From assembly GCF_044792175.1 (NCBI RefSeq), contig NZ_CP172866.1: a DNA stretch of 64,000 nt; one strand, given 5' to 3'. Below, one piece after another: positions 1 to 64,000 of this stretch. Position numbers and translations under genes: made by a program. Position 1 is the stretch's first letter, and each line of letters begins with the position of its first letter. Below the pieces are notes generated by a model. It was not told the origin of the DNA. It saw only the letters and a program-made list of their open reading frames with translations, and ran no database searches. The DNA is from Corallococcus coralloides. GTDB taxonomy: Bacteria; Myxococcota; Myxococcia; Myxococcales; Myxococcaceae.

Positions 1-712
1 GGCCGCTGAGCGTGTCATCCCCGATGGTGTGCACGCTGACGCGCGCGGTGCCGGCGCCCATGGGCGTGGCGGTGATGACCTCATAGCCCTCGGCGTGCCC
101 GGCGGCCTGCCGCACGATGGTGTGCGGCCAGGAGGCGGGCGCCGCCGCCGTCAGCGGACAGTCCAGGCAGGGCGCGTCGCGGTGCGCGAAGGCGCCGAAG
201 CACGGCTGGCCCACCATCTCCTCCTGCCGCGCCTCCCCGGAGGTCCACACCGCCTTGAGCGTCCCGAAAGACGACAGCTCGGTGGAGATTTCGTAGCTCA
301 GGTCCCCTCGGGGCCCGTGGGCCGCGGCCACGTCCGGGACGGCGCCGCGCTCGGGGACGGAGAGGGGCGGCGCCGCGCGCGTGACGATGGCCACCAGCCG
401 CAGGGGAGGGCGGCCCACGGCGGCCACATCCAGCTCCACCGACAGCCGCTCACCGTCGCGCGTGAGCACCTGCGTCTCCATCCGGGTCTCGGCGCTGGTG
501 AAGATGGCCCGCAGCGCCCGCCCCACCTCGCGCCCGTGCTCGCGCGGCGTGCAGACATCCGTCCAGCGGCGCCCCAGCAGCTCCTCACGGGGCCGGCCCA
601 GGAGCGCCGTGAACGCGCCGTTCGCCAGCTCGATGCGGCCTCGCCGGTCCATCACGACGATGGGCCGCGTGTCCCGCTCCGCGAGCAGCGACGCGGTCAA
701 CGACCAGTCCAT
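1..712 (-). CDS. PAS-domain sensor protein, N-terminal part (partial; continues beyond the window start)
   Basis: Reverse-strand ATG at 710-712 opens a frame with no stop before position 1. It translates to MDWSLTASLLAERDTRPIVVMDRRGRIELANGAFTALLGRPREELLGRRWTDVCTP..., which is PAS-like. The ORF track omits it because no stop lies inside the window; the listed 29..1213 + ORF is its antisense shadow. Confidence 0.6.
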   Translation of the reverse strand, partial: MDWSLTASLLAERDTRPIVVMDRRGRIELANGAFTALLGRPREELLGRRWTDVCTPREHGREVGRALRAIFTSAETRMETQVLTRDGERLSVELDVAAVGRPPLRLVAIVTRAAPPLSVPERGAVPDVAAAHGPRGDLSYEISTELSSFGTLKAVWTSGEARQEEMVGQPCFGAFAHRDAPCLDCPLTAAAPASWPHTIVRQAAGHAEGYEVITATPMGAGTARVSVHTIGDDTLSG

Positions 713-1001
713 GATGCCCCCCCAGCCGTTGCAATCCCGTGCAAGCTTTACATGGGTAGTGCTGAATTCCTCGGTTTGAATAGCTTACAGCGAGACGCCT
801 GCGTTTGCATTTGGACAAACGTTCAATCACAGACCGTCGCGTTCAGGGGAGGACGGTCCGTGTGCGCGCCTGTCCGCCTGGGGGGCGTGCCGGAAACCTG
901 GAACGTCCCCCTGAATCCGGGCAACCTGCTGCATCGCCTGGGCCCGGGGATTACTCCCAGGGCTTCCCCGCCGTCCCCTCCGAGGGAGAGGAGCTGCACG
1001 C

Positions 1002-2060
1002 ATGAGCGCACCGCGACGACCCGCGCAGTTCGACCTCTTCACCGGCGCGCTGGAGGAGCCACCCGCTTCGTCGCGGCGCAGGACCCAGCCGGTCGGGCCC
1101 GCCGCGCCGTCCGACAGCCTGCGCATGTTGGGGGAGCAGCTCCCGCGCGGCGTCTACCTGGGCACGTCGTCGTGGACGTTCCCGGGGTGGAACGGGCTCG
1201 TCTACGACCATGAGGCCAGCACGACCCAGTTGGCGCGCGAGGGCCTGGCCGCCTACGCGCACCACCCGGTGCTGCGCACGGTGGGCATCGACCGGACCTT
1301 CTACGCGCCGGTGCCGGCCAGCACCTTCGCCGAGTACGCGCAGCAGGTGCCGGACGGCTTCCGCTTCCTGGTGAAGGCGCATGAAGCCTGCACGCTGGCG
1401 CGCTTCCCCGTGCACGAGCGGTACGGCGCGCACCGGGGGCAGGTGAATGACCGCTTCCTCCAGGCGGCCTACGCCGTGGACCACGTGGTGGCGCCGTTCC
1501 TGGAGGGGCTGGGCGACAAGGCCGGGCCGCTCGTCTTCCAGTTCCCGCCGCAGGACCCCGCGGCGCTGGGCGGCGCGGGCCGCTTCGTGGAGCGGCTGCA
1601 CGCGTTCTTCTCCGCGCTGCCCCGGGGGCCGCTGTACGCGGTGGAGGTGCGCAACGAGGAGCTGCTCACGGAGGGCTTCGCCCAGGCGCTCGCGGACACG
1701 GGCGTGAGCCCGGTGCTCGCGGTGTGGGCCCACATGCCGCCCGTCGCGCGGCAGGCGAAGCTCACGCGCGCCTTCGAGGCCCGCGCCGTGGTGGTGCGCT
1801 GGATGCTGCCGCCGAACCTGGGCTACGAGGAGGCCTACGCCCGCTACGCGCCCTTCAACCGGCTGGTGGACGAGGACGTGGGCACCCGCGACGTGCTGGC
1901 CCGGGTGTGCATGGCCGCGGTGCGGCGCGACCGGCCCGTCTTCGTGACCATCAACAACAAGGCGGAAGGCAGCGCTCCCCTGTCCGCCGTCCGGCTCGCG
2001 GAACGCGTCGTGTCACACAAGGAGGAGGGCGGCCAGCGAAGCGTTGCTCACGCAACATGA
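1002..2060 (+). CDS. DUF72 (YecE-like) family protein
   Basis: 352-aa ORF with the conserved DUF72 signature LGTSSWTFPGW near the N-terminus and divergent orientation to the PAS gene. Confidence 0.8.
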   Translation: MSAPRRPAQFDLFTGALEEPPASSRRRTQPVGPAAPSDSLRMLGEQLPRGVYLGTSSWTFPGWNGLVYDHEASTTQLAREGLAAYAHHPVLRTVGIDRTFYAPVPASTFAEYAQQVPDGFRFLVKAHEACTLARFPVHERYGAHRGQVNDRFLQAAYAVDHVVAPFLEGLGDKAGPLVFQFPPQDPAALGGAGRFVERLHAFFSALPRGPLYAVEVRNEELLTEGFAQALADTGVSPVLAVWAHMPPVARQAKLTRAFEARAVVVRWMLPPNLGYEEAYARYAPFNRLVDEDVGTRDVLARVCMAAVRRDRPVFVTINNKAEGSAPLSAVRLAERVVSHKEEGGQRSVAHAT

Positions 2061-2092
2061 CTTGCGCGCGAGCACGGCGCTTGCTTACGTGA

Positions 2093-2407
2093 TTGGCCAT
2101 GAAGGTGATGACCCTGGCCGCGCTGTTGATGCAGATGACCTCCGCCGGTGGCGCCGGCTCGGAGGGCAGGCGTGCGGGCAATCACGTGGACCTGGTGGGT
2201 GAAGGCCACCCGCGCGCGGTGAAGGAGGACATCACCTCGCTCAAGGGGGAGATCACCAGCCTGAAGGAGCAGTTCCGGCTGGCGCGCGAGCGTCAGCGCC
2301 TGGCGGCCGAGGAGAAGCAGCGCCAGGAGGAGGCCCGCTACGGTGTCACGCCGAAAGCCACCCCCGCCGCTGCCACCCGAGGGGCCGGAGCCTCCACCCA
2401 CCCCTGA
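2093..2407 (+). CDS. small coiled-coil protein; possibly the frameshifted N-terminal part of the downstream Smr protein
   Basis: 104-aa ORF with a heptad-like [35 protein letters not shown] segment. It overlaps the Smr ORF by 65 nt in a different frame. Confidence 0.3.
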
Positions 2408-2681
2408 GGAGCTGGGGGCGGTAGAAATTCCGGTCGATGGGAACCTCGACCTGCATCTCTTCCAGCCTCGCGAGGTGAAGGAGCTCGTCGCCGAGTACCT
2501 CTGGGCCTGCCGCCAGAAGGGCGTGCTCGACGTGCGCATCATCCACGGCAAGGGCACGGGCGCGCTGCGGCGCACCGTGCAGTCCCTGCTGCCCACGCTG
2601 CCGGAGGTCGAAAGCTTCCAGACGGCCTCCGAGGCGGACGGAGGCTGGGGCGCGACGTGGGTGCGGCTCAAGCCCCTGTGA
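2343..2681 (+). CDS. Smr domain protein
   Basis: GTG start; translation contains LDLHLF...[20 protein letters not shown], the Smr/MutS2 C-terminal nuclease-like domain signature. Confidence 0.7.
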
Positions 2682-2696
2682 CGGGGCCCGCGCTCC

Positions 2697-5525
2697 TCAG
2701 GACAGCCAGAAGTACGCGGAGGCGATGAGGGTGCGCTTCTCCGTCACGCGCGCCTTGTTCGCCAGCTCCGCCATCTGCCGGTCCTTGGAGGCGTAGCGCT
2801 TCTCCTCTTCGTTGCGCAGCGACGCCAGCTTGCGGCGGTAGTCGCGCTCCATCCGGTCCGAGTGCGCCCGCGCCTTCGCGCGCTCCGCGACGTCCTCGAT
2901 GCCGGACACCTCCTTGCGCGCGTCGAACCACGCCTGGCGGGCGGCCTCCACCACCTCGCGCGACTCCATCAGGCAGTCCTCGACGTAGCGGTCCGCGCGC
3001 TCCTTGGCCTTGTCCAGCTCCAACGCGTTGCGCCGTTCCGCGGCCCGAATCAGCTCATCCTTGGCGGTCATGAGCGACTGCTCTTGCATGAGCTGGACCG
3101 ACACCGGCGCGGGCTGCCGCCGCTTCTCCTCCTTGGCGTCGAGCTTCGTGAAGTGGACCCCGTCCGTCAGCGGCAGGGCGCGGAAGCCGCCGTCCCGGTC
3201 CTTCACCAGCACCAGGTGGACCAGCTTCTCCTCCGGCTTCAGGCCCGTGGTCTCGAACTTGTAGACGAACCACCAGCCCTCGCTGCCGGCCAGCCGCGCC
3301 AGCCGCGAGGGCAGGCCAGCCGCGTCCAGTTGCAGGTAGCTGACGGTGTCCTGGGTGCGGTCGCGCACCGCGTAGGCGGCCTTGGCCACCTGGAGCCGTC
3401 CGGAGGTGCGGCTGCCCAGCACGGAGCCGGTGAGCGCCTTCGCCTCCTGCTGGCGCCTGGCAACGACCTCCTTGGCGGCGTCTCCCGCCACGCGCAGGCG
3501 GCGGCGCACGTCACCGTCGAAGCGCTCCAGCACCACCGAGCGCATCGACGTCATGCGCTGGTTGATGCTGCCCTCCAGCTCCTCGCGCAGCTTGTCGAAG
3601 GCGCTGTTGATGTCCTTCGGGTCGCGGCAGGACTGGTAGATGTCCAGCACGCGCCGCTCGAAGTCGACGCCGCTCTCCAGCGCGCCCAGGATCTCGTCGG
3701 ACGCGCCGAACACGCCGTCGAAGAGGTTGAGCTTCTTCTCCAGGAGCTCGAACAGGCGCGCGTCCGCCGCGTTCTGCCGGTTGAGGAAGTTCACCACCAG
3801 CACGTCGCGCTGCTGGCCGTAGCGGTGGCACCGGCCGATGCGCTGCTCCACGCGCTGCGGGTTCCACGGCAGGTCGTAGTTCACCACCAGGTTGCAGAAC
3901 TGGAGGTTGAGGCCCTCCGCGCCCGCTTCCGTGCAGATGAGGATCTGCGTCTTGTGGCGGAACTCCTCCACCAGCGCCCGGCGCTCCTCGGGCGTGCCGC
4001 CGGCGTCGCCGGACAGCAGGGAGATCTTCCCCTTGTAGCCGTGCTCCGACAGCAGGTTGAACAGGTACTGCTGCGTGCGCTTGGACTCCGTGAAGATGAG
4101 CGCCTTCTCCGGCCAGGAGTGCGTGCGCATCACCGCGAAGGTGCGGTCCAGGGCGCGCTTGAGCGCCTCACCCTTGGCGTTGATGCGGATGGAGTCCGCG
4201 AGGTCCGCGTACTGCCGCAGCTCCCAGACCTCCTGCTCCAGCGTGCGGACCTGGGGCGCCTTGGCGGGGTCGTCGGACCACTCCTCGCCCTCCTCCACGA
4301 ACTGCTTGGCCTCTTCCGGCTCGAAGAGCGACAGGGCCTGCTGTCCCAGCCGCGCGGCCGTCAGGCGCTTCTCCAGGTTCTCCGACAGCCGCCGCAGCGT
4401 GGGCGCGATGGCGAACGTGGAGGAGGCCAGCAGCTTGCGGTAGCACAGCGTCAAGAGCGTCTTCTTGCCCGGCTCGATGGCCGCGGCCTCCGAGCGCTGG
4501 AGGTACTCGCTGACCTTCTCGTAGAGGTCGTGCTCCTCCGGCGAGGGGTGGAAGTCCTCCACGATGCTGCGGCGGTTGGTGTAGCGGACGTACTCGCGCA
4601 CCTGCCGGCGCAGCGTGCGCTGCACCACCGGGGCCAGCCGCTCCTTGAGCTCGCAAGCGGCGGCCTCCGTCATGCCGCCGCCCTCGTCCGCGCGGTAGCG
4701 GCTGCGGAAGGCGTGCTCGGGGCCCAAAATCTGCTCGTCCAGGAGCGACATCAGGCCGAACAGCTCCATCAGGTCGTTCTGGAGCGGGGTGGCGGTGAGC
4801 AGCAGCTTGGGGCGGCCCGCGAGCGACGCGCGCAGCGCCTGGCCCGTCTTGTTGTTGGCCCGGTGCGCGTTTCGCAGGCGGTGGGCCTCGTCGATGATGA
4901 CCAGGTCCCAGGGGATCTCCGCCACGAGCGCGGACTTGTTCGCCGCGAACGGGTGCGAGCAGATGACGGGGAAGGGCTGGTCGAAGCAGTTGTTGTGCTT
5001 CTTCACGTCGCGGCCGTCGACGAGGACGCTGTCCAGGTCGAACTTCTCGCGCAGCTCCGCGTTCCACTGCGCGCGCAGCACGGCGGGGGCCAGGATGAGG
5101 ATGCGGTTCTTGCCCTCTGCCATGAGCTGGGCGACGACGAGGCCCGCCTCGATGGTCTTCCCCAGGCCCACCTCGTCCGCGAGCATGCAGCCGCCGCGCG
5201 ACAGCGTGTCGAGCGCGAACATCGCGGCCTCGACCTGATGCGGGTTGAGGTCCACCTTCGCCTCGGCCAGCGCGTTCGCCAGCCGCTGCTGCGTGTCTCC
5301 GCTGCGCGCGAGCAGTTCCTCGGCGAGGAGCCGCTCGTGGAAGGGCGTCAGCCCCGCCTCCACCAGCTCCTCCGCGGCGCGGGCCGCGATGGCCGCGGCG
5401 TCCGCCTCGACCTCCAGCTTCAAACCCCTCACGACCTCCGCCAAGTCCCGCCTCCCGTCCGGTTTGGAGCGTGCGCGCGTGCGCGCGAACAGTTGAGGCG
5501 CGCCATTCTGGGCAGCGATCGGCAT
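2697..5525 (-). CDS. rapA: SNF2-family ATPase, RapA/HepA-like RNA polymerase-associated helicase
   Basis: The track ORF 2697..6542 was trimmed to the ATG at 5523-5525 (MPIAAQNG...), giving 943 aa. It carries SNF2 motifs LADEVGLGKTIEAG, DEAHRLRN, LLLTATPLQN and the helicase C motifs, plus a long C-terminal coiled-coil extension. Confidence 0.85.
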   Translation of the reverse strand: MPIAAQNGAPQLFARTRARSKPDGRRDLAEVVRGLKLEVEADAAAIAARAAEELVEAGLTPFHERLLAEELLARSGDTQQRLANALAEAKVDLNPHQVEAAMFALDTLSRGGCMLADEVGLGKTIEAGLVVAQLMAEGKNRILILAPAVLRAQWNAELREKFDLDSVLVDGRDVKKHNNCFDQPFPVICSHPFAANKSALVAEIPWDLVIIDEAHRLRNAHRANNKTGQALRASLAGRPKLLLTATPLQNDLMELFGLMSLLDEQILGPEHAFRSRYRADEGGGMTEAAACELKERLAPVVQRTLRRQVREYVRYTNRRSIVEDFHPSPEEHDLYEKVSEYLQRSEAAAIEPGKKTLLTLCYRKLLASSTFAIAPTLRRLSENLEKRLTAARLGQQALSLFEPEEAKQFVEEGEEWSDDPAKAPQVRTLEQEVWELRQYADLADSIRINAKGEALKRALDRTFAVMRTHSWPEKALIFTESKRTQQYLFNLLSEHGYKGKISLLSGDAGGTPEERRALVEEFRHKTQILICTEAGAEGLNLQFCNLVVNYDLPWNPQRVEQRIGRCHRYGQQRDVLVVNFLNRQNAADARLFELLEKKLNLFDGVFGASDEILGALESGVDFERRVLDIYQSCRDPKDINSAFDKLREELEGSINQRMTSMRSVVLERFDGDVRRRLRVAGDAAKEVVARRQQEAKALTGSVLGSRTSGRLQVAKAAYAVRDRTQDTVSYLQLDAAGLPSRLARLAGSEGWWFVYKFETTGLKPEEKLVHLVLVKDRDGGFRALPLTDGVHFTKLDAKEEKRRQPAPVSVQLMQEQSLMTAKDELIRAAERRNALELDKAKERADRYVEDCLMESREVVEAARQAWFDARKEVSGIEDVAERAKARAHSDRMERDYRRKLASLRNEEEKRYASKDRQMAELANKARVTEKRTLIASAYFWLS

Positions 5526-5659
5526 CTGTAAAGGGGGTCCTCCCGGAGGCCGAAAACTCGGCCTCCGCGCGATTGGCAAGCCCGCTGTTCGGCGGAGCGA
5601 CGCATGCGCGCGCGAGCACTGGAATGTTTCAAAGGGCTTGACGAATGCGCCGTGAGCGC

Positions 5660-6985
5660 TCAGAGCCGCCCGCGCGCCTTCACGTCCAGGTACACGTTGA
5701 GTGCAGCGGCGCCGAAGCCGCGTGCCGGCGCGCGCACCACCAGGGCCCCCGCGTCGCGCAGCGTGGTGGCGGTGCGGCGGTACTCGGCCTCCATGCGGGA
5801 GGCGGCCTGCCGCGCGTAGGCGGACGTCGCGTCGCCGGGCACGTCCGTGGCGGCGGCCTCCAGGTCCTCGTCCAGCAGCGACGCGACGACGGGCAGGTGC
5901 CGGGGGCGCAGGGCCAGCGTGCGCGTGAGGAGCGCGGAGGACGCGTCCGGATCCACCAGGTCGGTGAAGAGCACCACCAGCGCGCGGCGCGTCTGGCGGG
6001 CGAAGGCGAAGTCGAACGCGCGGCCGTAGTCGCTCTCCTCCAGGCCGGCCTCCGCGCGGTAGAGAGACTCGGTGATGAGGCGCAGGTGCTCCGCGCCCTT
6101 GCGCGGGGGCAGGAAGGCGCGCACGTCGCTGGCGAACGCGAGCACGCCCACCACGTCGCCCGCGTCCAGGCTCACGCGCGCCAGCCGCAGCGCCGCGTCC
6201 ACCGCGTGGTCCAGCTTCCTTCGCCCCTGCACCCGGCCCGCCATGTGACGGCCGCAGTCCAGGAGCAGCAGCACGGGCTGGTTGCGCTCCGGCTGCCACG
6301 TGCGCACCAGCGTGTGGCCGTGGCGCGCGGAGGACTTCCAGTCGATGTGGCGGTAGTCGTCGCCGGGGCGGTACTCGCGCAGCGATTCGAACTCGCGGCC
6401 CTCCACGGACTTGCGCGGCAGCGTGCGCGCGGACACGGCCTCCGACGCGCGCGCCAGCGTCAGCGCCTCGCGCGACAGGGCGCGCAGGTCCGGATACACC
6501 TTCACGTCCTGGCCCGCGGGCAGCCGCACCTGCCGCGAGCACAGGCCCAGCGGCCCCATCAGCCGCAGGTTCACGTCGCCGAAGCGCGCGTCGCCCCGGG
6601 AGAGCGGGTGCACGCGGTATGTCAGCCGCGTGGCGTCTTGGGGCTCCAGCGTGAAGGGCTGACGGTGGCCATGGCTCTCCACGTCCAGGGGCGGCTCGTC
6701 TCGCAGCTCGCCGCGCACGGGCCGGTCCGCGCGCGAGCGCAGCTCCCAGCGCACGGTGTTGTCCACGCCGGAGGAGAGGATGGGCTCCACCTCGCGGCGC
6801 GCGTCGACGTCACGGGCCTGCGGCGCGCGCAGGAAGTCCACCGCGCACAGGAGCAGGACGGCCACGTCCACCGCGAGCGCCAGCCACCCGAAGGCGGGGC
6901 TCGCCACCGCGAGCGCGGCGGGCACGAGCGCCCCGGCGAACAGCGCCACGGCGAGGCCGCTGGGGACGGGGCGCCCTGGGCTCAC
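5660..6985 (-). CDS. DUF58 domain protein (MoxR-associated, vWA-like)
   Basis: 441 aa with N-terminal TM helices and the DUF58 signature [19 protein letters not shown]. Its start overlaps the MoxR stop by 4 nt (ATGA). Confidence 0.85.
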
Positions 6986-7917
6986 CGGGGCACTCGCACC
7001 CGTTCGAGCAACTGCTTCAGCACGTCATCCGCGGTGACGCCCTCCACCTCCGCCTCGGCCTTGAGGAGGAGCCGGTGGTTGAGGACGCTGGGCGTCACGG
7101 CCTTCACGTCGTCCGGGGTGACGAAGTCGGTGCCCCGGAGCGCCGCGTGCGCCTTGGCCGCCGCGAGCAGGGCCTGGGCGGCGCGGGGGCTCGCGCCCAG
7201 CCGCACGCGGGGGTGGGCGCGGGTGTCGCGCACGAGCTGCACCACGTACTGGAGGATGGAGTCGTCGCACGCGACGCGCGCCGCGCGGTCCTGCAGCTCC
7301 GTCAGCGTCCCCGCGTCCAGCACGCGGGACACGCCGGGCGGGCGGCCCTCGCGCTGATGGAAGGCGCGCAGGAGCGACGTTTCGGCGTCGCCGTCCGGGT
7401 AGCCCACGCGCACGCGCATGAGGAAGCGGTCCAACTGCGCCTCGGGGAGGGGATAGGTGCCCTCCAGCTCCAGCGGGTTCTGCGTGGCCACGACGAAGAA
7501 GTGGGGCGGCAGCGCGTGGGTGACGCCGTCGATGGTGACCTGCCGCTCCTCCATGGCCTCCAGGAGCGCCGCCTGCGTCTTGGGCGGCGTGCGGTTGATC
7601 TCATCCGCGACCAGGACCTCCGTGAAGACGGGGCCCTTCATCAGGCGGAAGGCCTGCGACTGCGGCTGGAAGACGTTGGTGCCCAGGATGTCCGCGGGCA
7701 TCAGGTCCGGGGTGAACTGCACGCGGGAGAAGGACAGGCCCAGCGCCCCCGCCATGCTGCGCGCGGTGAGCGTCTTGGCGACCCCGGGCACGCCCTCCAG
7801 CAGCACGTGACCGCGCGCGAGGAAGGCCGTCACCAGGTCGGCCAGCACGCGGGGCTGGCCCACGACGGCCGAGCCCAGCGCGTCGAGGAGGCGGGAGAGG
7901 GGCGTGGCGTCGGACAT
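6982..7917 (-). CDS. MoxR-family AAA+ ATPase
   Basis: 311 aa with Walker A GVPGVAKT and Walker B LVADEINR, typical of MoxR, and operon-linked to the DUF58 gene. Confidence 0.9.
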
Positions 7918-7977
7918 GGTGGCGGGCGACGGTAGCCCGCCTCACGTCCGGCGCGGCAGCGAAAAACCGGTAGGGGC

Positions 7978-8952
7978 CTACTCCTGGCGCTTCAGCCCCA
8001 TCAGGCTGCCCAAAACCGCGATGACGCCGCCGAGGATGCCCAGGAAACAGCCGATGCTCGGCGACGAGTTCATCATCTCCGAGTTGCCGAGCGGCGACGG
8101 CACGAGCGTGGTGTCCGAGGACAGCTTCAGGAACACCAGCGACCAGACCAGGGTCACCACGCTGCAGACCATCTGCGCGCCCCACGGCAGCATGGGGTTC
8201 ACCCAGGTCATCACCTGACGCGCCCGCAGGCCCACGAAGACCATGGTCGCCACGGCGAAGAGGAAGGAGATGAACCCCAGGCTGATGAGGCCCAGGAAGT
8301 CGCCGTCCGCCGCCGTCTCCTTCCACGGCATGAAGCAGGAGAGCACCACCAGCGTCGCGCCCCAGAACGCGATGCGGTCTCCGCCCTCCAGCTCGCGCAG
8401 GAACGAGCGCGCGTCGTCCAGCAGGACCTCCGGATCGTCGATGGGCGAGCGGGGCGACTCCAGCTCACGCGCCTCGCGGGACCAGGGATCCGCCACCGCG
8501 TCGCCCACGTCATCCTCGTCCTCCTGGACGGGGGCGGGAGCCGGGGCGCGGCGGGCCGGCGCGCGAGCGGCCTTGGCGGCGCCACCGGCCCGGGCGGGAG
8601 CGGCGCGCTGGGCCTTCTCCCGGGCGATGTCGTCCATGCTCCGCACGTTGGTGGCGTCATCGCTCGGCGGCGGCGCGGCGGGGCGGGCGCCCGTCCTGGC
8701 GCGGGCCGGGGCGGGGCGTGCACGGGGCTCCGGAGCGGCGCGGGCCGGAGGGGGCCGCGAGCGCGGCGGAGGACGGACGCCGGTGCTCTCGTCATCGCCG
8801 CCGGAGTTCCCCTCATCCCCGGTTCCCCCAAGGAAGGACTCGTCGATGATGTGGTCGCAGTGGGGGCAGATGGCGGTGTCTTCCGCGACCTTGCGATTGC
8901 AGCCTGGGCAGTTCAGGGCCGGTGCTCCGGGAGGGGGGAAACGGCCCGGCAT
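7978..8952 (-). CDS. membrane protein with N-terminal zinc ribbon, Pro/Arg-rich linker and C-terminal multi-TM domain
   Basis: N-terminus is CPGC-x13-CPHC, followed by a long low-complexity Pro/Ala/Arg region, then about four hydrophobic helices. Lies upstream of MoxR on the same strand. Confidence 0.6.
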   Translation of the reverse strand: MPGRFPPPGAPALNCPGCNRKVAEDTAICPHCDHIIDESFLGGTGDEGNSGGDDESTGVRPPPRSRPPPARAAPEPRARPAPARARTGARPAAPPPSDDATNVRSMDDIAREKAQRAAPARAGGAAKAARAPARRAPAPAPVQEDEDDVGDAVADPWSREARELESPRSPIDDPEVLLDDARSFLRELEGGDRIAFWGATLVVLSCFMPWKETAADGDFLGLISLGFISFLFAVATMVFVGLRARQVMTWVNPMLPWGAQMVCSVVTLVWSLVFLKLSSDTTLVPSPLGNSEMMNSSPSIGCFLGILGGVIAVLGSLMGLKRQE

Positions 8953-9038
8953 CTTCCCGGCCCCGGCGCGCGGCTGTCAAACCCGTTCAGCGCCATAACC
9001 CCTGGATTTTCGCGGGGAATTGACCTAGCCCCTCGGGC

Positions 9039-11135
9039 ATGGCCCGCCTGCCCGCCGCAGTGTCCGCCGGAGTCCTCCTCGTGAGCGCCTGTGTCCGCTC
9101 GGTGCCGACGCCCGACGTGCCTCCGCCCCCGGTCGAGCCCTCGAAGGTCATCGCCCAGATTCAGGACTGGGAGGACCGCCGGTCGCTGGGAGGCGGTGAG
9201 CTGCCGCGGCTCGCCACCTCCGCGCCGGAAGCGGCCGTGCGCGTGCGTGCGCTCCGGGCCCTGGCGCGCATCCAGGACGTGGAGACGCTGGAGGCCGTCC
9301 TCGTCGGGCTGACGGCGCCGCGCAATGCCGTGCGCGACGAGGCCGCCTTCGCGGCGGGTGAGCTGGCGCAGTCGTGGGAGCCGCTCCCGGAGGCCGCACG
9401 GACGGCGCTCACGGAAGCGCTGGTGCGCGCCGAGGCCTCGGAAGCCTACGCCCGGGTGCACAACACGCTGCTGGAGTCCCTGGGCAAGCTGGCCACGCCT
9501 GGCGCCGTGGAGGTGCTGACGGCCCGGCTGTCTCCGGCCAATGGCCCCTGGGCCGCGGCCGCGGCGACGGCGTTGGGCGTGGCTGCGCGCAAGGCCGGAC
9601 CCGCGGTCGTGGCGAACGTCCCCCTGGAGACCATCCGCGCGCTGCTGGATCCCCGCTTGCGGAGCGAGGTGAACGTCGCCGGGGCGTACCTCCTGGCGGC
9701 GTCGAAGCGGCTGGACGGCGTGGATGCGCTCCGCTCCTGCATGGCCAGTTCGATACCGGATGTGATGGCCCCGTGCGTGAAGAGCCTGGGCGACCTGGGC
9801 AGCCCGCGGGACGCGCTGGCGCTGAACCTGCTGTCGGGCGAAGCCACGTCCCGCGCGTCGGCGGAGGTGGCGCGTGCGCTGGCGAAGCTCGCCGCGAAGT
9901 GCGAGGCCGGCTCGCCCTGTGAGCCGCTGCTCGCGCTGGAAGGCCAGGCGCACCTGGCGAAGCAGGTGGCGGAGGGGAAGGCGGCGAAAGGCCACGTGTT
10001 GCTGGCGGTGGCGCAGCAGGGCCTTCCGCTCCAGGGCCGGCCGGTGTTGTCGCGCCTGAGGCGTGCGCTGGCGGAAGCCGACCTCGCCGCCGTGTCCGAG
10101 GAGGCCCACGCGGACCTCGCCTGGCTGGACTGCCGTTTCGCGGCGGCCATGGACCGGCAGCAGGGCGCGCTGGAGCAGGTGCGCCAGTGCGGCTACGGCC
10201 GCGTCCCCGAGGCCCGATGGCTCGCGCTGGGACTGCACGAGGTGGCGCAGTCCAAGGGACAGCCCGCTGGAGCCGCGTTCGCGGTGCCCTACCTGGACCA
10301 CGTCAGCCCCATCGTGCGCGGCGCCGCGCTGGACGCGCTCTCCGAACGCCCGGTGCCCGAAGCGATGGCGCCCATCCGCGCGCTCATCGGCGGAGGGGAC
10401 GCGGTGGTGGCGGGGCTGGCCGCGTCCGCCGCCGGCAAGCTGCAGGACGCCGAGGCCCTGCCCGCGGTGCAGGCCCTGGCCGACCGCGTCCCCAAGGAGC
10501 CGGACCTGGCGGAGGCGGTGGCCGGCGCGCTCGTCGCGTTGCAGGGGCAGGGCGCCGAACCCCGCCTGCGCGAATGGCTGAAGCATCCGCACGCGAACGT
10601 GCGCCGGGTCGCCGCCGAGTCCCTCACGTCGCTCACGGGCGCTCCCGTCCGCTCCGCCCGCGTGGAGCTGCCTCCGGAGACGTACCGCCCGCCGGCCGCG
10701 TCCCCCGGGACGACGCTCACGCTGCGCACGCGCAAGGGCGACATCAAGGTCCTTTTGGATCCGGAAGCGCCGCTCACGGGCGGCAACCTGGCGGCGCTCG
10801 CGAAGCAGGGCTACTTCCGGGGCGTCACCTTCCACCGCGTGGTGCCGGACTTCGTCGCGCAGGGCGGAGACCCGCGCGGAGACGGGGAGGGTGGCCCCGG
10901 GTACTCCATCCGCTGCGAGATGACGCGCCGGCCGTATGCGCGGGGCACCGTGGGGATGGCGCTGTCGGGCAAGGACACCGGCGGCAGCCAGTTCTTCTTC
11001 ACCCACTCGCCGCAGCCGCACCTGGACGGCCGCTACACGGCCTTCGGCGAGGTCGTCCAGGGCATGGACGTGGTGGACGCGTTGCTGGAGGGCACGGTCA
11101 TCGACGACGTCATCGTCGGCACGCGCGCCCCCTGA
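9039..11135 (+). CDS. lipoprotein with HEAT/armadillo-like repeats and a C-terminal cyclophilin-type peptidyl-prolyl isomerase domain
   Basis: Signal peptide plus lipobox (LLVSAC). The C-terminus has FHRVVPDFVAQGGDP...GGSQFFFTHSPQPHLDGRYTAFGEVVQGMDVVDAL, a cyclophilin fold signature. Confidence 0.8.
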   Translation: MARLPAAVSAGVLLVSACVRSVPTPDVPPPPVEPSKVIAQIQDWEDRRSLGGGELPRLATSAPEAAVRVRALRALARIQDVETLEAVLVGLTAPRNAVRDEAAFAAGELAQSWEPLPEAARTALTEALVRAEASEAYARVHNTLLESLGKLATPGAVEVLTARLSPANGPWAAAAATALGVAARKAGPAVVANVPLETIRALLDPRLRSEVNVAGAYLLAASKRLDGVDALRSCMASSIPDVMAPCVKSLGDLGSPRDALALNLLSGEATSRASAEVARALAKLAAKCEAGSPCEPLLALEGQAHLAKQVAEGKAAKGHVLLAVAQQGLPLQGRPVLSRLRRALAEADLAAVSEEAHADLAWLDCRFAAAMDRQQGALEQVRQCGYGRVPEARWLALGLHEVAQSKGQPAGAAFAVPYLDHVSPIVRGAALDALSERPVPEAMAPIRALIGGGDAVVAGLAASAAGKLQDAEALPAVQALADRVPKEPDLAEAVAGALVALQGQGAEPRLREWLKHPHANVRRVAAESLTSLTGAPVRSARVELPPETYRPPAASPGTTLTLRTRKGDIKVLLDPEAPLTGGNLAALAKQGYFRGVTFHRVVPDFVAQGGDPRGDGEGGPGYSIRCEMTRRPYARGTVGMALSGKDTGGSQFFFTHSPQPHLDGRYTAFGEVVQGMDVVDALLEGTVIDDVIVGTRAP

Positions 11136-11153
11136 GGCGAAGGCCCTCGCGCT

Positions 11154-12275
11154 TCAGGCCCCGGCGGCGCGCGCGGGCATGGGCTGGCCGTTCGCGTCGA
11201 GCTTCGCTCCCGTCCAGCGGTGGCTCTCCGCCTCCTCCATCAGCTCCACCTCGCGGCGGATGCGGGCCCACTCCGTCTCCGGCAGGCCGAGGAACGCCTC
11301 CGCGAGCATCGGGTCGAACTGCGTGCCCGAGCAGCGGCGGACCTCGTCGCGCGCCACGCTCATGGGCCGCCCCTTGCGGTAGGGCCGGTCGGAGGTGATG
11401 GCGTCCAGCGTGTCCACGAGGCAGAAGATGCGCGCCCCGATGACGATCTCCTCGCCTTGGAGCCCCAGCGGGTAGCCCTTGCCGTCCCAGCGCTCCTGGT
11501 GCTGCAGGACGATGAGCGCCGCCTCGTGCAGGTAGGGCATCTTCGCCAGCATCCGGTAGCCGAACTCCGGGTGCAGCTTCATCTCCACCCACTCGTCCGG
11601 CGTGAGCGGCCCGGGCTTGAGCAGGATGGAGTCCCGCACGCCGATCTTCCCGATGTCGTGCAGGAGCGCGCCCTGCTCCACCACGTCCAGCGCCGGCCCG
11701 GTGAGGCCGATCTCCTGCGCCAGCCGCCGCGCGTACAGCGACACCCGCCGCGAGTGCCACTGCGTCTCCGTGTCCCGGTAGTCCAGCGCGCTGATGAGCC
11801 CGTCCAGCAGCCCCGTGGTGCGCTCGATGACCCGGCGCTCCAGCCCCTCGTTGATGGACAGGAGCTCCGCGTTCTTCTCCGCCACCTCGCGCGTCAGCCG
11901 CTCGTTGGCCGCCACCAGCCGGTGGTGCTCGATGGCCTGCCGCACGCTGCTGGTCAGCTCGCTCAGCGCCCACGGCTTGCCCAGCAGCCGGAAGACCTCG
12001 CCCCGGTTCACCGCCTCCGACGCCGTCTTGAAGTCCGCCGCCGCCGTCAGCATCAGCCGCACCGCGCGGGGGTTCTTCTCCCGCAGCGCGGACAACAGCT
12101 CGATGCCGTTGAGGTACGGCATCATGAAGTCCGTCAGCACGACGTCGAAGCCCTGCTCCCGCGCCGCCACCACCGGGTCGCTGTGCGTCACGACCTCGTA
12201 ACCCTCCGCCTGGAGGATCCGGGACAGCGCGGCGAGGATGAGCACGTCGTCGTCCACCACGAGGATTCGGGCCAT
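11154..12275 (-). CDS. response regulator with HD-GYP phosphodiesterase domain (RpfG-like)
   Basis: REC domain with acidic pocket and phospho-acceptor context VVLTDFMMP. HD-GYP motifs HDIGK and HQERWDGKGYPLGL are present. Confidence 0.85.
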   Translation of the reverse strand: MARILVVDDDVLILAALSRILQAEGYEVVTHSDPVVAAREQGFDVVLTDFMMPYLNGIELLSALREKNPRAVRLMLTAAADFKTASEAVNRGEVFRLLGKPWALSELTSSVRQAIEHHRLVAANERLTREVAEKNAELLSINEGLERRVIERTTGLLDGLISALDYRDTETQWHSRRVSLYARRLAQEIGLTGPALDVVEQGALLHDIGKIGVRDSILLKPGPLTPDEWVEMKLHPEFGYRMLAKMPYLHEAALIVLQHQERWDGKGYPLGLQGEEIVIGARIFCLVDTLDAITSDRPYRKGRPMSVARDEVRRCSGTQFDPMLAEAFLGLPETEWARIRREVELMEEAESHRWTGAKLDANGQPMPARAAGA

Positions 12276-12522
12276 GGGCTGATACGCTCCGAGCGAGTGG
12301 GCTGCGTTTTTTCTCAGAGTCTTATAGCCGGTCCGCAGACGGGCAAACAGGCCCCCCCAAGCTTTCCAGTGCCGCTAAACTGCCGGAATTCTTGAGGTTT
12401 CCCCGAAACAGGCGGTCGCCGGATTCCACGTCCTGCTTGCCTGCCCGAGGAGCCGTGTTCTATGGTGGCCTCCTACCCGACGTAAATGGTTGTAACCCCT
12501 TGGAATTCGGGAGCAATCTCCG

Positions 12523-13524
12523 ATGGCTAGAGCCCCTGAAGGGCCGGTGCCGGTGGTGGTGATGGGGCTGGGGTTCATCGGGCAGGAAATTGCCAGGGCC
12601 GCCCTGTCGTCCCCCGAAGTGGAGCTGATGGGCGCGGTGGACTCGCAGGCCTCCCTGGTGGGTCGTCCCCTGGGCGACGTGCTGGGGCTGGCCGGTCCGC
12701 GCTTCAAGGTGTCGGACTCGCTGGAGCGCGCCGTGGGGCGCCGCAAGGGCGTGGTGGTGCTGCACGCCACCAGCTCCCGGCTGTCCCAGGTGATGGATCA
12801 GCTCCTGGACGCGCTGAAGCTGGGCCTGCCGGTGGCCAGCACCTGCGAGGAGCTGGCGTTCCCGCACCTCAAGTACCCGGAGCTGGCGGACAAGCTGGAG
12901 CGCGCCGCGCAGAAGGCGGGCGTCGCCATCGTGGGCACGGGCGTGAACCCGGGCTTCGTGCTGGACCGCCTGGTGGCCACCGCCGGTCAGGTGTGCGGCC
13001 CCGTGCGCAAGGTGCTGGCCAGCCGGGTGGTGGACGCCCGCACGCGCCGTGAGGCCCTGCAGCGCAAGGTGGGCGCGGGCCTGACGGAGGAGGAGTTCTT
13101 CGACCTGGTGGACCGCGAGGAGCTGGGCCACGTGGGGCTGGTGGAGTCCGCGGCGATGGCGGCGGTGGGGCTGGGGCTGGACTGCGACGACTTCGAGGAG
13201 GAGGTCGCGCCCGTGTTCGCCGAGGAGGACATCACCGGCGGCGCATTTGTCGTGAAGAAAGGCCGCGTCGCGGGCATGTTCCAATCCGTGGTGGGTTTGG
13301 AGGAGGGGCAGGAGCGGGTCCGCCTGGAGCTGACCATCGCGATGGGGGCGGACAACCCACGGGATCGCATCGAGATCGACGCGGATCCCAAGCTGGTGCT
13401 GGAGATACCGGGGGGAGTGGCGGGTGACCGGGCCACCGCGAACGCGCTGGTGAATGCCGCGCCACGTTTGACGGCCGCGGAGGCCGGGCTCCTGACGGTG
13501 CTCGAGCTTCCGGCAGGCCGCTGA
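12523..13524 (+). CDS. DapB_N-type NAD(P)-binding oxidoreductase (dihydrodipicolinate reductase / amine dehydrogenase-like)
   Basis: N-terminal Rossmann motif VVVMGLGFIGQEIARAAL. The 333-aa length fits the DapB-like amine dehydrogenase family better than canonical DapB. Confidence 0.5.
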   Translation: MARAPEGPVPVVVMGLGFIGQEIARAALSSPEVELMGAVDSQASLVGRPLGDVLGLAGPRFKVSDSLERAVGRRKGVVVLHATSSRLSQVMDQLLDALKLGLPVASTCEELAFPHLKYPELADKLERAAQKAGVAIVGTGVNPGFVLDRLVATAGQVCGPVRKVLASRVVDARTRREALQRKVGAGLTEEEFFDLVDREELGHVGLVESAAMAAVGLGLDCDDFEEEVAPVFAEEDITGGAFVVKKGRVAGMFQSVVGLEEGQERVRLELTIAMGADNPRDRIEIDADPKLVLEIPGGVAGDRATANALVNAAPRLTAAEAGLLTVLELPAGR

Positions 13525-13544
13525 AGACTCATCAGGAGAGGGAA

Positions 13545-13994
13545 ATGCTGGACAAGAACGCGATTGGCCGCGCCTCGCCGCCGACGCTCAACGAGGTGGA
13601 GAAGGGCGCCATCCGGCGCTTCGCCGAGGCAATCGGCGACTACAATCCCATCTACTACGACGAGGAGTACGCCCGCGCGTCGGGCTACCCCACCATCGTC
13701 GCGCCTCCCACGTTTCCCGCGTCGTTCCATTCCGCCGCGGACCTCCGGGAGCTGTTGGGGGTGGGCATCAAGAGCCTGCTGCACGCCGAGCAGGGCTTCG
13801 ACTACGAGCGGCCCATCTTCGCGGGGGACCGCATCTACGTGTCCACCCGCGTGTCGGACGTCTTCGAGCGGCCGGGCATGTCCGGCAAGATGGACATCGC
13901 GGTCATCGAGGACGAAGGCCGGGACGAAGAGGGCAACCTCGTCTTCCGCGCCCGCCGGACCCTCGTGGTGCGTGCCGCCAAGGAGAACGCCTGA
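13545..13994 (+). CDS. MaoC-like (hot-dog) dehydratase subunit, HadA-like N-terminal type
   Basis: 149 aa. Hot-dog dehydratase features are GDYNPIYYDEEYA and TIVAPPTFP. Confidence 0.7.
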   Translation: MLDKNAIGRASPPTLNEVEKGAIRRFAEAIGDYNPIYYDEEYARASGYPTIVAPPTFPASFHSAADLRELLGVGIKSLLHAEQGFDYERPIFAGDRIYVSTRVSDVFERPGMSGKMDIAVIEDEGRDEEGNLVFRARRTLVVRAAKENA

Positions 13995-14692
13995 TGCCCG
14001 CGCGCAAGCTCTACTTCGAATCCATCCGCGTCGGTGACGAGCTGCCGGCGCTGGCCAAGGCCCCGGTGGACCGCGTCCAGTTGTCGCGCTACGCGGGCGC
14101 CTCCGGCGACTACAACCCCGTGCACGTGGACGAGCTCTACGCCAAGAGCGTGGGCATGCCGTCCGTCTACGCCCCCGGCATGCTCGTCATGGGCATGTTG
14201 GGCCAGCTCATCAGCGACTGGGCCCGGGGCGGCCAGCTCCGGCGCTACAACGTCCGCTTCATCAAGATGGTGTGGCCGGGCGACACCGTGGTCTGCAAGG
14301 GCCGCGTGAGCGACCGCCACGGCTCCGGCGGCCGCTACTTCGTCGAAATCGACCTCTGGGCGGAGAACCAGAAGGGCGAGCTCGTCATGAAGGGCGGCTC
14401 GCAGATCCAGCTCTTCTACTCGCTGGAGGACGAGAACCGGCAGCGCTCCGGCCAGTCCCCCATCGTGGTGGAGGTGCCGCGCGAGAGCCTGGTCGTCCCG
14501 GCGCCCGCCGCCCCGGAGGCCACGAGCGCCCAGGCGCCCGCCGCCCCGGAGCGCGACCGGGACGAGGACGACGAGGACGACGAGGAGTCGGACGAGCCCC
14601 GCTCCGGCGCCTCGTCCAAGAAGACCGCCCCCCGGGAGAAGCCCGCCGCGAAGACAGCGTCCCTCCCGGCCGCGAAGAAGGCCAGGAAGTAG
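13994..14692 (+). CDS. MaoC-like (R)-specific enoyl-CoA hydratase subunit with acidic/basic low-complexity tail
   Basis: Carries SGDYNPVHVDELYAKSVGMP, the MaoC catalytic motif. Its start abuts the stop of the preceding MaoC gene. The C-terminal 70 aa are D/E-rich then K/A-rich. Confidence 0.75.
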   Translation: MPARKLYFESIRVGDELPALAKAPVDRVQLSRYAGASGDYNPVHVDELYAKSVGMPSVYAPGMLVMGMLGQLISDWARGGQLRRYNVRFIKMVWPGDTVVCKGRVSDRHGSGGRYFVEIDLWAENQKGELVMKGGSQIQLFYSLEDENRQRSGQSPIVVEVPRESLVVPAPAAPEATSAQAPAAPERDRDEDDEDDEESDEPRSGASSKKTAPREKPAAKTASLPAAKKARK

Positions 14693-14890
14693 GCCTTCCA
14701 GGGGCGTCCCAAGGCGAATTCCCGCGTTCGAGAAGGGCGGCTTCGACCGCTCGTCAACGCGGGGTGTCATCTTGGGTTGACTCAAAAATCAGTCGACGCC
14801 ACACTTCCTGCGTCACATGGGCCGCTGACCCTTACTTTTTCCCGCCCTGCGGGAAGCAGGCAGGCAGCGAGCCCCTACGCAGGAGTGGCC

Positions 14891-16735
<1,845 letters not shown>

Positions 16736-16795
16736 GGCACTTGAAGTCCTGAAGTGAAGAAGGCCCTCCGGCACATGCGCCGGGGGGCCTTTTGC

Positions 16796-17251
16796 TTAGT
16801 TGCCTTCGCGCACGCCGATGGCGAGCTGCGCGAGGCCGGCCTTCTTCGCCAGCTCCATCACCTGCACCACGGTGCCGTGGGGGACGCCTTCGTCCGCCTG
16901 GACGATCACCACGGTGTCGGGGTTCTGGTTCTTCGCGGTGTCGAAGGCCTGCTTCAGCTCGGCCTCGGCGACGACGTTGCCCGCGAGCACGAAGCGGCCG
17001 TCCGCCAGCACCGCCACGGACAGGTCCGTGGTGCGCGCGGTGACGTCCGCGGCGCCGCCCTTGGGCAGGTTCACCTTGAGGCCCGCCTTCGCGCCGCCGC
17101 CCGGTCCCTGCTGGGTGATGACCGAGCTGGTCACCATGAAGATGATGAGCAGCACGAGCATCACGTCCGTCAGCGGCGTGATGTTGATCTCCGCGAAGCC
17201 CGCGCCCTCCACCTCGTCGTCGCCCGAGCCGGGCGTCTTTCCCATGGCCAT
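16796..17251 (-). CDS. exbD: ExbD/TolR-family biopolymer transport protein
   Basis: 151 aa with a single N-terminal TM helix and the typical ExbD periplasmic domain. Confidence 0.85.
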   Translation of the reverse strand: MAMGKTPGSGDDEVEGAGFAEINITPLTDVMLVLLIIFMVTSSVITQQGPGGGAKAGLKVNLPKGGAADVTARTTDLSVAVLADGRFVLAGNVVAEAELKQAFDTAKNQNPDTVVIVQADEGVPHGTVVQVMELAKKAGLAQLAIGVREGN

Positions 17252-17266
17252 GGTGGGCGTGTCTCC

Positions 17267-17998
17267 TTACGAGGCGGGCTGCGGATCCGGGCGGGGAGCG
17301 GGGGGCGGGGTGCTCTCGCGCGGGGGCGGCGTGGTTTCCGGCAGCGGGCCGCCGGCGGAGCGCTCCTTGAGGACCTCCGCGAACTCGTCGCCCAACAGGC
17401 GCAGCTCCACCAGCACGCGGGACAGCCGGGCCTGGAAGTAGTTGTAGAAGACCATCGCCTGCACGGCGACGAGGATGCCCACGGCGGTGGCGACGAGCGC
17501 CTCGGAGATGCCCGTCATCACGGCCGCGGAGCCGCCGGTGCCGCCGGCCTCCACGTCCACGCCCAGGTCCTTGAAGGAGCGCATGATGCCGGCCACGGTG
17601 CCGAAGAGGCCCACGAAGGGCGTCGTCGAGCCGATGGTGGCGAGCAGCCACAGGTTGCGCCGCAGCTTCAAGCCCACCTGGGCGCGCTCGCGCTCCACGG
17701 CGGACTCGATGCCGTTGCCGCCGCTGGCGCGGGAGCGCTCCCAGCGATCGAACCCGGCGAGGAAGATGTCGGCCGCCACGGCGTCGGAGCGCTCGGCGGC
17801 GGTGCGGGCGGCGGCCACGTCCCCCCGGAGGAGGTGCTTCTGGACGATCTCCCCCAGGTTGCGGGAGCGCTCGCTCACGCCCCAGAGGGCGATGAGCCGC
17901 TCGATGGCCACGCCCAGGGCCACCACGGAGGCGCCCAGGAGGAGGGCGAGGGTGACGCCGCCCAGGCGAAGGTAATGAAGTAGATCGTTCAGGCTCAT
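17267..17998 (-). CDS. exbB: MotA/TolQ/ExbB proton-channel family protein
   Basis: 243 aa with three TM segments and the conserved TolQ/ExbB C-terminal region TIGSTTPFVGLFGTVAGIM. Lies directly upstream of exbD. Confidence 0.85.
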   Translation of the reverse strand: MSLNDLLHYLRLGGVTLALLLGASVVALGVAIERLIALWGVSERSRNLGEIVQKHLLRGDVAAARTAAERSDAVAADIFLAGFDRWERSRASGGNGIESAVERERAQVGLKLRRNLWLLATIGSTTPFVGLFGTVAGIMRSFKDLGVDVEAGGTGGSAAVMTGISEALVATAVGILVAVQAMVFYNYFQARLSRVLVELRLLGDEFAEVLKERSAGGPLPETTPPPRESTPPPAPRPDPQPAS

Positions 17999-18040
17999 GA
18001 TGGATGACCGGGCAGGCGGCCCTGGCTCACACTAGGACAT

Positions 18041-18871
18041 ATGAACCGCGCAGCCGCCGCAATCTTCCTGGCCCTCCTCTGTTCGGCCTGCCCCAAACGT
18101 CTCGAATTCGGTCCGGAGGGCCGCATCGAGGACGCCCAGACGCTCTACCAGCACGTGCGCGAGCGGCAGGCGAAGGTGGTGAACCTGGAGGGCGACGCCA
18201 AGCTCCACGTGGACTCCCCGCAGGGCAGCGGCACGCTCTCCACCTATCTTTCCATCACCCGCCCGGCCCTCATCCACCTGGAGACGTACGACTTCTTCAA
18301 CCGCCCGGTGGCCTCGCTCGTCTCCGACGGTGAGCGCTTCGGCATCTACCAGGCGCGGGAGAACACGTACCTCCAGGGCCCCGCGAGCGCGGAGAACGTG
18401 TCCCGCTTCCTGCCCGTCGTCCTGCCGAGCGAGGAGCTGGTGGCGGTGATGCTGGGCCAGGTCCCCCTCCTGCCGCCGGAGTCCATGACCCTGGAGTTGG
18501 ACGAGAAGGAGCGGGTCTACGTGCTCAAGCTCCAGCGGGGGCCGGCGACACAGACACTGCGCGTGGACCCCAAGCACCTGCGCGTGGTGAAGAGCGAGGT
18601 CCGGGGCGTGCCGGGCTACGACCTGGCGTTCGAGGACTTCCAGCAGCGGGGCGACCAGTTCTTCCCGGACAAGGTGCACCTCATCGCCGCCTCGGCGGAC
18701 ACGAAGCTGGACCTGAAGTACACGGACATCCGCCTCAACGGCCGCCCGGACCTGACGCTCTATGAAATGGGCGCGCCCGAGGGGGCGAAGGTGGTGGACG
18801 TCGACGCGCGGGGCCAGGAGGTCCGCCCGGAAGGGGCGGTGTCGCAGCCGCCCCCTGCGCCGGGTTCCTGA
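18041..18871 (+). CDS. lipoprotein of unknown function (LolB/DUF4292-like size and composition)
   Basis: Signal peptide with lipobox LLCSAC. No recognisable catalytic motif. Divergent from exbB. Confidence 0.5.
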   Translation: MNRAAAAIFLALLCSACPKRLEFGPEGRIEDAQTLYQHVRERQAKVVNLEGDAKLHVDSPQGSGTLSTYLSITRPALIHLETYDFFNRPVASLVSDGERFGIYQARENTYLQGPASAENVSRFLPVVLPSEELVAVMLGQVPLLPPESMTLELDEKERVYVLKLQRGPATQTLRVDPKHLRVVKSEVRGVPGYDLAFEDFQQRGDQFFPDKVHLIAASADTKLDLKYTDIRLNGRPDLTLYEMGAPEGAKVVDVDARGQEVRPEGAVSQPPPAPGS

Positions 18872-18930
18872 GCTTCCAGGCGTCGAAAGGCAGCGTCCCG
18901 GCGCAAACCGGGTACTATGGCGCGCACGAC

Positions 18931-19680
18931 ATGGCACAGATCAAGCTTGGAGAACTGCTGATCAAGGCGAACGTCCTGCAGGAGAGCCAGCTCAAGGCGG
19001 CGCTCGCCGAGCAGGCCAAGTGGGGCGGGAAGCTGGGCGAGATCCTCGTCCGGATGAACCTCGTCTCCGAGGACATCCTCGTGCGCGCCCTGTCGAAACA
19101 GTTGGGCATGCCGGCGGTGAACCTGGACTCCGTGCAGATGGTGCCGCCGCACGTGAAGGCCAAGATTCCGGCGCAGACGGCGCGCGACTTCTCCGTGGTG
19201 CCGCTGCAACTGCGCGACGACGGCAAGACGCTGGTCGTCGCCATGTCGGATCCGCTCAACGTGCGCGTGCTGGACGAGCTGCGCGCCCTGTCCAAGTGCC
19301 GCATCGTGGCCAACGTGGCCGGGCGCACCTCCGTGGCGCGGGCGTTCGCGCGCCTCTACGAGGAGACGGCGGAGCTGGAGGACGCGGACACCAACTTCAA
19401 GGTGGTGGACGCCCAAGGCCGCACCGTCGTGAAGAACCTCAAGGACCTGGACCCGGCCGCCGCCGTCGCCATGTCCCCCAAGCCCGCCGCCGCTCCGCCG
19501 CCCCGCCAGGCCCCCCCGCCGGAGGCGCCGCGCGCGGCCTCGGGCAGCCCCGCGGAGCTGCTCAAGAGCGTGGAGGAGGTCCAGCGCAAGGAGGTCGCGG
19601 CGCTGAAGGCCATGGTGGAGCTGCTCATCGAGAAGGGCGTTTTCTCCCGCGAGGAATACCTCGCCAAGGTCAAGCGGTAG
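18931..19680 (+). CDS. stand-alone MshEN (GspE N-terminal, T2SSE_N) domain protein; candidate c-di-GMP receptor
   Basis: Two consecutive 24-residue MshEN motifs, IKLGELLIKANVLQESQLKAALAEQ and KLGEILVRMNLVSEDILVRALSKQ. No ATPase domain. Pro-rich linker and a conserved C-terminal helix. Confidence 0.75.
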   Translation: MAQIKLGELLIKANVLQESQLKAALAEQAKWGGKLGEILVRMNLVSEDILVRALSKQLGMPAVNLDSVQMVPPHVKAKIPAQTARDFSVVPLQLRDDGKTLVVAMSDPLNVRVLDELRALSKCRIVANVAGRTSVARAFARLYEETAELEDADTNFKVVDAQGRTVVKNLKDLDPAAAVAMSPKPAAAPPPRQAPPPEAPRAASGSPAELLKSVEEVQRKEVAALKAMVELLIEKGVFSREEYLAKVKR

Positions 19681-19689
19681 CCCCCGGCC

Positions 19690-20693
19690 ATGCGCAAGAA
19701 GATTGGTGAACTCCTCGTCCAGGCCGGAGTGGTGACGGACGAGCAGGTGAAGCAGGCCCTCGCGTCCGGACGGCGCGGCCAGGGCCGCAAGCTGGGTGAG
19801 GTGCTGGTGTCCATGGGCCTGTGCACGGGCCGGGACATCGCGCGGGCGCTGGCGGCGCAGCACGAGCTGCCGTTCGTGGAGATCCCCGAGTACATCCCGC
19901 ATGCGGTGTCCTCGCTGGTGTCCATGGACTTCCAGACCGAGCACCGGGTGCTCCTCTTCGCGGCGGAGCAGGACGGCCGCAGCGAGAAGATCCACGTCGC
20001 GGTGGAGGACCCGGGCAACCTGATGCTGGTGGACGAGCTGCGCTTCCAGCTTCGCAAGCCGCTGAAGGTGTTCGTCGCCGCGCCGGATGACCTGGAGCAG
20101 GCGTTGTCGCGCGGCCGGGGCGAGCCCCTGGACATCGTGGAGGCTGAACCGATGGACATGGACGAGGACGATTCGCCGGACATCCTGACGTCTCCGCCGC
20201 CCCCGCCCGCCGCCGCGCGCGCGCCCACGCCGCCGCGTCCGCCCGCGCCGGCGCTGGACTGGGACCTGCCGCCGCCGCCGCCCAACGAGTCGGGCGTGGA
20301 CGGCGCGGAGGTGCTGGAGGACATCCTGGGCTCCACGCCCCGTCCCAAGGTCCCCAAGGCCCCGCGTCCGCCGCCCCCGCCCGCCGCGGCCCGTCCGCCG
20401 CCGCCTCCGCCCCCCGCGGAGCCGGAGGACCCGAGCAAGCCGCGCGTCCCGGTGGTGCTCTTCGGCGGCGCCGCGCAGGGCGTGAAGCCGTCCGTGGCGC
20501 TCACGCCCAAGCCGGACTTCTCCGAGGAGGACCTGGCGGTGCTGGACGACATCGACCGCATCTCGCGCGGCGAAGAGGCCAGCCTGGACACGGAGAAGGT
20601 GAAGCCCGCGCGCATGGTCGCGAGCCTCATCCGCCTGCTCATCCGCAAGGGGCTCATCCAGGAGGCGGAGTTCCTGGAGGAGCTGGCCCAGAA

Positions 20694-20697
<4 letters not shown>
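19690..20697 (+). CDS. stand-alone MshEN domain protein paralog with long Pro-rich linker
   Basis: Motifs [24 protein letters not shown] and [24 protein letters not shown]. The C-terminal helix is similar to the upstream paralog. Its stop overlaps the next start (GTGA). Confidence 0.75.
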
Positions 20698-21721
<1,024 letters not shown>

Positions 21722-21725
<4 letters not shown>

Positions 21726-22777
21726 GCGAGCCGCTGGTCCAGGTGCGCGACCTGAAGGTGCACTTCCCTGTGAAGGGCGGCCTGCTGGGCCGCACGCGCG
21801 GCACGGTGCGCGCGGTGGACGGCGTGTCCTTCGACGTCGCCCGGGGCGAGACGCTGGGGCTGGTGGGGGAGAGCGGCTGCGGCAAGAGCACCCTGGGGCG
21901 CGCGGTGCTGCGCCTCATCGACCCGACCTCCGGCTCCATCCGCGTGGCCGGTCGCGAGCTGACCGGCCTGTCGCAGCGCGAGCTGCGTCCGCTGCGCCGC
22001 CAGATGCAGCTCGTCTTCCAGGACCCGTACGCGTCGCTCAACCCGCGCATGACGGTGGGGGACATCCTCGCGGAGCCCTTCGCCATCCACGGCCTGGCGA
22101 AGGGCAGGGCGCGCGAGGACGAAGTGCTGGCGCTGCTCGACGCCATGGGGCTGCCCCGCGAGGCGCGCCAGCGCTACCCGCACGAGTTCTCCGGCGGCCA
22201 GCGTCAACGCATCGGCATTGCACGTGCCATCGCGTTGCGTCCGGACCTGGTGGTGGCGGACGAGCCCATCAGCGCGCTGGACGTCTCCATCCAGGCGCAG
22301 ATCGTCAACCTGCTGGTGGACCTGCAGCGCGAGCGCGGGCTCACCTACGTCTTCATCGCGCACGACCTGAAGATCGTCGAGTACGTGTCCACGCGCGTGG
22401 CGGTGATGTACCTGGGCCGCATCGTGGAGGTGGCGCCGTCGCGGGCGCTGTATGCCGGGCCTCGCCATCCGTACACGCAGGCCCTGCTGTCCGCGGTGCC
22501 CGTGCCGGATCCGGAGCGCCCCGGCACACGCCTGCTGCTGCCGGGAGAGCCGCCTTCGCCCCTGTCGCCGCCTTCCGGTTGCTCGTTCCACCCGCGCTGC
22601 CCGCATGCGATGGAGCGCTGCCGCCGCGAGTCACCGCCGCTGTATCCCCTGGGCGGTGGCCACGCCGCGGCGTGCTTCCTGGCCGAAGGGGATTCGCGCG
22701 ACGTGCAGGACGGGCCCGCCGTTTCCGCGTCCGGAGGAGGTGCCGGTGTTCTGGCTCAGCCATCATCACGCGGATGA
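21722..22777 (+). CDS. ABC transporter ATP-binding protein, OppF/DppF-like
   Basis: ATGA overlap with the upstream ATPase. Walker [18 protein letters not shown], and the C-terminal CSFHPRCP zinc-knuckle-like motif typical of OppF. Confidence 0.85.
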
Positions 22778-23153
22778 GTACAACCGCACGTACGTGCTCG
22801 CGGGCGTGCGCGTGTGCGCGCGGTGCCTGGGCACGTACCCGGTGCTCGCGGGCGTGTTCCTCGCGTTGTTCGCGTTGAAGGCGCCGCTGCGGTGGGAGTG
22901 GGACGTGCCCGGGGTGCTGGCCCTCACGCTGCCCGCGCTCGTGGACTGGGCGGTGGGACGCTTCCGGCCCGCTTCGGGTTCCAACGCGGTGCGCACGCTG
23001 ACGGGCGTCCTGTTGGGAGTGGGGCTCGGCCGCTCGCTGTACGTGCATGTGCAGCGCCCGCTGCCGGCGGTGCTGCTGGCGCAGGCACTTCTGGTGACAG
23101 GGGTGGCGGTCCCTGTCATTCTCGCCACTTACCGGCGGCCACGGCCGGAATAG
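22746..23153 (+). CDS. DUF2085-like small membrane protein
   Basis: GTG start with a GGAGGAGG RBS 6 nt upstream. Contains a CxRC motif followed by four hydrophobic helices. Overlaps the OppF-like end by 32 nt. Confidence 0.5.
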
Positions 23154-23184
23154 ACCTTTCGCGCACGGCTGTCCGTTACAGGCC

Positions 23185-23865
23185 GTGGGCGGTGAAGGGG
23201 ATGGCACCCGTGGCTTCATGGGCACTGGGGGAAGTTTGGCACCCGAAACCTCAGACGAGCAGTTGATGCTCGCCTTCCAGGCGGGAAACGCGCGTGCGTT
23301 CGAAGCGTTGGTGCGCAAGCACCGCGCGCCGGTGTTCAACTTCATCCTGCGCTTCGTGGGCCACCGGGCGCGGGCGGAGGACGTGCTGCAGGAGACCTGG
23401 CTCAAGGTGGTCCGCAGCGCCCGGGAATACGAGCCCAAGGCCCGGTTCACGACCTGGCTGTACACCATCGCGAGGAACCTCTGCGTGGACAGCACGCGCA
23501 AAGAGAGCTACCGCCAGGCGACGTCCCTGGAAGCCCCCTCGGCGGGTGCCGACGGCGACGAGGGACGTCCGCTGGGCGAGGGGCTGCCGGACGCCGGGGC
23601 CAGCCCGGAGCGCGGCGCGCACAACGCCCGCCTCCGGCCCCTGCTGGAGCGGGCCCTGTCGGCCCTGCCGGAGGAGCAGCGCGAGGTGTTCGTGCTGCGC
23701 GAGTACAGCGGCATCCCGTTCAAGGAGATCGCCGAGGTGACGGGCGTGTCCGAGAACACGGTGAAGAGCCGCATGCGCTACGCGCTGGAGGGCCTGCGCC
23801 GCCGCCTGGGTGAGCTGGGCGTGGACGGCGACCTGTCGGAGGATGGAAGGACGGTGGCGGGATGA
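23185..23865 (+). CDS. ECF (group IV) sigma-70 factor
   Basis: Region 2 (FEALVRKHRAPVFNFILRFV) and region 4 (FVLREYSGIPFKEIAEVTGVSENTVKSRMRYAL) signatures. The start is uncertain and may be the ATG 33 nt downstream. Confidence 0.85.
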   Translation: MGGEGDGTRGFMGTGGSLAPETSDEQLMLAFQAGNARAFEALVRKHRAPVFNFILRFVGHRARAEDVLQETWLKVVRSAREYEPKARFTTWLYTIARNLCVDSTRKESYRQATSLEAPSAGADGDEGRPLGEGLPDAGASPERGAHNARLRPLLERALSALPEEQREVFVLREYSGIPFKEIAEVTGVSENTVKSRMRYALEGLRRRLGELGVDGDLSEDGRTVAG

Positions 23866-25292
23866 ATGCCCAGAATGCCCACGCGCACGAGGACCGGCTC
23901 CTCGACTTCGCCTACGGCGAGCTCCCCGCGTCGGAGGCCCACGCGCTGGAGCAGCACGTCCAGGGCTGCGCGCGCTGCACGAAGGCGCTGGCGGACATCC
24001 GCGGCGTGCGCACCGCCATGGCGCAGTTGTCCTCGGAGCCCGCGCCGGACGCGGGCCTGGAGTCGCTGCTCGCGTACGCGCAGCAGTCCGCGCGCCGCGC
24101 CGCCGCCGGCCCCGAGCCGAAGCCCTCGCGCTGGCGCCGCTTCCTCTTGCCCGCGGTGGGCCTGGCCACGGTGGGCACCTTCGGCCTCCTGACGTTGACG
24201 GTGCGCGAGAACCTCGACCTGTCGCCGAACCTGTCACAGCGGGCCGCCCCCAGCGCGGCGATGGAGGCGGAGAAGGTCGCCCCCGTCGCCCCGGCCCCCG
24301 CGCCGTCGAGCGCCCCCCTCGAAGGGGACGCACCCGAGGGCGGCTCGGAGGCCCTGGCGGCCGCGCCGGGCGCGATGGAGCTCAACCGCAATCAGATGGA
24401 GACCAAGGCCCAGCGCAAGGGCACCGCCGCGGCCCGCCCGTCGGACTGGATGAACGCGGGCAGCGGGGGCGCGCTGCTGGAGCGCCGCGCGGACGCGGAG
24501 GCTCCTAAGAAGATGGTGGCCAAGGCCGTCCGGGACGCGGACGGCGAGTTCGCCGCGCTCGAGCCGCCTCCGGCCGCGCTGGAGGCGCTGGAGGCGCCGT
24601 CGAAGGAAGCGGAGGCCCATGACAGCTTCCTCGCGAAGGACGAGCCCGCGCGGGGGCGCGCCTCGGCCAAGGTCAGCGACAAGGCGCTGGCCACGAAGGG
24701 CGACTCCCTCCGGTTGGGTGAGGCGGCCTATGGCCGTGGGCTCGTCTCGGATGACGCCGAGGACACGTCCGCGAGCGCGCCTCCGCCGCCGCCTCCTCCA
24801 GTTGCCTCCGCGCCCGTGGTGCAGGCCGTGCCCATGGCCCCCGCGAGCGTGGGCTCCATCGGCGGTGCGTCGCCGCCGTCCACGCGCGCTCCCGCCGCGC
24901 CCAAGGAGGAGTCCGCCCGGGCCGAGGCCGCGAAGCCCGCTCCCATGGAGAAGTCCGCGTCCCAGGAGGCGATGACGGCGCGCGACCTGTCCGCCCAGGC
25001 CCAGGCCGCCGCGAACCAGGGTGACCGCGCCCGGGAGGCACGGCTGCTGCGCGCCGCGCTCGCGGCCGGAGCCAGCGGCAGCGAGCGGCTGGCCCTGCTC
25101 TCACGGCTCTGCGAGTCCGAGTCCGTCCAGGGCCGGACCCGGGAGGCCGCCGCCGTCTGCGGGCAGATCATCAAGGAGGCCCCCGGCTCCAGCGCGGCGC
25201 AGCTCGCCCAGCGCCGCCTGCGTCAGGCCTCGCCCCCCACGGCGCCGGCGTCCGCGCCGGCCAAGGCCGCTCCTTCCCAGCCCGCGCAGTAG
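23862..25292 (+). CDS. anti-sigma factor with zinc-binding ASD (HxxxCxxC), one TM helix and a long low-complexity periplasmic domain
   Basis: ATGA overlap with the sigma gene. N-terminus has HALEQHVQGCARCTKAL. A TM segment is LLPAVGLATVGTFGLLTLTV. Confidence 0.7.
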   Translation: MNAQNAHAHEDRLLDFAYGELPASEAHALEQHVQGCARCTKALADIRGVRTAMAQLSSEPAPDAGLESLLAYAQQSARRAAAGPEPKPSRWRRFLLPAVGLATVGTFGLLTLTVRENLDLSPNLSQRAAPSAAMEAEKVAPVAPAPAPSSAPLEGDAPEGGSEALAAAPGAMELNRNQMETKAQRKGTAAARPSDWMNAGSGGALLERRADAEAPKKMVAKAVRDADGEFAALEPPPAALEALEAPSKEAEAHDSFLAKDEPARGRASAKVSDKALATKGDSLRLGEAAYGRGLVSDDAEDTSASAPPPPPPPVASAPVVQAVPMAPASVGSIGGASPPSTRAPAAPKEESARAEAAKPAPMEKSASQEAMTARDLSAQAQAAANQGDRAREARLLRAALAAGASGSERLALLSRLCESESVQGRTREAAAVCGQIIKEAPGSSAAQLAQRRLRQASPPTAPASAPAKAAPSQPAQ

Positions 25293-25310
25293 GGAAGGGC
25301 GGCAGTCCAC

Positions 25311-25613
25311 ATGACCGATGCGGCCGGGGCCCGGGTCCTGGATAATGGGGACATGACGTCGGACGTGCACGCTCCCCCCGTGAACAGCCCCCGGAAGTCG
25401 CCGCCGCGCTCCCCGCGCCGGGCCCGCCGTGGCCAGGCCATGGTGGAGTACTCGATGATCAACTGGGTGTTGATCGTCGGGCTCGTCATCGGCGCCACGG
25501 TGAAGATCCGCTGGACGGACGACCGGCAGACCAACGTCATCGACCTGTTCCTCGAGGCGTATCAGATTTATTACGACTCGTTTTACTTCGTGCTGAACCT
25601 GCCGTTCCCCTGA
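25311..25613 (+). CDS. Flp/Fap-family (type IVc) pilin precursor
   Basis: Class III signal-peptide motif RRG-QAMVEYSMINWVLIVGLVIGATV (G-xxxx-EY) followed by a hydrophobic helix. Lies immediately upstream of cpaB/tadB/tadC. A GGGAAGGG RBS is upstream. The leader is unusually long, basic and Pro-rich. Confidence 0.65.
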   Translation: MTDAAGARVLDNGDMTSDVHAPPVNSPRKSPPRSPRRARRGQAMVEYSMINWVLIVGLVIGATVKIRWTDDRQTNVIDLFLEAYQIYYDSFYFVLNLPFP

Positions 25614-25845
25614 GGGACGCCAGGGCCGCGGATCAACCCGCTGCGTCGAGCCGTCCTCCCCCTGGGCGGGCAGGCTCCGTGAGCGCTGGAGGTCCCGGGA
25701 TTCCGCTTTGTCACGAGAGGTGGTTTTGACACCCGATGTGGGGCATGGCTAACATCTTGCTCCGTTCGCGCCCTGGCATCGCCCCCTCGTCCAAAGCAGT
25801 CCTGCCGCCACGACGGCGCCCCACCGTTCTGGAGGACCTTGAACC

Positions 25846-26664
25846 ATGTTGAAGGGTAAGACCCCGCTCGTCGTCGCACTGGTGCTCGGTTTGCTCGCGG
25901 GCATCGTGGCCTACTCGGCCATCAAGAAGAAGGAATCGGATGTGCGCCGCGGGTGGAACCTGGTGCCCGTGGTGGTGGCGGGCCAGGACATGCCCGAGGG
26001 TTCGGTCATCACGTACGAGATGATCTCCCAGCGCTCCGTGCCGGAGCAGTTCGTCACCTCGTCGGTGGTGAAGCCGGACTCCGCCAACTACATCGTGAAC
26101 CAGAAGGTGCTGGTGGCGCTGCAGGCCGGCGACCCCATCCTCTGGAGCCAGTTCGAGACGACGAAGGCCGCCGAGCGCCTGTCCACGAAGGTGCAGAAGA
26201 AGGCGCGCGCCATCACCATCGAGGCGAAGCAGACCACGTCCGTGGGCGGGTGGATCCGCCCCAACGATCACGTGGACATCATCGGCACGTTCCGCGATCC
26301 GCAGACGGACGAGAGCGTCGCGGTGACGCTGCTTCAGAACATCATCGTGGTCGCCACGGGCAAGATCACCGGCACCACGAACATCAACCTCATCCCGGAG
26401 AACCAGCGCGAGTACTCCAACGTCTCGCTGATGGTGCTGCCGGAAGAGGCGGAGATCCTGGTGCTGGCGGCGGAGCTGGGGCAGTTGACCCTGTCCCTGC
26501 GCAACGAGGACGACGTGGACCTCATCGAGGAGCGTGGCCGCGCGACCATCAGCACGCTGCTCTCCGGTGAGCGCACCCGCGTGCTGGAGCAGAAGCGCCG
26601 GGAGATCATCCAGATCATCAAGGGCAGTGGCGGCGGCGAGAAGGCCTCGGCCGGAGCTCCGTAG
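25846..26664 (+). CDS. cpaB: Flp pilus assembly protein CpaB (RcpC) family
   Basis: N-terminal TM anchor followed by SAF and CpaB periplasmic domains. Positioned between the pilin and tadB. Confidence 0.85.
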   Translation: MLKGKTPLVVALVLGLLAGIVAYSAIKKKESDVRRGWNLVPVVVAGQDMPEGSVITYEMISQRSVPEQFVTSSVVKPDSANYIVNQKVLVALQAGDPILWSQFETTKAAERLSTKVQKKARAITIEAKQTTSVGGWIRPNDHVDIIGTFRDPQTDESVAVTLLQNIIVVATGKITGTTNINLIPENQREYSNVSLMVLPEEAEILVLAAELGQLTLSLRNEDDVDLIEERGRATISTLLSGERTRVLEQKRREIIQIIKGSGGGEKASAGAP

Positions 26665-26742
26665 TCGTCGCGCGCGGGGCCGCTTCGCCAACGCTGAAGC
26701 GGCCCTGCCGACCCCTCCCTCATCCCCCGGGGATTCGCGCCC

Positions 26743-27588
26743 ATGCTCGCAGGTATCGTCCTCCTTCTCGTCACCGGCTCGGTGTTCTTCTTCAGCCTGG
26801 TGATCTTCAGCGTCCTGTCGAAGGCGTATGAGCAGTACCAGGAGCGCTACGTCGCCAAGTCGATGAACGACTTGAGCGACATGTTCCTCTTCATCGACGC
26901 GCGGCAGATGTTGATCCTCAACATCGCCTGCATGTGCCTTCTGGGCATCCTCAGCTACATCATCTTCAACCCCATCCTGGCGGTGCTCGCGACCATCTTC
27001 GGCTTCTTCCTGCCGATGCTGCTCGTGAAGCACTACCGCAAGCGCCGCATCAAGAAGTTCAACGTGCAGTTGGTGGACGCGCTGCAGGCCATGGCCAACG
27101 CGTTCAAGGCGGGCCTCACGTTCCCGCAGGCCATCGAGCACGTGGCGCGCGAGGCGCTGCCGCCCCTGTCCCAGGAGTTCGGCCTCTTCGTGAAGGAAGT
27201 GAAGCTGGGCGTGCCGCTGGAGGAGGCGCTCATCAACATGGGCCGCCGCGTGGGCAGCGACGACCTGGAGCTGGTGGTGGTGTCCACCAACATCGCGCGC
27301 CAGTTGGGCGGCAACATGGCGGAGATGTTCGAGACCATCTCCACGGTGATCCGCGAGCGCTTCCGTCTGGAAGGCAAGATCGACGCGCTGACGTCCCAGG
27401 GCAAGCTTCAAGGCTGGATCGTGGCGGCCATGCCGGCGGTGCTGGGCATGGTGCTCAACTACATGCGTCCGGACCTGATGGAGCCGATGATGAACCACAT
27501 CTTCGGCTACATCCTGGTGACCCTGATCGCCATCATGGAGATCATGGGCATCCTCATCATCCGGCGCATCGTCAACATCGACATCTGA
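26743..27588 (+). CDS. tadB: TadB-like (GspF-fold) inner-membrane platform protein
   Basis: 281 aa with N-terminal TM helices, a cytoplasmic T2SSF domain and C-terminal TM helices, as is typical of TadB/CpaG. Confidence 0.85.
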   Translation: MLAGIVLLLVTGSVFFFSLVIFSVLSKAYEQYQERYVAKSMNDLSDMFLFIDARQMLILNIACMCLLGILSYIIFNPILAVLATIFGFFLPMLLVKHYRKRRIKKFNVQLVDALQAMANAFKAGLTFPQAIEHVAREALPPLSQEFGLFVKEVKLGVPLEEALINMGRRVGSDDLELVVVSTNIARQLGGNMAEMFETISTVIRERFRLEGKIDALTSQGKLQGWIVAAMPAVLGMVLNYMRPDLMEPMMNHIFGYILVTLIAIMEIMGILIIRRIVNIDI

Positions 27589-27601
27589 AGCGAGGCGCAC
27601 C

Positions 27602-28492
27602 GTGCAGGAAGTCCTGACATTTCTGCTGATGGGCGGCTCGGCACTGCTGACCGCGGGCGCGGTGGCGTTCCTGGGCATCGGCCTGTACACCAACCTCCTG
27701 GAGCGCTTCCTCACGGAAGTCCGCGACGAGTCCGCGGGCGGCATGAAGGGCGCGGGCTCCGTCGCCATCCGCAAGCTGGGCGCGATGAACCGGCGCTTCA
27801 TGTGGCCGGGCTACGAGTCCAAGACGCGCCGCAAGCTGATCAAGGCGGGCGAGCCGTCCCAGTACAAGCCCGAGGACATCATGGCGCTGCAGGAGGTGAG
27901 CGCCTTCCTGGGCCTGCTGGTGGGCCTGTTCGTCGCCAACGGCATCGGGGCGAACCTGGCGTGGTCGCTGCTGGTGATGCTGCTGGGCCTGTTCTATCCG
28001 CTCATCTGGTTGAACGACCAGGTGAAGCGCCGTCACCTGGCCATCAGCCGCGCGCTTCCGTACAACCTGGACCTGCTGACTCTGTCGGTGGAAGCGGGCA
28101 TGGACTTCACGGGCGCGCTGGCGAAGGTGGTGGAGAAGGGCCGCCAGGGGCCGCTGCGCGAGGAGCTGCAGTTGGTGCTCAAGCAGCTCAAGATGGGCAA
28201 GACGCGTGAAGAGGCGCTCAAGGGCATGATCGTGCGCGTGGACCTGCCGTCGCTGACGACGTTCGTCACGGCGCTGATCCAGGCGGACAAGATGGGCACG
28301 AGCCTGGGCAAGGTGCTGCGCATCCAGTCCACGCAGATGCGCATCGACCGCACGCAGCGCGCGGAGAAGCTGGCGGGCGAGGCACCGGTGAAGATGCTCT
28401 TCCCGCTCATCGCGTGCATCTTCCCGACGGTGTTCATGGTGCTCTTCGGGCCCATCGTGTTCCAGTTCATGTTCGGCAACGTCGGGGGCTAG
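27602..28492 (+). CDS. tadC: TadC-like (GspF-fold) inner-membrane platform protein
   Basis: 296 aa. Second T2SSF-domain paralog, typical of TadC/CpaH. Confidence 0.85.
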   Translation: MQEVLTFLLMGGSALLTAGAVAFLGIGLYTNLLERFLTEVRDESAGGMKGAGSVAIRKLGAMNRRFMWPGYESKTRRKLIKAGEPSQYKPEDIMALQEVSAFLGLLVGLFVANGIGANLAWSLLVMLLGLFYPLIWLNDQVKRRHLAISRALPYNLDLLTLSVEAGMDFTGALAKVVEKGRQGPLREELQLVLKQLKMGKTREEALKGMIVRVDLPSLTTFVTALIQADKMGTSLGKVLRIQSTQMRIDRTQRAEKLAGEAPVKMLFPLIACIFPTVFMVLFGPIVFQFMFGNVGG

Positions 28493-28565
28493 TCCTCTGC
28501 CCATCCTGCTCACCATCACCCAGGGGCTCCAGGTTGGACGGGAGCTCGCCTTCGAGCAGGCCGAA

Positions 28566-31457
28566 GTGAAGATCGGCCGGACCTCGGAGAACGACCTGGT
28601 CCTGCATGACCACGGTGTCTCCCGGCGTCATGCCCGCATCACGGCGAGGGATGGGCGTTACTTCGCCGAGGACGTTGGCAGCGCGAACGGCACGCAGTTG
28701 AACGGCCAGCCGCTGGGCGGCCAGAAGCAACTGCGCGACGGCGACCGCATCACCGTGGGGCCGGTGGAGTTCACCTTCGTGTGGGTGGCGCCGGAGGATG
28801 ACGACGACGTCACCCGGCCCATCCGGCGGATGCTCGCGCCGCCGCACGCGAAGGTGTCTCCGCAGGGCGTGGAGCAGGCCTCGCTCGCGGAGATCGAAGC
28901 GGCGCCCACGAGCTACCAGCCGTCGATGCCGGCCATGGCCCGGCCCGCGTCCCCGCCGCGCCCGGGGATGGCCGTGCCCGCCGCGAAGGGTGGGGCGATG
29001 CCGATGCCGGCCGCCACGCCGAAGCGGCCCTCCGCTCCGGATCTACCGGCGGTTGGTGCCTCCGCGCCGGGGGCGGCTGCTCCGGCCCGGACGCCTCCGG
29101 GGCCTCCCGTGCTTGGGGCCTCCGCGCCGGGCCGGGCTGCACCGGGAACTCCCGTGCTGGGCACGCCCACGCCGGGGGCGGCGGCTTCGCCCAAGCCTGG
29201 TGTGCAGGGAGCCTCTGTTCCGGCGACTCCGCCCCGGCCTCCCTCGGGTCCGCCTGCGCTGGGCGCCTCTGCGTCCTCTGCTTCGGGCAAGGTTCCCGCC
29301 GCGCCTTCCGTGGTGGGGAGCCTGGGGCAGGGCGCGACCGCGCCGGCCAGGACTCCCGCGGGCCCTCCGGTGTTGGGTCCCGCGGCTCCCGGCGAGGGTT
29401 CCCCGGCCAGGGCTCCTGCGGCTCCCCCGGTGCTGTCGGCCGGGAACAAGGCCTCGGGAGCTTCCGCCGCCGTCCGTGCCTCCGGGCCGGGACCGTCCTT
29501 GGCGGCCCGGGGCGCAGCGGCTTCGTCACCCGGCCTGCCGTTGATGTCTCCGCCGGGGCTGATGGTTCCGCCTCCTCCCGCACGGCCTCTCGCCGTGCCT
29601 CCTCCCGTGGAGCTGGCCCCCGTGGCGCCGGACGAGCCCGAGGAGCGCACGCTGATGGCGATCTCCACGGTGGACTCGCCCGTGCCCGCCGCCACGCCGC
29701 CTCCCGTGCTGTCCCTCCCGGACATGGACGAGCCCGAGGAGCGCACGCTGATGGCGATCTCCACGGTGGACTCGCGCGTGCCCGCCGCCGCGCCGCCTCC
29801 CGTGCTGCCTCTCCCGGAGCTGGACGAGCCCAACGAGAGCACGCTGATGGCGATTCCCACGGCGGACCTGGCCGTGCCCGCCGCCACACCGCCCCCGGCG
29901 CTCTCCTTCCCGGAGCTGGACGAGCCCGAGGAGCGCACGCTGATGGCGATTCCGGCGACCCCGGAAGCGCCACCGGTTCCCGTCGCGCCGCCGCCGCAGG
30001 AGGCCCCGCCCGCGCTGCCCCCGCCGGCGATGGAGGAGCCCGAGGAGCGGACCGTCCTCGACCTCCGGCCCATCACGCCGGTCAAGCCGCTCGTGGCCCC
30101 TCCGGTGCGCATCGTGAGCGCGCCCGCCGCCGCGCTCGACTCCAGCGAGCCCTCGACCTTCGTCGGCCAGGACGATGACCTCTCCGCGGCCCCCGAGGAG
30201 ACCCGGGCCTCCGGGACCTTCTCGGGCCAGGTCGCGCCCGGACCCGCCGCACCGGCCGCGGCGCCTCCGCCGGCCTGGAGCCCTCCCGTCCCGCCGCCTT
30301 CCGAGGAGCCGGTGACGTTCGTCGGCCACGACCGCGCCCCGCCTGCCCCGGCCCTGGACCCCGGGCTGCTGACGGGCGAAATCCCACTGCTGGCCCATGT
30401 GCCCGCTCCGGACGCGGAGGGTGAAGCCACCCTGCCCGTGCCGGCCAACCTGGATGAGTCCGCCACCCAGCCCGCGCCAAGGGGCCCGGTGACGGTCGTC
30501 GCGAAGGTCGAGCCCTCGTCCGCCGCCGACAAGGCCCGCCAGCGGCGCCAGTTGGGCAAGACGCTCAAGGGCCGGTTCCTCCTCTTCTGGCAGCGCCAGT
30601 CGCTGCCCAGGCGCATCGGCTTCGCGTCGCTGGCGGGCGTGGCCGTGCTGGGCGTGCTGACGCTGCTCGTGGCGCTCGCGGCCCCCTCGGCCATCCGGCT
30701 CCCGGGCCGCGAACCCTTCACGCTGGGCATGGAGCCGGTGCCGGACTCCTTCGGCCTGGGCGAAGGGGTGCGCTGGGTCCACGCCGACGACAAGCTCTTC
30801 GACTTCCGCTTCGTGTCCCCCACGCGCGCCGTGGCGGTGCTGCACTACCAGGCCAGCAACATCGCCCGGGACGAGGTCAACCTGTCCCTCAACGGCGTGT
30901 CCCTGGGCTGGGTGCCCCCGGATACCGCCCAGACGGCCGAGCGTGAGCTGGAGCAGGTCCTCCCGCCCAGCCTCCTGCGGCGCAACGCCAACAACCAGCT
31001 CCTCTTCGACAACGCCCTCAACCCGCCCGGCCGCGACCCCTGGCGCATCTGGAACCTGCGGCTGGAGATCATCCCGGTGCCGGAACTGCCGCCGGATCAG
31101 CTCATCACCTCCGCCCGGGAGGCCGCCAAGGCAGGGGCCCGCTTCTACGAACTCAAGGACGTGGGCGCGGAGAACCTGTTCAAGGCGTGGCGGGAGTACC
31201 GCGCCGCGTGGATCACCCTGGAAGCGCTGGACGACAAGCCGGAGCTCTACGAGGACGTCCGGGAGCGGATCGCCCAGATTTCAACGGAGCTGGACCACCG
31301 CTGCAGCCAACTGATGATGCAGTTCCAGCGGGCGGTTCAGTTCCGCAGCCGACGGGATGCGGTCGCCACCCTGGAAGACGTACGGAGACGCTTCCCTACG
31401 GCCGAGCATCGCTGCCACAATCTCGCGCTGGAAAAAGCCTATGAGCACGAGCTTTAG
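28566..31457 (+). CDS. bitopic FHA-domain protein (cytoplasmic FHA, Pro-rich repeat linker, one TM helix, periplasmic C-terminal domain)
   Basis: FHA signature GRTSENDLVLHDHGVSRRHARI...GSANGTQLNG. TM helix at RRIGFASLAGVAVLGVLTLLVALAA. The FHA beta-1 region (PILLTITQGLQVGRELAFEQAE) is encoded in-frame upstream of the first canonical start, so the true start probably lies near 28497. Confidence 0.8.
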   Translation: MKIGRTSENDLVLHDHGVSRRHARITARDGRYFAEDVGSANGTQLNGQPLGGQKQLRDGDRITVGPVEFTFVWVAPEDDDDVTRPIRRMLAPPHAKVSPQGVEQASLAEIEAAPTSYQPSMPAMARPASPPRPGMAVPAAKGGAMPMPAATPKRPSAPDLPAVGASAPGAAAPARTPPGPPVLGASAPGRAAPGTPVLGTPTPGAAASPKPGVQGASVPATPPRPPSGPPALGASASSASGKVPAAPSVVGSLGQGATAPARTPAGPPVLGPAAPGEGSPARAPAAPPVLSAGNKASGASAAVRASGPGPSLAARGAAASSPGLPLMSPPGLMVPPPPARPLAVPPPVELAPVAPDEPEERTLMAISTVDSPVPAATPPPVLSLPDMDEPEERTLMAISTVDSRVPAAAPPPVLPLPELDEPNESTLMAIPTADLAVPAATPPPALSFPELDEPEERTLMAIPATPEAPPVPVAPPPQEAPPALPPPAMEEPEERTVLDLRPITPVKPLVAPPVRIVSAPAAALDSSEPSTFVGQDDDLSAAPEETRASGTFSGQVAPGPAAPAAAPPPAWSPPVPPPSEEPVTFVGHDRAPPAPALDPGLLTGEIPLLAHVPAPDAEGEATLPVPANLDESATQPAPRGPVTVVAKVEPSSAADKARQRRQLGKTLKGRFLLFWQRQSLPRRIGFASLAGVAVLGVLTLLVALAAPSAIRLPGREPFTLGMEPVPDSFGLGEGVRWVHADDKLFDFRFVSPTRAVAVLHYQASNIARDEVNLSLNGVSLGWVPPDTAQTAERELEQVLPPSLLRRNANNQLLFDNALNPPGRDPWRIWNLRLEIIPVPELPPDQLITSAREAAKAGARFYELKDVGAENLFKAWREYRAAWITLEALDDKPELYEDVRERIAQISTELDHRCSQLMMQFQRAVQFRSRRDAVATLEDVRRRFPTAEHRCHNLALEKAYEHEL
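29631..30060 (+). repeat. about 4.3 copies of a 96-bp in-frame tandem repeat encoding LPxxDEPEERTLMAISTVDSxVPAAxPPPVLx
   Basis: The unit gacgagcccgaggagcgcacgctgatggcgat... recurs at about 29631, 29727, 29823 and 29919, with a decayed copy near 30030. Confidence 0.8.
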
Positions 31458-31484
31458 GGCCCGTGCCCCCCTCAGCAGGACGCG

Positions 31485-33233
31485 GTGACCTCCATGTCGA
31501 ACGCACCACCCCCCGCCCGCCGACGGCCTACATCTGGCACGCCCTCCTCCGGGACCGGTTCGCGCGCGCCGGTCCGCCGGTCGTCCGCCGGTGCCGCCGC
31601 GGCCCGCCCCGCGAAGCTCGTCGTCATCGCCGGCCCCATGGAGGGTGAGGAGTTCGCGCTCTCCGAGCTCGAGTACACGGTCGGCCGCTCCACCGACAAC
31701 CCCATCTGCATCCAGGACACGTCCGTCTCCCGCAAGCACGTGACGCTGCGCAAGGAGTCCGCCGGCTGGATGGTCAGTGACATGGGCTCCGGCAACGGCA
31801 CCATCGTCAACGGCGAGCCCATCTCCGAGGAGACGCTCCTCGCCAACGGCGACGTCATCACGCTGGGCGACTCGGAGCTGCGCTACGAGGACACCGCCAA
31901 CAGCACCGCGAAGGTGCAGGCCCCCACCGGCCCCCGGCCCCGTCCATCCTCGGCGGCGGGCCGCGGTTCCACGGCCGTGCCCACGCGCCCCGCCCGCGAG
32001 GGCCGCGCGCGCCCGCAGACGTCGCGGGCCGCCGCCGCCGCGGAGCTCTCGCCGGAGGTGCAGCGCAAGCGCATGCGGATGAAGCTCGCGGGCGCCGCCG
32101 TGCTGGTGGTGCTCTTCGCGGGCCTGGGCGTCGCGCGCTCGCGCATGCGGCAACAGGCGGAGGAGCAGGGCCGCATCGAGGCGGAGCAGCGCAGCTACCG
32201 CGAGCAGTTGGGCGGCCTCTTCCAGGAGGCGAAGAACCTGGTGCGCGAGGGCCAGTGGCAGCAGGCCAAGGCGAAGCTGGAGGAGCTCCACGCGCAGGCG
32301 CCGGACTACCCCGGCGTGGCGGACTACCTGAAGGCCGCGGAGCGGGAGATCCCCAACCAGAACCACCTGAGCACGGCCCAGGCGGCGCTGGACAAGGGCC
32401 AGTTGGCCAGCGCGAAGGCGTCCATCGAGAAGGTGACCAGCGACACCCAGCTCTACGAGCAGTTGAAGACGGCGCGCAAGAACCTGACGGACGCCGCCGA
32501 CACGCGCACGAAGGAGGCCAAGCGGCTGCTGGACACCCGCCAGTTGGAGAACGTGCAGCAGGCCAAGGCCATCACCGACGACGTGCTCGCGACCTTCCCC
32601 GAGCACCGCGACGGCAAGCTGGTCAACGACGACGCCGTGCGCGTCATCGCGGACCTGACGCGTCCGGACCCCGTGCGCGTGGCCGCGGCGCCCAAGCCGT
32701 GGGAGCCCGCCGTGGACCGCTTCCGCGACGGTGACATCACCGGCGCGGTGGCCATCCTCAACGCGTGCGCGGCCAAGACGTCCCAGTGCAAGCAGTTGAT
32801 GGCGCAGGTGACGGAGTTCGGCAACCTCTACAAGAAGCTGGAGGACCTGGACGCCAAGGGCCTCACCCGCCTGCTCGCGCTGGACAAGGACATCACCGAC
32901 GGGCGCGCCAGCAAGATGGCGCGCAACGCGGGCACCCGCGCGGGCAACATCTATTACAAGAGCGCCGCGGGCGCGAAGGCCGCCGGCCAGTGGTCGCGCG
33001 CCATGGAGTTCGCCCGCCGCGCGCTCCAGGCGGACCCCAGCCACGCGGGCGCCGCCAACATCGTCAACGACCTCAAGGGCAAGGCGAAGGACCTGTACAT
33101 GCAGGCCTACTCCATCAAGGACTCCAGCCCGGAGGACGCGCTGCCCAAGTTCCGCGACGTCGTCGCGATGACGCCGCCCGACGACGAGCTGCACGGCAAG
33201 GCCCAGGGCTGGGTCGAGAAGCTGTCGCGATGA
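31485..33233 (+). CDS. second bitopic FHA-domain protein with TM helix and TPR/coiled-coil-like periplasmic domain
   Basis: Complete FHA domain (LVVIAGPMEGEEFALSELEYTVGRSTDNPICIQDTSVSRKHVTL...GSGNGTIVNG). TM at MKLAGAAVLVVLFAGLGVA. Stop overlaps the xseA start (ATGA). Confidence 0.8.
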   Translation: MTSMSNAPPPARRRPTSGTPSSGTGSRAPVRRSSAGAAAARPAKLVVIAGPMEGEEFALSELEYTVGRSTDNPICIQDTSVSRKHVTLRKESAGWMVSDMGSGNGTIVNGEPISEETLLANGDVITLGDSELRYEDTANSTAKVQAPTGPRPRPSSAAGRGSTAVPTRPAREGRARPQTSRAAAAAELSPEVQRKRMRMKLAGAAVLVVLFAGLGVARSRMRQQAEEQGRIEAEQRSYREQLGGLFQEAKNLVREGQWQQAKAKLEELHAQAPDYPGVADYLKAAEREIPNQNHLSTAQAALDKGQLASAKASIEKVTSDTQLYEQLKTARKNLTDAADTRTKEAKRLLDTRQLENVQQAKAITDDVLATFPEHRDGKLVNDDAVRVIADLTRPDPVRVAAAPKPWEPAVDRFRDGDITGAVAILNACAAKTSQCKQLMAQVTEFGNLYKKLEDLDAKGLTRLLALDKDITDGRASKMARNAGTRAGNIYYKSAAGAKAAGQWSRAMEFARRALQADPSHAGAANIVNDLKGKAKDLYMQAYSIKDSSPEDALPKFRDVVAMTPPDDELHGKAQGWVEKLSR

Positions 33234-34945
33234 AGAAGCGCAAGGGGTTGGAGCCGCCCCCGGCCGACGAGCCGGGGCAGGGCGACCTGTTCGGCACGTC
33301 GCTGCTACCCCCCTTGCGTCCCGCGCCGGCGAAGGCCGCCAGCGGAGGCAGGCCGCCCCCGGCCCCGCCCACCGCGCCGGTGGCTGAAGTCGCCGCGCCG
33401 CCGCCGCCCGCCGCCGTCACCCCGCCGCCGCGCCCCGAGCGCACGGTGCTGTCGGTGGGCGAGCTCACCCGGCAGATCAAGCAGACGGTGGAGTCGCGCT
33501 TCCCGCGCGTGATGGTGCGCGGCGAGGTGTCCAGCTTCCGGGGCGCCAACGCGCGCGGCCACTGGTACTTCACGCTCAAGGACCCGGACGCCTCCATCGA
33601 CGCGAAGGTGTGGGCGTCCATGGCCAGCCGCATCCGCTTCGCGCTGCGCGACGGCATGGAGGTCGTGGCCGAGGGCAGCGTGGACCTGTACGAGCCGCAG
33701 GGCCGCTACAGCCTCATCGTGTCCCGGCTGGAGCCGGTGGGCGAGGGCGCGCTGGCGCTCGCGTTCGAGCAGCTCAAGCAGCGGCTGGCGGCGGAGGGGC
33801 TCATCGGCGACCGGCGCGTGCGGCCGCCCCGGCCCGTGCCGTTCCTGCCCCGGCGCATCGGCGTCGTGACGAGCCGCACCGGCGCGGCGCTCCAGGACTT
33901 CCTGCGCGTGCTGCACTCGCGCAACCCCCGGCTGGGCGTGCTGCTGGCGGACGCGCGCGTGCAGGGGGAGGGCTCCGCGGAGGACGTGGCGCGGGCCATC
34001 GAGCGGCTCTCGCGCACCGACGTGGACGTCATCGTCGTGACGCGCGGCGGAGGCTCCGTGGAGGACCTCTGGACGTTCAACGAGGAGCGGGTGGCGCGCG
34101 CCATCTTCGCCTCGCCCGTGCCGGTGGTGTCCGCCATCGGCCACGAGATCGACTTCACCATCTCCGACTTCGTCGCGGACCTGCGCGCGCCCACGCCCAG
34201 CGCGGCGGCGGAGCGGCTGGCGCCGGTGCTGGCGGACCTGGAGCTGACGCTGGCCACGCAGTCCGGCCGGCTGCGCCGGGCCATGGAGCGCCGGGTGCTG
34301 GAGCTGCGCGAGCGCCAGGGCCAGCTCCGCGCGCGGCTGCCGGACCCTCGCCGCGAGGTGAACCACCAGCGCCTGCACCTGTCCGAACAGGTGGAGGCGA
34401 TGATGCGCGTGCTGCGCCCCCGCGTGCGTCAGGACCGGGAGACCTTGCGCGCCTTGCAGGAGCGGCTGCAGCGGGCGCGGCCCCAGACGCGGCTGTCGGA
34501 GCAGCGGGCGCACCTGCTCAAGCTGGCCATGCGCCTGTCGGACGCCGCTCGCGCGGGCGTCACCCGGCGGCGGGGCGCGCTGGCGGACGCGCGGCTGGGG
34601 CTGGAGCGGCAGTCCCCCACGGCGCGGGTGGCGGCCGAGCGGGCGAAGGTGGCCCAGGCGCGAGCGCGGCTCCTGGAGCTCCAGCGGGGAATGCTGGCCT
34701 CCGCGCAGACGCACTTCGGACGGCTGGGCGGCCGCCTGGACGCCCTGAGCCCCCTGAAGGTGATGTCGCGCGGCTACGCGGTGACGTTCCGCCAGCGGGA
34801 CGGCGTGGTGGTCCGCTCCATGGCGGACGTGGTGGTGGGGGACGTGCTGGGCATCAAGCTGGCGGCCCACGGGGCGAAAACCCTGGGTGGGTGTGAAGAA
34901 ATCGAAGCGACCGTTACCAGCCTGAAAGGCCCGGTGGACTGCTAG
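33230..34945 (+). CDS. xseA: exodeoxyribonuclease VII large subunit
   Basis: The 32765..34945 ORF was trimmed to the ATG at 33230 (MKKRKGLEPPP). It has an OB-fold N-terminus, catalytic core VTRGGGSVEDLWTFNEE and a long coiled-coil C-terminus. Confidence 0.9.
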   Translation: MKKRKGLEPPPADEPGQGDLFGTSLLPPLRPAPAKAASGGRPPPAPPTAPVAEVAAPPPPAAVTPPPRPERTVLSVGELTRQIKQTVESRFPRVMVRGEVSSFRGANARGHWYFTLKDPDASIDAKVWASMASRIRFALRDGMEVVAEGSVDLYEPQGRYSLIVSRLEPVGEGALALAFEQLKQRLAAEGLIGDRRVRPPRPVPFLPRRIGVVTSRTGAALQDFLRVLHSRNPRLGVLLADARVQGEGSAEDVARAIERLSRTDVDVIVVTRGGGSVEDLWTFNEERVARAIFASPVPVVSAIGHEIDFTISDFVADLRAPTPSAAAERLAPVLADLELTLATQSGRLRRAMERRVLELRERQGQLRARLPDPRREVNHQRLHLSEQVEAMMRVLRPRVRQDRETLRALQERLQRARPQTRLSEQRAHLLKLAMRLSDAARAGVTRRRGALADARLGLERQSPTARVAAERAKVAQARARLLELQRGMLASAQTHFGRLGGRLDALSPLKVMSRGYAVTFRQRDGVVVRSMADVVVGDVLGIKLAAHGAKTLGGCEEIEATVTSLKGPVDC

Positions 34946-34986
34946 CGGGCCACCCTCTACATTCCGCGCCCCGCTCGGGGAGGTGG

Positions 34987-35325
34987 ATGGCCGTGGCGAA
35001 GTCGGACAAGAACCCCAAGGTGGAGCCCGCTCCGGAGCAGTACGGAGACGTGGTGTCGCGCCTGGAAGAGACGGTGGCGCGGCTGGAAGGCGGCGACCTG
35101 TCGCTGGAAGAGTCGCTCAAGGCGTTCGAGGAGGGCATCCGCCTCGTCCGCCGGGGCGAGAAGCTGCTCACGGAGGCCGAGCAGCGCATCGAGCAGTTGC
35201 TGGTGGACGAGGACGGCCAGGACGTCGTGGCGCCGCTGGCGGTGGCGGCCCGGCCCGCTCCCCAGGCTGCCCCCCGGACGACCGCGCAGGCGCGTCCGCC
35301 ACCGGAGGACGATGTCCCGTTCTAG
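34987..35325 (+). CDS. xseB: exodeoxyribonuclease VII small subunit
   Basis: 112 aa with the helical XseB signature LEETVARLEGGDLSLEESLKAFEEGIRLVRRGEKLL. Confidence 0.85.
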   Translation: MAVAKSDKNPKVEPAPEQYGDVVSRLEETVARLEGGDLSLEESLKAFEEGIRLVRRGEKLLTEAEQRIEQLLVDEDGQDVVAPLAVAARPAPQAAPRTTAQARPPPEDDVPF

Positions 35326-35352
35326 GCATCAGGGGAAGGGCGGAGGCCGGGC

Positions 35353-35742
35353 ATGTCGAAGCCGAAGATTACGATTGTCGATGACGACCGCGACACGCGC
35401 GAGCTGCTCGCCGAGGCCCTGGGGGCCGAGGGCTTCGAGGTCATGTCCGCGGCCAATGGCCTGCGGCTCGTCGCGTCGCTGGAGCTGCACCGCCCGCACG
35501 CCATCCTCCTGGACGTGAACATGTCCTGGATCAACGGCTTCGAGCTGTGTCAGGCCGTGAAGCAGAACAAGCAGTTCCGGGACATCCCCATCATCTTCAT
35601 CAGCGGGCGGGGAGACCCGGAGGACAAGCGGCGTGGCATGGAGGTCGGCGCGGCCGACTACTTCGTGAAGCCGCTGGAGCTGGACGCGCTCGTCAAGCGC
35701 ATCCGCGAACTCATCCCCGCCGACGTGGCGAAGGAGCCCTGA
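35353..35742 (+). CDS. single-domain (CheY-like) response regulator
   Basis: 129 aa. A DDD acidic pocket, phospho-acceptor context ILLDVNM, and the conserved K in FVKP. Confidence 0.85.
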   Translation: MSKPKITIVDDDRDTRELLAEALGAEGFEVMSAANGLRLVASLELHRPHAILLDVNMSWINGFELCQAVKQNKQFRDIPIIFISGRGDPEDKRRGMEVGAADYFVKPLELDALVKRIRELIPADVAKEP

Positions 35743-35747
35743 CGCCG

Positions 35748-36641
35748 ATGGCCGCATTCAACCTGGAACCCTTCATGCGCACGCACCAGGCGCGGGTGGA
35801 GGCGCTCCTGCTCGAACGCGCGGACCGCCTGGGTCCCGCGGGCACGCCGCCCCGGCTGGCGGAGGCCATGCGCTACTCGCTGCTCGCGGGCGGCAAGCGC
35901 CTGCGCCCCGTGCTCTGCCTGGCCTTCGCGGACGCGGTGGCGAAGGCGAGCACCGACAGCGCCGTGGTGTTGGATGCGGCGTGCTCGCTGGAGTACGTGC
36001 ACACCTATTCGCTGGTGCATGACGACCTGCCCTGCCTGGACAACGACGACCTGCGCCGGGGCCGGCCCACGAACCACAAGGTCTACGGCGAGCCGCTGGC
36101 GCTGCTGGCCGGGGACGGGCTGCTCACGGAGGCCTTCCACGTGCTCGCCGGAGGGCCGGAGCCGGTGCGCGGCCTGCTGTGCGCGGAGCTGGCGCGCGCG
36201 GCGGGCGCGAGCGGGATGGTGGGCGGGCAGGTGCTGGACATCGCGGCGGACCGGGCCGCGGCGCTGGACTACCTGCTGCGGCTGCACCGGATGAAGACGG
36301 GCGCGCTCATCCTCGCGGCGTGCCGGATGGGCGTCCTGGCGGCCGGGGGCGACGCGGCGGCGCTCGCCAGCGCGGTGACGTACGGTGAGGCGGTGGGCCT
36401 GGCCTTCCAGATCGCGGACGACGTGCTGGACGTGACCTCCAGCGCGGAGGCCATGGGCAAGCCGGTGGGCGCGGACGCGGAGGCCGGGCGCTTCACCTTC
36501 CCGGCGGTGGTGGGGCTGGACGAGTCCCGGCGCATGGCCGACGAGCTGGTGGCCCGGGCGGAGGCCGCGGTGCGCCCGCTGGAGGGCGTGGACGGTCCGC
36601 TGGCGGCGCTGGCGCGCTACTCGGTGGAGCGGAAGTCCTGA
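35748..36641 (+). CDS. ispA: (2E,6E)-farnesyl diphosphate synthase / geranyltranstransferase
   Basis: Trimmed to the ATG at 35748. First and second aspartate-rich motifs are LVHDDLPCLDNDDLRRG and FQIADDVLD. Confidence 0.85.
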   Translation: MAAFNLEPFMRTHQARVEALLLERADRLGPAGTPPRLAEAMRYSLLAGGKRLRPVLCLAFADAVAKASTDSAVVLDAACSLEYVHTYSLVHDDLPCLDNDDLRRGRPTNHKVYGEPLALLAGDGLLTEAFHVLAGGPEPVRGLLCAELARAAGASGMVGGQVLDIAADRAAALDYLLRLHRMKTGALILAACRMGVLAAGGDAAALASAVTYGEAVGLAFQIADDVLDVTSSAEAMGKPVGADAEAGRFTFPAVVGLDESRRMADELVARAEAAVRPLEGVDGPLAALARYSVERKS

Positions 36642-38497
36642 TGGCGGACGTGCTGTCCGGTGTCGAGTCTCCCGCGGATGTGCGCGCGCTCCCCGAGGAC
36701 GCGCTGCCCGGTCTGTGCGAGGCGCTGCGCGAGGCCATCATCACCACGTGCGGACGCGTGGGCGGCCACCTGGGCGCGTCGCTGGGCGCGGTCGAATTGA
36801 TCGTGGCCCTGCACCGCGTCTTCCACACGCCGCAGGACGCGCTCCTGTTCGACGTGGGGCACCAGGCGTACGCGCACAAGCTGCTCACCGGCCGGCGGGA
36901 CCGGATGCACACGCTGCGGCAGGCGGACGGCATCGCGCCGTTCCTGGATCCGCGCGAGAGCCACCACGACGCGCTGGCGGCCGGGCATGCGTGCACGGCC
37001 ATCTCCGCGGCGCTGGGCCTGCTCTCCGGCCGGCGGCAGTTGGGCCACACGGGCCACGTGGTGGCGGTGGTGGGCGACGGCGCGCTCACCGGGGGCCTGA
37101 GCTTCGAGGGGCTCAACAACGCGGGGGGCAGCCCGCTGCCGCTCGTGGTGGTGCTCAACGACAACCAGATGTCCATCAGCGCGAACGTGGGCGCCATCCC
37201 GGCGCTCCTGCGCACGCGCAACGCCCGCGCCTTCTTCGAGTCGCTGGGCTTCACCTACCTGGGCCCGGTGGACGGGCACGACCTGGGCGCGCTCACGCGG
37301 GCCCTGCGCGAGGCGAAGGCGTCATCCCGCCCGGTGGTGGTGCACGCGCTGACGAAGAAGGGGCGCGGCTTCCCTCCCGCGGAGGCGGACGAGCAGACGC
37401 GCGGCCACGCGATGGGGCCGTACGAGTGGCGCGACGGCAAGCTGGTGCGCTCGCGCGGGGGACGGCCCACGTTCAGCGAGGCCTTCGCCCAGGTGCTGGG
37501 CGACGCGCTGGAGCGCGACCCGCGCGTGGTGGCGGTGACGCCCGCGATGCTGGAGGGCAGCGCGCTCACTGGTTTGAAGGAGCGCTTCCCGGACCGCGTG
37601 CACGACGTGGGCATCGCGGAGCAGCACGCGGTGACGTTCTGCGCGGGGCTGGCCGCGGCGGGCGCGAAGCCGGTGTGCGTCATCTATTCCACCTTCCTCC
37701 AGCGCGCGTACGACCAGGTGGTCCACGACGTGTGCCTGCCGGGGCTGCCCGTCGTCTTCGCGGTGGACCGGGCGGGGCTCGTCGGCGCGGACGGCGCCAC
37801 GCACCAGGGCGCCTACGACGTGTCCTTCCTCCGGCCGTTGCCGGGCCTCACGCAGTGGGCCCCGGTGGTGGGGGAGGACCTGGAGCCCATGCTCGCCACC
37901 GCGCTCCAGGCCTCCGGGCCCTCCGTGCTGCGCTTCCCGCGAGGCACGCTGCCGGACCTCCCGCCAGAGCTGGCACAGGGCGACACGGAGGCGCAGGGGT
38001 CGTCCTCGCCCGGGCAGCCGGCCCACGACACGCGCGCTGGCGCGGCAGGGGCCATGGGCTCCGCGGCCTCGCGGTTGGCGCCGGCCGCGCTCCCCATGCC
38101 GGGGGCTCGCTGGTTGAAGCGCGTGGCCGGATCGCGGCTGACGCTGGTGACGCTGGGCCCGCTGGGCCTGTCCGCGCTGGAGGCCGCGCGGAGCGAGCCG
38201 GACTGGAGCGTGCTGGACGCGCGCCGGGCGTGGCCCCTGGATGAGGCCGCGCTCCTGGAGGCCGCGGCGGGCGGGCATGTGGTGGTGGCCGAGGAGGGCA
38301 CCACCCGCGGCGGCCTGGGCAGCGCGGTGCTGGAGCTGTACGCGGCCTGCGGCGTGTCCCCCCGGGTGACGCTGCTGGGCATGCCGGATGTCTTCCTGCC
38401 GCACGGGGACGCGCGGGTGCAGCGGACGCAACTGGGACTGGATGCGGCGGGCCTGCGGCGCGCGGGCCGTGCGCTGCTGGGAGAGGAGCACCGGTGA
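36641..38497 (+). CDS. dxs: 1-deoxy-D-xylulose-5-phosphate synthase
   Basis: 618 aa with the ThDP-binding motif GDGALTGG...NDN and transketolase pyrimidine-binding and C-terminal domains. Located downstream of xseB-ispA, as is common in bacteria. Confidence 0.9.
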   Translation: MADVLSGVESPADVRALPEDALPGLCEALREAIITTCGRVGGHLGASLGAVELIVALHRVFHTPQDALLFDVGHQAYAHKLLTGRRDRMHTLRQADGIAPFLDPRESHHDALAAGHACTAISAALGLLSGRRQLGHTGHVVAVVGDGALTGGLSFEGLNNAGGSPLPLVVVLNDNQMSISANVGAIPALLRTRNARAFFESLGFTYLGPVDGHDLGALTRALREAKASSRPVVVHALTKKGRGFPPAEADEQTRGHAMGPYEWRDGKLVRSRGGRPTFSEAFAQVLGDALERDPRVVAVTPAMLEGSALTGLKERFPDRVHDVGIAEQHAVTFCAGLAAAGAKPVCVIYSTFLQRAYDQVVHDVCLPGLPVVFAVDRAGLVGADGATHQGAYDVSFLRPLPGLTQWAPVVGEDLEPMLATALQASGPSVLRFPRGTLPDLPPELAQGDTEAQGSSSPGQPAHDTRAGAAGAMGSAASRLAPAALPMPGARWLKRVAGSRLTLVTLGPLGLSALEAARSEPDWSVLDARRAWPLDEAALLEAAAGGHVVVAEEGTTRGGLGSAVLELYAACGVSPRVTLLGMPDVFLPHGDARVQRTQLGLDAAGLRRAGRALLGEEHR

Positions 38498-39234
38498 AGC
38501 CGAAGAAGGAACGCCTGGACGTGCTGGTGGTGGAGCGCGGGCTCGCCGAGTCGCGCACCAAGGCCCAGGCGCTCATCCTCGCCGGACAGGTGGTGGTGGC
38601 GGACCAGCGCGTGGACAAGCCCGGCTCCCTGGTCCCCGTGGAGGCCGAGCTGCGCCTCAAGGGCGAGGTCCTGCCGTACGTGTCGCGCGGCGGCCTCAAG
38701 CTGAAGGCGGCCATGGACCGCTTCGGCCTGGACGTGACGGGCCGCGTGGGCGCGGACATCGGAGCCAGCACCGGCGGCTTCACCGACTGCCTGCTCCAAC
38801 ACGGCGCGGTCCGGGTGCACGCCATCGACGTGGGCTACGGCCAACTCCACGAGAAGCTGCGCGTGGACCCGCGTGTGCGCTCCCGCGAGCGGGTCAACGC
38901 GCGCTACCTCACGGACGAGGACCTGCCGGAGAAGGTGGGCGTCGTCGTCATCGACGTGAGCTTCATCTCGCTCACCCAGGTGCTGCCGTCGGTGCTGCCG
39001 TTCCTCTCACCGGGCGGCCTGCTCATCGCCCTGGTGAAGCCCCAGTTCGAGGTGGGCCCGGAGCGCGTGGGCAAGGGCGGCGTGGTGCGCGACCCGGAGG
39101 CGCGCCAGGACGCCATCGACACCGTGACGGCCTTCGTGCGCGAGCACGGCCTCACCGTGCGCGGGGTGATGGACTCACCCGTGCCCGGGCCCGCCGGCAA
39201 CGTGGAGGCGCTCCTCGTCGCCGACAGGCCCTGA
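38494..39234 (+). CDS. tlyA: TlyA-family rRNA 2'-O-methyltransferase (hemolysin A-like)
   Basis: S4 domain N-terminus and an FtsJ-like methyltransferase with IDVGYGQLHEKL and GASTGGFTDCLL. Start overlaps the dxs stop. Confidence 0.85.
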   Translation: MKPKKERLDVLVVERGLAESRTKAQALILAGQVVVADQRVDKPGSLVPVEAELRLKGEVLPYVSRGGLKLKAAMDRFGLDVTGRVGADIGASTGGFTDCLLQHGAVRVHAIDVGYGQLHEKLRVDPRVRSRERVNARYLTDEDLPEKVGVVVIDVSFISLTQVLPSVLPFLSPGGLLIALVKPQFEVGPERVGKGGVVRDPEARQDAIDTVTAFVREHGLTVRGVMDSPVPGPAGNVEALLVADRP

Positions 39235-39243
39235 GGGCCGCCG

Positions 39244-40806
39244 TCACTGCCTGACGGCGCGGTACTCGGGCAGCGTGAGGGCCTGGACCAGGTTGTTGCC
39301 CACGCGCATCCACAGCCGCCCGCCGTCATCCACGGAGCAGGACAGGCTGCTGGAGACCTCGTAGCGGAACAGCTCGCCCTGTTCCGCGGAGTCCACCGCG
39401 ACGATCTCCTGGGGCAGGGCGCCCGCCACGTTCGGGCCGGTGAGCAGGTAGAACTCCGGGCTCGTCGGCAGGCCCAACTGCACCTGGTGGATGCGCAACT
39501 GCCCGGACGCGTCCACGGACGTGCCGCCCTTGTTCATCACCAGGCCGCTCGTCGAGTTCAGGAACCACACGCGCTGGTCTCCAATGGCCGCCACCTTCGA
39601 GCCGCCGTGGAACGGGAGCAGGAAGCGGATGGGCACCGGGAACGTGGTGCTGGACCAGCGGTACGCGTTGCCCTCGCAGCCCGCGGCCTCCGTGGAGCAG
39701 GCCTCGATGCGCGACTGGTTGTTGGCGAAGTCGAAGGACATGTAGAGCGTGGACCCGTCCACGCTGAACGACGCGGGCGGCGGCGCGCTGATGAGGCCGT
39801 TGTACGTGTAGATGATGCGCGTGCTCACCGGTTGGAGGTCCGCGCTCGTGGCGTTCGCGTCCAGCGTGGCGATCTCGATCTGCAGGGCGTCCCCGCCGCC
39901 CCCCGCGTTGTTCGGGTAGGCCACCAGCACCTGCTGGCCCTTCTCCTTGGGCGGGGTGATGGGCTGCAGCGGCGCGTTCTCGAACGTCCACTGGAAGGAG
40001 CCGCCGGACGCCGTGTGCTTGAGGCGCGACACCGTGTACAGGTCGTTCACCAGCGCGTCGCCGTTGGCCATCACGGACAGGTTCTGCAGCTTGTACGTGG
40101 GCGCGGTGCGGCCGGTGATGGCGAAGTTGGCGTCCACCGCCACCGCGCCCGTGCCGGGCGTCCACACCCACCGCTTGCCGCTCTGGGCGTTGACGCTGGT
40201 GATGACCGTCGCGGAGCTGCACGGGATGCCCATCTCCACCGAGTTGCGCACCACGCCCGCCGAGTCCACGCGGAAGAGCGTGCCGGAGCCCGTGGTGGGG
40301 TTGCCGCACCCGATGAAGGCGACGTTCGTGCCGCTGCCCTCGGCGATGAAGAAGTCCGTCACCACCTGGCCGTTGGGGTCCGGATCCTTGATGACCTTCG
40401 CCACCGGCAGGAACGTGGCCGCCTGCGGCTGGGACACGTTCGTCCGGCCGTCCGCGCACGTCGCCCGCGCGTTGAGCGACAGGCTCGCGGCGAGCCCGCG
40501 GGTGTACTTGATCTCATTCGAGGCCAGCTCGAAGTCCATGGACCCGCTGGTGTAGGCCACGGTCTTCAGGAACGTGTCCCGGTCGTAGATGTCCACCCGC
40601 GACACGGCGTCACACCCGGACACGATGACCCGCACCGTCAGCGACGGGGCCGCCGTGTTGGGCTGCGGCACGGTGAGCGTCACCGTCGGCGGGTCCGGAG
40701 TGGGGGCCGGCTTCTCACCACCACAGGCGGTGAACACGGAAGCACAGAGGGTCAGCGAGGCCAGGAGGGCCCGCGGCGCGAACGGGCGCGAAGGGACGGA
40801 GTGCAT
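39244..40806 (-). CDS. secreted lipoprotein of unknown function (Cys-rich, likely beta-rich fold)
   Basis: The 39244..41031 ORF was trimmed to the ATG at 40804-40806 (MHSVPSRPFAPRALLASLTLCASVFTACGG), which has a signal peptide and lipobox. Convergent with tlyA. Confidence 0.6.
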   Translation of the reverse strand: MHSVPSRPFAPRALLASLTLCASVFTACGGEKPAPTPDPPTVTLTVPQPNTAAPSLTVRVIVSGCDAVSRVDIYDRDTFLKTVAYTSGSMDFELASNEIKYTRGLAASLSLNARATCADGRTNVSQPQAATFLPVAKVIKDPDPNGQVVTDFFIAEGSGTNVAFIGCGNPTTGSGTLFRVDSAGVVRNSVEMGIPCSSATVITSVNAQSGKRWVWTPGTGAVAVDANFAITGRTAPTYKLQNLSVMANGDALVNDLYTVSRLKHTASGGSFQWTFENAPLQPITPPKEKGQQVLVAYPNNAGGGGDALQIEIATLDANATSADLQPVSTRIIYTYNGLISAPPPASFSVDGSTLYMSFDFANNQSRIEACSTEAAGCEGNAYRWSSTTFPVPIRFLLPFHGGSKVAAIGDQRVWFLNSTSGLVMNKGGTSVDASGQLRIHQVQLGLPTSPEFYLLTGPNVAGALPQEIVAVDSAEQGELFRYEVSSSLSCSVDDGGRLWMRVGNNLVQALTLPEYRAVRQ

Positions 40807-41247
40807 GGTTTCGCACTCTAGCGCGCTCCCTCGGGAAGCGGGCGGGGCCACCTCCCCCGCGCCTTCCCCCGGCTCCCTGATCGCGAGATCCCCTGAAAAC
40901 CCCCAGCAGGCGCCTGCACGTCCGCTAGGCCTCCGGCCGGACGAAGAGGGTGGTATTGGAAGAAAGTGACAGCCTGGCTGTTTTCGTGGGATTCCCGCCC
41001 GGCAAGGGCTGGGCGGGCGGTTTCCGGTCACCGGACCGTCACGCGCGTGCGGGATTCCGGAGGAAGAACGCCGGTCCGGGGTATACGTCGCGCGCCTTTT
41101 CCCACCCCTCTCTCATGAGGAGAGCCCCGTTCATCCGCTGGCCCGCGGACGGGTTAGACGGCATGATCCGGAATCGACCATGACTCCTTTCGCACCCAAC
41201 GGGTTTCCGCGACGTCGTTCCCTGTCTGGGCGGGGCGGAGGCGCGCC

Positions 41248-43761
41248 GTGAGGATCGAGATGTTGTCGTCGGAGCAGCGGGGGCGGGTGCTCGTGCTCGC
41301 GGCGAAGGCCGCGGGTGACGCGTTGGTGGAGCGGCTCACGGCGAGTGGCTACCAGTGCGCCTCCACGGAGCGGGAGACCGGGCTGGCGGAGATGGTGGAT
41401 CAGCTCCAGCCGGAGGTGGTGCTCCTGGCCGTGACGGCCAAGCGGGCGGCGGAGCTGCTGGAGACGGTGCGCAAGACGGACAAGCTCCAGCGCCTGCCGG
41501 TGCTGGTGGATCAGGGCCGCGCGCGTTCGGCGGAGGCCTTCAAGCGCCTGGCGGTGGATGACTTCGTGCGCGGCGCGGATGAGCTGGTGCCCCGGCTGGA
41601 GTCCGCCCTGCGCGCCTGGAGGCTCAAGGAGCGCGAGGAGCGCATCCGGATGCGCATGGGGATGCTGCTCGAAATCACCCAGGCGGCCACCAGCTCGCTG
41701 GAGCTGGAGGAGATCCTCCGCATCGCGGTGGAGAAGGTCGGCCAGGTGACGGGCACGGACCGCTGCTCCGTGGTGCTGGTGGAGGGCAGCCACGCGCGCA
41801 CGGCCACGGTCGTCGCGACGCAGGAGGACCCCAGCCTCGTCCAACTGGACATCGAGGTGGCGCGCTACCCGGAGCTGCGCCGCGCGCTGGAGACGCGCCA
41901 GCCCGTGCTGATTGAAGAGGCGCAGCGCGACCCGCTGATGGCGGAGGTGCGCACGTCGCTGTTGCCGCAGGGCGTGAAGTCCATCCTGGTGCAGCCGCTC
42001 ATCTGCCAGGACGACCTGCTGGGCGCGCTCTTCCTGCGCGTGTCCAAGGGCGAGGCGTCCATCGGGCGCGACGAGCAGGAGTTCGCGGAGGCGGTGGCGG
42101 GCGTGCTCGCCAACTCCATCCGCAACGCGCGCCTGCACACGGCGGTGAAGAAGAAGCGCGAGGACCTGGAGCTGGCGTACGTGGAGCGCTACCGCGAGCT
42201 CAACGACGCGAACCGCCGCCTCAAGGAGCTCAACCGCCTCAAGGACGAGATCATCGCGGTGTGCAGCCACGACCTGCGCGCGCCGCTCCAGGTGCTCCTG
42301 GGGCACGGCCGGCTGCTGCTGGAAGGGCCGCTGGAGGCGCAGCAGAAGCAGTCCGCGGAGGCGATGATCCGCCAGGGCCGGAAGATCCTCACCCTGGTCG
42401 AGTCCCTGCTGGAGAAGGGCAAGGGCGAGGCGGCGCGCCTGTCCATCGAGCCCCGCGTGCTGGACGTGGCGCAGTTGTGCCGCGACGCCGTGGCGGAGCT
42501 GGAGATCCTGGCGGCGGAGAAGGCCGTGTCGCTGCGCTCCGAGTGCCCCGACAGCCTCATGCTGATCGGCGACGAGGTGAAGCTGCACGAGGTGCTGCAG
42601 AACCTCATCAGCAACGCCATCCAGCACGCCAGCGACCCGGGCGTGGTGGTGGTGCGCACGCAGCGGCTGTCCCGGCCGGACGGCGACGCGGTGCGCGTGA
42701 TGGTGAGCGACAACGGCGTGGGCATCCCGCCGGACGAGCTGCACCTCGTCTTCGACCGCTACCGCCACGGGCCCAAGGGCACGGGGCTGGGGCTGGCCAT
42801 CTGCAAGGAGTTCGTGGAGCTGCACGGCGGTGAGATCTGGGCGGAGAGCCCGGCGGACGGCGGCTGCACCTTCGTCTTCACGCTGCCCCTGGCGCAGGAG
42901 GCCGCGCGCAACCCCCGGCCGCAGCCCGCGCCCGGCGCCGCCCCCGAGCAGCCGCGCGTGCTGGTGGTGGAGGACGAGCCGGAGATCGCCGCGGTGCTGT
43001 CGGAGGTGCTGCGCTCGAAGTACCGCGTGGAGGTGGCGCGCGACGGCGCGGAGGGCCTGGCGAAGGCACGCGCGTCCCGTCCGGACCTGGTGGTGATGGA
43101 CGTGTTCCTGCCCAAGCTGGACGGCCTGGACGCGGCCATGGCGCTCAAGTCCTCGTCGGACACGGCGCACATCCCGGTCATCCTCCTGTCCGCCCACCAG
43201 GGCGTGGCCGACAAGGTCCGCGCGCTCAACCTGGGCGCGGTGGACTACATGGCCAAGCCCTTCAACGCGGTGGAGCTGCTCAACCGCACCGAGCGCGCGC
43301 TCAAGCTGCGCCAGGGTGAGAAGGAGCAGGACACCAAGACGAACTCGCTCCAGCGCCGCACCGGCAGCGACCCCGTCACGGGGCTGCACGACCGCCGGGG
43401 CCTGCTCCTGCGCCTGGAGCAGGAGGTGGCCCGCAGCCGCCGCTACCACCGCGCCCTCACGCTGGCGGTGCTCCGTCCGGATCGCGAGCTGGAGGTGATG
43501 CCGTCCAACATGGGGGACGTGATGCGCAAGCGCGTGCGCCACCCGGACGCCATCGCCCACCTGGGGCAGGGCGTCTTCGCGGTGGTGCTGCCCGAGTGCA
43601 ACGCGGACGCGGCGCGCACGGTCATCAACCGCCTGATGCCGGACGTGGAGCAGGTGACCTCCATCGAGTACCGGGCCGCCATGGCGGACGTCAGCCAGGA
43701 CAGCGATCCGGTGGAGAAGCTGCTGGAGAAGCTGGGGGCGCCCCCTCCCGAGGTCCACTAG
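41248..43761 (+). CDS. hybrid sensor histidine kinase: pseudo-receiver, GAF, HisKA, HATPase, REC, degenerate GGDEF
   Basis: The N-terminal REC-like domain lacks the acceptor Asp (EVVLLAV). H-box is CSHDLRAPL and the G-box is GTGLGLAICKEFVELHGGEI. A canonical REC follows (LVVMDVFLPKLDG). The C-terminal GGDEF-like domain has GQGVF in place of GGDEF. Confidence 0.8.
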   Translation: MRIEMLSSEQRGRVLVLAAKAAGDALVERLTASGYQCASTERETGLAEMVDQLQPEVVLLAVTAKRAAELLETVRKTDKLQRLPVLVDQGRARSAEAFKRLAVDDFVRGADELVPRLESALRAWRLKEREERIRMRMGMLLEITQAATSSLELEEILRIAVEKVGQVTGTDRCSVVLVEGSHARTATVVATQEDPSLVQLDIEVARYPELRRALETRQPVLIEEAQRDPLMAEVRTSLLPQGVKSILVQPLICQDDLLGALFLRVSKGEASIGRDEQEFAEAVAGVLANSIRNARLHTAVKKKREDLELAYVERYRELNDANRRLKELNRLKDEIIAVCSHDLRAPLQVLLGHGRLLLEGPLEAQQKQSAEAMIRQGRKILTLVESLLEKGKGEAARLSIEPRVLDVAQLCRDAVAELEILAAEKAVSLRSECPDSLMLIGDEVKLHEVLQNLISNAIQHASDPGVVVVRTQRLSRPDGDAVRVMVSDNGVGIPPDELHLVFDRYRHGPKGTGLGLAICKEFVELHGGEIWAESPADGGCTFVFTLPLAQEAARNPRPQPAPGAAPEQPRVLVVEDEPEIAAVLSEVLRSKYRVEVARDGAEGLAKARASRPDLVVMDVFLPKLDGLDAAMALKSSSDTAHIPVILLSAHQGVADKVRALNLGAVDYMAKPFNAVELLNRTERALKLRQGEKEQDTKTNSLQRRTGSDPVTGLHDRRGLLLRLEQEVARSRRYHRALTLAVLRPDRELEVMPSNMGDVMRKRVRHPDAIAHLGQGVFAVVLPECNADAARTVINRLMPDVEQVTSIEYRAAMADVSQDSDPVEKLLEKLGAPPPEVH

Positions 43762-43766
43762 CCCGC

Positions 43767-45653
43767 GTGCGCCCGCTCCCGCTCCTCAGCCGTGCCGCGG
43801 TGATGTGCCTCGCGCTGGCCGCCGGAGGTTCGGGGGCCGCGCCCGCGAGGAGGGCCCCGGCCCCGCACGTCGACCGCGAGGCGATGCGCGAGGCCATGGA
43901 CTCGAGCAGCCGCGACGACGAGCCGTCCGCGTCGTCCGCCAGCTACGCGCACTACCTCCAGGCCCGGCTGATGCACCTGGAGGGCAACCACCGGGCCTCG
44001 GTGGACGAGCTGCGGCTGGCGCTCGCCACCGACGACGGCAACCCGACCCTCCTCACCCAGTTGGGCGAGGAGTACGCGCGCCTGGGCGACCTCACGCGCG
44101 CCGAGCGCGAGCTGCGCCGGGCCGTGGAGAAGGCCCCCACGCACTACGCCGCCCACGTGCTGCTGGGCCGGGTGCTGCTGGAGTCCGGCCGCACGGCGCG
44201 CGCGAAGCAACACCTGCGCCGCGCGGTGGCGCTGCGCCCGCGCGAGCCGGAGGCGTACCTCGTCCTGTCGCAGTTGTACCTGGACGCGAAGGACCCCGAC
44301 GAAGCGGTGAAGGTGGTGGAGGCGCTGGCCCACGCGCTGCCGGGCGAGGCCTCCGGCTACCGTCGGCTGGGGCTCGTCCTGGCCGAGCGCGGCGATGCGC
44401 CCCGCGCCGAGCGCCTGCTCGCGAAGGCCGCCGAGCGCGACCCGGGCGACGTGGAGGTGTGGTCCACGCTGGCCCGGCTCTACGAGGGCTCCGGCCGGCC
44501 GAAGGAGGCGGAGGACGCGCTGGCCCGCGCGCTGGAGGCGGATCCGGACAGCCGCGAGGTGCTCCTGTCCGCGGGCCGCGCCGCGCTCAAGGGCGGGTCG
44601 GTGACCCGGGCGAGGGCGTACTTCGACCGGCTGCTGTCGCTCTCCGCGTCGCCGGAGCTGGCCGTGCGCGTGGCCTTCAGCTACCTGGCCTCCGGAGAGC
44701 CCGCCCCCGCGCGGGAGGTGCTGGACGCCGCGCGCAAGGACGCGCCGGACGAGCCCCGGCTGGCGTACTACGCCGGCCTCGTCGCGGAGCGCACCCGCCG
44801 CTTCTCCGTCGCCGCCCAGGACTTCGCGGGCGTGCCCCCGGACTCGGAGGTGTTCCCGGACGCCCGCGTGCGCCAGGCCCGCTGCCTGTCGCTGGCGGGA
44901 GACCACCCGCGCGCGCTGGCGCTCTACCGCGCGGCCATGTCGGACGCGCCTGACGACGTGGAGGTGCGCGTCGGCTACGCCCGGGCGCTGGAGCGCGGCG
45001 GGGACGCGGCGAGGTCGGAGGGCGTGCTGCGCGAGGCGCTGGCGGGGGAGGGCGGGGCGCTGGCGTACGACGCGCTGGCCAGCCTGCTGGAGCGCCAGGG
45101 CCGGGCCCCGGACGCGCTCGCGCTCCTGCGGGACGCCGTCGCGAAGGCGCCGAGGAACCAGGACCTGCAGTTCGCCCTGGCCACCCTGCTGGAGCGCCAG
45201 GGCGACGTGGCGGGGGCGCTGTCGCGCATGCGGGCGGTGCTCGCGCTGAAGCCGGACCACTCCGCCGCGCTGAACTTCATGGGCTACGTGATGGCGCAGC
45301 GGGGCCGGGACCTGGACCAGGCGGAGCGGCTGGTGCGGCGCGCGCTGGCGCTCCGGCCGGACAACGCGGCCTACGTGGACTCGCTGGGGTGGGTGCACTA
45401 CCAGCGCGGTGACGCCCGGAAGGCCGTGGAGGTCCTGGAGCGCGCGGTGGAGCTGTCCCCGGACGACCCCGCCATCCTGGAGCACCTGGGGGACGCGTAC
45501 CTCAAGGCGGGCCGCGCCCCGGAGGCCGTCCGGACCTGGAAGCGCGCGCTGGAGGTGCTGACGCTGGAGCCGGAGGCCGCCGAGCCCGCCAACCAGCGCA
45601 CCACCCTGGAGCGCAAGTTGAAGGCGCTACCCTCGACCGCGCCGGGCCGCTAA
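43767..45653 (+). CDS. TPR-repeat protein with signal peptide
   Basis: GTG start, N-terminal hydrophobic leader (MCLALAAGGSGAA) and more than 10 TPR-like repeats. Confidence 0.7.
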   Translation: MRPLPLLSRAAVMCLALAAGGSGAAPARRAPAPHVDREAMREAMDSSSRDDEPSASSASYAHYLQARLMHLEGNHRASVDELRLALATDDGNPTLLTQLGEEYARLGDLTRAERELRRAVEKAPTHYAAHVLLGRVLLESGRTARAKQHLRRAVALRPREPEAYLVLSQLYLDAKDPDEAVKVVEALAHALPGEASGYRRLGLVLAERGDAPRAERLLAKAAERDPGDVEVWSTLARLYEGSGRPKEAEDALARALEADPDSREVLLSAGRAALKGGSVTRARAYFDRLLSLSASPELAVRVAFSYLASGEPAPAREVLDAARKDAPDEPRLAYYAGLVAERTRRFSVAAQDFAGVPPDSEVFPDARVRQARCLSLAGDHPRALALYRAAMSDAPDDVEVRVGYARALERGGDAARSEGVLREALAGEGGALAYDALASLLERQGRAPDALALLRDAVAKAPRNQDLQFALATLLERQGDVAGALSRMRAVLALKPDHSAALNFMGYVMAQRGRDLDQAERLVRRALALRPDNAAYVDSLGWVHYQRGDARKAVEVLERAVELSPDDPAILEHLGDAYLKAGRAPEAVRTWKRALEVLTLEPEAAEPANQRTTLERKLKALPSTAPGR

Positions 45654-45665
45654 GGTCCCGGGCTC

Positions 45666-46502
45666 ATGGCCCGCCACGACGAAGGCTTCTTCACCGGGAA
45701 GGACAACACCCGGCTGTTCTGGACGCTGGACCTGCCGGACACGCCCCCCCGCGCGCACGTCGCCATCGTCCATGGCTATGGCGACCACATCGGCCGCTAC
45801 CGGCCCGTCATCGACGCGCTGGTGAAGGACGGCTTCGCCGTGCACGGCTTCGACTACCGGGGCCACGGCCGCGCGGACGGCCGGCGCGCCTACGCCGCGA
45901 AGTGGACCGAGTTCCTCGACGACCTGGACGGCTTCTGGCAGCGCGTGCGCAAGGCCGCGGGCAACGAGAAGATCTTCCTGCTCGCCCACAGCCACGGCGG
46001 CCTGATGGCCGCGCACGCCCTGACCGGGAGGCTGGAGGGGCTCTCCGGCGCCATCCTCTCCGCGCCCTACCTCAAGCTCGCCATCACCCCGCCGGCCGCG
46101 AAGGTGCTCGCCGCGCGCATGGTGGGCTCCGTGGTGCCCTGGATGAAGGTGCCCTCCGGCCTGGCCCCGGACATGCTCAGCACCGACCCGGAGATCCAGA
46201 AGGCGGTCGGGGCGGACCCGCTGTACGTGCCCTTCGCCACGCCCCGCTGGTTCGTGGAGTCCACGGCCGCCCAGGCGCAGACGCTCTCGCTGGCGCCGAA
46301 GATTCAAGTGCCGCTGTTCGTGCTGTGCGGCCAGGAGGACGGGGTGGCGCTGCCGGCGGCGGCGCGGGCCTTCTTCGAGGCGGCGGGGACGGCGGACAAG
46401 AAGTTCAAGGAGTACCCCGGAATGCGGCATGAGCCGCTCAACGAGCGGGACCGCGCGACGGTGTTCCAGGACATCTCCGGCTGGATCTCCGCGCATCTCT
46501 GA
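45666..46502 (+). CDS. alpha/beta hydrolase (lysophospholipase/monoacylglycerol-lipase-like)
   Basis: Oxyanion HGYGDH, nucleophile elbow AHSHGG, and catalytic Asp and His regions. Confidence 0.8.
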   Translation: MARHDEGFFTGKDNTRLFWTLDLPDTPPRAHVAIVHGYGDHIGRYRPVIDALVKDGFAVHGFDYRGHGRADGRRAYAAKWTEFLDDLDGFWQRVRKAAGNEKIFLLAHSHGGLMAAHALTGRLEGLSGAILSAPYLKLAITPPAAKVLAARMVGSVVPWMKVPSGLAPDMLSTDPEIQKAVGADPLYVPFATPRWFVESTAAQAQTLSLAPKIQVPLFVLCGQEDGVALPAAARAFFEAAGTADKKFKEYPGMRHEPLNERDRATVFQDISGWISAHL

Positions 46503-46555
46503 CATAATCAGGTCGCCCCGCTCCCGACGGAGCAGGCGCTGGCGAGGATCACCTC

Positions 46556-46897
46556 ATGGCACAGGGTGAAACGGGCATCATTGGCAAGGGCATCGTCATC
46601 AGGGGCAACCTCACGGGCGGAGGGGACCTGGTCATCGAGGGGCGCGTGGAGGGGCAGATCGCCCTGAAGAACCACCTCACCATCGAGGGCACCGGCAAGG
46701 TGCAAGCGGACATCCGCGCCGAGGAACTGACCATCAACGGCGAGGCGAGCGGCAACATCGACGCCTCCACGCGCGTGGCCATCAACGCCTCGGCGAAGGT
46801 CGCGGGCGACATCAAGGCCCCGCGGGTCATCATCGAGGACGGCGCCGTGTTCAACGGCTCCATCGAGATGGACGTGAAGTTGCCGGACGACATCTAG
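46556..46897 (+). CDS. bacN: bactofilin (DUF583) cytoskeletal protein, BacN-like
   Basis: 113 aa of beta-helical bactofilin repeats (VIEGRVEGQIAL...INGEASGNIDAS...KVAGDIKAPRVIIEDGAVFNGSIEM). It is the first of three tandem paralogs. Confidence 0.85.
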   Translation: MAQGETGIIGKGIVIRGNLTGGGDLVIEGRVEGQIALKNHLTIEGTGKVQADIRAEELTINGEASGNIDASTRVAINASAKVAGDIKAPRVIIEDGAVFNGSIEMDVKLPDDI

Positions 46898-46959
46898 CAT
46901 CCACCGGGGACCGACCCACGGCCCCCCATGCGCACAGCTTCGAGAAGGCGGACACACTC

Positions 46960-47283
46960 ATGGCGAATACGATCATTGGCTCGAGCATCGTCATCGACGG
47001 AGAGATTTCCGGTGACGAGGACCTGGTCATCCAGGGCACCGTGAAGGGGAAGATCTCCCTCAAGGAGAGCCTCTACGTGGAGGGCTCCGGCGTCGTCGAG
47101 GCGGACATCGAGACGCAGAACGTGGAGATCGCCGGCCGCGTGACGGGCAACATCGCCGCCAGCGACAAGGTGGAGCTGAAGACGGACTGCCGCGTGGTGG
47201 GCGACATCAAGGCCCCGCGCATCCTCATCGCCGACGGTGCCTCCTTCAAGGGCAACGTCGACATGGACATGAAGGAGCGCTGA
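46960..47283 (+). CDS. bacO: bactofilin, BacO-like
   Basis: 107 aa with the same bactofilin repeat architecture. Confidence 0.85.
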   Translation: MANTIIGSSIVIDGEISGDEDLVIQGTVKGKISLKESLYVEGSGVVEADIETQNVEIAGRVTGNIAASDKVELKTDCRVVGDIKAPRILIADGASFKGNVDMDMKER

Positions 47284-47286
47284 TCC

Positions 47287-48006
47287 GTGGCGACCGCGAA
47301 GGATCTTGCAGGCAACGCCGTCGACAACACCGTGGTGGGGCCCTCCATCCTCATCAGCGGTCGGCTCACGGGTGACGAGGACCTCACGGTCCGCGGGCGC
47401 GTCGAGGGTGAGCTCACCCTCAGCCGCACCCTCATCGTGGAGCCGTCCGGCGTGGTGAAGGCCAACGTGGCGGTGAAGAACGCCATCGTGAGCGGCGTGG
47501 TGGTGGGCAACATCAACGCCACGGAGAGCGTGGAGCTCACCCGCGAGGGCCGCATGGTGGGCGACATCCGCGCCCCCCGCGTCATCATCGTGGACGGGGC
47601 CAGCTTCCGCGGCCGCGTGGACATGGGCGACGTGGAACCGGGCCGGCTGCCGTCCGAGCGCCCCGCCGTGGCCCGCCCCCAGGCGGTGACGCGCCCCACG
47701 GTGCGTCCGGGCGCCACCCCGCCGCGTCCTCCGACGCCGCCGGCCGCCCCGCCGCGCGCCGCTCCGACGCCGCCGCCCCCGCCTCCCGCGCGCACGCAGC
47801 CCGCGACGACGGCGCCGGCCACCGTCGTGGCGCGTCCGTCGGCCAAGCCGCTGCCGCCGCCCCCGCCGCCCGCCGCCACCACGACCCGGGCGCCGGAGCC
47901 TCCGCGTCCGGCCGCCACTGAGCAGGCGAGCAGTGCTGGCGCGCCCGTTCCCCGCGTGATGGGTGCTGGCGCGAAGAAGAAGGTCGTGGTGAAGAAGTCC
48001 CGTTAG
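47287..48006 (+). CDS. bacP: bactofilin with about 120-aa Pro-rich C-terminal tail, BacP-like
   Basis: Bactofilin core followed by [25 protein letters not shown]..., ending in [10 protein letters not shown]. Confidence 0.85.
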
Positions 48007-48067
48007 AGCCCGCCCGCCGCGCCGTCGTTTCCGGCGGCGCGGGGGTGGAACAACCGGGGGTGCCACC

Positions 48068-49438
48068 ATGGACGCCGAGCACAGGGCCGAGGGACAGGAA
48101 GGGATGCCGGGCACACCTGGAGAGAACGCGACGCCGTCCCAGCAGGAGGGCGCGGCCGACGCGTCCGCGCCGAAGCATGGCGAGGGCGCGAGTGGAGACG
48201 TGACGCCGGAAGGGGCCGCCCGGGCCGAAGCGGCTGGGGCCCAGACCGGCCTGCCGGCGGAAGGTGGTCAGGTGACCGGAGCCAGCGGTGAGGGCAACGC
48301 GGCCTCGCACGGCACCGACGCCAGCGCCTCCGCCCACGGCACCGACGCGAGCGAGGGCAGCGCCTCCGCCCACGGAGCCGGCACGAGCGCGGCCGGTGGC
48401 GAGGGCAACGGATTGGATTCCAGCGAGGCACGCGACGCTGGCGCGGGGACGGATTCCAGCGCGGCCGGTGGTCAGGGCGCGCCGTCTTCGACCGGAGCGG
48501 ACGCGGCAGGGCAGGGCGAGGGCACCCGTGCGGACGCGGAGGCCTCCGCGGGCCCTGGCCGCTACGTGGAGCTGTCCTCGGGCGAGCGCGTCCAGGACGC
48601 CTCCGGCACGGGCAGCGACGGTGGCGGCGAGGCGAAGGACGTGCTGGCGGAGCCGCGCTCCGGTCCGGTGTCGGGCGCGGACGACGCGCTCTTGGGCGCC
48701 GGCATCTGGGACGTGGCGAGCCGGGCGAGCCAGGAGGACGCGGGCTCCGGCGAGGGGACGGAACAGGGCGCCAACGACGGCGCGGCGACTTCGGAAGGGG
48801 AGCCCCACGCGCAGGCCATCGAGCCGCGCGTGATGGGACAGGTGACGGCGATGGTGCTGCCGCTGGAGCGACTGGAGGAGGACACGACCTTCCGCCTGCG
48901 GGACGAGGGCGACGTGTCCGAGCTGGCCACGGACCTGGCGCGTCTGGGCCAACTGTTCCCGGTGGACGTGCGCCCGCGGGGCGAGGACCGCTACCAGCTC
49001 ATCTGCGGCTTCCGGCGCGTGGCGGCGCTGCGCTTCCTCAAGCGCGACCAGGTCCAGGTGCGCGTGCACGAGGAGCTGTCCGACGAGGACGCGCTCCTGT
49101 TGTCCCTGGCGGAGGCCATCCACGCCTCGCCGGTGGAGCACGACGTGCTGGAGGCCAAGCGCGAGTCGCTGGAAGCCGAAGGCCGGCTGACGGCGCCGGT
49201 TCGCGACATGCTGGAGAAGGCGCTCGCCACCGAGGAGACGCTGGCCCCGGAGGGCGTCGAGGAGGAGATCGACGCGGACGAGCTGGCGGTGGACGTCGCG
49301 CAGCGCATGGGCGCCCTCAACCAGGACCTGTCGCTGCTCGCGGACGTGTTCGCGGCGCTGGACGAATCGCGCAAGGCGGAGCTGCTGATGCAGTTGCGCT
49401 ACTCGGCGCAGTTGGTGGCGTACCTGGAGGGTCTGTAG
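48068..49438 (+). CDS. padC: ParB/Srx-like nuclease-fold protein with long acidic low-complexity N-terminus (PadC-like bactofilin adaptor)
   Basis: The C-terminal ParB-like box is [60 protein letters not shown]. The N-terminal 250 aa are G/A/S/D/E-rich with short repeats. Lies directly downstream of the three bactofilins. Confidence 0.75.
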
Positions 49439-49441
49439 GCC

Positions 49442-50017
49442 ATGGCGGAAACGCTCGAACGTGACCGCGCCCGGCTGCTGGAGGTGCTCACCCAGCGCTC
49501 CTTCGAGCGCCGGCGCGTGGTGCTCTCCTCCGGCAAGGAGTCGGACTTCTACATCGACTGCAAGCGCACGGCGCTGCTCGCCGAGGGCCACTACCTCATC
49601 GGCCGGCTGCTGCTGGAGGCCATCCGGCGCGACGCTCCGTCGGCGGTGGCCGCGGGCGGGCTGACGCTGGGCGCGGATCCGCTCGCGTCGGCGGTGAGCC
49701 TGACCAGCTTCCTGGAGGGCGGCGGCCAGAAGCCCCTGCACGCGTTCATCGTGCGCAAGGAGCCCAAGGGCCACGGCACCGGCCAGTGGATTGAAGGCCT
49801 GTCCGCGCTGGGCCCCGGCGCCCCGGTGGCCATCGTGGAGGACGTCGTCACGACGGGCGCGTCCACGCTCAAGGCCATCGAGCGCGCGAAGCTGGAGGGC
49901 CTGACGGTGCTGGGCGCCTTCGCGCTGGTGGACCGGCTGGAGGGCGGACGCGAGGCCGTGGAGTCCGCCGGCCACCGGCTCACCACGCTGTTCACACGCA
50001 AGGACTTCATCCCGTGA
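49442..50017 (+). CDS. pyrE: orotate phosphoribosyltransferase
   Basis: 191 aa with the type I PRTase PRPP-binding loop VAIVEDVVTTGAST. Confidence 0.85.
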   Translation: MAETLERDRARLLEVLTQRSFERRRVVLSSGKESDFYIDCKRTALLAEGHYLIGRLLLEAIRRDAPSAVAAGGLTLGADPLASAVSLTSFLEGGGQKPLHAFIVRKEPKGHGTGQWIEGLSALGPGAPVAIVEDVVTTGASTLKAIERAKLEGLTVLGAFALVDRLEGGREAVESAGHRLTTLFTRKDFIP

Positions 50018-50643
50018 GAAGGCTGCTGGTGGCCGCGGTGCTGCTGGGCGCGCTGGGCGGCTGCTCCACCGCGCCCCCCGTCGTCGGTGAGCCCGCGCCC
50101 ACGCTGGATGATCCGAAGCAGGAGTCGGCCTACCTCGCGGTGCTGGACAGGTACTCGGACCGCAAGGAGATCTACGACGGCTTCGACACGCGCGTCTTCG
50201 CGGGGACCACGTTCCAGACCCCCGCCTTCCGCGAGGCCCGCGTCCACCGCCGCGCCATCTTCCAGACGCTGCCCGCCGCGAAGGTGGAGCAGCTCCTGGA
50301 GGAAGAACAGGCCGACGCGGCGAAGTTCCACGAGTTCTTCCTGGCGGTGCACGTCAACGACTACCGCTACGACGACTTCGCCCACCGCAACAGCATCTGG
50401 CGGATCGCGCTGGTGACGCCCGCGGGCGAAATCACGCCCATGGAGATCCGCCGCCTGGGCCGGGCGGACCTCAACGTGCGCGCCTACTACCCCTACGCCA
50501 GCCTCTTCTGGGTGGGCTACCGCGTGCGCTTCCCGAAGACCTTCGCCAACGGCCAGCCCGTCATCCCCGAGGGCACCGAGCAGGTGATGCTCCGCGTCGC
50601 CTCGTCGCTGGGCAACGCGGCGCTGAAGGTCCACGCGCGCTGA
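50014..50643 (+). CDS. lipoprotein of unknown function
   Basis: GTGA overlap with pyrE. Signal peptide with lipobox LGGCST. Confidence 0.6.
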   Translation: MRRLLVAAVLLGALGGCSTAPPVVGEPAPTLDDPKQESAYLAVLDRYSDRKEIYDGFDTRVFAGTTFQTPAFREARVHRRAIFQTLPAAKVEQLLEEEQADAAKFHEFFLAVHVNDYRYDDFAHRNSIWRIALVTPAGEITPMEIRRLGRADLNVRAYYPYASLFWVGYRVRFPKTFANGQPVIPEGTEQVMLRVASSLGNAALKVHAR

Positions 50644-50668
50644 GCCCGAGGAGCCCGGCCGCGGGCCC

Positions 50669-51271
50669 TCAGGTCTGCTGGCCGTCCTTCAGCCACTTCG
50701 ACGTGAGCGGCATGGTCGGCCCCGCGAGCAGGCGGTCCAGGAGCGCGTCCGGCGAGGCGTTCACCGCGAAGGGCGTGCCCTGCGTCTCCGGGACGAAGCC
50801 CGCCTCCACCATCTGCTTCGCCATCGCGAGCAGCGGCTGGAAGAAGCCGTCCACGTCCAACAGGCCCATGGGCTTGCGGTGCAGGCCCAACTGCGCCCAG
50901 GTGATGATCTCGAAGAGCTCATCCAGCGTGCCGAAGCCGCCGGGCAGGGCGACGAAGGCGTCCGAGCGCTCGGCCATCAGCGCCTTGCGCGCGTGCATGG
51001 AGTCCACCCGGTGCAGCTCCGTCAGCCGCGGGTGGGCCAGCTCCTTCGCGTCCATGAAGTGGGGCAGCACGCCCACGGCCTTGCCGCCGTTGGCGATGAC
51101 GGCGTCCGCCACCGCGCCCATCAACCCCACGCTGGCGCCGCCGTAGACGAGCGTCAGGCCCCGCTTCGCCAGCGCGGCGCCCATCCTGGACGCGGCCTCG
51201 CGGTACTCGGCGCGCACGCCGGAGCGCGAGCCACAGAAGACGCAGACGCTGCGCACGGGGGTCTCAGCCAT
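50669..51271 (-). CDS. LOG-family cytokinin riboside 5'-monophosphate phosphoribohydrolase-like protein
   Basis: The 367-aa track ORF was trimmed to the ATG at 51269-51271, leaving 200 aa. Motifs VCVFCGS, GGxxGLMG and PGGFGTLDELFE are present. Confidence 0.85.
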   Translation of the reverse strand: MAETPVRSVCVFCGSRSGVRAEYREAASRMGAALAKRGLTLVYGGASVGLMGAVADAVIANGGKAVGVLPHFMDAKELAHPRLTELHRVDSMHARKALMAERSDAFVALPGGFGTLDELFEIITWAQLGLHRKPMGLLDVDGFFQPLLAMAKQMVEAGFVPETQGTPFAVNASPDALLDRLLAGPTMPLTSKWLKDGQQT

Positions 51272-51273
51272 CG

Positions 51274-52038
51274 TCAATGGCCTCCAAGGCGCCCGGGATG
51301 GGCGGCGACCACGGCCAGCGCCGCGGCGATGAACAGCAGGACGGGGATGGCGCGAGCGAAGAACTTCGGGCCCTGGCGCAGCGCCATGCCGCACGGCAGG
51401 CCGAAGACGAAGCCGCCCAGGTGCCCTGCCCAGCTCACGCCGGGCAGCAGGCTGATGACCGCCACCTGCAACAGCCAGAACATGTGCTCCTTGCGGCCCT
51501 GCTGGGTGAGGATGGGCAGCATCGCGCCGCCCCAGCCGAGGATCATCCCGGACGCGCCCACCGTCACGGTGTCGAAGTTGAAGAAGAGCGCGAACGCGGA
51601 GCCGCCCAGCGCGGTGACGAGCGACAGCCCCAGGAACCTCAGGCTCCCGATGCCGCGCTCCAGCGACGCGCCCAGCGAATACACCGCGAGCATGTTGAAG
51701 AGCAGGTGCATGGGGCCGCCGTGCTCGAACACCGTGCCCAGCAGGCGCCAGTACTCGCCCGCCTGGACCCACGGCCCGTAGAGCGCCAGCGGCCCCACGA
51801 TGCCGTAGTTCGTCCCGCCGATGACCAGCGGGCGGCCCAGGGACTGGCTGACGAAGAACATCCCCACCGCGCCCGCGATGATGGCGTAGCAGACGTAGGG
51901 CGTGGGCAGCACGCGCCGCGGCTGCGGCGGACCCGGCGGCGGACCGTTGCCGTCACCGGGGCGCGGCGCGCCGTCCTGCGTGTCTCCCAGCCCGGAGGGG
52001 CCGGGGAGGTCATCCAGCATGTTGCGGGGACGGGACAT
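51274..52038 (-). CDS. rhomboid-family intramembrane serine protease
   Basis: Six or seven TM segments with the catalytic GASG motif (GASGMILGWGG) and a downstream His (AGHLGGFVFG). Confidence 0.8.
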   Translation of the reverse strand: MSRPRNMLDDLPGPSGLGDTQDGAPRPGDGNGPPPGPPQPRRVLPTPYVCYAIIAGAVGMFFVSQSLGRPLVIGGTNYGIVGPLALYGPWVQAGEYWRLLGTVFEHGGPMHLLFNMLAVYSLGASLERGIGSLRFLGLSLVTALGGSAFALFFNFDTVTVGASGMILGWGGAMLPILTQQGRKEHMFWLLQVAVISLLPGVSWAGHLGGFVFGLPCGMALRQGPKFFARAIPVLLFIAAALAVVAAHPGRLGGH

Positions 52039-52044
52039 GGGTGC

Positions 52045-53631
52045 TCACAGCTCCCGGGAGAGGACGGTGTCGCGCGTGCCCTGGTGCTCGTCCGTGTGGG
52101 GGTAGTCCAGGGTGTAGTGCAGGCCCCGGCTCTCCTTGCGGCGGCTGGCGCAGTCCACGATGAGGTGCGCCACCTCCGCGATGTTGCGCAGCTCGATGAC
52201 GTCGCGGGTGACCTTGAAGCGCCAGTAGTAGTCGCGGATCTCCTCGCGCAGCAGCTCCAGCCGGCGCCTGGCGCGCATCAGCCGCTTGTCCGTGCGGACG
52301 ATGCCCACGTAGTTCCACATCAGCCGGCGGATCTCATCCCAGTTGTGGGTGACGACCACGCTCTCGTCGGAGTCCACCGCGCTGCCGGAGTCCCAGGCCG
52401 GCGGGTCCTCCTTCGGCAGCGTCAGCGACGCCAGCTCCTCCGACGCCACCTGCACCGCGCGGTGGCCGAAGACGAGGCCCTCCAGCAGCGAGTTGGACGC
52501 GAGCCGGTTGGCGCCGTGCAGGCCCGTGCAGGACACCTCTCCAATGGCGTAGAGGCCCGGGATGTTGGTGCGCCCGTGCAGGTCCGTCACCACGCCGCCG
52601 CACTGGTAGTGGGCCGCGGGCACCACGGGGATGGGCTGCACGGCCATGTCGATGTTGAAGGCCTTGCAGGTGGCGTAGATGTTCGGGAAGCGCTCGGTGA
52701 GGTACGCGCGGCCCAGGTGCGTCATGTCCAGGTAGACGCAGTCGTTGCCCGTGCGCTTGAGCTCCGCGTCGATGGCGCGCGCCACCACGTCGCGCGGGGC
52801 CAGGTCCTTCATGGGGTGGTAGCGGTCCATGAACGTCTGGCCGCCCTTGAGCCGCAGCTTGCCGCCCTCGCCGCGCAGCGCCTCGCTGATGAGGAAGCTC
52901 TTGGCCTCCGGGTGGAAGAGGCACGTGGGGTGGAACTGGTAGAACTCCATGTTCGCCACGCGCGCGCCCGCGCGGTACGCCATGGCCACGCCGTCGCCCG
53001 TGGCGACGTCCGGGTTGGACGTGTAGAGGTACACCTTGCCCGCGCCGCCCGTGGCCAGCACCGTCACCTTGGAGAGGAAGCGCTCGATGGAGCCGTCCTC
53101 CATCAGCGCGTACGCGCCCAGGCACCGGCTGCCGGCCGGCATGTGCGGACGCCGGTCCAGGATGAGGTCGATGGCGGCCGTGTTCTGGAAGAAGGTGATG
53201 TGGGGCTGCTCGTCGCACGCGGCCAGCAGCGCGCGCTGCACCTCGCGGCCGGTGATGTCTCCCGCGTGGATGATCCGGCGGGCGGAGTGGCCTCCCTCGC
53301 GCGTGAGGTCGAACTCGCCGCCGCGCTGATCGAACGCCGCGCCCAGCGCCACCAGCTCCTTGAGCCGCGCGGGGCCCTCCCGCACCGTCACCTCCACCGC
53401 GTCGCGGTGGCACAGGCCCGCGCCCGCGACGAGCGTGTCGTCGATGTGCGCGTCGAAGGTGTCCGTGGGGGACAGCACACCGGCGATGCCCCCCTGGGCG
53501 TAGGCGGTGTTGCCTTCACCGCGCTCGCGCTTGGTGAGCACGGCGACCGTGCCGTGCCGGGCCGCCTGCAGGGCGAACGACAGTCCGGCCACGCCGCCGC
53601 CCATGACCAGGAAATCAAACCGATGGGGCAT
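52045..53631 (-). CDS. nadB: L-aspartate oxidase
   Basis: Trimmed to the ATG at 53629-53631 (MPHRFDFLVMGGGVAGLS), leaving 528 aa. It has an FAD-binding Rossmann motif and succinate-dehydrogenase-like flavoprotein motifs. Confidence 0.9.
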   Translation of the reverse strand: MPHRFDFLVMGGGVAGLSFALQAARHGTVAVLTKRERGEGNTAYAQGGIAGVLSPTDTFDAHIDDTLVAGAGLCHRDAVEVTVREGPARLKELVALGAAFDQRGGEFDLTREGGHSARRIIHAGDITGREVQRALLAACDEQPHITFFQNTAAIDLILDRRPHMPAGSRCLGAYALMEDGSIERFLSKVTVLATGGAGKVYLYTSNPDVATGDGVAMAYRAGARVANMEFYQFHPTCLFHPEAKSFLISEALRGEGGKLRLKGGQTFMDRYHPMKDLAPRDVVARAIDAELKRTGNDCVYLDMTHLGRAYLTERFPNIYATCKAFNIDMAVQPIPVVPAAHYQCGGVVTDLHGRTNIPGLYAIGEVSCTGLHGANRLASNSLLEGLVFGHRAVQVASEELASLTLPKEDPPAWDSGSAVDSDESVVVTHNWDEIRRLMWNYVGIVRTDKRLMRARRRLELLREEIRDYYWRFKVTRDVIELRNIAEVAHLIVDCASRRKESRGLHYTLDYPHTDEHQGTRDTVLSREL

Positions 53632-53719
53632 GGCCAACAGGCTTAATGGCGGTAAGTGCTGGAAACAAGGCGTTTTCTTGAGGACTTTCCGGGCGTTGTC
53701 TAAGGTTTCGCCCGCCGCC

Positions 53720-54409
53720 ATGCGTGTCCTGCCCGCCCTCGTCGTCCTGCTGACCTGTGCCCTCCCGGCCGCCGCCGCGGACGGCATCTACAGCTACGTG
53801 GAGAAGGACGGCACCATCGTCTACACGAACGTGCCGCCTGGAGGCGCGCGCAAGGCCCGCAAGCTGTCCGGGACCTTCACGCCCGCGCCGGCCAAGTCCG
53901 CGCCCGTGCGGGGCCGCTCGCGGACGCCCGCGGAGCTGGATCCGCACATCACCAACGCGGCGCTGCGCTACCGCATCCCGCCCGCGCTGGTGCGCGCCAT
54001 CATGCACACGGAGAGCAACTTCAACCCGAACGCGCTCAGCCACAAGGGCGCCAGCGGGCTGATGCAGCTCATGCCGGGCACCGCGTCGGAGATGTACGTG
54101 AAGGACATCTTCGACTCGAAGGACAACATCGAGGGCGGCGTGCGCTACCTGCGCGTGCTGGCCAACATGTTCGACGGCGACATGGTGAAGATGGTCGCCG
54201 CGTACAACGCTGGCCCGGACGCGGTGAAGAAGTACGGAGGCCAGGTGCCGCCGTACGCCGAGACGCAGGAATACGTGCGCAAGGTCCTCCAGCTCTACCA
54301 ACACTACAAGGAGCGCGAGCGGCTCGCCCAGGCCGAGGCCAGCAGCCGTGAGCCCACACCCGAGAATGACGACGCGCACGAAGGGGACGAAGCCGCCGGG
54401 CCCCGCTGA
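53720..54409 (+). CDS. secreted lytic transglycosylase (SLT domain)
   Basis: Trimmed to the ATG at 53720. Has a signal peptide and an SLT catalytic region (AIMHTESNFNPNALSHKGASGLMQLMP with catalytic Glu in TES). Confidence 0.8.
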   Translation: MRVLPALVVLLTCALPAAAADGIYSYVEKDGTIVYTNVPPGGARKARKLSGTFTPAPAKSAPVRGRSRTPAELDPHITNAALRYRIPPALVRAIMHTESNFNPNALSHKGASGLMQLMPGTASEMYVKDIFDSKDNIEGGVRYLRVLANMFDGDMVKMVAAYNAGPDAVKKYGGQVPPYAETQEYVRKVLQLYQHYKERERLAQAEASSREPTPENDDAHEGDEAAGPR

Positions 54410-56111
54410 CGAGGAGTTCCTGCAGCAGCTCCAACGCGGGAGCGAGCTGCTGGGCGCCGGCAAGGTCACCGAAGCGAAGGACTTCCTGGAGCGTGCGCAC
54501 CAGCTCCAGCCGCGCCACGAGAAGGCCCAGAACCTCCTGGGCCTGACGTATTTCAAGCTGGGCCTCTTCGACCGCGCCGCCGACCTGTACGAGATGCTCG
54601 TGCGGGACAACCCGGTGGACCCCACGCTGCGGGTCAACCTGGGGCTCGTCTACCTGAAGACGAACGCGCTCCAGCGCGCGGCGCGCGAGTTCGAGACCGC
54701 CACCGACCTGGCGCCGGACCACAAGAAGGCCCACAACTACCTGGGGCTGACCTTCGCCCAGATGGGCGAGTACGGCCGCGCGCGCGAGCACTTCCTCCTG
54801 TCCGGCAGCGACGCCATGGCGGAGAAGATGTCGCGCGCCATCGCGGGCGAGGTCTACAGCCGTCCGCCCGCGGCCCCCGCGCCGGCCCGTCCGCGTGAGG
54901 AGGAGGACGAGACCGCCGTCGTCGTCGCGCCGCCCGCGCCCACGCCGGCTTCCGGTGAGAGCGACTGGGGGGCCCAGTTCGGTCTGGATGAGACGCCCCG
55001 CGCTCCTCGCGCCGCCGCGCCGCCCCAGGCCGCCGCGAAGGCACCGGAGGACGACCTGCTCTTCGCGGAGGACGAAGGCCCGCCGGCCCCCACGGATGAC
55101 CACGCGTTCACCTTGCCCGCCGCGACGCAGGTCCAGGAGGACGAGGACCCCAGCCTCGCCGCTGGCGCGAGCACCTTCGAGGATTCGGACGCGGAGCTCG
55201 CCGCCACCACGGACGCGGACACCTCCGGGGCCGACGTCGAGGTCGCCGACGAGCTGCCCCCCACGCCGGTGTCGGAGGAGATTGAAGTCTCCGAGGAGCC
55301 GCCCGTCCTCGCGTCCGACCTGGAGTCGACGCCCGGCGACGCCTTCGCGGAGACCTTCGCCGCGCTGGCCACGAGCGAGCCGCCCCCCACGACCCGGCCC
55401 TCCGCGCCGATTCCGGAGCCCCGGCCCTCCGCGCCGCCTTCCGCGCCTGACGCCGGCACGGGCGTGAACCCGCCCGTGCTCACCGCGTGGGTGCCCTCGG
55501 TGGCGCTGCCGGGCGCGGCGCCGGGCCAGCCCTTCACCCAGGGCGCGTCCGCCATGGCGCTCTCGGTGGAGGGCGAGCTGCTCACGCGCCTGGAGGGGCT
55601 GATCGCCGTGCGCGGCCAGGTCACCTTCGAGCCGGAGATGAAGCGCTTCCGGGGCCGGGCCACGGACAAGCCCTTTGGCGAGGGCGACCAGGCCATGGTG
55701 CGCGCCCGGGGGCAGGGGACGCTGCACCTGGAGCCCGTGTCCGGGCGCCAGTGGGTGGCGGTCTCCCTGGACGACGAGTCCGTCTACCTGCGCGACGCGT
55801 GCGTCTTCGCCTTCGAGGAGCCCGTCGTCTTCGAGAACGGCCGCGTGCCGTCGGACCTGGCCCAGGACCTGGACCTGGTGCACCTGCGCGGGCAGGGGCG
55901 GGTGCTGCTCAGCCTGACGGGCCCGCTGCGCTCGGTGCCGGTGGCCATGGACCAGCCTGTGACGGTGCCCCTCACGCACCTGGTGGGCTGGGTGGGCAAC
56001 CTCACGCCCCGCGTGGTGCCGCTCGTGACGACCGCTGGCGGGGAGACACTGAAGGCGGCGGTGGAGCTGGGCGGTGAAGGATTTGCCCTCATCGCACTCG
56101 GGGTCCGGTAG
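54348..56111 (+). CDS. TPR-repeat protein with acidic disordered linker and conserved C-terminal domain (possibly AIM24/DUF124-like)
   Basis: N-terminal TPRs are followed by a D/E/P/A-rich region of about 200 aa and then a C-terminal domain of about 200 aa. The start may be the ATG at 54366. Overlaps the SLT gene end. Confidence 0.55.
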   Translation: MSPHPRMTTRTKGTKPPGPADEEFLQQLQRGSELLGAGKVTEAKDFLERAHQLQPRHEKAQNLLGLTYFKLGLFDRAADLYEMLVRDNPVDPTLRVNLGLVYLKTNALQRAAREFETATDLAPDHKKAHNYLGLTFAQMGEYGRAREHFLLSGSDAMAEKMSRAIAGEVYSRPPAAPAPARPREEEDETAVVVAPPAPTPASGESDWGAQFGLDETPRAPRAAAPPQAAAKAPEDDLLFAEDEGPPAPTDDHAFTLPAATQVQEDEDPSLAAGASTFEDSDAELAATTDADTSGADVEVADELPPTPVSEEIEVSEEPPVLASDLESTPGDAFAETFAALATSEPPPTTRPSAPIPEPRPSAPPSAPDAGTGVNPPVLTAWVPSVALPGAAPGQPFTQGASAMALSVEGELLTRLEGLIAVRGQVTFEPEMKRFRGRATDKPFGEGDQAMVRARGQGTLHLEPVSGRQWVAVSLDDESVYLRDACVFAFEEPVVFENGRVPSDLAQDLDLVHLRGQGRVLLSLTGPLRSVPVAMDQPVTVPLTHLVGWVGNLTPRVVPLVTTAGGETLKAAVELGGEGFALIALGVR

Positions 56112-56122
56112 AACGCGCGCCC

Positions 56123-56812
56123 ATGGCCACCGAGCGAGCCCTCAGGAAGCAGCGCAAGCGCGAGGAGCGGGCCCGCCGCCGCGCGTCCCGCCGTCCCAGC
56201 ATCCTGGTGCAGGAGTTCTGGAACCTGCCCAACATGCTGACGCTGGGGCGCATCCTCCTCATCCCCGTGTTCGTCTGGCTCACCTACGACGCGGACCCCC
56301 TGCACTCGCTGCTGGCCGCGCTGGTGTTCGCCGTGGCCGCCATCACCGACGTCATCGACGGCTACCTGGCCCGCCGCTGGAACCTCATCACCGTGGTGGG
56401 CAAGTTCATGGATCCGCTGGCGGACAAGCTCATCGCCATGGCCGCCCTGGTGATGATGGTGCGCCTGGGCCGCATCGCCGCCTGGGTCGTCATCGTGCTG
56501 CTGGCCCGCGAGTTCATCGTCACCGGCCTGCGCACCATCGCCGCCAGCGAGGGCATGGTCATCGCCGCGGGGCAGGAGGGGAAGTGGAAGACGTCCCTCC
56601 AACTGGTGGGGATCATCTCCCTGTGCGTCCACTACGTGCACCCGCTGGACATGGGCTTCCGCGTCGTCACCGTGGACTACAACCAGGTGGGCAAGGTGCT
56701 GGTGTACCTGTCCGGCGCGTTCTCCGTGTGGAGCGCCGTCGTCTACTTCCGGGCGTTCCTCGGCATGCTCGCCCGGCGAGGCGGGGCGGATCCGGATGCG
56801 AAAAGTGTTTGA
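56123..56812 (+). CDS. pgsA: CDP-alcohol phosphatidyltransferase (phosphatidylglycerophosphate synthase-like)
   Basis: CDP-OH transferase motif DVIDGYLARRWNLITVVGKFMDPLADKL and multiple TM helices. Confidence 0.8.
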   Translation: MATERALRKQRKREERARRRASRRPSILVQEFWNLPNMLTLGRILLIPVFVWLTYDADPLHSLLAALVFAVAAITDVIDGYLARRWNLITVVGKFMDPLADKLIAMAALVMMVRLGRIAAWVVIVLLAREFIVTGLRTIAASEGMVIAAGQEGKWKTSLQLVGIISLCVHYVHPLDMGFRVVTVDYNQVGKVLVYLSGAFSVWSAVVYFRAFLGMLARRGGADPDAKSV

Positions 56813-56886
56813 CGTGCCTGGGAGGCCTCTGTATATCCCGCCCCACTTCCGGGGCGGCACTGACCGGGCAGCACGCGGTACCTGAT

Positions 56887-56961
56887 GCGGGAATAGCTCA
56901 GCGGTAGAGCATCGCCTTGCCAAGGCGAGGGTCGAGGGTTCAAATCCCTTTTCCCGCTCCA
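56887..56961 (+). tRNA. tRNA-Gly (anticodon GCC)
   Basis: GCGGGAATAGCTCAGCGGTAGAGCATCGCCTTGCCAAGGCGAGGGTCGAGGGTTCAAATCCCTTTTCCCGCTCCA. The acceptor stem GCGGGAA pairs with TTCCCGC, the anticodon loop is TTGCCAA, and CCA is encoded. Confidence 0.9.
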
Positions 56962-56991
56962 ATCGAAGCACGCAGCACCGCAGTACCTGAT

Positions 56992-57066
56992 GCGGGAATA
57001 GCTCAGCGGTAGAGCATCGCCTTGCCAAGGCGAGGGTCGAGGGTTCAAATCCCTTTTCCCGCTCCA
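56992..57066 (+). tRNA. tRNA-Gly (anticodon GCC), identical tandem copy
   Basis: Exact duplicate of the upstream tRNA. The spacer preceding it (gtacctgatgcgg) is also duplicated. Confidence 0.9.
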
Positions 57067-57072
57067 ATCGAA

Positions 57073-57106
57073 GGCCCTCTGGGAAACCAGGGGGCCTTTT
57101 TCTTTT
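57073..57106 (+). terminator. intrinsic (Rho-independent) terminator
   Basis: GC-rich hairpin ggccctctggg-aaa-ccagggggcc followed by TTTTTCTTTT, immediately after the second tRNA. Confidence 0.6.
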
Positions 57107-57199
57107 CCCAGCCGGCCTCCTGGCGGCGCGCGAGGCCTGCCGGCCAGACGGGCTTTCGCGTGGATGGCTGGAGTCCCATGCCTGACACCTTCCGGGGGC

Positions 57200-58000
57200 A
57201 TGAGGTATGGATGGCGCCGCATGCTTCGCAACCTCCGTGAGCTCTACCAGTACCGGGGCCTCCTGCTCAGCCTGACCCAGCGGGAACTGAAGGCCCGGTA
57301 CCGGAACTCGGTGCTCGGCTTCTTCTGGACGTTCCTCAACCCGATGCTGCAGATGGGCGTCTACTCGCTGCTCTTCACCGTCTACATGCGGCAGAAGATC
57401 CCCGGGTACACGTTCTTCGTCTTCGTGGGGCTGCTGCCGTGGATCTGGTTCTCCACGTCCCTGGGGACGGGGGCCAGCGCCATCAGCGACCGGCGCGACC
57501 TGCTCACCAAGGTGCGCTTCCCCGCGCAGGTGCTCCCGGCCACGGTGGTGGTGACCAACCTGTGCAACTACGTGCTGTCCCTGCCGCTGATGGTGGCGCT
57601 GGGGCTCTTGCTGGGCTACGTGCCCAGTTGGCACGTGGTGGCGTTCCCGGTGGTTCTGCTCACCCAGCTCTGCATGACGGTGGCGCTGGTCTACATCGTG
57701 TCCGCGCTCAACGTGACGTTCCGGGACCTGCAGCAGATCATCGCCAACCTGCTGACGATGTGGTTCTTCGTCACGCCGGTGTTCTACCGGGTGGACTCGC
57801 TGCCGGAGGCGGTGCGGGCGCCCGTGGTGCTGCTCAACCCCATGGCGGTGATGGTGACGTCGTACCAGGCCATCTTCTACGAACATCAACTGCCGCAGCC
57901 CGGCCCGCTCCTGATGTGGATGGGCATCTCCCTGGCGCTGCTGTGGATCGCGGCGGGCATCTTCGAGCGCCGCCGCGAGGACTTCGCGGAGTTCATATGA
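57200..58000 (+). CDS. wzm: ABC-2 type polysaccharide/O-antigen exporter permease (Wzm/KpsM-like)
   Basis: Six TM helices with the ABC-2 N-terminal motif RELYQYRGLLLSLTQRELKARYRNSVLGFFW. The start is uncertain and could be 57164, 57200 or 57221. Confidence 0.8.
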   Translation: MRYGWRRMLRNLRELYQYRGLLLSLTQRELKARYRNSVLGFFWTFLNPMLQMGVYSLLFTVYMRQKIPGYTFFVFVGLLPWIWFSTSLGTGASAISDRRDLLTKVRFPAQVLPATVVVTNLCNYVLSLPLMVALGLLLGYVPSWHVVAFPVVLLTQLCMTVALVYIVSALNVTFRDLQQIIANLLTMWFFVTPVFYRVDSLPEAVRAPVVLLNPMAVMVTSYQAIFYEHQLPQPGPLLMWMGISLALLWIAAGIFERRREDFAEFI

Positions 58001-59307
58001 CCAGCGCCATCGCGTCTCCGGACGCCATCGTGCTCCGCAACGTGGTGAAGCGCTTCCGGAAGAGCACCATCCGGCGCGAGTACACCACCATCAAGTCGGA
58101 GCTCATCCGCTTCCTGCGAGGCCAGCGCGACACGGACGGCAAGTCCATGATCGAAGCGCTCCGGGGCATCGACCTGGTGGTGCCCCGTGGCAAGACGGTG
58201 GGCATCATCGGGCGCAACGGCTCCGGCAAGAGCACGCTGCTCAAGCTCATCTCCGGCATCTACACGCCGACCACGGGCACCATCGACATCAACGGGCGCA
58301 TCAGCGCGCTGTTGGACCTGGGCGCGGGCTTCCACCCGGACTTCTCCGGCCGGGAGAACATCCTCATCAACGGCATCATCCTGGGGATGTCGCGCGCGGA
58401 GGTGAAGGCGCGCATGGAGGAGATCATCGCCTTCAGCGAGCTGGGCGACTTCATCGACGAGCCGGTGCGCACCTACTCCAGCGGCATGTACATGCGCCTG
58501 GCGTTCTCAGTGGCCACGCACGTGGACCCGGACATCCTCATCATCGACGAGATCCTCGCCGTCGGTGACGAGCACTTCGGCAAGAAGAGCCTGGCGAAGA
58601 TGACGGAGTTCAAGCGGGCCGGGAAGACCATCGTCATCGTCACCCACGACCTGGGGACGCTGGAGCGCTGGTGCGACCTGGGCGCGTGGATCGACGCCGG
58701 GCGCATCCGCGAGTTCGGCCCGCCCGCGGACGTCATCCGCAGCTACCGCCGCGCGGTGGAGCTGGCGGAGGAGCGCGGCATGTCCATGGAGGCGCCCGCG
58801 CTGGCGTCGGACGGGGGCGCGCTGCCCTCGCTGGCGGCGCCCCAGGCCGAACCGTCTCCGCTCACCCTGGAGGCGGTGACGCTGAAGGGCCGGGACGGCG
58901 GGGCGGTGGAGTGCGTGGACACCGAGGACGGCCTGGAGCTGAGCGTCGCGTACACCGCGAATGCGCCCGCGCCGGAGCTGGGCCTGGGGCTGGAGCTCCT
59001 CCGGGCGGACGGGGTGCTGGTGCACGCCACGGACACGTTCGCGGAGGAGGTGCCCTTCTGCGCGGCGGCGGCAGGCAGCGGGACGGTGCGCTTCGTGGTG
59101 GACCGGCTGGGCCTCACCGCGGGGCGCTACGCGTTCACGGTGGTGGTGCGCGACCGGGCGGGGCAGGTGCGGGAGAAGCGCGAGGCGGCGTGCGCCTTCG
59201 AGGTGCGCTCCGGCGTGCGGGATGGCGGGGTGACGCGGCCTCCACACCGGTGGATTGTCGAGGGCGCCGCGGCTCGCGTGGCGCCGGTGCGAGACGTCGG
59301 CTCGTGA
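57997..59307 (+). CDS. wzt: ABC exporter ATP-binding protein with C-terminal carbohydrate-binding extension (Wzt/KpsT-like)
   Basis: ATGA overlap with the permease. Walker A GRNGSGKST, signature YSSGMYMRLAF, Walker B ILIIDE. A beta-rich C-terminal domain of about 170 aa is appended. Confidence 0.85.
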   Translation: MTSAIASPDAIVLRNVVKRFRKSTIRREYTTIKSELIRFLRGQRDTDGKSMIEALRGIDLVVPRGKTVGIIGRNGSGKSTLLKLISGIYTPTTGTIDINGRISALLDLGAGFHPDFSGRENILINGIILGMSRAEVKARMEEIIAFSELGDFIDEPVRTYSSGMYMRLAFSVATHVDPDILIIDEILAVGDEHFGKKSLAKMTEFKRAGKTIVIVTHDLGTLERWCDLGAWIDAGRIREFGPPADVIRSYRRAVELAEERGMSMEAPALASDGGALPSLAAPQAEPSPLTLEAVTLKGRDGGAVECVDTEDGLELSVAYTANAPAPELGLGLELLRADGVLVHATDTFAEEVPFCAAAAGSGTVRFVVDRLGLTAGRYAFTVVVRDRAGQVREKREAACAFEVRSGVRDGGVTRPPHRWIVEGAAARVAPVRDVGS

Positions 59308-60155
59308 GCGGCCCTGCTTCGGCGAACGGGGGGGGGCCGGGCATCTGGCTGGGCATCGTGCTTTACCGGAACCCGGAGCGGGAGCTGGAGCGACTGTGGG
59401 AGTCGCTCCGGTGGAACCGCGAGGTCCCGGGTGCGCCCGCGTTCCGGGTCGTCTGGCTGGACAACTCGCCGGACGACACGCTGCGCGCGCGGGTGGAGCG
59501 GCTGGACGCGGACGCGGACTACCGGCACGCGGGCGGCAACCTGGGCTTCGGGGCCGCGCACAACCGGCTGATGGCGGAGGCCTTCGGCTCGGGAGGGGCG
59601 CGGTACTACGTCTGCGTGAACCCGGACGGGCTGCTGCATCCGGACTGCGTGCGGGAGCTGGCCCGCGAGGCGGATCAGCGCGCGGACACGGGGCTGGTGG
59701 AGGCGCGGCTGTTCCCGGACGAGCACCCCAAGCCGTACCACCCGGCGACGGGCGAGACGCCCTGGTGCAGCGGCTGCGTGCTGCTGGTGACGAAGCGGCT
59801 GCACGCGCGGGTGGGGGGCTTCGACGAGCGCTTCTTCATGTACTGCGAGGACGTGGACCTGTCGTGGCGCGCGAGGGCCTCCGGGCTGTCCATCCGGGTG
59901 GCGCCCGCCGCGCTGGTGCACCACTACACCGTCACCCGCGAGGAGAGCCCGGTGCGCGAGCGGATGGTCCGCCGCAGCGCGGCCCTGCTCGGGGCGAAGT
60001 ACGGGGACGCGGCGTTCATGAACGCCCGCCTGCGGGAGTACGCGCAGTTGGGCGGCGAGCCGTTCCCGACGCCGGACGTCCTCAAGCCCGGCCGGAAGCT
60101 CGCGGGCATCGCGGACTTCAGGCACCACCTGGAGTTCGCCCGGAGGCGCTGGTGA
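59304..60155 (+). CDS. family 2 glycosyltransferase
   Basis: GTGA overlap with wzt. GT-A features include a DXD-like CEDVD motif and YVCVNPDGLL. Confidence 0.7.
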   Translation: MSGPASANGGGPGIWLGIVLYRNPERELERLWESLRWNREVPGAPAFRVVWLDNSPDDTLRARVERLDADADYRHAGGNLGFGAAHNRLMAEAFGSGGARYYVCVNPDGLLHPDCVRELAREADQRADTGLVEARLFPDEHPKPYHPATGETPWCSGCVLLVTKRLHARVGGFDERFFMYCEDVDLSWRARASGLSIRVAPAALVHHYTVTREESPVRERMVRRSAALLGAKYGDAAFMNARLREYAQLGGEPFPTPDVLKPGRKLAGIADFRHHLEFARRRW

Positions 60156-61573
60156 ACGCTCTATCCGAGGAGGCCTCCCCGTCCGCCGCGACCGAGCGGT
60201 GGATGGAGTGGGTGCGGTCGCGTGCGCGCGCGGGCGCGGTGGTGAGCCTGGTGGGCGCGTCGCCCGCGCTGGCGGAGGCCCTGCGGGCCCGGGGCCTCTC
60301 CGTGCGGGCGCTGCCGGGGCCGGAGTGGAAGCGGGGCAAGGGGCCCGCGCCGTCGCTGGTGGTGCTGGAGGGCGACGCGGTCGAGCGGGTGCTGGAGGAG
60401 GGGCTGGAGGCGCTGCGGCGCGAGGCGCCGGGGGCGGAGCTGGTGTTCGGCCTGCGCAACGCGGGCTCGGCGCGGGCGTTGATGGGCGCGCTGACGGGCG
60501 AGGCGCCGGTGCGCGCGGGGCTCTCCGAGCAGCGGATGTTGCGGCGGCTGGCCGAGGCGGGCTACCGCGTGGCGCACCGCGAGGTGGTGCCGTGCGCGTC
60601 CGGAGGCACGGCGCTGGCGGAGGACACCGCGCAGGCGCTGCGGGCGGTGCTGGCCCAGGTGTCGCCGTCCACGCAGGTGGAGGAGGGGCTCTACGTCGCG
60701 GTGCCGGACGAGCCCGTGCGCGCGCTGGTGGCGGGGCTGCTCAGCGTCGTCGTCACGGTGGATCCGGGGGCGCGGGACGCGGCGCTCGACGAGGCGCTCT
60801 TCGCGCTGGCCTGTCAGGAGCAGCAGCCGTTGGAGTTGCTGCTCGCGGCGCCCGAGGGCGTGGACCTGTCCGCGGCGGAGGCGGCGCTGGAGCGCTACGG
60901 CAGGCTGGGGTCGTTCCAGGCGCGCGTCGTGCGTGCGTCCTCGGGGGCCCTGTACGCGGAGGCCGTGCGCGAGGCGCGGGGACAGTACCTGTCATTCGTG
61001 GACGCGCGGTGCCTGGTGTATCCGCGTCACTACGTGGAGCTGGTGCGCGCGCTCCAGACGGGCCGCGAGGCCTGGGCGGTGGCGCGGGCGTTCCGCACCG
61101 AGTGGGCGTCCAGTGAGGGAACTCCGCCCTACGTGCGCGCGAAGGTGCCATTCCCGCTGGGTGAGCGGCTGGAGGTGGAGCACCTGGTGCAGCATCCGGA
61201 GCTCGTCCACGCGATGGTGATCGACCGGGGTCGCATCGGTCCCTTCGCGGTGGCGACGGAGTCGGGGCTCGGGGAGCTGCCCGCGCGGCTGGGGGCGTTG
61301 TTTCCGCCGGTGTTCCTGGGCGGCATCGCCTCATGCGAGGTGCGAGGGCCGCGCGAACCGCCGGCGGCCGCGATGGCTCCGGGTACCTGGTTGCTGCGCC
61401 CCCTGGATGCATGGGTGGAGGCCGTGGCGCGGATCCGCGACGAGACGCTCCAGGCCCGGGAGTTCCGCCACAGGATGGTGGACGCGCTGAACGCGCGAGT
61501 CCACGGCATCCCCTGGGTTCACAGCACGCTCAAGACCCTGGCGAACCGGCTCAAGTCCGGCAACGAGCGCTGA
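60152..61573 (+). CDS. hypothetical protein associated with the glycosyltransferase cluster (possible Rossmann-like N-terminus)
   Basis: GTGA overlap with the upstream GT. 473 aa with no clear catalytic motif by eye. Codon usage is consistent with a real gene. Confidence 0.5.
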   Translation: MNALSEEASPSAATERWMEWVRSRARAGAVVSLVGASPALAEALRARGLSVRALPGPEWKRGKGPAPSLVVLEGDAVERVLEEGLEALRREAPGAELVFGLRNAGSARALMGALTGEAPVRAGLSEQRMLRRLAEAGYRVAHREVVPCASGGTALAEDTAQALRAVLAQVSPSTQVEEGLYVAVPDEPVRALVAGLLSVVVTVDPGARDAALDEALFALACQEQQPLELLLAAPEGVDLSAAEAALERYGRLGSFQARVVRASSGALYAEAVREARGQYLSFVDARCLVYPRHYVELVRALQTGREAWAVARAFRTEWASSEGTPPYVRAKVPFPLGERLEVEHLVQHPELVHAMVIDRGRIGPFAVATESGLGELPARLGALFPPVFLGGIASCEVRGPREPPAAAMAPGTWLLRPLDAWVEAVARIRDETLQAREFRHRMVDALNARVHGIPWVHSTLKTLANRLKSGNER

Positions 61574-61577
61574 GCCG

Positions 61578-63845
61578 ATGGGCACCGCCGACAGCGAGGG
61601 CCCACGCAACCCGCGAGGGACGTCAGGCGTCGGGGGCGCGACGTTGGACCCGACCAATCCAAAGGCATCCTCTGCTTCGTCCGGAGCTGCCGGTGGCCGG
61701 GCGGGTCCGCCGCACGATGTCTTCGTCGAGGTGCTGGGCTTCGACGTGCCTCGGTCGCACCGCGCGCGCTGGGGCCCGATCATCACCGCCGCCAAGCGCT
61801 GGGGCACGCGGGGGCTTTCTCCCTTGCAGCGGTGGGTGCTGGACCGCCAACTGCGCTTTGACCTGCGGCTGAGAGCGTTGATCCGGGCGCCGGACCACAC
61901 GCTTTCGGAGCGAGCCCGTGAGGAACTGTCGCGACTCGCGGATCCGCGTCCCGGGGGCGCGGTGGGCCGGTGGCTTCCCTCCGTGCCGGGGCTGGAGGCG
62001 CAGCGGGCCTGGAACCTCGCGGTCGTGGCCCTGCTCTCCAATGCCGGGTGGCCCCTTCGGACCGAGGGCGCCGCCGAGGCGCTGGACGCACTGGAAGCCC
62101 GCTGCGACGTGCTGTCTCAAGAGGCCCGAGCCGTGGGTCTTCCCCTGTGGCGCGAGCTGTGGCGCCGGCAGGTCGCCTTCAATCACGCGACCGTGCGCCT
62201 GTTGCGGCACCTCCTGGGCGCGGCCCGTCCTGTCGTGCTGTTGCCCGCGCCGGAGTCGTACACGCGCGAGGCCCTGGCGCAGGAAGCCCGTGAGGTCCGC
62301 GACGCGACCGCCGCGCTGGCCCGGCTGGCGCACCGGCCTCGGATCAGCCTCGTCACTCCTGCCTGGGAGACGCCGGTGGACGTCCTCCGCGCGTGCGTCG
62401 CGTCCGTGCGCGCTCAGGAGTATCCGCACTGGGAGCTGTGCATCGTGGACGACGGCTCGCGCTCGGCGGCGGTCGCGGACGTGCTGCGTGAGGCCGCGGC
62501 CGGCGACGCGCGGATCCGCTTCGAGCGGCTGGAGTCGAACCAGGGCATCGCCCGCGCGACCAACGCGGCGCTGGCACTGGCCACCGGCGAGTACGTGGGC
62601 TTCCTCGACCATGACGACCTGCTCGCGCCGCACGCGCTGGCCGAGGTCGCGCTGCGGCTTGGGGAGACTCCGGACGCGGATGTCGTCTACTCGGACGAGG
62701 ACAAGGTGGACGCGCGGGGGCTGCGCTTCGCGCCCTACCTGAAGCCCGCGCTGTCCCCGGAGCTGCTGCGCGCGGTGAACTACGTGTGCCACTTCCTCGT
62801 GGTGCGCGCATCGCTGCTGCGCGAGGTGGGAGGCATCCGCCCGGGCTTCGAGGGCGCGCAGGACCATGACCTGCTCCTGCGCCTGATGGAGCGCACTCCG
62901 CGCTTCGAACACATCCCCCGCGTGCTCTACCACTGGCGGACGCTGCCCGGCTCCACGGCCACGGACGCCAGCGCGAAGCCCGCGGCCTCCGAAGCGGGCC
63001 GCAGGGCCGTGGCGGAGCACCTGGCGCGCATGGGGGAGGGCGGCTCGGCGGAGACGGTCGCGCCAGGGCTGTACCGCATCCGCCACCCGCTCGTGGGCCG
63101 CCCGCGGGTGTCCGTGCTGCTCTCGGAATCACCCACCGACTCCGAGCTCGCGGCGCTCCTCGCCTTCACGGATGACCTGGACGTGGAGGTCCGCGTCCCT
63201 GTTCCGTCTCCCGGCGCCGCCTCCACCAGCAACGTCATCCCCGTCGAAGTGGACGCGGCCTTGACCCCGGGCGCCGTGGCGAACCGGCTGCTGCGCGAGG
63301 CCCGGGGCGAGCTCATCCTCGTCCTGGAGGCCGGCACGCTCCCGACCGGACCGGGGTGGCTGAGGGAGCTCGCGTCACAGGCCTCGCGCCCCGGCGTCGG
63401 CGTGGTGGGCGCGCGCATCGTCTCTCCCGGAGGACAGGTGCTGGAGGCCGGCCTGCGCTTCGACGCCGAGGGCCGGGTGCTGCGCCCCTTCGCGGGGCAG
63501 TTCGATCCCACGCTCGGCGCGTTCGGCGGCTCGCATTGGCCCCGGGACGTGCGCGCCGTCTCCAGCGCCTGCGCGATGATCCGCCGCGAGGTCCTGGAGT
63601 CACTCGGTGGTTGGGACGCGGCCTTCACGTCCGACGAGGCCCGGGGCGTGGACCTGTGCCTGCGCGCGGGCGAAGCCGGGCTGCGTGTCCTCTACGCTCC
63701 CCATGCGCGCCTCGTGCGCACCCGTGCGCGGGAGGGCGCACCTGCGGCTTCCCACGATGCCGACCGGCTCCGTGAAGCGTGGGTTCGCGCGGGACGGACC
63801 GACCCCACAGGGCATCCGCGGCTCGGCTTCGTCCAGACACCGTAG
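61578..63845 (+). CDS. two-domain family 2 glycosyltransferase
   Basis: 755 aa. The GT2 motif ISLVTPAWETPVDVLRACVASVRAQEYPHWELCIVDDGS and DHDD are present, with a second GT2-like domain at the C-terminus (GVDLCLRAGEAG). Confidence 0.8.
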   Translation: MGTADSEGPRNPRGTSGVGGATLDPTNPKASSASSGAAGGRAGPPHDVFVEVLGFDVPRSHRARWGPIITAAKRWGTRGLSPLQRWVLDRQLRFDLRLRALIRAPDHTLSERAREELSRLADPRPGGAVGRWLPSVPGLEAQRAWNLAVVALLSNAGWPLRTEGAAEALDALEARCDVLSQEARAVGLPLWRELWRRQVAFNHATVRLLRHLLGAARPVVLLPAPESYTREALAQEAREVRDATAALARLAHRPRISLVTPAWETPVDVLRACVASVRAQEYPHWELCIVDDGSRSAAVADVLREAAAGDARIRFERLESNQGIARATNAALALATGEYVGFLDHDDLLAPHALAEVALRLGETPDADVVYSDEDKVDARGLRFAPYLKPALSPELLRAVNYVCHFLVVRASLLREVGGIRPGFEGAQDHDLLLRLMERTPRFEHIPRVLYHWRTLPGSTATDASAKPAASEAGRRAVAEHLARMGEGGSAETVAPGLYRIRHPLVGRPRVSVLLSESPTDSELAALLAFTDDLDVEVRVPVPSPGAASTSNVIPVEVDAALTPGAVANRLLREARGELILVLEAGTLPTGPGWLRELASQASRPGVGVVGARIVSPGGQVLEAGLRFDAEGRVLRPFAGQFDPTLGAFGGSHWPRDVRAVSSACAMIRREVLESLGGWDAAFTSDEARGVDLCLRAGEAGLRVLYAPHARLVRTRAREGAPAASHDADRLREAWVRAGRTDPTGHPRLGFVQTP

Positions 63846-64000
63846 AAAAGAACAGCAAGCGCGCTTCCCTCCATGAGGAGCGGGCGGCCTGCCAGCCTTG
63901 ACGCTCTCAGGGGGGGATGACATGGAGGACATCCGCCAAGGAGAGGGGGGGCGTGCCTTGCCTGCCGCGAGGGTCTGCCTTCCGGACGCCACGAACATGC

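Follow-up and report, generated by a model that had tools for sequence, protein, structure and literature searches.

KilK (MXAN_4655) is a Flp-type "adapter" minor pilin of the Kil apparatus, a Tad-like predation pilus of Myxococcus xanthus (Seef et al. 2021, PMC8460266; Nat Commun 2025, PMC12075869). Its role as an adapter between the Tip complexes and the KilP fibre was derived from genetics and AlphaFold models (PMC12075869). Deletion of kilK abolishes the function of Tip1, Tip2, and Tip4; when kilO is deleted as well, KilP no longer polymerises and predation is lost (PMC12075869). KilO (MXAN_1150) is the second adapter Flp of M. xanthus and serves Tip3 (PMC12075869). Tip1 requires KilK but not KilA (PMC12075869), from which we infer that KilA is not required for KilK maturation. 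Class III leaders are hydrophilic, comprise 6 to 26 residues, and end in Gly (Berry and Pelicic 2015, PMC4471445). The leader of Flp1 from Aggregatibacter actinomycetemcomitans has 26 residues (PMC4471445).

In the 64-kb stretch of Corallococcus DNA analyzed here (the window), an ATG-initiated open reading frame (ORF) at 25311..25613 (+) encodes 100 amino acids (aa). A preliminary description had read the product as a Flp-type pilin akin to KilK, preceded by an unusually long leader of about 40 residues. The first part of this reading can be sharpened: primers, homology, and synteny identify the product, at the level of sequence, as the Corallococcus ortholog of M. xanthus KilK. The second part was not supported. 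We consider it highly probable that the protein is a KilK ortholog, that ATG 25311 is not its start, and that its leader has 18 to 27 aa, all three together. KilK in Corallococcus is an ordinary member of a known family with an ambiguous start site.

The kilK gene and its surroundings

Both halves of the published ΔkilK primer oss155 match locus L021 with 0 mismatches. One half abuts the GTG upstream and the other abuts the stop codon downstream of a homologous 75-aa ORF. The translation of the 2025 kilK deletion primer is NHPKTLR|VLNLPFP, and the primers used for kilK complementation in M. xanthus span ATG-AACCACCCGAAGACG to ...LNLPFP-stop. Because the published deletion and complementation primers bracket the homologous 75-aa ORF, we assign the window ORF as the KilK ortholog. 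The 100-aa window protein is 68 to 73% identical to homologs of the M. xanthus group, with the mature part aligned over its full length. The gene is real and not a chance ORF, since 265 homologs were retrieved by a single-sequence search and 657 by a profile search. An alignment of 33 KilK homologs contains 26 invariant columns. Among the Corallococcus loci, the variable sites of the mature part are distributed 13/6/21 over codon positions 1/2/3, which is a coding pattern. The cleavage motif RG|QAM(V/L)EYS is identical in M. xanthus KilK, and the tail YYDSFYFVLNLPFP is invariant. In contrast, the leaders differ: that of Corallococcus is Pro-rich and 18 to 27 aa long, compared to 16 in M. xanthus.

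Synteny was surveyed in 80 loci. Upstream of kilK, the window contains genes for an ECF sigma factor (23185-23865, +; Pfam Sigma70_r2 and Sigma70_r4_2) and for a zf-HC2 anti-sigma factor (23862-25292, +; Pfam zf-HC2), the latter immediately preceding kilK. MXAN_4661 of M. xanthus is likewise annotated as "putative zinc-finger." Downstream are kilB (CpaB/RcpC; 25846-26664, +; Pfam RcpC 7e-23, NCBIfam pilus_cpaB 4e-56), kilG (TadB-like; 26743-27588, +), and kilH (TadC-like; 27602-28492, +); kilG and kilH match Pfam T2SSF with 1e-17 and 2e-19. The order kilB-kilG-kilH is that of MXAN_4652-4650, and the complete order (sigma, anti-sigma, kilK, kilB, kilG, kilH, FHA) matches kil cluster II.

The two clusters differ in the immediate vicinity of kilK. 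The M. xanthus kilK is internal to the cluster, its GTG overlapping the stop codon of MXAN_4656; it is located downstream of the Tip4 genes (MXAN_4658-4660), and MXAN_4654 and MXAN_4653 stand between kilK and kilB. The Corallococcus locus lacks all seven of those M. xanthus genes, and kilK directly follows the anti-sigma gene and a promoter-like element; the window contains no Tip4 genes. The KilK ortholog is accordingly found in a stripped-down kil cluster II, with no Tip4 minor pilins and with four further genes missing at the locus. An Rfam scan of the window detected only two tRNAs, both far from kilK. No prepilin peptidase gene was identified with Pfam and NCBIfam among the window genes examined (22 to 39 kb).

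Prepilin features and the predicted mature pilin

The class III signal, ...SPRKSPPRSPRRARRG|QAMVEYSMINWVLIVGLVIGATV K..., consists of G/xxxxEY and a 23-residue uncharged hydrophobic tract. RRARRG|QAMVEYS is the sole class III signal across the six frames of the whole window; with no second one, KilP is not encoded in these 64 kb. The length of the prepilin and its motif are those of the Flp subfamily (about 50 to 90 aa, G/XXXXEY, then about 20 hydrophobic residues). G-1, E5, and Y6 are invariant in 111 KilK-family sequences, in agreement with the preliminary description, which had recognized the G/xxxxEY signal and the hydrophobic helix.

When counted from ATG 25353, the leader peptide MTSDVHAPPVNSPRKSPPRSPRRARRG occupies 25353..25433 (+) and has 27 aa (18 aa if the start is at 25380), with Gly -1 at 25431-25433. 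It contains seven Lys and Arg residues and one acidic residue (Asp or Glu). R-2 and G-1 are invariant in the KilK-family alignment. The Pro-rich stretch SPRKSPPRSP is Corallococcus-specific and differs among loci by an indel of 9 nt. At its end, the leader carries the basic RRxxRG, which is kept throughout the family and is a normal feature of class III signal peptides.

The mature part after the Gly has 59 aa, 18.6% of them aromatic (4 F, 2 W, and 5 Y), and its last 20 residues hold 7 aromatics. The aromatic-rich mature domain of about 60 aa noticed earlier is thus present. Its α1N segment, QAMVEYSMINWVLIVGLVIGATV (25434..25502, +), includes Glu5 and Tyr6 and has the invariant residues Q1, E5, Y6, S7, N10, and W11. 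The C-terminal part (25503..25610, +) is composed of a short loop, KIRWTDDRQTN, and an aromatic-rich helix, which ends in the conserved YYDSFYFVLNLPFP (11 of 14 positions invariant). The stop codon TGA follows at 25611-25613 (+). Flp pilins fold into small, almost entirely helical structures. An AlphaFold2 model of the 77-aa form, which reached a moderate mean pLDDT of 70.4, placed helices at residues 12-40 (block pLDDT 85-86) and 53-72, separated by a short hairpin.

Like Flp1 and the Flp-Fap family (PF04964), the Corallococcus protein is a small prepilin with G/XXXXEY and a hydrophobic α1N, encoded together with CpaB, TadB, and TadC homologs. In contrast to them, it has an aromatic, invariant C-terminal tail that is KilK-specific, and no KilK-family member matches the Pfam model at E=10. 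KilO, described as short and fully helical, is another Flp-like prepilin that has a leader, a cleavage motif, and an adapter role, but it comprises 59 aa and its gene belongs to the tip3 cluster. KilP (MXAN_5121) is likewise a Flp-like prepilin with G/XXXXE that is assembled by the same machine (PMC12075869); it differs in having 97 aa, in being encoded elsewhere, and in forming the fibre itself.

Pfam and NCBIfam scans of the window protein found no family. Pfam Flp_Fap (PF04964) was matched neither by the window protein at E≤1 nor by any of the 33 family members at E≤10, and 3 of these 33 gave only a weak match to Class_IIIsignal (Pfam, E of about 0.1). In a profile search of 5.8 billion proteins, the best 120 of 657 matches were close KilK relatives with no Pfam domains and provided no bridge to canonical Flp. 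A profile search of PDB sequences returned only a chance match (beta-xylosidase, E=4), and when the AlphaFold2 model was compared with the PDB by Foldseek, nothing scored better than E=5, small helical hairpins carrying too little signal.

We weighed whether the product may instead build the fibre of a separate Tad pilus as its major subunit, or be an unprocessed small membrane protein that only mimics the motif. That Pfam Flp_Fap is unmatched by all 33 members, that the PDB holds no sequence or fold match, and that KilK cleavage is a prediction in M. xanthus as well are in line with this idea. However, G-1, E5, and Y6 do not vary among the 111 sequences, and the gene is located within a Tad-like cluster. 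Moreover, the major pilin of M. xanthus is KilP, and the genetic behavior of KilK is that of an adapter of low abundance (PMC12075869). A C-terminal tail conserved to such an extreme also fits a contact between proteins better than the exposed surface of a fibre. We regard either version of this idea as very improbable.

For a processed adapter pilin, a mechanism can be proposed on the model of type IV/Flp pilins and M. xanthus KilK. The basic leader would stay in the cytoplasm, and the hydrophobic α1N helix would insert into the inner membrane. A prepilin peptidase of the TadV/CpaA type would cut at the putative cleavage site after Gly 25431-25433, giving a 59-aa pilin that starts with QAMVEY. 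The KilB/G/H machine, together with components encoded elsewhere, may then place KilK between a TadE/F/G-like minor-pilin tip complex and the KilP fibre. This placement could prime pilus polymerisation at the site of prey contact.

A conserved element upstream of kilK

Between the anti-sigma gene and kilK, we detected a conserved bipartite element. Box A, GTCCACATGACCGATGC (25305..25321, +), is a conserved 17-nt box (GTCCAnnTGACCGATGC) that contains the ATG at 25311-25313. It is invariant in 12 Corallococcus-type loci. Its consensus GtCCAntTGACCGATGC is present in 40 loci from several genera, and in M. xanthus-type loci it is located upstream of kilM4. Box B (25341..25346, +) is the -10-like hexamer GATAAT, the only GATAAT on both strands of the window, which has 71.7% G+C. 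The spacer between the boxes (25322..25340, +) is variable in sequence and fixed in length: no indels were found among the Corallococcus loci despite the sequence variation, and Box B lies 20 to 21 nt beyond the end of GACCGATG in 39 of the 40 loci. Box B is kept as GATAAT or GATACT, and a start codon follows 6 to 7 nt downstream in 38 of the 40 loci.

Box A and GATAAT together form a promoter-like element with a putative role in transcription. We infer a promoter and a leaderless start from conservation and geometry. A sigma-70 scan called no promoter at Box A/B. Since the -35-like TTGACC core of Box A is 24 to 25 nt away from GATAAT, Box A and GATAAT do not constitute a sigma-70 -35/-10 pair. 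Sigma-54, sigma-28 (GCCGATAA), and ECF-type readings of the boxes were tried as well, and none fits the conserved positions. The region upstream of the sigma gene itself carries a different, ECF-like-looking motif, so there is no obvious link between the adjacent ECF sigma factor and Box A/B.

Leaderless mRNAs in which a TANNNT -10 box precedes the start codon by 6 to 7 nt are common in Actinobacteria. The GATAAT-N6-ATG geometry and the lack of a Shine-Dalgarno sequence at Corallococcus kilK are the same as in these mRNAs. The differences are that Box A is not a standard -35 box and that the start proposed here is predicted from the sequence. We also searched the literature for M. xanthus transcription starts that had been mapped, for leaderless mRNAs of this species, and for Corallococcus Kil systems, with no usable result.

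Downstream of kilK, a sigma-70-like promoter for the kilB operon, TTGACA-N18-TAACAT (25726..25755, +), was found; it is not part of kilK. It was the only match of the promoter scan (0.0 expected) and is invariant in the 12 loci. A conserved 5' UTR and a GGAGGA sequence follow before the kilB ATG at 25846. RNA folding of the regions flanking kilK revealed no significant structure or terminator.

Candidate start codons

Four in-frame codons were considered as starts. Counting the Gly, the leader would have 41 residues from ATG 25311, 27 from ATG 25353, 23 from GTG 25365, and 18 from GTG 25380. The last three lengths fit or nearly fit the range of 6 to 26, and the start in use is probably one of these three. 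Because the Flp1 leader has 26 residues, a leader of 27 is at the edge of the known range and not far outside it. All four starts would lead to the same 59-aa mature pilin after cleavage, so the leader is probably of little functional consequence.

The 41-residue leader is explained by the location of ATG 25311. The upstream limit of the ORF is the anti-sigma stop codon TAG 25290-25292, which is in the same frame by chance, and ATG 25311 is the first ATG after it. The leader therefore seems long because an ATG within a promoter-like DNA box was counted. If ATG 25311 were nevertheless used, on a transcript reading through from the sigma/anti-sigma operon, a 100-aa prepilin would be made, and its leader could have a regulatory or targeting role. 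This codon opens the longest ORF, was chosen by some gene callers (100- and 97-aa entries), and is present in all Corallococcus-type loci. Of the four candidates, it also has the strongest resemblance to a Shine-Dalgarno sequence upstream (AGGGAAGGG), with a duplex energy of -11.6 kcal/mol that lies outside the 5th percentile of random positions. However, this Shine-Dalgarno-like run ends at least 11 nt before the ATG and is not kept in L006-L010. The 14 codons from 25311 to 25352 overlap the DNA element that is conserved before a different gene (kilM4) in other genera, where the triplet aligned to ATG 25311 is TTG, CTG, or TCG. Locus L007, from a Corallococcus genome, reads ATG ACC GAT GCG TGA, with an in-frame stop, located in the spacer, four codons after the equivalent of ATG 25311. 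The extension is hypervariable and shows no codon-position bias: variable sites in 25311-25379 are distributed 9/12/9, compared to 13/6/21 in the mature part, a test that excludes nothing alone because the undisputed leader 25380-25433 is equally unbiased (6/5/6).

The homologs point in the same direction. Outside Corallococcus, the start codon is located 9 to 25 codons before the Gly, mostly 13 to 18, and a leader comparable to the 41-residue one is not present in any homolog from beyond the Corallococcus clade. For kilK of the M. xanthus group, the GTG at -15 is the only possible start. A leader of 41 residues also exceeds the 6 to 26 residues of class III leaders (PMC4471445). The preliminary description had suggested a long cationic propeptide with a regulatory or targeting function, which is not supported: the first 14 residues are net acidic (3 D versus 1 R) and overlap the promoter-like element. 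Its caveat that the start may be mis-assigned was correct. Altogether, translation from ATG 25311 is improbable.

The best-supported start is ATG 25353 (25353..25355, +), an internal ATG that the preliminary description had already named. It would be the 5' end and first codon of a leaderless mRNA encoding an 86-aa prepilin with a 27-residue basic leader. We give this proposal about an even chance. ATG 25353 follows GATAAT at a distance of 6 nt, and in 11 of the 12 Corallococcus-type loci the equivalent ATG shares the kilK reading frame. ATG 25353 corresponds in position to the codon that starts kilM4 in M. xanthus-type loci; the M. xanthus group offers no other possible kilM4 start than this codon after GATAAT, and the published ΔkilM primer assumes the same codon. 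Indels between ATG 25353 and the cleavage site measure 9, 24, and 9 nt, each a multiple of three. When kilK is adjacent to the anti-sigma gene, a -10-like hexamer is present 5 to 9 nt before an in-frame start in 19 of 24 loci, versus 1.06% of random positions. The start next to the -10-like hexamer is the only one available in L069 and L075, and L011 has no GTG at all, so the ATG next to Box B must serve there. Shine-Dalgarno matches are lacking at 25353, 25365, and 25380, where the energies are -5.5 to -6.5 kcal/mol and the mean of random positions is -4.6. In contrast, kilB has GGAGGA (-9.3 kcal/mol). The RNA from 25353 to 25440 is less folded than 198 of 200 shuffled sequences.

Other observations speak against ATG 25353. 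Locus L004 has lost this ATG by a 9-nt deletion and must use a GTG, and GTG 25380 is present in all Corallococcus loci and is homologous to a start that is sufficient in M. xanthus. The same gene and mature pilin may therefore be translated from GTG 25380 (25380..25382, +), an alternative start homologous to that of M. xanthus KilK (GTG AAC...), or from GTG 25365. The prepilin would then have 77 or 82 aa with a leader of 18 or 23 residues, and 25353-25379 would belong to the 5' UTR. In the alignment, GTG AAC at 25380 falls on the Met that is annotated in most homologs. The M. xanthus GTG aligned to it is the only possible start there, with a stop three codons upstream, and the M. xanthus ORF expressed from the GTG-equivalent codon complemented a kilK deletion (PMC12075869). 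Both GTG 25365 and GTG 25380 are found in 12 of 12 Corallococcus loci, including the ATG-less L004, and in L007, L008, and L010, GATCAT is located 6 nt before the equivalent of GTG 25380. On the other hand, GTG 25380 lacks a Shine-Dalgarno sequence (it is preceded by CACGCTCCCCCC, -6.5 kcal/mol). It also has no upstream gene for translational coupling, whereas the M. xanthus GTG overlaps the MXAN_4656 stop codon as GTGA. L011, which is without any GTG, and the indels between 25353 and 25380, which preserve the frame, also argue against it. We view a GTG start as a real possibility that falls somewhat short of an even chance. The leader has no third-position bias anywhere, and 25353 and 25380 are inseparable by substitution pattern.

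With ATG 25353 as the preferred start, two further proposals can be made, which we put forward jointly and tentatively, as a little less likely than a coin toss. First, Box A, the fixed spacer, and GATAAT may make up a control element, not described before, that kil cluster II has throughout the family. The leaderless transcript driven by it would begin with the start codon of the adjoining pilin gene, whichever that is: kilM4 in Myxococcus, Pyxidicoccus, Hyalangium, and Archangium, and kilK in Corallococcus and several uncultured lineages. Second, loss or relocation of the Tip4 block in Corallococcus may have fused this module in frame to kilK, lengthening the leader to 27 residues, the upper edge for class III signals. 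The conserved promoter-like element is a modest by-product of the kilK start analysis. Located before the first pilin gene of the cluster, it offers a handle on how the prey-killing pilus is switched on.

Public Corallococcus records of kilK use four starts, corresponding to proteins of 100/97, 86, 82, and 77/74 aa. For any one genome, no more than one of the four can be correct, and the 100-aa form should not be propagated.

KilK identity of the window gene

The window ORF at 25311-25613 (+) begins with ATG and encodes 100 aa (MTDAAGARVLDNGDMTSDVHAPPVNSPRKSPPRSPRRARRG before the cleavage position and QAMVEYSMINWVLIVGLVIGATV KIRWTDDRQTNVIDLFLEAYQIYYDSFYFVLNLPFP after it). The product combines G/xxxxEY with an uncharged hydrophobic tract of 23 residues; in a six-frame search, this class III signal was the sole one in the 64-kb window. 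The mature pilin after the Gly has 59 aa and an aromatic content of 18.6%, agreeing with the preliminary description of an aromatic-rich mature domain of about 60 aa. Single-sequence and profile searches returned 265 and 657 homologs, respectively, and an alignment of 33 representatives contained 26 invariant columns. G-1, Glu5, Tyr6, and the aromatic tail are invariant, showing that the motif is conserved. In the mature part, variable sites among Corallococcus loci were distributed 13/6/21 over codon positions 1/2/3, a coding-type pattern, so this part reads as coding sequence. By homologs, invariant columns, and codon-position pattern, kilK is a genuine gene. For the 77-aa form, AlphaFold2 predicted helices at residues 12-40 and 53-72 with a short hairpin between them (mean pLDDT 70). 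The window has a G+C content of 71.7% and is ~91% identical to Corallococcus carmarthensis CA043D across 11 kb.

The locus corresponds to kil cluster II (MXAN_4648-4661) of the Kil system described in Myxococcus xanthus (PMC8460266). Genes for an ECF sigma factor (23185-23865) and a zf-HC2 anti-sigma factor (23862-25292) precede kilK (25311/25353/25380-25613), which is followed by the CpaB/RcpC homolog kilB (25846-26664), two T2SSF platform proteins (26743-27588 and 27602-28492), and two FHA proteins (28566-31457 and 31485-33233). Both halves of the published ΔkilK primer oss155 match L021, a related myxobacterial locus, with 0 mismatches, one directly 5' of the GTG and the other directly 3' of the stop of a 75-aa ORF homologous to window kilK. 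A 2025 in-frame kilK deletion primer codes for NHPKTLR/VLNLPFP, and a kilK complementation construct spans ATG-AAC-CAC-CCG-AAG-ACG to LNLPFP-stop. As judged from these three direct primer and construct checks at the sequence level, the window gene is KilK (MXAN_4655). Homology and genomic context were each tested and place it in the KilK family, in line with the preliminary description of a Flp-type pilin. It is an ordinary new member of this already characterized family.

KilK was initially put forward as the major pilin and is currently described as a Flp-type "adapter" minor pilin, which links TadE/F/G-like minor-pilin tip complexes to the KilP fiber and is required, redundantly with KilO, for priming of KilP polymerization and for prey killing (PMC12075869). 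In motif, size, and context, it resembles Flp pilins in its working. Pfam Flp_Fap matched neither the window protein nor any of 33 relatives; the term "Flp-type" thus describes the structure and function of KilK, not Pfam membership. JGI names for its relatives vary between "UPF0333 family," "Flp pilus assembly pilin Flp," and hypothetical.

The class III signal, the invariant Glu5/Tyr6 and aromatic tail, and the proximity of kilB, kilG, and kilH were observed directly, and a mechanism is proposed by comparison with type IV/Flp pilins (PMC4471445) and with KilK of M. xanthus (PMC12075869). The basic leader would remain cytoplasmic while alpha1N crosses the inner membrane, and prepilin peptidase would cleave after the Gly. 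Mature KilK would then sit between the tip complex and the KilP fiber, its C-terminal helix touching KilM, KilN, and KilP. M. xanthus Tip1 depends on KilK and not on KilA (PMC12075869), from which we infer that KilA is dispensable for KilK maturation.

The Box A/GATAAT element

In the aligned Corallococcus intergenic regions, two blocks are invariant, and the stretch between them varies in sequence while its length stays constant. Forty loci from several myxobacterial genera carry the element, which consists of Box A (GtCCAntTGACCGATGC), 20-21 nt, Box B (GATAAT or GATACT), and a start codon 3' of Box B, at 6 nt in 30 loci and at 7 nt in 8. Box A of the window (25305-25321, +) holds ATG 25311; Box B (25341-25346, +) is the sole GATAAT of the whole window, with ATG 25353 6 nt downstream. 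In other lineages, the triplet at the position of ATG 25311 is TTG, CTG, or TCG. Thus, Box A explains ATG 25311, the triplet being part of a conserved DNA element.

In Myxococcus, Pyxidicoccus, Hyalangium, and related uncultured Myxococcaceae/Archangiaceae (MAG loci), the element lies ~6 kb 5' of kilK, before kilM4 (MXAN_4660); in the related loci L012-L033 and others, it is located at about 80-200, 5' of kilM4. The ATG adjoining GATAAT is the kilM4 start, and no other start is possible in the M. xanthus group. Consistently, the upstream arm of the published ΔkilM primer stops at ...CCCCGGATAATGGTTTC, directly before the kilM4 ATG. Six bases separate the -10-like hexamer from the start codon, which leaves no space for a Shine-Dalgarno sequence; such a geometry suggests a putative leaderless mRNA. 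A sigma-70 -35/-10 pair is not compatible with the spacing from Box A to GATAAT, so Box A possibly serves as an activator site. The conserved Box A/GATAAT element with its start codon at the predicted +1 appears undescribed in the literature searched; it is the one part worth keeping and is open to direct test.

Translation start and leader length

The anti-sigma stop codon (TAG, 25290-25292) shares the kilK frame and sets the 5' limit of the ORF, so ATG 25311 is merely the first ATG of an 87-nt intergenic stretch without an in-frame stop. In a survey of 80 related loci, homologs outside Corallococcus had later starts, 9-25 and mostly 13-18 codons 5' of the Gly. None of the candidate starts is usable in every Corallococcus locus: the homolog of ATG 25311 in L007 is followed by an in-frame stop (ATG ACC GAT GCG TGA), a 9-nt deletion removed that of ATG 25353 in L004, and L011 has no GTG candidate. 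Among the public Corallococcus records P0001-P0013, gene callers and NCBI used four starts (100/97, 86, 82, and 77/74 aa).

We give ATG 25353, with a 27-aa leader, an even chance of being the translation start. In 11 of 12 Corallococcus-type loci, its equivalent shares the kilK reading frame, and none of the indels separating it from the cleavage site (9, 24, and 9 nt) shifts the frame. A -10-like hexamer lies 5-9 nt 5' of an in-frame start in 19 of the 24 loci with kilK directly after the anti-sigma gene (1.06% at random positions); in L069 and L075, the start behind the hexamer is the sole possible one. RNA 3' from 25353 is unusually little structured (z = +2.2). No Shine-Dalgarno match was detected at ATG 25353, GTG 25365, or GTG 25380, whereas kilB has GGAGGA.

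Initiation at GTG 25380 or GTG 25365 (leader of 18 or 23 aa) is a realistic, if tentative, alternative. The M. xanthus group has a stop 18 codons 5' of the Gly and GTG at -15 as its sole available start; GTG 25380 (GTG AAC) aligns with this start, which is sufficient in M. xanthus. It is also kept in all Corallococcus loci, and L004 requires a GTG start. Use of ATG 25311, giving a 41-aa leader, is very improbable: its sole support is a AGGGAAGGG run (-11.6 kcal/mol) that lies 11 nt before it and is not kept in the other Corallococcus clades. The suspicion that this start was mis-assigned is borne out by its position inside Box A and by the TGA in L007.

Every candidate start yields the same 59-aa pilin after cleavage. 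The ORF observation is genuine, and the proposed cationic leader of about 40 residues is an artefact of choosing the longest ORF. The disputed 14-codon extension is net acidic rather than cationic. As for the basic, Pro-rich character, the RRxxRG leader end is kept family-wide, with R-2 and G-1 invariant, and the Pro-rich SPRKSPPRSP stretch is confined to Corallococcus, where it varies through an indel. Class III leaders are reported to range from 6 to 26 residues, with Flp1 as the 26-residue example (PMC4471445), and one of 18-27 residues is thus normal or at the upper edge.

Organization of kil cluster II

The Myxococcus cluster, like those of Pyxidicoccus, Hyalangium, and Archangium, has seven more genes than Corallococcus at the equivalent position. 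In Myxococcus-type loci, MXAN_4658-4660 (Tip4 minor pilins) and MXAN_4656/4657 lie between Box A/B and kilK, and MXAN_4654/4653 between kilK and kilB. These seven genes had no tblastn match within the 64-kb window. Comparison of window 23862-25846 with L012-L034 showed a "short" cluster (sigma, anti-sigma, kilK, kilB) in Corallococcus and several uncultured lineages, and absence of the seven genes between anti-sigma and kilB makes kilK the first gene behind Box A/B.

The kilK-kilB intergenic region (25614-25845) comprises ~100 variable nt and is then nearly invariant in 12 loci, all of which share a sigma-70-like promoter-like site (TTGACA-N18-TAACAT, 25726-25755). A conserved 5' UTR of approximately 90 nt follows, with GGAGGA before kilB ATG 25846. 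Together, these features suggest a separate, putative kilB promoter, and kilK may be monocistronic in the window.

Upstream of the sigma gene (~23141-23176), a conserved GGAATAGACC...GTCCGTTAC motif, with TAGATC...CGTTnA variants in distant loci, looks like an ECF-type promoter, possibly autoregulated and unlike Box A/B. For the sigma ORF, ATG 23218 is a more probable start than the listed GTG 23185. In some Corallococcus loci (L006, L008, and L010), the anti-sigma gene ends ~45 nt further upstream; L010 harbors a GC-rich hairpin (GGGGGACGG...CCGTCCCCC, ~4905-4945) between the anti-sigma stop and Box A, for which the window has too little space. The 963-aa FHA protein 3' of kilH (28566-31457, +) contains, at roughly 29600-30050, 4-5 tandem Pro-rich units of ~31 aa each (...DEPEERTLMAISTVDS.VPAA.PPPVL...) inside a very long Pro/Ala-rich linker. 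Two tRNA genes (56887-56958 and 56992-57063, +), 34 nt apart and with identical Rfam scores of 73.1 bits, are probably a tandem duplicate.
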